Of a stretch of DNA of 18,325 bases, positions 1 to 18,325 are shown one piece after another (within the stretch, counting starts at the first letter, position 1; every line of letters begins with the position of its first letter). The notes under the pieces are model-generated. The model ran no database searches. It was not told where the DNA came from and worked only from the letters and a program-made list of their open reading frames with translations. The DNA is from Candidatus Sumerlaeia bacterium (GTDB lineage Bacteria > Sumerlaeota > Sumerlaeia > SLMS01), in assembly GCA_038208905.1 (NCBI GenBank), contig JBBQYG010000071.1, positions 1 to 18,325 on the forward strand. Direction: 5' to 3'. A program made the position numbers and the translations under genes.

Positions 1-130
1 GTGGGGGAGTCGTCAGGATGGTGACGGTGTGGCCAGCGCCAAGCAGGCCCTCGGCGACATCCTGACCATGCCACTCAAGGCCGCCGGCCCGGTGACAGGG
101 AAAACTTCGAGATATAAGGAGGACGTGCAT
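1..130 (-). CDS. Glycosyltransferase family 4 (GT-B), N-terminal part; runs off the left window edge
   Basis: Not in the ORF track. Manual translation from ATG at 130 (-) gives MHVLLISRSFPCHRAGGLEWHGQDVAEGLLGAGHTVTILTTPP, which fits the GT4 N-terminal pattern (beta strand, P..GG.E, helix, GH.V.v.t). Confidence 0.85.
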   Translation of the reverse strand, partial: MHVLLISRSFPCHRAGGLEWHGQDVAEGLLGAGHTVTILTTPP

Positions 131-227
131 GGCCCGTTGCGGTGGCGCGCTAATTCACTTTTCCCGTTTAGCATTCCGCGTCGAGGGCACACTGGAAAGG
201 ACTAATCGCCCGCGAAGCGGAAAAAAA

Positions 228-1679
228 TCAGCGCGTGTCGCCCTGTCGCATCCGATAGGGGACCAGCACGCGCGCGCCGTCGGGTGTGACAACCACCTCG
301 CCCGCCGCCGCGTCCACGTTGCGCATGCCGCGGCCCTGGGTCGCGCGAAGGAGCTGCAGCAGCGCCATAGCCTTTTCCTCGCTCGGCGCCTGAAACACCA
401 CGAACCCCGTGAAGCCGGGCTGCGGAGTGGGCCCCGGCGTTGTGGCGGTTGCGGCAGGCGAGTCGTCGCGCACTTCGCGCGACGCGATGGCTTGGTCTTC
501 CTTCTTGGCCCCGGCCGCAATCAGAGCGGATTCGCGGTCGTTGGCGAAGAGCAGGAGGCGCCCTTCGTTTTTGATTACCAGTTCCACCATCTCGTCGAAA
601 GTCTGGACTTCCGGGCGCGTGGCCGTACTCTTGATCGCTTTCGAGGCAATCTGGGGCGCGGCGCTCGCCCGACGCCGGGCCGCCGCGCTCTCTTCGATCC
701 CCGGTAGCGCCGTCATGGCCATCCCAAACGCAAGCATCGTCACGCTCGAATCAGAGTCGGCGCGGGCACTTGAAGCGGAAGAGAAAGTGTCGATTCCGAT
801 ACTTCCCGCCACGGGTTCCTCTTCGCCAAAAAAGGTGGTTGCCGGAGCCACCGCATCTGCCGCCGCCGGGGGTGCTGGCTTTTCGGCGCGCGCGATTTGC
901 CGCGCGTTGAGGTCCTGCGTGACCGTCGAAATGCCACCGTCAGAAACAGTCCCATTAGATGGGTCATCGACGAAGTTGGACATCGATCCCATCGGCGAGG
1001 CCGGAGCATCGCTCTCCTCGCGTGGCGCATAGGCGACTTCGGATCGGTCGGCGTTCCAACGCGGTGAATTGGCTGCCGCGCCCAGATCATGACTCGCTTC
1101 GTCATCCGCGAATGCCTTGTCCTTTGCCATCGCCAATTCGCCGATTGGCTCCTGCCTTGCGCGCCCCGCGCCGTCGCTCGACTTCCTCTCACCGACGCTC
1201 GCGACTTCGCGCGTACGCTTCATATCGGGGGGCGCCGACTCCTCCAGCGCGGAAGGCGCTATGGCGCCTGTGGCGGGCTCGGCTGACTTCGCCAGCGCGA
1301 TCTCCGCTCTCGACGAATCTTGCGACGCGATCTGCCCATCACCCGGACGATTCATTGTCATCACCGCCACCGTCACCACCGCGGCGGCGGTCCCGCCCAG
1401 CAGCATCGCCACGCCGCCAAACCTACGCCGCGGGGCGACCTCCACAACGCGGGCTGTGCGGGCTTCATCGCGCGCAGCGGCCAAAATACCCTGGGGGGCG
1501 TTGACGCGCGGCGTGGCGCGCATCATCGCCACCAGCGCGATTTCCTGCCGTGCCTCCTCGCGCCAGTCCGCGTGCGCGGCCAGCACGGACTCGTACTCCC
1601 GGCGGGTTTCCGGCGTGTGATCGCCGTCGATCTCCAACAGCAGGAGTTCCTCGAATCGCGTGCGCGCGCCTTGGCTCAT
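228..1679 (-). CDS. Membrane-anchored anti-sigma factor: zinc-ligand-free ASD, one TM helix, long low-complexity extracytoplasmic region, small C-terminal domain
   Basis: ATGA overlap with the ECF sigma stop (1676-1679). N-terminus ELLLLEIDGDHTPETRREYESVLAAHADWREE follows anti-sigma domain spacing. TM segment FGGVAMLLGGTAAAVVTVAVMTM follows RRR. Confidence 0.8.
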   Translation of the reverse strand: MSQGARTRFEELLLLEIDGDHTPETRREYESVLAAHADWREEARQEIALVAMMRATPRVNAPQGILAAARDEARTARVVEVAPRRRFGGVAMLLGGTAAAVVTVAVMTMNRPGDGQIASQDSSRAEIALAKSAEPATGAIAPSALEESAPPDMKRTREVASVGERKSSDGAGRARQEPIGELAMAKDKAFADDEASHDLGAAANSPRWNADRSEVAYAPREESDAPASPMGSMSNFVDDPSNGTVSDGGISTVTQDLNARQIARAEKPAPPAAADAVAPATTFFGEEEPVAGSIGIDTFSSASSARADSDSSVTMLAFGMAMTALPGIEESAAARRRASAAPQIASKAIKSTATRPEVQTFDEMVELVIKNEGRLLLFANDRESALIAAGAKKEDQAIASREVRDDSPAATATTPGPTPQPGFTGFVVFQAPSEEKAMALLQLLRATQGRGMRNVDAAAGEVVVTPDGARVLVPYRMRQGDTR

Positions 1680-2266
1680 CGACGGTCCTCCACTTCCAGG
1701 ACGTCGGTCATCAGGCGGCGCAACTCCGCGCGCCCCCGGTTGATGCGGGACTTGATGGTGCCGATCGGCACGGCGAGCGCGTCGGCGATCTCGTCGTAGC
1801 TGCGGTCCTCGATGTAGCGCAGCACCAGCACGATCCTAAACTCCTCGGGCAGTTCGCCCATCCGTTCCATCATCAACTGATGCATCTCTTTGCCGGCGGC
1901 CTGCTCCCGGGGCGAAACGCCCGGGTCGCGGTACTGGCGGACTGGCGCGTCCTCGCCCTGGCCCTCCGGCTGGGCCTCCAGCGAAACAAAGCGGGCGCGA
2001 TGCCGTCCGGTGGCCACGGCCCGGTTCTTGGAAAAATTCACCGTCATCCGGTACAGCCAGGTGGTGAACCGGCTCTCGCCGCGAAACTGGCCGATATGGC
2101 GAAAGGCGCTGACCAGAACCTCCTGGGCCACTTCCCGGGCGGCGTCGTCATTGCCACCCACAAGGCCCATCGCCGTCCGATACACCCTGTCCTGATGCTT
2201 CGTCAGGAGCGTTTCCAGCGCGGCCATGTCGCCCCCGCGAGCCCGGGCAACCAACTGGTCATCCAT
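1676..2266 (-). CDS. ECF (sigma-70 group 4) RNA polymerase sigma factor
   Basis: Region 2: ARGGDMAALETLLTKHQDRVYRTA...AQEVLVSAFRHIGQFRGESRFTTWLYRMTVN. Region 4: LPEEFRIVLVLRYIEDRSYDEIADALAVPIGTIKSRINRGR. Start set at ATG 2266 (preceded by GGAAGAG, 196 aa); ATG 2299 is the alternative and the track start at 2398 looks too long. Confidence 0.95.
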   Translation of the reverse strand: MDDQLVARARGGDMAALETLLTKHQDRVYRTAMGLVGGNDDAAREVAQEVLVSAFRHIGQFRGESRFTTWLYRMTVNFSKNRAVATGRHRARFVSLEAQPEGQGEDAPVRQYRDPGVSPREQAAGKEMHQLMMERMGELPEEFRIVLVLRYIEDRSYDEIADALAVPIGTIKSRINRGRAELRRLMTDVLEVEDRR

Positions 2267-2290
2267 CTCGGTCTCTTCCCGGCTCACGGC

Positions 2291-2320
2291 TTCGGACATT
2301 GCAAGGGCCGGGATTGTTCC
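2291..2320 (-). promoter_or_regulatory. Candidate ECF-type (autoregulatory) promoter GGAAC-N18-GTCCGAA
   Basis: Minus strand reads GGAAC aatcccggcccttgcaat GTCCGAA, ending 24 nt before ATG 2266. Resembles the AAC/GTC elements of ECF promoters. Confidence 0.5.
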
Positions 2321-2612
2321 CGGCGCGCCCCGATTCTGATTGGTCTGCGAAGGGACCGAAACGGCGCCCCTTCGGTTTGGCCCCAGCGTGCCCGCCACAA
2401 TTCGCCGCGCCTTGGATGAGGCTCAATCAAAGAGGTATCCGCCCTGAAATTGCCGGTTGGATCGTCCTTTTACTTGCCGCCGCCGGAGACAACCCCTCAC
2501 GCTTGCCTGAGCTACAAGGACCGAATCCCCCACACTCCAGCCCGGAGGGCCGGTTGCGGGGCCGCAGCGGATTCACGCAACGCCCGGATATTAGGGAGCC
2601 GATCATTCCCCG

Positions 2613-3410
2613 ATGGACACCGAGACCACCAAGAGCGTGATCAAGATTCAGGCCGCTGGGCTTAGCGACCGGGGCATGAAGCGCGGCCATAACGAGGACT
2701 CCCTCTCCGTCGTTCCGAATCTGGGGCTGTTCATCGTCGCCGACGGCATGGGCGGCCACAACGCCGGCGAGGTCGCCAGCCGCCAGGCCATCGAGTCCAT
2801 GGTTGAATTCCTCCGCGACACCCAGAACGGCGAGGTCGACAAGTGGCCGCTCCCGCCCAATCCCGAACTTTCCCTTCTGGAGAATCGCGCCGTCGGCGGG
2901 ATCAAGCTGGCCAACCGCGATGTGTGCAAGCTCTCCATGGAGCACCCCGAATACCACGGCATGGGGACCACGCTGGTCAGCCTGCTGCTGGACCCGCCGA
3001 GCGCCGCGGCCTCCATCGCCCACGTCGGCGACTCGCGAGCCTATCGCCTGCGCGACGGCCGACTGCACAAGCTGACCTCCGACCATAGCTGGGTGGAGGA
3101 GCAACTCCAGCGCGGGATCATCACTGCGGAGGAGGCCCGCAACCACCGATGGAAAAACGTCATAACCCGCGCCCTCGGTAACAAGCTCGACGTCGAGGTG
3201 GACGTGGCGACTTTCGACGTGAAGGACAACGACGTGTTCCTGCTGTGCAGCGACGGTCTCTCCGGCATGGTGGAACTTGAGCACATGGAACATCTCCTCG
3301 TCAGCGAGCCCGACTTGGAGGAGTGCGCCCAGGCCCTCGTCCAGGCCGCCAACGACGCCGGCGGGAACGACAACATTTCGCTGATCCTGATCCGCACGCT
3401 GAGAGAGTGA
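2613..3410 (+). CDS. PP2C/PPM-family Ser/Thr phosphatase (Stp1/PrpC type)
   Basis: Full motif set: SDRGMKRGHNEDS, VADGMGGHNAGEVAS, GMGTT, AHVGDSRAY, LTSDHS, NVITRALG, LLCSDGL, GGNDNIS. Confidence 0.97.
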   Translation: MDTETTKSVIKIQAAGLSDRGMKRGHNEDSLSVVPNLGLFIVADGMGGHNAGEVASRQAIESMVEFLRDTQNGEVDKWPLPPNPELSLLENRAVGGIKLANRDVCKLSMEHPEYHGMGTTLVSLLLDPPSAAASIAHVGDSRAYRLRDGRLHKLTSDHSWVEEQLQRGIITAEEARNHRWKNVITRALGNKLDVEVDVATFDVKDNDVFLLCSDGLSGMVELEHMEHLLVSEPDLEECAQALVQAANDAGGNDNISLILIRTLRE

Positions 3411-3439
3411 GGAGCCCCCGAGGGGGCTCCCCTATTTTT
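3411..3439 (+). terminator. Intrinsic terminator hairpin between convergent genes
   Basis: GGAGCCCC-cgag-GGGGCTCC (3411-3430, perfect 8-bp stem) directly after the PP2C stop, followed by cctaTTTTT. It fills the gap to the convergent gene and may act on both strands. Confidence 0.75.
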
Positions 3440-4637
3440 CAATCTCGAACGGAATGAACACCAGTGGCGTCGGGAGGCACGATGCCCCCGGCGGCGAATA
3501 GGTCAGCTTGATGGTATCCGTCTTGCCGGATGCCAGCGGTGGAAAAGTCTGGATCACCACCACTTCCGGCGCCGACCTCGTCATCAACTTGTCCGCCGGG
3601 ATCGAAACGACGCCGCCGGGCCAATAGCCATCGCTAACCTTCATAGTGTTGGCCATGCCGCCGCACCATTGCGATCCGAAGCGTGCGTTATAGGTCACGA
3701 GCGCCACCGGACGACCGTCGCCGACGCGCTCGATCTCGATCTCGTACATGATGCCGTAGTTGCCCTTCAGCTCCAGCTCCGCGCCGGTGCTGCCATCCAC
3801 GCCCCTCACCCACGGGTCGTTCTTTCCGTCGGCCACTATCAGCTCCTGAATCCCCGCGGCGGGATCCAGCCTTGCCTTCACGCTGTAGTTGCTGATCTCG
3901 AACTTGCCGCGTCCCGCGTTCTTGCGCGGACTCTCGATCACTTCCTTGATTCGGGACGATGCCTCGACGGAGGATGTCTCCGGAGCCGTCTGCACGACGC
4001 TGATCCGGGCGGGCTGGTTGACGCGGAATTCATAGAGCCCGTGGACCAAATCATCGTACTTCGAAATGGCGGTGTCCATTCGCGCGTCGAGCGGCGCGGA
4101 ACCACCCGCGGGGATCGTCACCGTTGGCAGGGCGCGGACGCCATCGGGGTACTTGAAGTATCCCGCCAGCGCGTTCTTCGCCACGCCGAAGTAGTTGCCG
4201 CTGGGCGCATCGAATGAGCCGCGAATGAACTCCACCCGCAACTCCTCCGTTCCCAGATTGTCCACCACCACGGAAATCTTGCGATCGATTTTCTCCGGCT
4301 CCTTTACGCCGTTCACATTGTAAACGTAAAGGCGCACCTCCCCCGGCTCGACTTCCTCGCGCAGCGCGACGCCCTCGGGAATGCGTATATACTCGGGGTC
4401 GTCGGAGATGATGTACTGCGGCCCAGGCAAGACGCTCTGGGTGTAGGCGATGGACGTCGCGCTCGTGAGGTCCAAAGACTTCAGCTCCACTGCCTCGCCA
4501 GGGCGCGCCTCCGTAAGAATGGCGTCGCTAGTGCGGCCAATCGGCGGCTCCTCAGTAACGACCCCGGGGGTGTCCTGGGCGTGTAGTTGGCCAATCAGCG
4601 CGGCCATCGCGAGCACTGAGAAAAGGGTCTTTTTCAT
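3432..4637 (-). CDS. Secreted protein of unknown function (Sec signal peptide)
   Basis: Signal peptide MKKTLFSVLAMAALIGQLHA/QD and strong SD AAAAGGAG (4647-4654). Motifs ISDDPEYI, VRLYVYNVN, RGKF, LKGNYGIMY and YSPPGASCLP recall, from memory only, a family often auto-annotated 'copper amine oxidase'; no amine oxidase active-site motif recognised. Confidence 0.85.
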   Translation of the reverse strand: MKKTLFSVLAMAALIGQLHAQDTPGVVTEEPPIGRTSDAILTEARPGEAVELKSLDLTSATSIAYTQSVLPGPQYIISDDPEYIRIPEGVALREEVEPGEVRLYVYNVNGVKEPEKIDRKISVVVDNLGTEELRVEFIRGSFDAPSGNYFGVAKNALAGYFKYPDGVRALPTVTIPAGGSAPLDARMDTAISKYDDLVHGLYEFRVNQPARISVVQTAPETSSVEASSRIKEVIESPRKNAGRGKFEISNYSVKARLDPAAGIQELIVADGKNDPWVRGVDGSTGAELELKGNYGIMYEIEIERVGDGRPVALVTYNARFGSQWCGGMANTMKVSDGYWPGGVVSIPADKLMTRSAPEVVVIQTFPPLASGKTDTIKLTYSPPGASCLPTPLVFIPFEIEK

Positions 4638-4701
4638 GGGGGGCGGCTCCTTTTGGGAAACTTAACGTCATCTAACTGTTCATCGAATTGGAGGCGCCGG
4701 G

Positions 4702-4730
4702 TCCCGACTGCATGGAAGCTCCTGCGTTCC
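4702..4730 (-). promoter_or_regulatory. Second candidate ECF-type promoter GGAAC-N17-GTCGGGA
   Basis: Minus strand reads GGAAC gcaggagcttccatgca GTCGGGA in the 99-bp gap upstream of the secreted protein gene. Confidence 0.4.
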
Positions 4731-4736
4731 AGTAAG

Positions 4737-5450
4737 CTACTGCGTCGCGGCAGCGAATACGCCGATCCGATTGGCTACTTCTTCCACCTTCTCCACCACG
4801 CCATCGCGGATATTGACGATGCGCTGGGCGTGCTCGGCGATGTCGCGCTCGTGCGTCACCAGGATGATCGTGCGGCCCTGGGAATTCAGACGCCCGAAGA
4901 GCCCCATGATCTCCTCGCCGGTCCTGGAGTCAAGGTTTCCGGTGGGCTCGTCGGCGAGGAGAATGGCGGGCTCGTTGATCAAGGCGCGCGCGATAGCGAC
5001 GCGCTGGCGCTGGCCACCGCTCAGTTCATTGGGAAGGTGGCGCGCGCGGTCGGACAATCCGACATCCTCGATCACGCCGATCGCTTTCGATGCGCGAAGC
5101 GAAGGGCGCGCGCCCGCATAGATCATCGGCAGTTCCACGTTCTGGCGGACGTTCATCGTGGGGAGCAGGTTGAAGCTCTGGAATACGAAGCCGATCTCGC
5201 GGTTGCGCGTGCGGGACAACTCGTCGTCGCCCAGCGTCTGCACCTGACGCCCGCGCAGCTCGTAGATCCCCTCCGTAGGGCGGTCGAGACAGCCCAGAAT
5301 GTGCATCAGCGTGCTCTTTCCGCTGCCCGAGGGACCCATGATCGCCACATAGGCACCCTCCTCGATCTCCAGGTCGAGGCCGCGGAGCGCCTTCACGGAA
5401 ACGGGACCCGACTCATAGGTCTTGGTAAGGGCCTTGAGGCGGATGATCAT
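4737..5450 (-). CDS. ABC transporter ATP-binding protein, MacB/LolD/YknY family (stand-alone NBD)
   Basis: Walker A GPSGSGKS, IGFVFQSFNLLP, signature LSGGQRQR, Walker B ILLADEPTGNLD, H-loop VTHE. ATGA overlap with the upstream gene. Confidence 0.97.
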   Translation of the reverse strand: MIIRLKALTKTYESGPVSVKALRGLDLEIEEGAYVAIMGPSGSGKSTLMHILGCLDRPTEGIYELRGRQVQTLGDDELSRTRNREIGFVFQSFNLLPTMNVRQNVELPMIYAGARPSLRASKAIGVIEDVGLSDRARHLPNELSGGQRQRVAIARALINEPAILLADEPTGNLDSRTGEEIMGLFGRLNSQGRTIILVTHERDIAEHAQRIVNIRDGVVEKVEEVANRIGVFAAATQ

Positions 5451-6934
5451 TCCCCGCCTCCGCCCGTGGGGGCCGCCTGTTCGCCGGCGGGGCGTCGCCG
5501 ACGTGGCCGCTCCCCCTCCTGTGGCTGGAGGGCGGGCGGTGGCGGCGCGGCGGCGCGTTTCGCCTCTGCGTCGGCCTCGAGCTGCTTCCTCACCATCGCC
5601 AGCGCTGCGCGGCCAGTCACGCGCGCCTCGTCCAACGTCCCCGCGGGATCGCGCAGGTACACCGTTTCACCCTCGCTCACGTCGCCCTCGATGGCCGCCA
5701 CCAGGTCATTGATTAGCAGCACCTTGGCCGCCTTGAAGGATCCCGGTCCTGTATAGACGCCAAGCTTTCCATCCCGCGCCGCCATCGCCTCGATGGGTAC
5801 GATCAGCGCGTCGTCGGCGCGACCCACTTCGATGCGAGCGGTCGCCGTCATTCCCTGGAAGAAGAGCGGGTTGCTGTCCGCCATGCGGATGCGAACCTCG
5901 AATTCGCGCGGCCCGGTTGTCGTCGTCGATCCGCCGCGCCCCGAACTGGTGTCGATGGGGACGATCGACTTGCGGTCCACCGTGCCCTTGAATCTCTGGC
6001 CGGGGAGCGCGTCGAGAAGGACTTCCGCGGACTGACCGATCTCCACCGATGCGATTTCCAACTCGCTGACCGGCACCAGGGCTACCATCTCCGACCGATC
6101 GGGAATCTCGACCAGGTTCTGGCGCGGAAACACGGAATCGCCCTCCGCCACCTTGGTTGACTGGCCCTGCCGGAAGCTGCGCTGATAGGTGACCTCGCCC
6201 GCCACCGGTGCGCGGAGAACCGCGCTGTCGATTCGTTGCTGTGTGTCGGTCAGCACTTTCTCGATGCGGTCGATCTCGAGTTTTGCCTTGTCGATCTGAG
6301 TCTGCCTTACGCGCAGATTGGAGGCGAGGTTCTCCTCGGTCTTCTTCAGGTTGATGCGCGCGTTGCGGAGTTCCACCGCCGATTGCAGCTTCACGAGCTG
6401 CGCATCGTCGAGGCGGCTCGTCGCGGAGATCTTCCTGTCCACGAGGATCTTCTCGGTGTCGTATTTCATCTCCGAGTCGCGGAGGCGCTGCTCCGCAAGC
6501 TCCACGCGCGCCTGCTCTGCCTCCAGGTTGTACTGATTCTGGATCTCCTGCAGGCGATAGGCTTCCTCCGCCGCCTCGTGGTCCTTCTTCGCCAAGCGCA
6601 GGCTCGCCTCGGTGTCGATCATCTTCTGGTCGAGTTCCTCGGTATCCATCCAGATGACGGGATCCTCCGGGGCGACGCGCGTGCCCTCGGGAACCAGCTT
6701 GACGATCTTCCCCTCGAACGGGGCGGAGAGCAAAGCGCTCCGCGACGCCTTCAACTCGCCGATGCTCGATACCGTGCGGACGACTGATCCCTTGCGGACC
6801 GACGCGGTTGGAATACCGGACGCGCCGCGGGCAGTTGCCGCACTCTGGGCGCGGGCGCTTTCCACGACGGGCATTCCAGCCAGCGATGCAAGACCGACAA
6901 GCGCCGCGACAGCGAAGTGGTTGAGTCTCCTCAC
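5447..6934 (-). CDS. Periplasmic adaptor / membrane fusion protein (MacA/HlyD-like)
   Basis: Split lipoyl halves LSAPFEGKIVKLVPEGTRV and LRAPVAGEV...KVAEGDSV flank a long coiled coil; VSELEIASVEIGQ, FQGMTATARI, ALIVPIEA. GTGA overlap with the TolC gene stop. Confidence 0.93.
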   Translation of the reverse strand: MRRLNHFAVAALVGLASLAGMPVVESARAQSAATARGASGIPTASVRKGSVVRTVSSIGELKASRSALLSAPFEGKIVKLVPEGTRVAPEDPVIWMDTEELDQKMIDTEASLRLAKKDHEAAEEAYRLQEIQNQYNLEAEQARVELAEQRLRDSEMKYDTEKILVDRKISATSRLDDAQLVKLQSAVELRNARINLKKTEENLASNLRVRQTQIDKAKLEIDRIEKVLTDTQQRIDSAVLRAPVAGEVTYQRSFRQGQSTKVAEGDSVFPRQNLVEIPDRSEMVALVPVSELEIASVEIGQSAEVLLDALPGQRFKGTVDRKSIVPIDTSSGRGGSTTTTGPREFEVRIRMADSNPLFFQGMTATARIEVGRADDALIVPIEAMAARDGKLGVYTGPGSFKAAKVLLINDLVAAIEGDVSEGETVYLRDPAGTLDEARVTGRAALAMVRKQLEADAEAKRAAAPPPPALQPQEGERPRRRRPAGEQAAPTGGGGE

Positions 6935-8652
6935 AGCAGCGGCCTTCCCAGCGCCACGTATAGACGCGCGAGCGAAATCTGGTAATCCAGGAATGCGTTG
7001 TTGATGCGGGTCTGGGACTGGAAGAGATCGTCCTGCGCGAGGCGCACTTCAGTGACCGTCGCGAATCCCACCTCGAAGCGGCCGTTGATCAGCTCCAAGC
7101 TCTTTCGCGCTTGCTCCACGCTCTTGCTCAGAATGGTCAGCGTGGCCTCCGTCGCCAAGATGTTGCGTCGGGAGGCGAGGACTTCCTGCGTCAGGTCCCG
7201 CTCGGTGGAAAGGCGGTTGGTCCGCTGCTGCTCCAGGCGGATGACCGCCCGGCGATGGGACTCCCGGCGCTGGATATTGGGGATCGGGATGCGCAGGCCC
7301 AGGCCCGCGTCCCACGAGTTGTCCTCCAGGCCCGCCGCCTCGGTAAATTCCTCGCCCGCGTCGGTGCGGCCGAATCCCGCGTCGAAATCGAGCTGGGGGA
7401 GCAGGTCGTTGCGCGCCAGGCGGCGGTCGATCTCCGAAAGCGCCAGCGACAAGTCCGACCGCATGAGTTCGAGACGCGAATTCAGCGCCTCCTGCACGGA
7501 ATCCTCCGCGGCGGGAACGTCCACCCGGCCCAGCTCCACCAGTTCCGGCGTGATGTCGATGAACGAGATCGGCGTATCGAGCGGAAGGCCCAGCAGGATC
7601 AGCATGTTCTCGCGCTGCTCGTCGAGCTGGCGGCGGCGGCTGATTGCGGTTTCGAGTTCGTTGAGGTAGTTGATCTCCGCGCGCAGGATTTCTGACTCGT
7701 CCACGCGCCCCACGTCATAGCGCACCTGGGTCTCCTCCATGAACTTGAGGCGTTCCTGGATGGCGTCGCGCGAGACCAGGAGCTGTCGCGCGGACTGGAG
7801 AATTCTGAAGTAGTTGCTGATGACGTTGAAGGTCACGTCGCGCGTCTGAATCTGGTCGGCCATGACCTGATCCATTTCCGAGATGCGCGCGCGGCGAAGT
7901 TCCGCCGTTCCCGCGTCAAAGCCGCCGCCCCGCAGGAGCGGCTGGAGGAAGCGCACGTCCACGCGGGAGTCGTAGTCCTTCGTATCGCTGAGTTGCCCCG
8001 ATCCGTCCTTGATGATCGTGTCGTTGCGCCCGGTAACTCCGCTGGCAGTGATCGAACCGCCGCTCTTCAGGTCAACGCCGCCCTCGGCTCCCACCTCGTT
8101 GCGGAACGTCCGCGTGTTCCTGGTGGTCGTCGTGGGATCCGGTTCGGCAAGTGGATCATTAGGATCCGGCGCAGCCGCACGTTCCGCGTTGATGTCGCGG
8201 TCCTCGCGGACGCGGCTGTTGGCGATCAGGTCCACGAAGGGAATGAAAGGCGCCTCGGCGGTGGTCGTGTTGGAGCGGGCGATGCGCACGCTGCGCTCGG
8301 AATTCTCGAGGGTAAAGTTCTGCGCCAGCGCCAGATCGACAAGGCGGGGGAGCGTTATCCTCGAATGGCGGGCCGTCTCGGGAACCTCTGGAAAGATGAT
8401 CGCGCTGGTCCCCCGGTCCTCCGCGACAACGGTGAGCGAGCGAAGATACTCCGCGGCCAGCGTGGACCCAACCCCCTCGGGATACCTTAGGTCCTCGTAG
8501 CCCGGCAGCTCGCCGGGCTTGAGGATGATGATTCCCGAACTCGTCTTCGCGTGCCCGGTCATATCGACCGGGTCCATTGCCCACGCGGTGGAGAGCGCAA
8601 GGCAGAGCGCCCCTACCAGTCCTGACAGTCTTCCCCACTCACCTGCCGCCAT
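6931..8652 (-). CDS. TolC-family outer membrane channel
   Basis: Start re-assigned to ATG 8652 (signal peptide MAAGEWGRLSGLVGALCLALSTAWA). OEP repeat motifs: ITLPRLVDLALAQN, QPLLRGGG, YFRIL, RYDVGR, ALNSRLEL, NDLLPQLD, RFEVGFATVTEVRLAQ, LYVALG. Confidence 0.93.
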   Translation of the reverse strand: MAAGEWGRLSGLVGALCLALSTAWAMDPVDMTGHAKTSSGIIILKPGELPGYEDLRYPEGVGSTLAAEYLRSLTVVAEDRGTSAIIFPEVPETARHSRITLPRLVDLALAQNFTLENSERSVRIARSNTTTAEAPFIPFVDLIANSRVREDRDINAERAAAPDPNDPLAEPDPTTTTRNTRTFRNEVGAEGGVDLKSGGSITASGVTGRNDTIIKDGSGQLSDTKDYDSRVDVRFLQPLLRGGGFDAGTAELRRARISEMDQVMADQIQTRDVTFNVISNYFRILQSARQLLVSRDAIQERLKFMEETQVRYDVGRVDESEILRAEINYLNELETAISRRRQLDEQRENMLILLGLPLDTPISFIDITPELVELGRVDVPAAEDSVQEALNSRLELMRSDLSLALSEIDRRLARNDLLPQLDFDAGFGRTDAGEEFTEAAGLEDNSWDAGLGLRIPIPNIQRRESHRRAVIRLEQQRTNRLSTERDLTQEVLASRRNILATEATLTILSKSVEQARKSLELINGRFEVGFATVTEVRLAQDDLFQSQTRINNAFLDYQISLARLYVALGRPLL

Positions 8653-8856
8653 GCAATTCCCCCTCGGAAAGCTGGAACCAACTTCCAACGGTCCGATCTT
8701 CGCGGCAACCGTATCTTTCGCGAAATGACGATTGCCCTTGCCGTTGTGGGGCCCAGAAAGGAAGGCAGACCGTCCGCAACGGAGCCCTCCGTGGTTCCCG
8801 AGCACATTTGGCAGCGCCCAATCACCCACTCGCAAGGACCCCGGCCCCCCAATTTC

Positions 8857-9699
8857 ATGGAGACGATATCCACCGTCCAGGCAATGCGCGACAAGGCCCG
8901 AGAGCTGCGGCGTTCGGGAAAGAAGATTGCCTTCGTCCCCACCATGGGCGCCCTCCACCGCGGTCACGTGAAGCTCATCGAGCGCGCCAAGCAATCCGGC
9001 GATACCGTGGTGGTGTCCATCTTCGTCAACCCGCGCCAGTTCAACGATCCCGCCGATCTCGCGAAATACCCACGCGACCTCGAGAAGGACAAAAAGCTCT
9101 GCGCCAAGGCGGGCGCACACATCGTCTTCGCGCCCGCCGGGGACGACATGTATCCGCCCGGATTTCTCACCACCGCCAGCGTAAGCCTCCTGACCGCGAA
9201 GTTCGAGGGCGAGCACCGCCCCGGCCACTTCCGCGGCGTTTGCACCGTCGTCCTCAAGCTGCTCATCATCGTCCAGCCCGCCACCCTGATCCTTGGCCTA
9301 AAGGACGCCCAGCAGTTCACCGTCCTCCAGCACATGATTGACGACCTATGCCTCGACGTGGAGGTGATCGGCGTGACCACCGTCCGGGACAAGGACGGGC
9401 TGGCGCTCTCCAGCCGCAACGTCCTGCTCAGCAAGGATGACCGCGCCAAGGCCCTCAGCATGAGCCGCGCCCTCAAGCGCGTCCACTTCCTCGTCCGCAA
9501 GCAGGGCATCCTCCACGCGGGCGAGCTGATGGGAGCCATCCGGTCCACGATCGAGGGCGAGGACGTCGAACTCGACTACGCCGCCATCGTCAACCGCACG
9601 ACGCTGGAGCCCCTCGACCACGTGGTCCGCGGCGGCACCTATGTGCTGCTGGCGATCCGCGTTGGTGGCGTCCGCTTGATCGATACCACGCGCATCTAA
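8857..9699 (+). CDS. panC: Pantoate--beta-alanine ligase (pantothenate synthetase)
   Basis: FVPTMGALHRGH, VSIFVNPRQF, YPRDLEKD, EGEHRPGHFRGVCTVVLKL, GLKDAQQ, VRDKDGLALSSRN, RLID. Start at ATG 8857 gives 280 aa, a typical length. Confidence 0.97.
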   Translation: METISTVQAMRDKARELRRSGKKIAFVPTMGALHRGHVKLIERAKQSGDTVVVSIFVNPRQFNDPADLAKYPRDLEKDKKLCAKAGAHIVFAPAGDDMYPPGFLTTASVSLLTAKFEGEHRPGHFRGVCTVVLKLLIIVQPATLILGLKDAQQFTVLQHMIDDLCLDVEVIGVTTVRDKDGLALSSRNVLLSKDDRAKALSMSRALKRVHFLVRKQGILHAGELMGAIRSTIEGEDVELDYAAIVNRTTLEPLDHVVRGGTYVLLAIRVGGVRLIDTTRI

Positions 9700-9832
9700 G
9701 AAGGCCAAAACGGGTTCCGCGAAATTGGACCGAGGGGCTTCGCGTTTTCCTTGACCGTCGGATTTATAAAAGGCTTTCTCTCGCTCGTCGGGCGGGAACC
9801 GCCCCAATTTTCCGCCCCGAAACGGATCGCGC

Positions 9833-10054
9833 ATGGCATCCAGAAATTCGCATCGCTCCCACCCCCTTCTCACCTTGGATGCCGCCATCGCGGCCACCGC
9901 GCGGCCCCGCCAATTCAAGGACACCGACCCCCAGATGCTCTTTGCCATCTGGCAGATGGAACTCGGCGCCGACCCTGATCGCTCGCTCGACGAAGTTCAG
10001 GACGCCGAAGTCGTTTACGACAAGTTCCGCCCCCGTTTGGCGCCGCGCCGATAG
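9833..10054 (+). CDS. Small hypothetical protein (73 aa)
   Basis: ATG-initiated, fills the panC-cobA gap on the same strand, third codon positions are mostly G/C, and composition is protein-like (DPQMLFAIWQMELGADPDRSLDEV). Confidence 0.6.
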   Translation: MASRNSHRSHPLLTLDAAIAATARPRQFKDTDPQMLFAIWQMELGADPDRSLDEVQDAEVVYDKFRPRLAPRR

Positions 10055-10168
10055 GGGAGGATTAGCGGTCTTCCCTTTACTCCCGCGCCCGCCGCAACAA
10101 TTCTCCGGCACATTGGATCATCAGCCGCGCCGCGGGCACGGCCAAGACGGCGCTCCGGAGCCCCAACC

Positions 10169-11887
10169 GTGGAGTCAGTCACAGGCATTGCACACCTCGT
10201 GGGCATAGGCTCCGGCAGGCCGAGCCTGCTTTCCGGCGAGGCGCGTCACGCAATCCGGGCAGCCGAATGCGCCGTTTACCAGGAAAGCCTTCCCCCCGCC
10301 ATCCTCGCCCTCCTCCCCGACGAGGCCGTGCGCCATTGCCTGGTCTCTCGCGGCGCCAGCGCCACGGAGGAGGAGCATTTCCTGCTCGCGCGCCTCGTGC
10401 GCTCGGGGCAGCGCGTGGTCCGGCTGTTTTCCGGCGATCCGCTTCACTGCGGCGGCATCTCCGAAGTGGCGATCTACCTCGCCTCCCAGGCGATTCCGTT
10501 CGAGGTTGTCCCAGGGATCGATGCGCTTGGAATCCTGGCTGCGGAGTGCGGCATTCCGCTCCTGCATCCCGGAGTGGCAAATTCACTCCTTGTGGTGCGC
10601 GGCCCGCTCTGGCGCGAGCCCGCGCCGGCTATCGTGGAGGAACCCGCCGCGCCGCAGGCGCAGCCCGCCGAGCGTCGACCCGGCGTGAGCGTGCAGCGCC
10701 GCCACAAGGAACCCGGCCTCGTGGACGAGCCGCAATTGCGGCCTGGGATGCGCATGAAGCTGTCGCCCGAGGGCATGTGGATTTCGAGTACCGGCGGCGA
10801 CGCCGCGCCCCCTCTGCGTCTGGAGGAAGACGCGGACGAACGCCCGGGAGCGCGGGTCGAATGGCCTTCCCTATGCCGCGCCGCCGATTCCTTGGTGTTC
10901 CTCAACTGCGGCCATCAGTTCGATCTGATCGGCACTGGCCTCCTCGGCGGGGGGCGCCCACCCTCGGAGCCCGTCGCGATTCTCTCACCCGAGACACGCG
11001 GCCATTGGCGTTGCCGGGTCGTGTCCGTGCGCGAGCTGTCTCGGATTAAGCCAGAGGCCCCCGCCTCTGTCGTGGTTGTGGGCGACGCGGTGGCGTTGCG
11101 GGAGGTGATCCTGCCCCATCGCCAAAAGCCGCTGGAGGGCATCGCCATCGGCATCGCGGGCCCCGAGAACGGCTCCGTCGCCGAGGCTCTCGCGTTCAAC
11201 GGCGCCCGCGTCGTGTTCTACAATATCCTGCGCGCCCATCCCGTGGACGGCATCGGGGAGGAACTCGCCCTGCTGGCCGACGACCTGCGCGCGGCGACTC
11301 ACTTACTCGCGACCTCGCCGGAGTCTGCGCGGCACCTTTTCTCGGGACTTCGCGAGGCGGGTTTGGACGCCCGTGTCATTCCGGAGTTCTGCCGCCTTGC
11401 CGTGGCGGGGTCAGCCTCAGCAGAGGTTTTCTCTGCGCAGGGATTCCGCGTCGACGCGCTTCCCCAGCAGCCCTCCGTGCGGGATATTCTGGACGCATGG
11501 GGAGAGGACCTTTCCACCGCCCGGATCATGCTGTTTTGCGATTCTCCGGGGGAGCCCATCATCGTCTCGCAGCTGCGCCCCTACGGTGCCCGCGTCTCCG
11601 AAATCCCCGTGTGCGCGTTCGAGCCCAACAACCGAGAGCTGGCGCGCCTTGGCGACGATTTGCAGGCGCACTCGCTGGACTACATCGCGTTTTCGACGCC
11701 GGCCGCCGTGCGCGTCTTCGCCGCCCACTGGTCGCCCGATGCGTTTCGGCGCATTGCCGATTCCGCGCCCGCCATCTCGCTCTCGGAACGCGCGACGGAG
11801 CAGATGCTCCATTCCTCCATCACGCCCGCGATCGAGGCAGAGGAACCCGCCGCGCTCATCAAGGCACTACGAACCCGCCGCGCCTAG
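10169..11887 (+). CDS. CobA(SUMT)-HemD fusion homolog (uroporphyrinogen-III methyltransferase/synthase architecture), strongly divergent
   Basis: Tetrapyrrole methylase landmarks HLVGIGSGRPSLLS, VVRLFSGDP, FEVVPGI, GIPL, PVAI, PASVVVVGDAVALR; linker KPLEG; HemD landmarks LLATSPESARHLF, GLDAR, LAVAGSASAE, LDYIAFSTPAAVRVF. Confidence 0.85.
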   Translation: MESVTGIAHLVGIGSGRPSLLSGEARHAIRAAECAVYQESLPPAILALLPDEAVRHCLVSRGASATEEEHFLLARLVRSGQRVVRLFSGDPLHCGGISEVAIYLASQAIPFEVVPGIDALGILAAECGIPLLHPGVANSLLVVRGPLWREPAPAIVEEPAAPQAQPAERRPGVSVQRRHKEPGLVDEPQLRPGMRMKLSPEGMWISSTGGDAAPPLRLEEDADERPGARVEWPSLCRAADSLVFLNCGHQFDLIGTGLLGGGRPPSEPVAILSPETRGHWRCRVVSVRELSRIKPEAPASVVVVGDAVALREVILPHRQKPLEGIAIGIAGPENGSVAEALAFNGARVVFYNILRAHPVDGIGEELALLADDLRAATHLLATSPESARHLFSGLREAGLDARVIPEFCRLAVAGSASAEVFSAQGFRVDALPQQPSVRDILDAWGEDLSTARIMLFCDSPGEPIIVSQLRPYGARVSEIPVCAFEPNNRELARLGDDLQAHSLDYIAFSTPAAVRVFAAHWSPDAFRRIADSAPAISLSERATEQMLHSSITPAIEAEEPAALIKALRTRRA

Positions 11888-13021
11888 CGCGCGCCCATAG
11901 GCGACCAGGTATTCCTCGGCTGTGGAAGCGATGGAGAAGTTTTCCTCCGCATGTCGCCGACAGCCTGCGCGTATTTCGTCGCCGCGCGATTGAATCGCCT
12001 CTGCCCCCGCCAACGTCGCATTCGCCCAAGCCGCCGCACTGTCGCCCTCCACCAGCCAGCCAAATGGCATCGGCGGGAGGAGTTCCTCAGGCCCCGCCCC
12101 GACGCGCGCCACCACGGGCATGCCCGACGCCAGTGCCTCCGCGATCGCAAGGCCAAAGGGCTCGTCCCGCGATGGATGCAGCAGGATGTCCGCCGCCGCC
12201 AGCGCCGTTGCCGCCACCGGTACCTGACCCATCAGGCGCACCGCGCCCGATAAATCGAGCGCCGACGCCCGCGCCCGAAGGCGCCGCGCCAGCGGGCCCT
12301 CCCCCGCGAACGCGAGCACTGCGGCTGGCAGCGCACGGCGAAGGCGCGCCACAGCCTCCAGCGCCACCATCGGCGCCTTGCGCTCGATCAGCGACCCCAG
12401 CACGAGGACCAGCGGAAAAGCGTCACGCGGCAGTCCTAGTTCCGACCGCGCGGCAAGGCGCTGCTCTGTTGTGGGCACCGCAATCGTGGAAAGATCGACG
12501 CCATTCCCAACCTCGATGATGCGGCGCGCGGGAACTCCTTCTCTCAGCAGGTCGCGCCGCACCTTGTGCGAGATCGCACATACCGTCACGTGACGGGTGA
12601 GGCTTTGCAGATACCAGCGCCTGACCAGAGGCCGCAGGAGGGGGCCCCGCTCGCCCCACGCATGGACGCCGTGCTCGGTGACCAACAGTGGCAGGCCCGA
12701 GCCTTCCGCGGCCGCGCGCCCCGTGACATCTGCGCGCAGCAGGTGCGCGTGGAGCACGTTCGCGTCCCACTCCTGCGCCAGCTTCGCAACCCGCGCACCT
12801 GCCCGCGCCGCGCGATGGAATTGCATCGGCACGGCGGCGGTTTGCCCGCCAAGGCGCGACACTTCTCCCTCCATGGCCAACCGCAAGGGACCGTCTTCCC
12901 GAAGCGACACGACGCTGACACGGATGTCCTCCGCTTGCCATTGCCTCAACAGGTCCAGAACCAGACGCCCAGGACCATCGGCCTCGAAGCCGCGGAGGAT
13001 TGTAAGCACATGGGGAGTCAA
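11867..13021 (-). CDS. Glycosyltransferase family 4 (retaining GT-B)
   Basis: LHAHL, VTEHG, VGNGVD, GSLIERKA, AGEGPL, ADILLHPSRDEPFGLAIAEALASGMPVVA (E-x7-E), ENFS. TTG start is uncertain. 3' end overlaps the convergent cobA-hemD by 21 bp. Confidence 0.95.
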   Translation of the reverse strand: MTPHVLTILRGFEADGPGRLVLDLLRQWQAEDIRVSVVSLREDGPLRLAMEGEVSRLGGQTAAVPMQFHRAARAGARVAKLAQEWDANVLHAHLLRADVTGRAAAEGSGLPLLVTEHGVHAWGERGPLLRPLVRRWYLQSLTRHVTVCAISHKVRRDLLREGVPARRIIEVGNGVDLSTIAVPTTEQRLAARSELGLPRDAFPLVLVLGSLIERKAPMVALEAVARLRRALPAAVLAFAGEGPLARRLRARASALDLSGAVRLMGQVPVAATALAAADILLHPSRDEPFGLAIAEALASGMPVVARVGAGPEELLPPMPFGWLVEGDSAAAWANATLAGAEAIQSRGDEIRAGCRRHAEENFSIASTAEEYLVAYGRALGAAGS

Positions 13022-13084
13022 GGCGCTACAATTCCCCCTTGCCTGATGGCGCCCCGGCGATAGGCAATTGGGGCCGCACCGTGT

Positions 13085-13169
13085 GCAGGCGTGGCGAAAC
13101 TGGCAGACGCGCTGGATTTAGGTTCCAGTGGGGCAACCCGTGAAGGTTCGAGTCCTTTCGCCTGCACCA
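13085..13169 (+). tRNA. tRNA-Leu(TAG), 85 nt, CCA encoded
   Basis: Acceptor stem GCAGGCG/CGCCTGC followed by A-CCA; D-loop TGGCAGAC; anticodon arm CTGGA-TTTAGGT-TCCAG (TAG at 13119-13121); long variable arm GGG-GCAA-CCC; T-loop GGTTCGAGTCC. Confidence 0.98.
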
Positions 13170-13179
13170 TTTTGAATAT

Positions 13180-13200
13180 GGGAATAGGGAATCGGGAATG
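13180..13200 (+). repeat. Three tandem 7-mers GGGAAT(A/C/G)
   Basis: gggaata gggaatc gggaatg, 10 nt after the tRNA CCA. Confidence 0.6.
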
Positions 13201-13221
13201 GCGGCGCGGGCCGTTGGGCGT

Positions 13222-14841
13222 CTATTCATTCTGATTTTCCACCTCCACCAGTCTTCCCATCGAAATGCCGATTGGATGAAGCACCTCGAAGCTCCTTCCG
13301 CCCTTGAGGGGCGTTGATGGATTCGGAAGCGGCGGAAACGGCGGCAGGGTCTGAAGCTCCCACGAGCGCCCGGGCAGCTTCGCCTCGCCCTCAGCGAATT
13401 CATAGCGATCAGCCAGATAGACAAGCGTCGGCGGCGCGCCGAAGGGCAGCCTCGCCGTCAGGCGGTCTGGCTGCGCGCGCAAGAAGTCCCCGATCTCGCG
13501 CATCTCGACGTTGAACTCCTGTCTGACCATCGGATGCTTTGGCCACGCGGCGAGGCGGCGGAATTCGATCACGCCGAATGCCGCGAGGAGCGTGGCGCAA
13601 AGCACCATCGCGCGCTTCTCGTTGGGGAACGAAGACGCCATCGCCTCGATTGCGCGCGCACAGAAAAGCGCCACCACCGGAGTCAGGATCACGAGCCTTA
13701 GCATGTTGGGCGCGCCGAAGCTGAGGATCGAGGCGAGGCTCCCCACCAGGAGCCATGACAGCAGCAACAGCGTGGCGATTGATCCTTTCGCCTTGCGAAT
13801 TGTCGCAAGGATCCCCGCATAGAAGACCAATCCCATTGCCAGCGGCAGCGCGGGCACTCCGGTGCCGTGGGGATCGGGTGGCGGCGTGCCCGCCGCGCGT
13901 GCGGCGTCTTCCGCGTCTCGCCATCGCGCCGCGACTTCCTCGCCGGGCATCGGGTTCCATTGGATGAACTCAGGAGGTCCGGGAAGGTTGTGCTTCCCCA
14001 CATGGTCCCCGCGCACGAGCGGCATCAGCGCCACGTCGCGGGCCTGGGCCAGCAGCAGCGCGGCGCCGCCGGGCTTGTTGAGGAAGTTCACCTCGTCGCT
14101 GCGTCCGGCGAAGTGATGGGGATTCCGTGCGTAGTCGATTCCAAGCGGCAGGAACACGAGCAGCGCCGCCGCCGCCGCAATGGCATAGAGTTTCGCCAGC
14201 GTCGCGCGTGGCATGTCGCATCGCCACAGTGCCAGTCCCGCCGGAATCGCCATTGCCAGTGGCATCAGCCGAAACGCCAGATAGGTGTACATCCCCGCCC
14301 CCAACCAGAAGCCGCACCACGCCGCGTCGGCGGGGGAGCGCCGCCGCGCCATCCGCAGGAAGTGCCACGCCACCATCGTCATGCACAGCGGCGCCATGAT
14401 CGTGCGGAATCCCAGCGCGCTGAAGTGAATATGCCACCGCATCAGCGCCAGCGTCGCCGCCGCGATGATCGCCACGCGGGCACCGGACCACTCGCGCGCC
14501 AGCAGCCACACCGCGGGAATCGTCGCGATTCCGATGAAGACCGCCGTTGCCCGAAAGGCCACTGCTGAGGCGCCGCCAAACCACACGAATACCGCGCCGA
14601 TCCACATGAAGAGCGGTTCGCGCATGTGGTTGTTGCTGTCGAAGAAGATCGGGAACCCGAGCCCCCGCGCAATCCGCAGCGACTCGATCGCGTCCAGCGC
14701 CTCGTCGTAGTAGAGGCCGGGCACCCGGGGCAGATGCCAGATACGGATCGCGGCGCCCACGGCGATGACCAGCAGCAGCAGCGGCAACTCCCATCGCTGG
14801 AGTGCCCGGGGGACCTGCGATTGTGTCGGGTTTTCGCTCAT
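13222..14841 (-). CDS. GT-C integral membrane glycosyltransferase (ArnT/PMT-like, GT83/GT39)
   Basis: First TM followed by PGLYYDEALD (acidic DE loop), REPLF, AFRATAVFIGIATIPAVWLLARE, WHIHFS, GAGMYTY, about 11-13 hydrophobic segments and a short C-terminal soluble domain. Confidence 0.9.
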   Translation of the reverse strand: MSENPTQSQVPRALQRWELPLLLLVIAVGAAIRIWHLPRVPGLYYDEALDAIESLRIARGLGFPIFFDSNNHMREPLFMWIGAVFVWFGGASAVAFRATAVFIGIATIPAVWLLAREWSGARVAIIAAATLALMRWHIHFSALGFRTIMAPLCMTMVAWHFLRMARRRSPADAAWCGFWLGAGMYTYLAFRLMPLAMAIPAGLALWRCDMPRATLAKLYAIAAAAALLVFLPLGIDYARNPHHFAGRSDEVNFLNKPGGAALLLAQARDVALMPLVRGDHVGKHNLPGPPEFIQWNPMPGEEVAARWRDAEDAARAAGTPPPDPHGTGVPALPLAMGLVFYAGILATIRKAKGSIATLLLLSWLLVGSLASILSFGAPNMLRLVILTPVVALFCARAIEAMASSFPNEKRAMVLCATLLAAFGVIEFRRLAAWPKHPMVRQEFNVEMREIGDFLRAQPDRLTARLPFGAPPTLVYLADRYEFAEGEAKLPGRSWELQTLPPFPPLPNPSTPLKGGRSFEVLHPIGISMGRLVEVENQNE

Positions 14842-15007
14842 GCGTTACTTATCCGCCGGGAACGCTAGGAGTCGCCACCGAAAAACAGCCTTCGATACAG
14901 CCGCCTCGCGGACGCCAGGGAATCGCCCTGTTGCAATTGGCACGTCTCGGCGTCCACATTCTATTGAGGCGGTCCTCTCCGGGTCACACACTCCCACCCA
15001 CTTTGCC

Positions 15008-15679
15008 ATGAACCTTCAGCCCATTGAACAACCCGCCGATGAACCCGCGTGGACGCACGATGCCCTCTCCCCGTGGGTGTGGGTCGCTTGCCTCATGGCG
15101 CTCGTGGCGATCCTGGCGGAAGCAACGGTGGTTGGACCGATGATTCTCGCGTGGACTCGCTCGGCCCCGCCCGCGGCGGTTGCTGCCGCCCCGGCACCCT
15201 TGGCGGTCCCCGACGACCCGATGCTCGGATGGCAGAGCGGATTTCTGGTCATGATATACGAAGGGCCGGAGCTGAATCGCCCAATCAAGCTCATGCGTCG
15301 CAATGGTCCGCTCCGGTTCCCGCTCAACAGCGAAATGGGCCCTGATATTCCCGTCGAGAACATGTCGCTGCGCATCTCGGCCCGGCTTCGCCTTCCCCAG
15401 ACGGGCGAGTACCGGTTCTGGATATTCTCCGACGACGGCGCGCGTCTGTGGGTGGACGGCAATCAGGTCTTCTCCGTTTGGCCGAGCCCGACCCGCCCGG
15501 GAGAGATGATCGGTCCGATCGCGCTCGAGGCCGGAACCGTGCCCTTCGTCCTCGACGTGAGCAATACCGTGGGCCCCGGCTGGATCGGACTCGAAATGGA
15601 AGGCCCCGGATTTCCGCGCCGCTATCTGCAAGGGAGCGACTTCATTCCCGAGCCCGCGGCCGGGAGCGGCGCGCCTTGA
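15008..15679 (+). CDS. Membrane-anchored PA14-domain protein
   Basis: Start re-assigned to ATG 15008. TM WVWVACLMALVAILAEATVVGPMILAW, Ala/Pro linker, PA14 signature ENMSLRISARLRLPQTGEYRFWIFSDDGARLWVDG. Confidence 0.88.
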   Translation: MNLQPIEQPADEPAWTHDALSPWVWVACLMALVAILAEATVVGPMILAWTRSAPPAAVAAAPAPLAVPDDPMLGWQSGFLVMIYEGPELNRPIKLMRRNGPLRFPLNSEMGPDIPVENMSLRISARLRLPQTGEYRFWIFSDDGARLWVDGNQVFSVWPSPTRPGEMIGPIALEAGTVPFVLDVSNTVGPGWIGLEMEGPGFPRRYLQGSDFIPEPAAGSGAP

Positions 15680-17799
15680 AGCGAATCAGAACGTATCTGC
15701 CGTGGCTCCTTCCGCTCGCCTTTTTCTGGATAGTCGTGGTGGTGGCGTGGAACGCATCGCGTGGCGAGCCACGCGATCAGGCTGTGATGCGGTACTTCGC
15801 GTTCGATGCGAGCGAGTATGTTTGGGCCTACACGGGACCCCGCCCGCTGCCGGGTGAGAAGCTGGTGCACTACGCCCGAAAGGGGACGCGCTACGCTGCG
15901 GAGGATATCACGCTGGTGGCCTACTCCGCGCCCAATGGTCAGGCGCCGCGCGGTGTCCCGTTGGTCGATTTTCCCGCCAACACGCCGGATTTCTTCTCCT
16001 ACGCCGCCGCCGAGGTTCCCGACTGGCCGGGTGGGCACACGCTCTTCGTGGGCTATCGCTACCGCGCCGACGGGATGAAGTTCTGGGAGCGGGGAACCTG
16101 GCCGAGCGCACCGCTGGAGGCCCGCGGGTGGCGACGCAACAAGGCCACCGAGGCGTTTCAGCAGTCCAAGCTGGAGGAATTCGGCGCCGTCGATGTGCGA
16201 ATCGTCAGCGCCCGCGCCGCCGACAGGATGCGGCCCGAGCATCGCGGAATGTTGCTCCCCACGATGTTTTGGTTTTTGCTTGGCGGCTGGGGATTGGTGG
16301 CGGTCGCGGGCCTGTTCGTGGTGCGCGGTTGGCGCGCCATCTGGCTGCTGTGGAACGCGGTCCTCGCCACGATGATGTGGCACGCCTATTCGGCGCTCGA
16401 TGCATCCCAGTTCTTCTGGACGAGTTTCCACATCGAGCGGGTCGGCCATCCGCCGTTCTGGATCGGCATGGCGCTTGTGCAGGCGATTCTATTTCCGCCC
16501 CTCTCGCCGTTCTGGAGGTGCCTGGGGATGCGGTTCTTCATTCCGCTGACGCGCGCCTGGAGGCCGTGGTGGGGCGTGCTGCTTGCGCCGCCGCTGCTGG
16601 CTCTGGCGGTCGCGTGCTTCGCGGCGATCAACTGTCGCGCCGCCTACGGAGACGCTACCGGCGCGCTCTTCTCGCCTTTCGGATTCGGCAATCGTCACAA
16701 CCCGCTCTCCTGTGCGTTGTTCTACACGTATTTCCATTTCAGGGAGCCTGTGCAGGCGGCACTGGAACCGATCTTTGGCAGGAACCTCGCACTCGCGGGG
16801 ATGCCTCCCGAGGCGATTGCCGCCCCGCCGTTCCTGATCCTCTTCGCGCCGCTCTACCTGATCGGGATTTGGGGGATTGCGTGGACGCTTGGGCGAACAC
16901 TGCGCGAGCGGCTCCTGCTCCTTGTGCTGCTAGCCAGCACAAAGTCGCTGATCACCCAGTTCGCGTATATCGAGATATACGGGCCCGCGGTGGCGATCCT
17001 TGCCTGCGCGCTGGCGATCCTGCTGCGCGCCCACATGCGCGACCGCGATGTCGTGTGGGCTAGCGCGGCGGCGTTTCTTGCCTACTTGTTCCATTTCGGC
17101 GCGGGCCCGATTCTTCCAATTCTGGGGCTTCTCTGGGCGCGTAGGTGGCTTGCGGTGCGCCTGAGGATTCGGTGGATCCTGCCGAGATTCTGCGCCACAG
17201 CGATCCTGGCGGCGGCGATCTGGACAACGACCCTGTTCCTCACCTTCGTCTATCAGTACGACGGCGACGTGGAGAAATACATCGAGTTCGTGGACCTCGG
17301 CGGGCTCGCTTGGTTCAAGGGCCCCGTCAGCGGCCCCAATGACGCGCCGATCCTCTTCTGGGACCGCATGGCGCCCGCCCACTACTACCCGCTGAGGAGC
17401 TGGCAGCACACGACCAATTGGATCGGGGGGCACCTCTTCGGCAGCGGGCTCGTCCCGTTTTTCCTGATCGTTGCGGTTATTGCTGGCGCGCGTGGATGGA
17501 TGCGCTCGTGGGAGGCTTGGGGCACCGTGTCCTGTGCAATTCTCGTTACGGTGCTGGGCTACTTCATCTACAACCAGTTCCCCTATCCGCGCGACTGGGA
17601 CCTGTTCGTCCTGCCGGGCCTCATGCAGATGACGGCGCTGGCCGTGCTGCTCGCGCGGACGCGCGCCCTGCCGCGGCGCGCAGCGCGCTATGCGGTGGCC
17701 GCGATGATCGTCTATCAGCTATGGGATACAGGACTCTGGCTCTACTATAATCTGGCGTGGGGACCGGCGATCCAGCAACGCCATCTGATGCCGTTCTGA
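15676..17799 (+). CDS. Large polytopic membrane protein, possibly GT-C-fold
   Basis: In-frame TTG at 15676 overlaps the PA14 stop (TTGA). N-terminal TM, ~160-aa soluble domain, then more than 10 hydrophobic segments with polar loop motifs AYGDATG, QFAYIEIYG and YPRDWDLF. Confidence 0.8.
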   Translation: MKRIRTYLPWLLPLAFFWIVVVVAWNASRGEPRDQAVMRYFAFDASEYVWAYTGPRPLPGEKLVHYARKGTRYAAEDITLVAYSAPNGQAPRGVPLVDFPANTPDFFSYAAAEVPDWPGGHTLFVGYRYRADGMKFWERGTWPSAPLEARGWRRNKATEAFQQSKLEEFGAVDVRIVSARAADRMRPEHRGMLLPTMFWFLLGGWGLVAVAGLFVVRGWRAIWLLWNAVLATMMWHAYSALDASQFFWTSFHIERVGHPPFWIGMALVQAILFPPLSPFWRCLGMRFFIPLTRAWRPWWGVLLAPPLLALAVACFAAINCRAAYGDATGALFSPFGFGNRHNPLSCALFYTYFHFREPVQAALEPIFGRNLALAGMPPEAIAAPPFLILFAPLYLIGIWGIAWTLGRTLRERLLLLVLLASTKSLITQFAYIEIYGPAVAILACALAILLRAHMRDRDVVWASAAAFLAYLFHFGAGPILPILGLLWARRWLAVRLRIRWILPRFCATAILAAAIWTTTLFLTFVYQYDGDVEKYIEFVDLGGLAWFKGPVSGPNDAPILFWDRMAPAHYYPLRSWQHTTNWIGGHLFGSGLVPFFLIVAVIAGARGWMRSWEAWGTVSCAILVTVLGYFIYNQFPYPRDWDLFVLPGLMQMTALAVLLARTRALPRRAARYAVAAMIVYQLWDTGLWLYYNLAWGPAIQQRHLMPF

Positions 17800-17800
17800 T

Positions 17801-18325
17801 CTAGGGCAACCCAGGAGCCAACCCGCGCGGCGCGACTTCCATCGGGAGGTCCTGCTCGGGATCGCGTCCGCGCACGCCAGGGAAGGAGGTCCCCTCGGCT
17901 CCCGCGGCGGCGGTGGCCGCGGCTTCCGCGTCGAGATCACCCTCCTCCACGAACTTGATCGCGGTGCCGCGCATCATGTAGAGGTTATACGTTCCCTGAC
18001 GATACGCGCGAAACGGCACCGCCTCGTCCACGACGGCGCCGCGTACGCGGTTGTCGAGCTTGCGGACATTCACGATCGCGTCGGCGCCCAGCTTGCGGGC
18101 CCGCTTGTCCAAGTCCAGCAACTGCCGACGGACGGTTTCCGTGTCCTGCTCGCGGTCGGAGAAGCTTTGGATATGCGCGATCTGCACGTGGGGGCGGGTC
18201 ACCTCGTTCACGTACAGCTTCACTTCCGCACCCGGCGGGGTGGCGGGGAACGCCCGCGTGGTGAGGGGATAGACCCGCTTCGAGCTGCACCCGACGGCAG
18301 CAATCGAGAGGGCCACGAGGGAGGC
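17801..18325 (-). CDS. Lipoprotein with YbjQ-like domain; start lies beyond the right edge
   Basis: Frame is open to the window end (ASLVALSIAAVG/CSS lipobox). LDKRARKLGADAIVNVR and MMRGTAIKF match the YbjQ-like pattern. Confidence 0.8.
   Translation of the reverse strand, partial: ASLVALSIAAVGCSSKRVYPLTTRAFPATPPGAEVKLYVNEVTRPHVQIAHIQSFSDREQDTETVRRQLLDLDKRARKLGADAIVNVRKLDNRVRGAVVDEAVPFRAYRQGTYNLYMMRGTAIKFVEEGDLDAEAAATAAAGAEGTSFPGVRGRDPEQDLPMEVAPRGLAPGLP

Follow-up and report, generated by a model that had tools for sequence, protein, structure and literature searches.

The window, i.e. the whole stretch of 18,325 nucleotides of DNA analysed here, carries a CobA-HemD paralog of an insert-bearing type (INS) that is probably a selected pseudoenzyme, a redundant copy with a second role independent of SUMT and UROS. 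The residues of the chemistry are almost all lost, yet the gene appears to be kept by selection, so its job is probably a different, non-enzymatic one. The positions of its features are given in Table 1.

Table 1. Features of the INS gene and its product in the window.
Feature	Position	Strand	Description or basis
INS-type (insert-bearing) CobA-HemD paralog ORF	10169..11887	+	572 aa, GTG start, stop 11885-11887
Candidate ribosome-binding site GGAG	10157..10160	+	8 nt 5' of GTG; putative, read from the sequence
SUMT N-lobe, aa 1-148	10169..10612	+	Pfam; PDB alignments to NirE, CobA, CysG; pLDDT 85-97
Disordered inter-lobe insert, aa 149-228	10613..10852	+	INS-clade-specific
Basic short linear motif RRPGVSVQRRHK, aa 169-180	10673..10708	+	inside insert
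SUMT C-lobe, aa 229-315	10853..11113	+	second HMMER domain to NirE/CobA; pLDDT 80-98; Foldseek to 1s4d
HemD-like (UROS-fold) half, aa 320-572	11126..11884	+	Pfam HEM4; column counts; Foldseek to T. thermophilus UROS

Translation of the ORF gives no internal stop, and the start of P0002, the representative of its 99%-identical cluster, is that of the window protein. An N-terminal methylase is followed by a C-terminal HemD domain in a single chain (Pfam, AF2); translation and Pfam thus confirm the unbroken 572-aa frame in CobA-HemD order described in the sequence-only reading. Pfam TP_methylase (PF00590) is found on residues 9-145 (79.9 bits), covering profile positions 3-142 of 212 only; the match is limited to the N-lobe because an insert of about 80 aa splits the methylase domain. 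HEM4 (PF02602) is found on residues 337-561, with 83.3 bits for a cut-off of 27.5. The gene is flanked by panC and a glycosyltransferase gene, and a scan of the window gave no further hem, cys or cob gene, as that reading had also claimed. Against Rfam, 9650-10250 is free of matches to E = 1, and a tRNA is the sole gathering-level hit of the window; no promoter-like or terminator-like site was found in 9500-12300.

The SUMT residues considered are the substrate-binding and catalytic ones defined in NirE by mutagenesis or structure: D50, R51, K102, D105, R111, E114, R149 and M186. The window protein has Q, E, F, D, G, E, P and N at these positions, keeping two of the eight, while seven or eight are present in 57/59 canonical proteins; the equivalent of NirE H161 is Pro (PDB alignment). 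In NirE, according to a passage of PMC4731766, K102A is inactive, and the loss of activity amounts to 94% in R111K and to 84% in both E114Q and M186L; SAM binding is strongly reduced in K102A and M186L. All the changes listed for the CobA half in the earlier reading were recovered. In the N-lobe the eroded SAM and substrate motifs are GIGSGR (12-17), YQES (37-40), RLFSGDP (85-91), CGGISE (94-99), VPGIDA (114-119), LHP and RGP (144-146). The GxGPGD loop, read here as GIGSGR, keeps G12, G14 and G16, with P15 changed to Ser and D17 to Arg. The C-lobe has W232, ADS, VFLNCG (VFLNC at 243-247, with Asn for NirE Met186), GGGR, EPVA and VVVGDAV. The scores remain below the SUMT equivalog cut-offs (TIGR01469, 84.7 vs 185; NF004790, 85.1 vs 198) and below that of CysG (NF007922, 90.7 for a cut-off of 400). 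An alignment of 22 canonical CobA-HemD proteins has 68 columns with 85% identity or more; the window protein keeps 33 of these, and sister-family orthologs with full-length coverage keep 49-56. By these counts the motif erosion of the window protein is more than chance would give. SAM binding may nevertheless be possible, to judge from the persistence of the glycine-loop, GDP and VPG elements.

In the HemD-like half the changes reported earlier are likewise present: IAGP (329-332), PVCAF (480-484) and FST (508-510). The conserved HemD Tyr, present in 57/59 canonical fusions, is C482 in the window protein; the title of a reference in PMC7242693 describes an active-site Tyr as important in the Anacystis HemD enzyme. 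Where 47/59 canonical proteins have the TR motif, the window protein has AG, and in place of FTS it has ATS and FST. DDLR (371-374), C408, R452, R470 and W521 are specific to the eroded group. The best NCBIfam HemD equivalog, NF004593, scores 28.1 against 275. With HEM4 the window protein (86 bits) scores higher than the canonical paralog of the same genome (71 bits). Erosion of this half, which had been used as an argument, carries little weight: the HemD halves of the insert-bearing clade are degenerate throughout, those joined to an intact methylase included, and the Tyr is kept in 12/27 INS-clade representatives.

The genome of the window (G000) contains two TP_methylase loci and three HEM4 loci. 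The canonical cobA-hemD paralog that the earlier reading proposed to look for is present on contig C38 (TP_methylase 157 bits, full-length profile). It belongs to a siroheme/sulfate-assimilation cluster with NIR_SIR, Sat-CysC, NAD_binding_7, CbiX and PAPS reductase genes, whose functions are sulfite reductase, ATP sulfurylase/APS kinase, precorrin-2 dehydrogenase, CbiX and PAPS reductase. Contig C85 carries hemA-hemCD-hemL, i.e. a dedicated HemC-HemD. With both of these present, the window copy is therefore redundant, and siroheme appears to be made in this genome via the different, canonical CobA-HemD. The window protein and this canonical copy share 32% identity over 139 aa and 26% over 294 aa (BLASTP). 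Monophyly of the 32 sequences from the order is compatible with the data (p-AU 0.349), so duplication and transfer are indistinguishable as the origin of the canonical copy.

These data bear on the idea that the window protein has an unusual active site but remains functional as SUMT and/or UROS, e.g. as a low-activity backup or an enzyme for a related tetrapyrrole, which we judge most improbable. Its fold and domain order are intact, the equivalents of E114, D105 and GDP are kept, the HEM4 scores (83-86 bits) are well over the cut-off, and HemD enzymes tolerate great sequence variation. But six of the eight NirE residues are replaced non-conservatively, including the equivalent of K102, whose Ala mutant is inactive in the NirE passage cited above, and the HemD Tyr has become Cys. 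Moreover both activities are supplied elsewhere in the same genome, and some genomes with no uroporphyrinogen pathway found still carry relatives.

The INS proteins were surveyed in 25 genomes of the order, from four families (f1, that of the window, f2, f3 and f4), and the insert-bearing clade occurs in all four. In a tree built by quick search without the insert columns, this clade (20 rows) has an SH-aLRT of 98, f3 one of 96, and the window protein falls inside the f1 subgroup, with 96. By this tree the INS protein is, in all likelihood, vertically inherited and specific to the order. In f3 it is the only TP_methylase, NIR_SIR is present in 11/11 genomes, and the eight representatives classed as intact keep 6-7 of the 8 SUMT residues. 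In f1 a canonical copy is present in 11/11 genomes, at about 4 kb or less from NIR_SIR on one contig in 9/11; in this context the 15 representatives classed as eroded keep 1-4 of 8. The residue counts thus suggest that catalytic residues are kept only in orthologs that are the sole SUMT of their genome, and that erosion tracks need. In f2 and f4 (three genomes, 80-93% complete) hemB, hemC and NIR_SIR were not found and an intact INS ORF is present, its catalytic motifs eroded as in f1. Finally, in genus g16 of f3 CobA is still intact, but insert and HemD half have both been lost.

The INS ORF is open in the 7/7 carrier genomes of the window's family and in 27/27 cluster representatives; the neutral decay of orthologs against which the earlier reading had wished to check was thus not seen. 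INS was not found in 4/11 genomes of this family (completeness 75-91%), and its role is therefore dispensable. Sharing of the order panC-INS-GT4 is confined to the family: G006 and G004 have it, and G008 has panC-INS. In f3 INS lies next to housekeeping genes (dapD, recA, psd, and once SulP); no recurring neighbour partner was found across families, and synteny is uninformative outside the window's family. A PF00590 fragment (G010:C117) was considered as an INS remnant and rejected, being a duplicated N-terminus of the canonical copy at a contig end. No protein at 35-99% identity to the window protein occurs in a library of 1.84 billion proteins. In the search for closer orthologs, a scan of genome contigs with P0001 gave only canonical enzymes of other phyla and a scan with P0068 a single relative, at 39%, and the ESM Atlas gave ordinary CobA-HemD clusters only.

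The proposal of a candidate pseudo-enzyme or repurposed tetrapyrrole-binding protein therefore stands in its first part. The second is doubtful: the lost basic residues are those holding the uroporphyrinogen carboxylates, and the gene also persists in the three genomes that gave no hit for hemB, hemC or siroheme enzymes. A tentative extension, which we hold possible, is as follows: the ancestral INS CobA-HemD would have been a moonlighting protein, combining a working methylase of the siroheme branch with a tetrapyrrole-independent function, later split by complementary losses. The second function would have resided on the arginine-rich loop motif and the catalytically degenerate HemD-like domain. 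One genus would have retained the methylase alone, without loop and HemD half, and f1 and the two families without tetrapyrrole synthesis genes found would have retained the second function alone. If true, the window gene shows us an enzyme caught in the change to a dedicated scaffold or regulator.

The sequence-only reading overlooked the insert with its conserved basic motif, which together offer the best lead to the putative new role. In place of contiguous lobes joined by a short TGH linker, the window protein has 80 aa between its lobes and RGP for TGH. The insert is present in all INS-clade proteins and absent from canonical CobA-HemD. In both AF2 runs most of it has a pLDDT under 60; with an alignment of INS proteins only it is still disordered, with the motif undocked. 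The clade consensus of this motif is [RK][RK]PG[VI]x[VI][RK]RRxK, to which RRPGVSVQRRHK of the window protein conforms. The motif is recognisable in 33/34 INS proteins (alignment read by eye); all 15 eroded-type proteins have G172, with conservation of 80% or more at P171 and R177. A genome-wide regex search of G000 for the loop motif and for acidic D/N-W tails returned only hits in spurious frames, with a regex too strict for the window's own motif. The AF2 model of the window protein (pLDDT 86.8, pTM 0.76) matches SUMT and UROS structures (Foldseek), and the bilobal methylase fold and the HemD fold are thus predicted to be retained.

Retention of the methylase fold raises the alternative of a retargeted SAM-dependent methyltransferase, in which the tetrapyrrole-binding residues were replaced for a new, non-tetrapyrrole substrate; the basic loop might then recruit this substrate, e.g. 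RNA or protein. The same fold methylates RNA in RsmI and protein in Dph5. In agreement, G12, G14, G89-D90-P91, P115-G116 and G128-I129-P130 are conserved in the 15 eroded-type proteins, and this group has its own conserved xGP motif where TGH stood. However, we regard retargeting as unlikely. SAM contacts are changed in the window protein (P15S, Asp118 for the Ser/Thr of VPGIT/S, Asn for M186, Phe for K102), and positions 87, 96, 134 and 246 vary freely among the eroded proteins, which resembles relaxation rather than a new fixed site. Nor is there a compensating pattern: RsmI is missing from 69/73 genomes of the class, with or without insert, the insert status having been checked genome by genome for the order's 25 of these 73. 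The RsmI profile TIGR00096 is above cut-off in 2/73 class genomes, with any match in 4/73. INS as a replacement of RsmI was accordingly rejected: the order is without an RsmI-type PF00590 gene, but this absence is class-wide and unrelated to the insert.

The ORF itself appears to be maintained by selection, as judged from substitution patterns. In a neutral, substitution-only simulation run to 33% identity, 0/200 sequences stayed free of stops, with a mean of 10.8 stops. Strain SNPs in the window gene comprise 6 synonymous and 4 non-synonymous changes (pN/pS ~0.25, binomial p = 0.028), a sample of 10 sites from low-depth contigs; three of the four non-synonymous ones fall in the insert. The SNP ratio does not differ significantly from that of the neighbouring GT4 gene (Fisher p = 0.65). 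Among the 15 eroded-type proteins, 68 columns are at least 80% conserved, 30 of which are not conserved in canonical enzymes. The window protein follows this consensus at 57/68 and departs at 11; it is among the most eroded members, and its 11/68 departures could reflect ongoing decay.

We therefore weighed whether the gene is a relic in slow decay, useless since the canonical copy took over and not yet broken. INS evolves faster than the other genes compared (pairs from the same genomes have 24-27% identity in INS, against 38-49% in the canonical copy and 65-68% in panC), and the window copy, with a PF00590 N-half score of 78 bits, is near the bottom of the range (family 61-99). The four family genomes where INS was not found also fit a relic. 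We nevertheless consider slow decay distinctly unlikely. The ORF is open in every family carrier and representative, no neutral simulation stayed stop-free even with indels left out, and synonymous SNPs are in excess. The 30 clade-specific conserved columns and the conserved loop motif point the same way, as does a related pair of eroded proteins with 61% overall identity, whose best-conserved stretches lie in the N-lobe.

The selected pseudoenzyme thus remains the preferred explanation. Its second role, needing neither SUMT nor UROS catalysis, would already have been present in the ancestral bifunctional protein. The basic motif of the disordered inter-lobe loop and the HemD-like half would be its carriers, and the protein would most likely act as a scaffold or regulator that binds an anionic partner (protein, nucleic acid or membrane surface). 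In a loop that is otherwise unconserved, the conservation of this basic motif offers a handle on such a second function of a tetrapyrrole enzyme. Annotation pipelines are expected to label the window gene as a uroporphyrinogen-III C-methyltransferase/synthase. Two sister families have yielded no tetrapyrrole-type gene other than one of this kind, and reconstructions would wrongly credit them with precorrin-2/siroheme capacity. A single clade with active, half-eroded and fully eroded versions also provides a natural series for the change from enzyme to pseudoenzyme. Judged by title, none of the papers found describes a dead paralog of SUMT or CobA-HemD.

Among known systems, NirE (PDB 2YBQ/2YBO), CobA (1S4D) and the CysG methylase (1PJQ) have the same bilobal class III methyltransferase fold as the window protein. 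The AF2 model matches SUMT structures with E 1e-16 to 1e-14 and TM 0.77-0.84 normalised to target (Foldseek), and the N-lobe sequence matches these three with E 2e-17 to 1e-15, with the GDP, VPG and GIP elements in common. The window protein differs from NirE by D50Q, R51E, K102F, R111G, R149P and M186N, plus H161P, and from all three by the disordered insert of about 80 aa between the lobes. The bifunctional CobA/HemD enzymes, e.g. that of Desulfovibrio vulgaris (UROS and SUMT; cited in PMC3004389) and the genome's own C38 copy, share its domain order and length class. In contrast to it, canonical fusions are without insert and have 7-8/8 SUMT residues and the HemD Tyr (each in 57/59), where the window protein has an insert, 2/8 and Cys; the own canonical copy lies in a siroheme/sulfate cluster, the window gene between panC and a glycosyltransferase gene. 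A further likeness is to the INS proteins of f3 (e.g. P0051, G012), of the same clade and with the same insert and basic motif. They also have in common with the window protein Leu for the Thr of PxTHR, the W232/AADT block and a degenerate HemD half. These proteins are presumably the working SUMT of the f3 genomes: they keep 6-7/8 SUMT residues and HGR, whereas the window protein has 2/8 and RGP.

The ORF, with GGAG 8 nt 5' of its GTG, matches two Pfam domains: tetrapyrrole methylase at residues 9-145, where the match is restricted to positions 3-142 of the 212 in the profile, and HEM4 at residues 337-561. It lies far under every cut-off of the NCBIfam SUMT, CysG and HemD equivalogs (for TIGR01469, 84.7 bits vs 185). 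The sequence-only reading had described a CobA-HemD fusion with motifs eroded in both halves, and all the substitutions that it listed were found in the translation. The split of the methylase domain had escaped it: N-lobe and C-lobe are parted by residues 149-228, a stretch of about 80 in which Pro, Glu, Ala and Arg are abundant. Despite the residue loss the fold is predicted with confidence (pLDDT 86.8, below 60 in the insert only; pTM 0.76), and the model matches CobA, NirE and CysG (TM 0.77-0.84, normalised to target) and also Thermus uroporphyrinogen-III synthase (UROS).

Features of the window
Feature	Position	Strand	Remarks
TolC-like ORF	6931-9228	-	listed at 765 aa; overlaps panC
panC	8725-9699	+	
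73-aa ORF	9833-10054	+	between panC and the CobA-HemD ORF
Listed 109-aa ORF	9879-10208		wrong frame over the 73-aa ORF
CobA-HemD ORF	10169-11887	+	572 codons, GTG start, no interruption
tRNA gene	13085-13166	+	Rfam RF00005, 53.4 bits; between GT4 and PMT_2 glycosyltransferase genes

The core of the 73-aa ORF (...TDPQMLFAIWQMELGADPDRSLDEVQDAEVVYDKFRPRLAPRR) lies directly 3' of panC in all six family loci examined, at 47-71% identity, three of these six being in genomes that lack the insert-bearing gene; Pfam gives no match for this ORF. The OEP domain match in the TolC-like ORF stops at residue 761, so the lengthy N-terminal extension of this ORF may not be genuine and its true start may be further downstream.

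The window protein was aligned to solved SUMTs, with positions numbered after NirE (native number = chain index - 5, verified at K102, D105, I108, R111, E114 and E115 of PMC4731766). It carries Q at D50, E at R51, F at K102, G at R111, P at R149 and H161, and N at M186; D105 and E114 are the only NirE functional residues still there. According to PMC4731766, where the original NirE mutagenesis is summarised, K102A abolishes activity and weakens SAM binding, R111K loses 94% and E114Q 84% of activity, and M186L loses 84% with SAM binding strongly lowered. Beside these substitutions, residual activity appears very unlikely. The glycine loop, GDP and VPG are still present, which would suit a retargeted methyltransferase, a reading that we consider unlikely. 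In 57 of 59 canonical CobA-HemD proteins (i.e. without insert) 7 or 8 of the 8 NirE-defined residues are present; the window protein retains 33 of the 68 columns at least 85% identical among 22 canonical proteins. In its HemD half the TR and FTS motifs are missing and the conserved Tyr (57/59 canonical) is Cys482. HemD halves are degenerate across the whole insert-bearing clade (Tyr in 12/27), so this erosion is old and not specific to the window protein. Both SUMT and UROS residues have been lost, with the fold retained in the predicted model.

The assembly, 93.9% complete, contains exactly two TP_methylase and three HEM4 loci. The canonical paralog that the sequence-only reading had proposed to look for exists: a CobA-HemD with every motif intact on contig C38, neighboured by a precorrin-2 dehydrogenase-type gene, CbiX, ATP sulfurylase/APS kinase, PAPS reductase and siroheme sulfite reductase. 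A HemC-HemD fusion is encoded on contig C85, together with hemA and hemL. The window protein is redundant, its gene not being needed by this genome for siroheme or uroporphyrinogen. URO-D (hemE) is not matched anywhere in the whole genome, whose tetrapyrrole pathway may thus serve siroheme only. A genome of family f2 (G011) has eight URO-D-family matches, though hemB and hemC were not found there; we take these matches to be possibly MtaA/CmuA-type methyltransferases.

Both the family and the order have full-length relatives, at about 25-30% identity, all of which share the insert. Within it a short basic motif, [RK][RK]PG[VI]x[VI][RK]RRxK (RRPGVSVQRRHK in the window protein), stands in unconserved sequence (21-24% pairwise identity). 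In a quick-search tree computed without insert columns, with long branches in f1 (the window's family), the insert-bearing proteins of f1, f3 and f4 form one clade (SH-aLRT 98) with f3 monophyletic inside it (96), and the canonical copies of f1 group apart from it in a clade of their own (100). Constraining canonical and insert-bearing proteins of the order to one clade gave a p-AU of 0.349; the canonical copy may have arisen by duplication within the order or by transfer. A representative library yielded 27 further insert-bearing cluster representatives. Genus g16 of f3 keeps an intact CobA and has lost both insert and HemD half. Its CobA-only gene groups inside the insert-bearing clade and is complete at G018:C9 (L041, L063) and G023:C393 (L043), with an open frame of 282-321 aa. 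An acidic tail ending in [DN]W is found in 5/15 eroded-type relatives (P0043, P0046, P0048, P0053 and P0062, ending EDW, TDW, DNW, EDW and TNW respectively) and a second short insert motif, WSPDDT, in three (P0047, P0055, P0067); the window protein has neither and ends ...ALRTRRA.

We compared erosion with need in 25 genomes of the order. In f3 (11 genomes) the insert-bearing protein is the only TP_methylase, without another SUMT, beside sulfite/nitrite reductase (11/11), hemC (10/11) and a dedicated hemD (11/11); its intact-type representatives hold 6-7/8 NirE residues. In f1 (11 genomes), where tetrapyrrole and siroheme genes are present, all have a canonical copy, at most about 4 kb from the reductase in 9/11; the insert-bearing gene occurs in 7/11, its eroded-type representatives holding 1-4/8 residues in a mosaic pattern. 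It was not found in the four others, the region 3' of panC being inspected directly in three. In f2 and f4 (3 genomes, 80-93% complete) neither another SUMT nor hemB, hemC or siroheme enzymes were found; the insert-bearing ORF is intact and f4-type representatives hold 4-5/8 residues. The clade is vertical and active-site integrity tracks need. TP_methylase genes of the order are all CobA-type, no other kind being found; RsmI (16S rRNA methyltransferase, TIGR00096) reaches its cut-off in only 2/73 genomes of the class.

Slow decay would fit the evolution of the window gene, which is faster than that of its neighbours and of the canonical copy (identity 24-27%; canonical copy 38-49%, panC 65-68%). 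However, substitution-only neutral drift of this gene to 33% amino-acid identity gave on average 10.8 in-frame stops, with 0/200 runs stop-free, whereas all insert-bearing copies found are open. Compared with window 8700-13050, contigs from four public metagenome runs show six synonymous and four non-synonymous differences in the gene, three of the latter in the insert (pN/pS about 0.25; binomial p = 0.028 vs 27% synonymous sites), and 10 vs 3 in the neighbouring glycosyltransferase; being few and from shallow contigs, they are supportive only. The 15 eroded-type proteins share 68 columns at least 80% conserved, 30 of which lack conservation in canonical enzymes (GP146, P171-G172, R177, DDxR 371-374, C408, R452, R470 and W521 among them), and the window protein agrees at 57/68. 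Two eroded proteins of related lineages are 61% identical overall, and their best-conserved stretches lie in the N-lobe. The ORF is kept open by selection, and slow decay is quite unlikely.

Selection would now maintain a second, non-catalytic function, probably older than the erosion because insert and motif occur in active f3 proteins. The complementary losses in g16 vs f1, f2 and f4 point to the loop motif and HemD-like half as its carrier. In the literature accessible to our search, no description of such a CobA-HemD paralog was found. With its Arg-rich motif, the disordered and otherwise acidic loop is suggestive of binding to an anionic partner; at the exact site of this insert, canonical enzymes have a short TGH linker.
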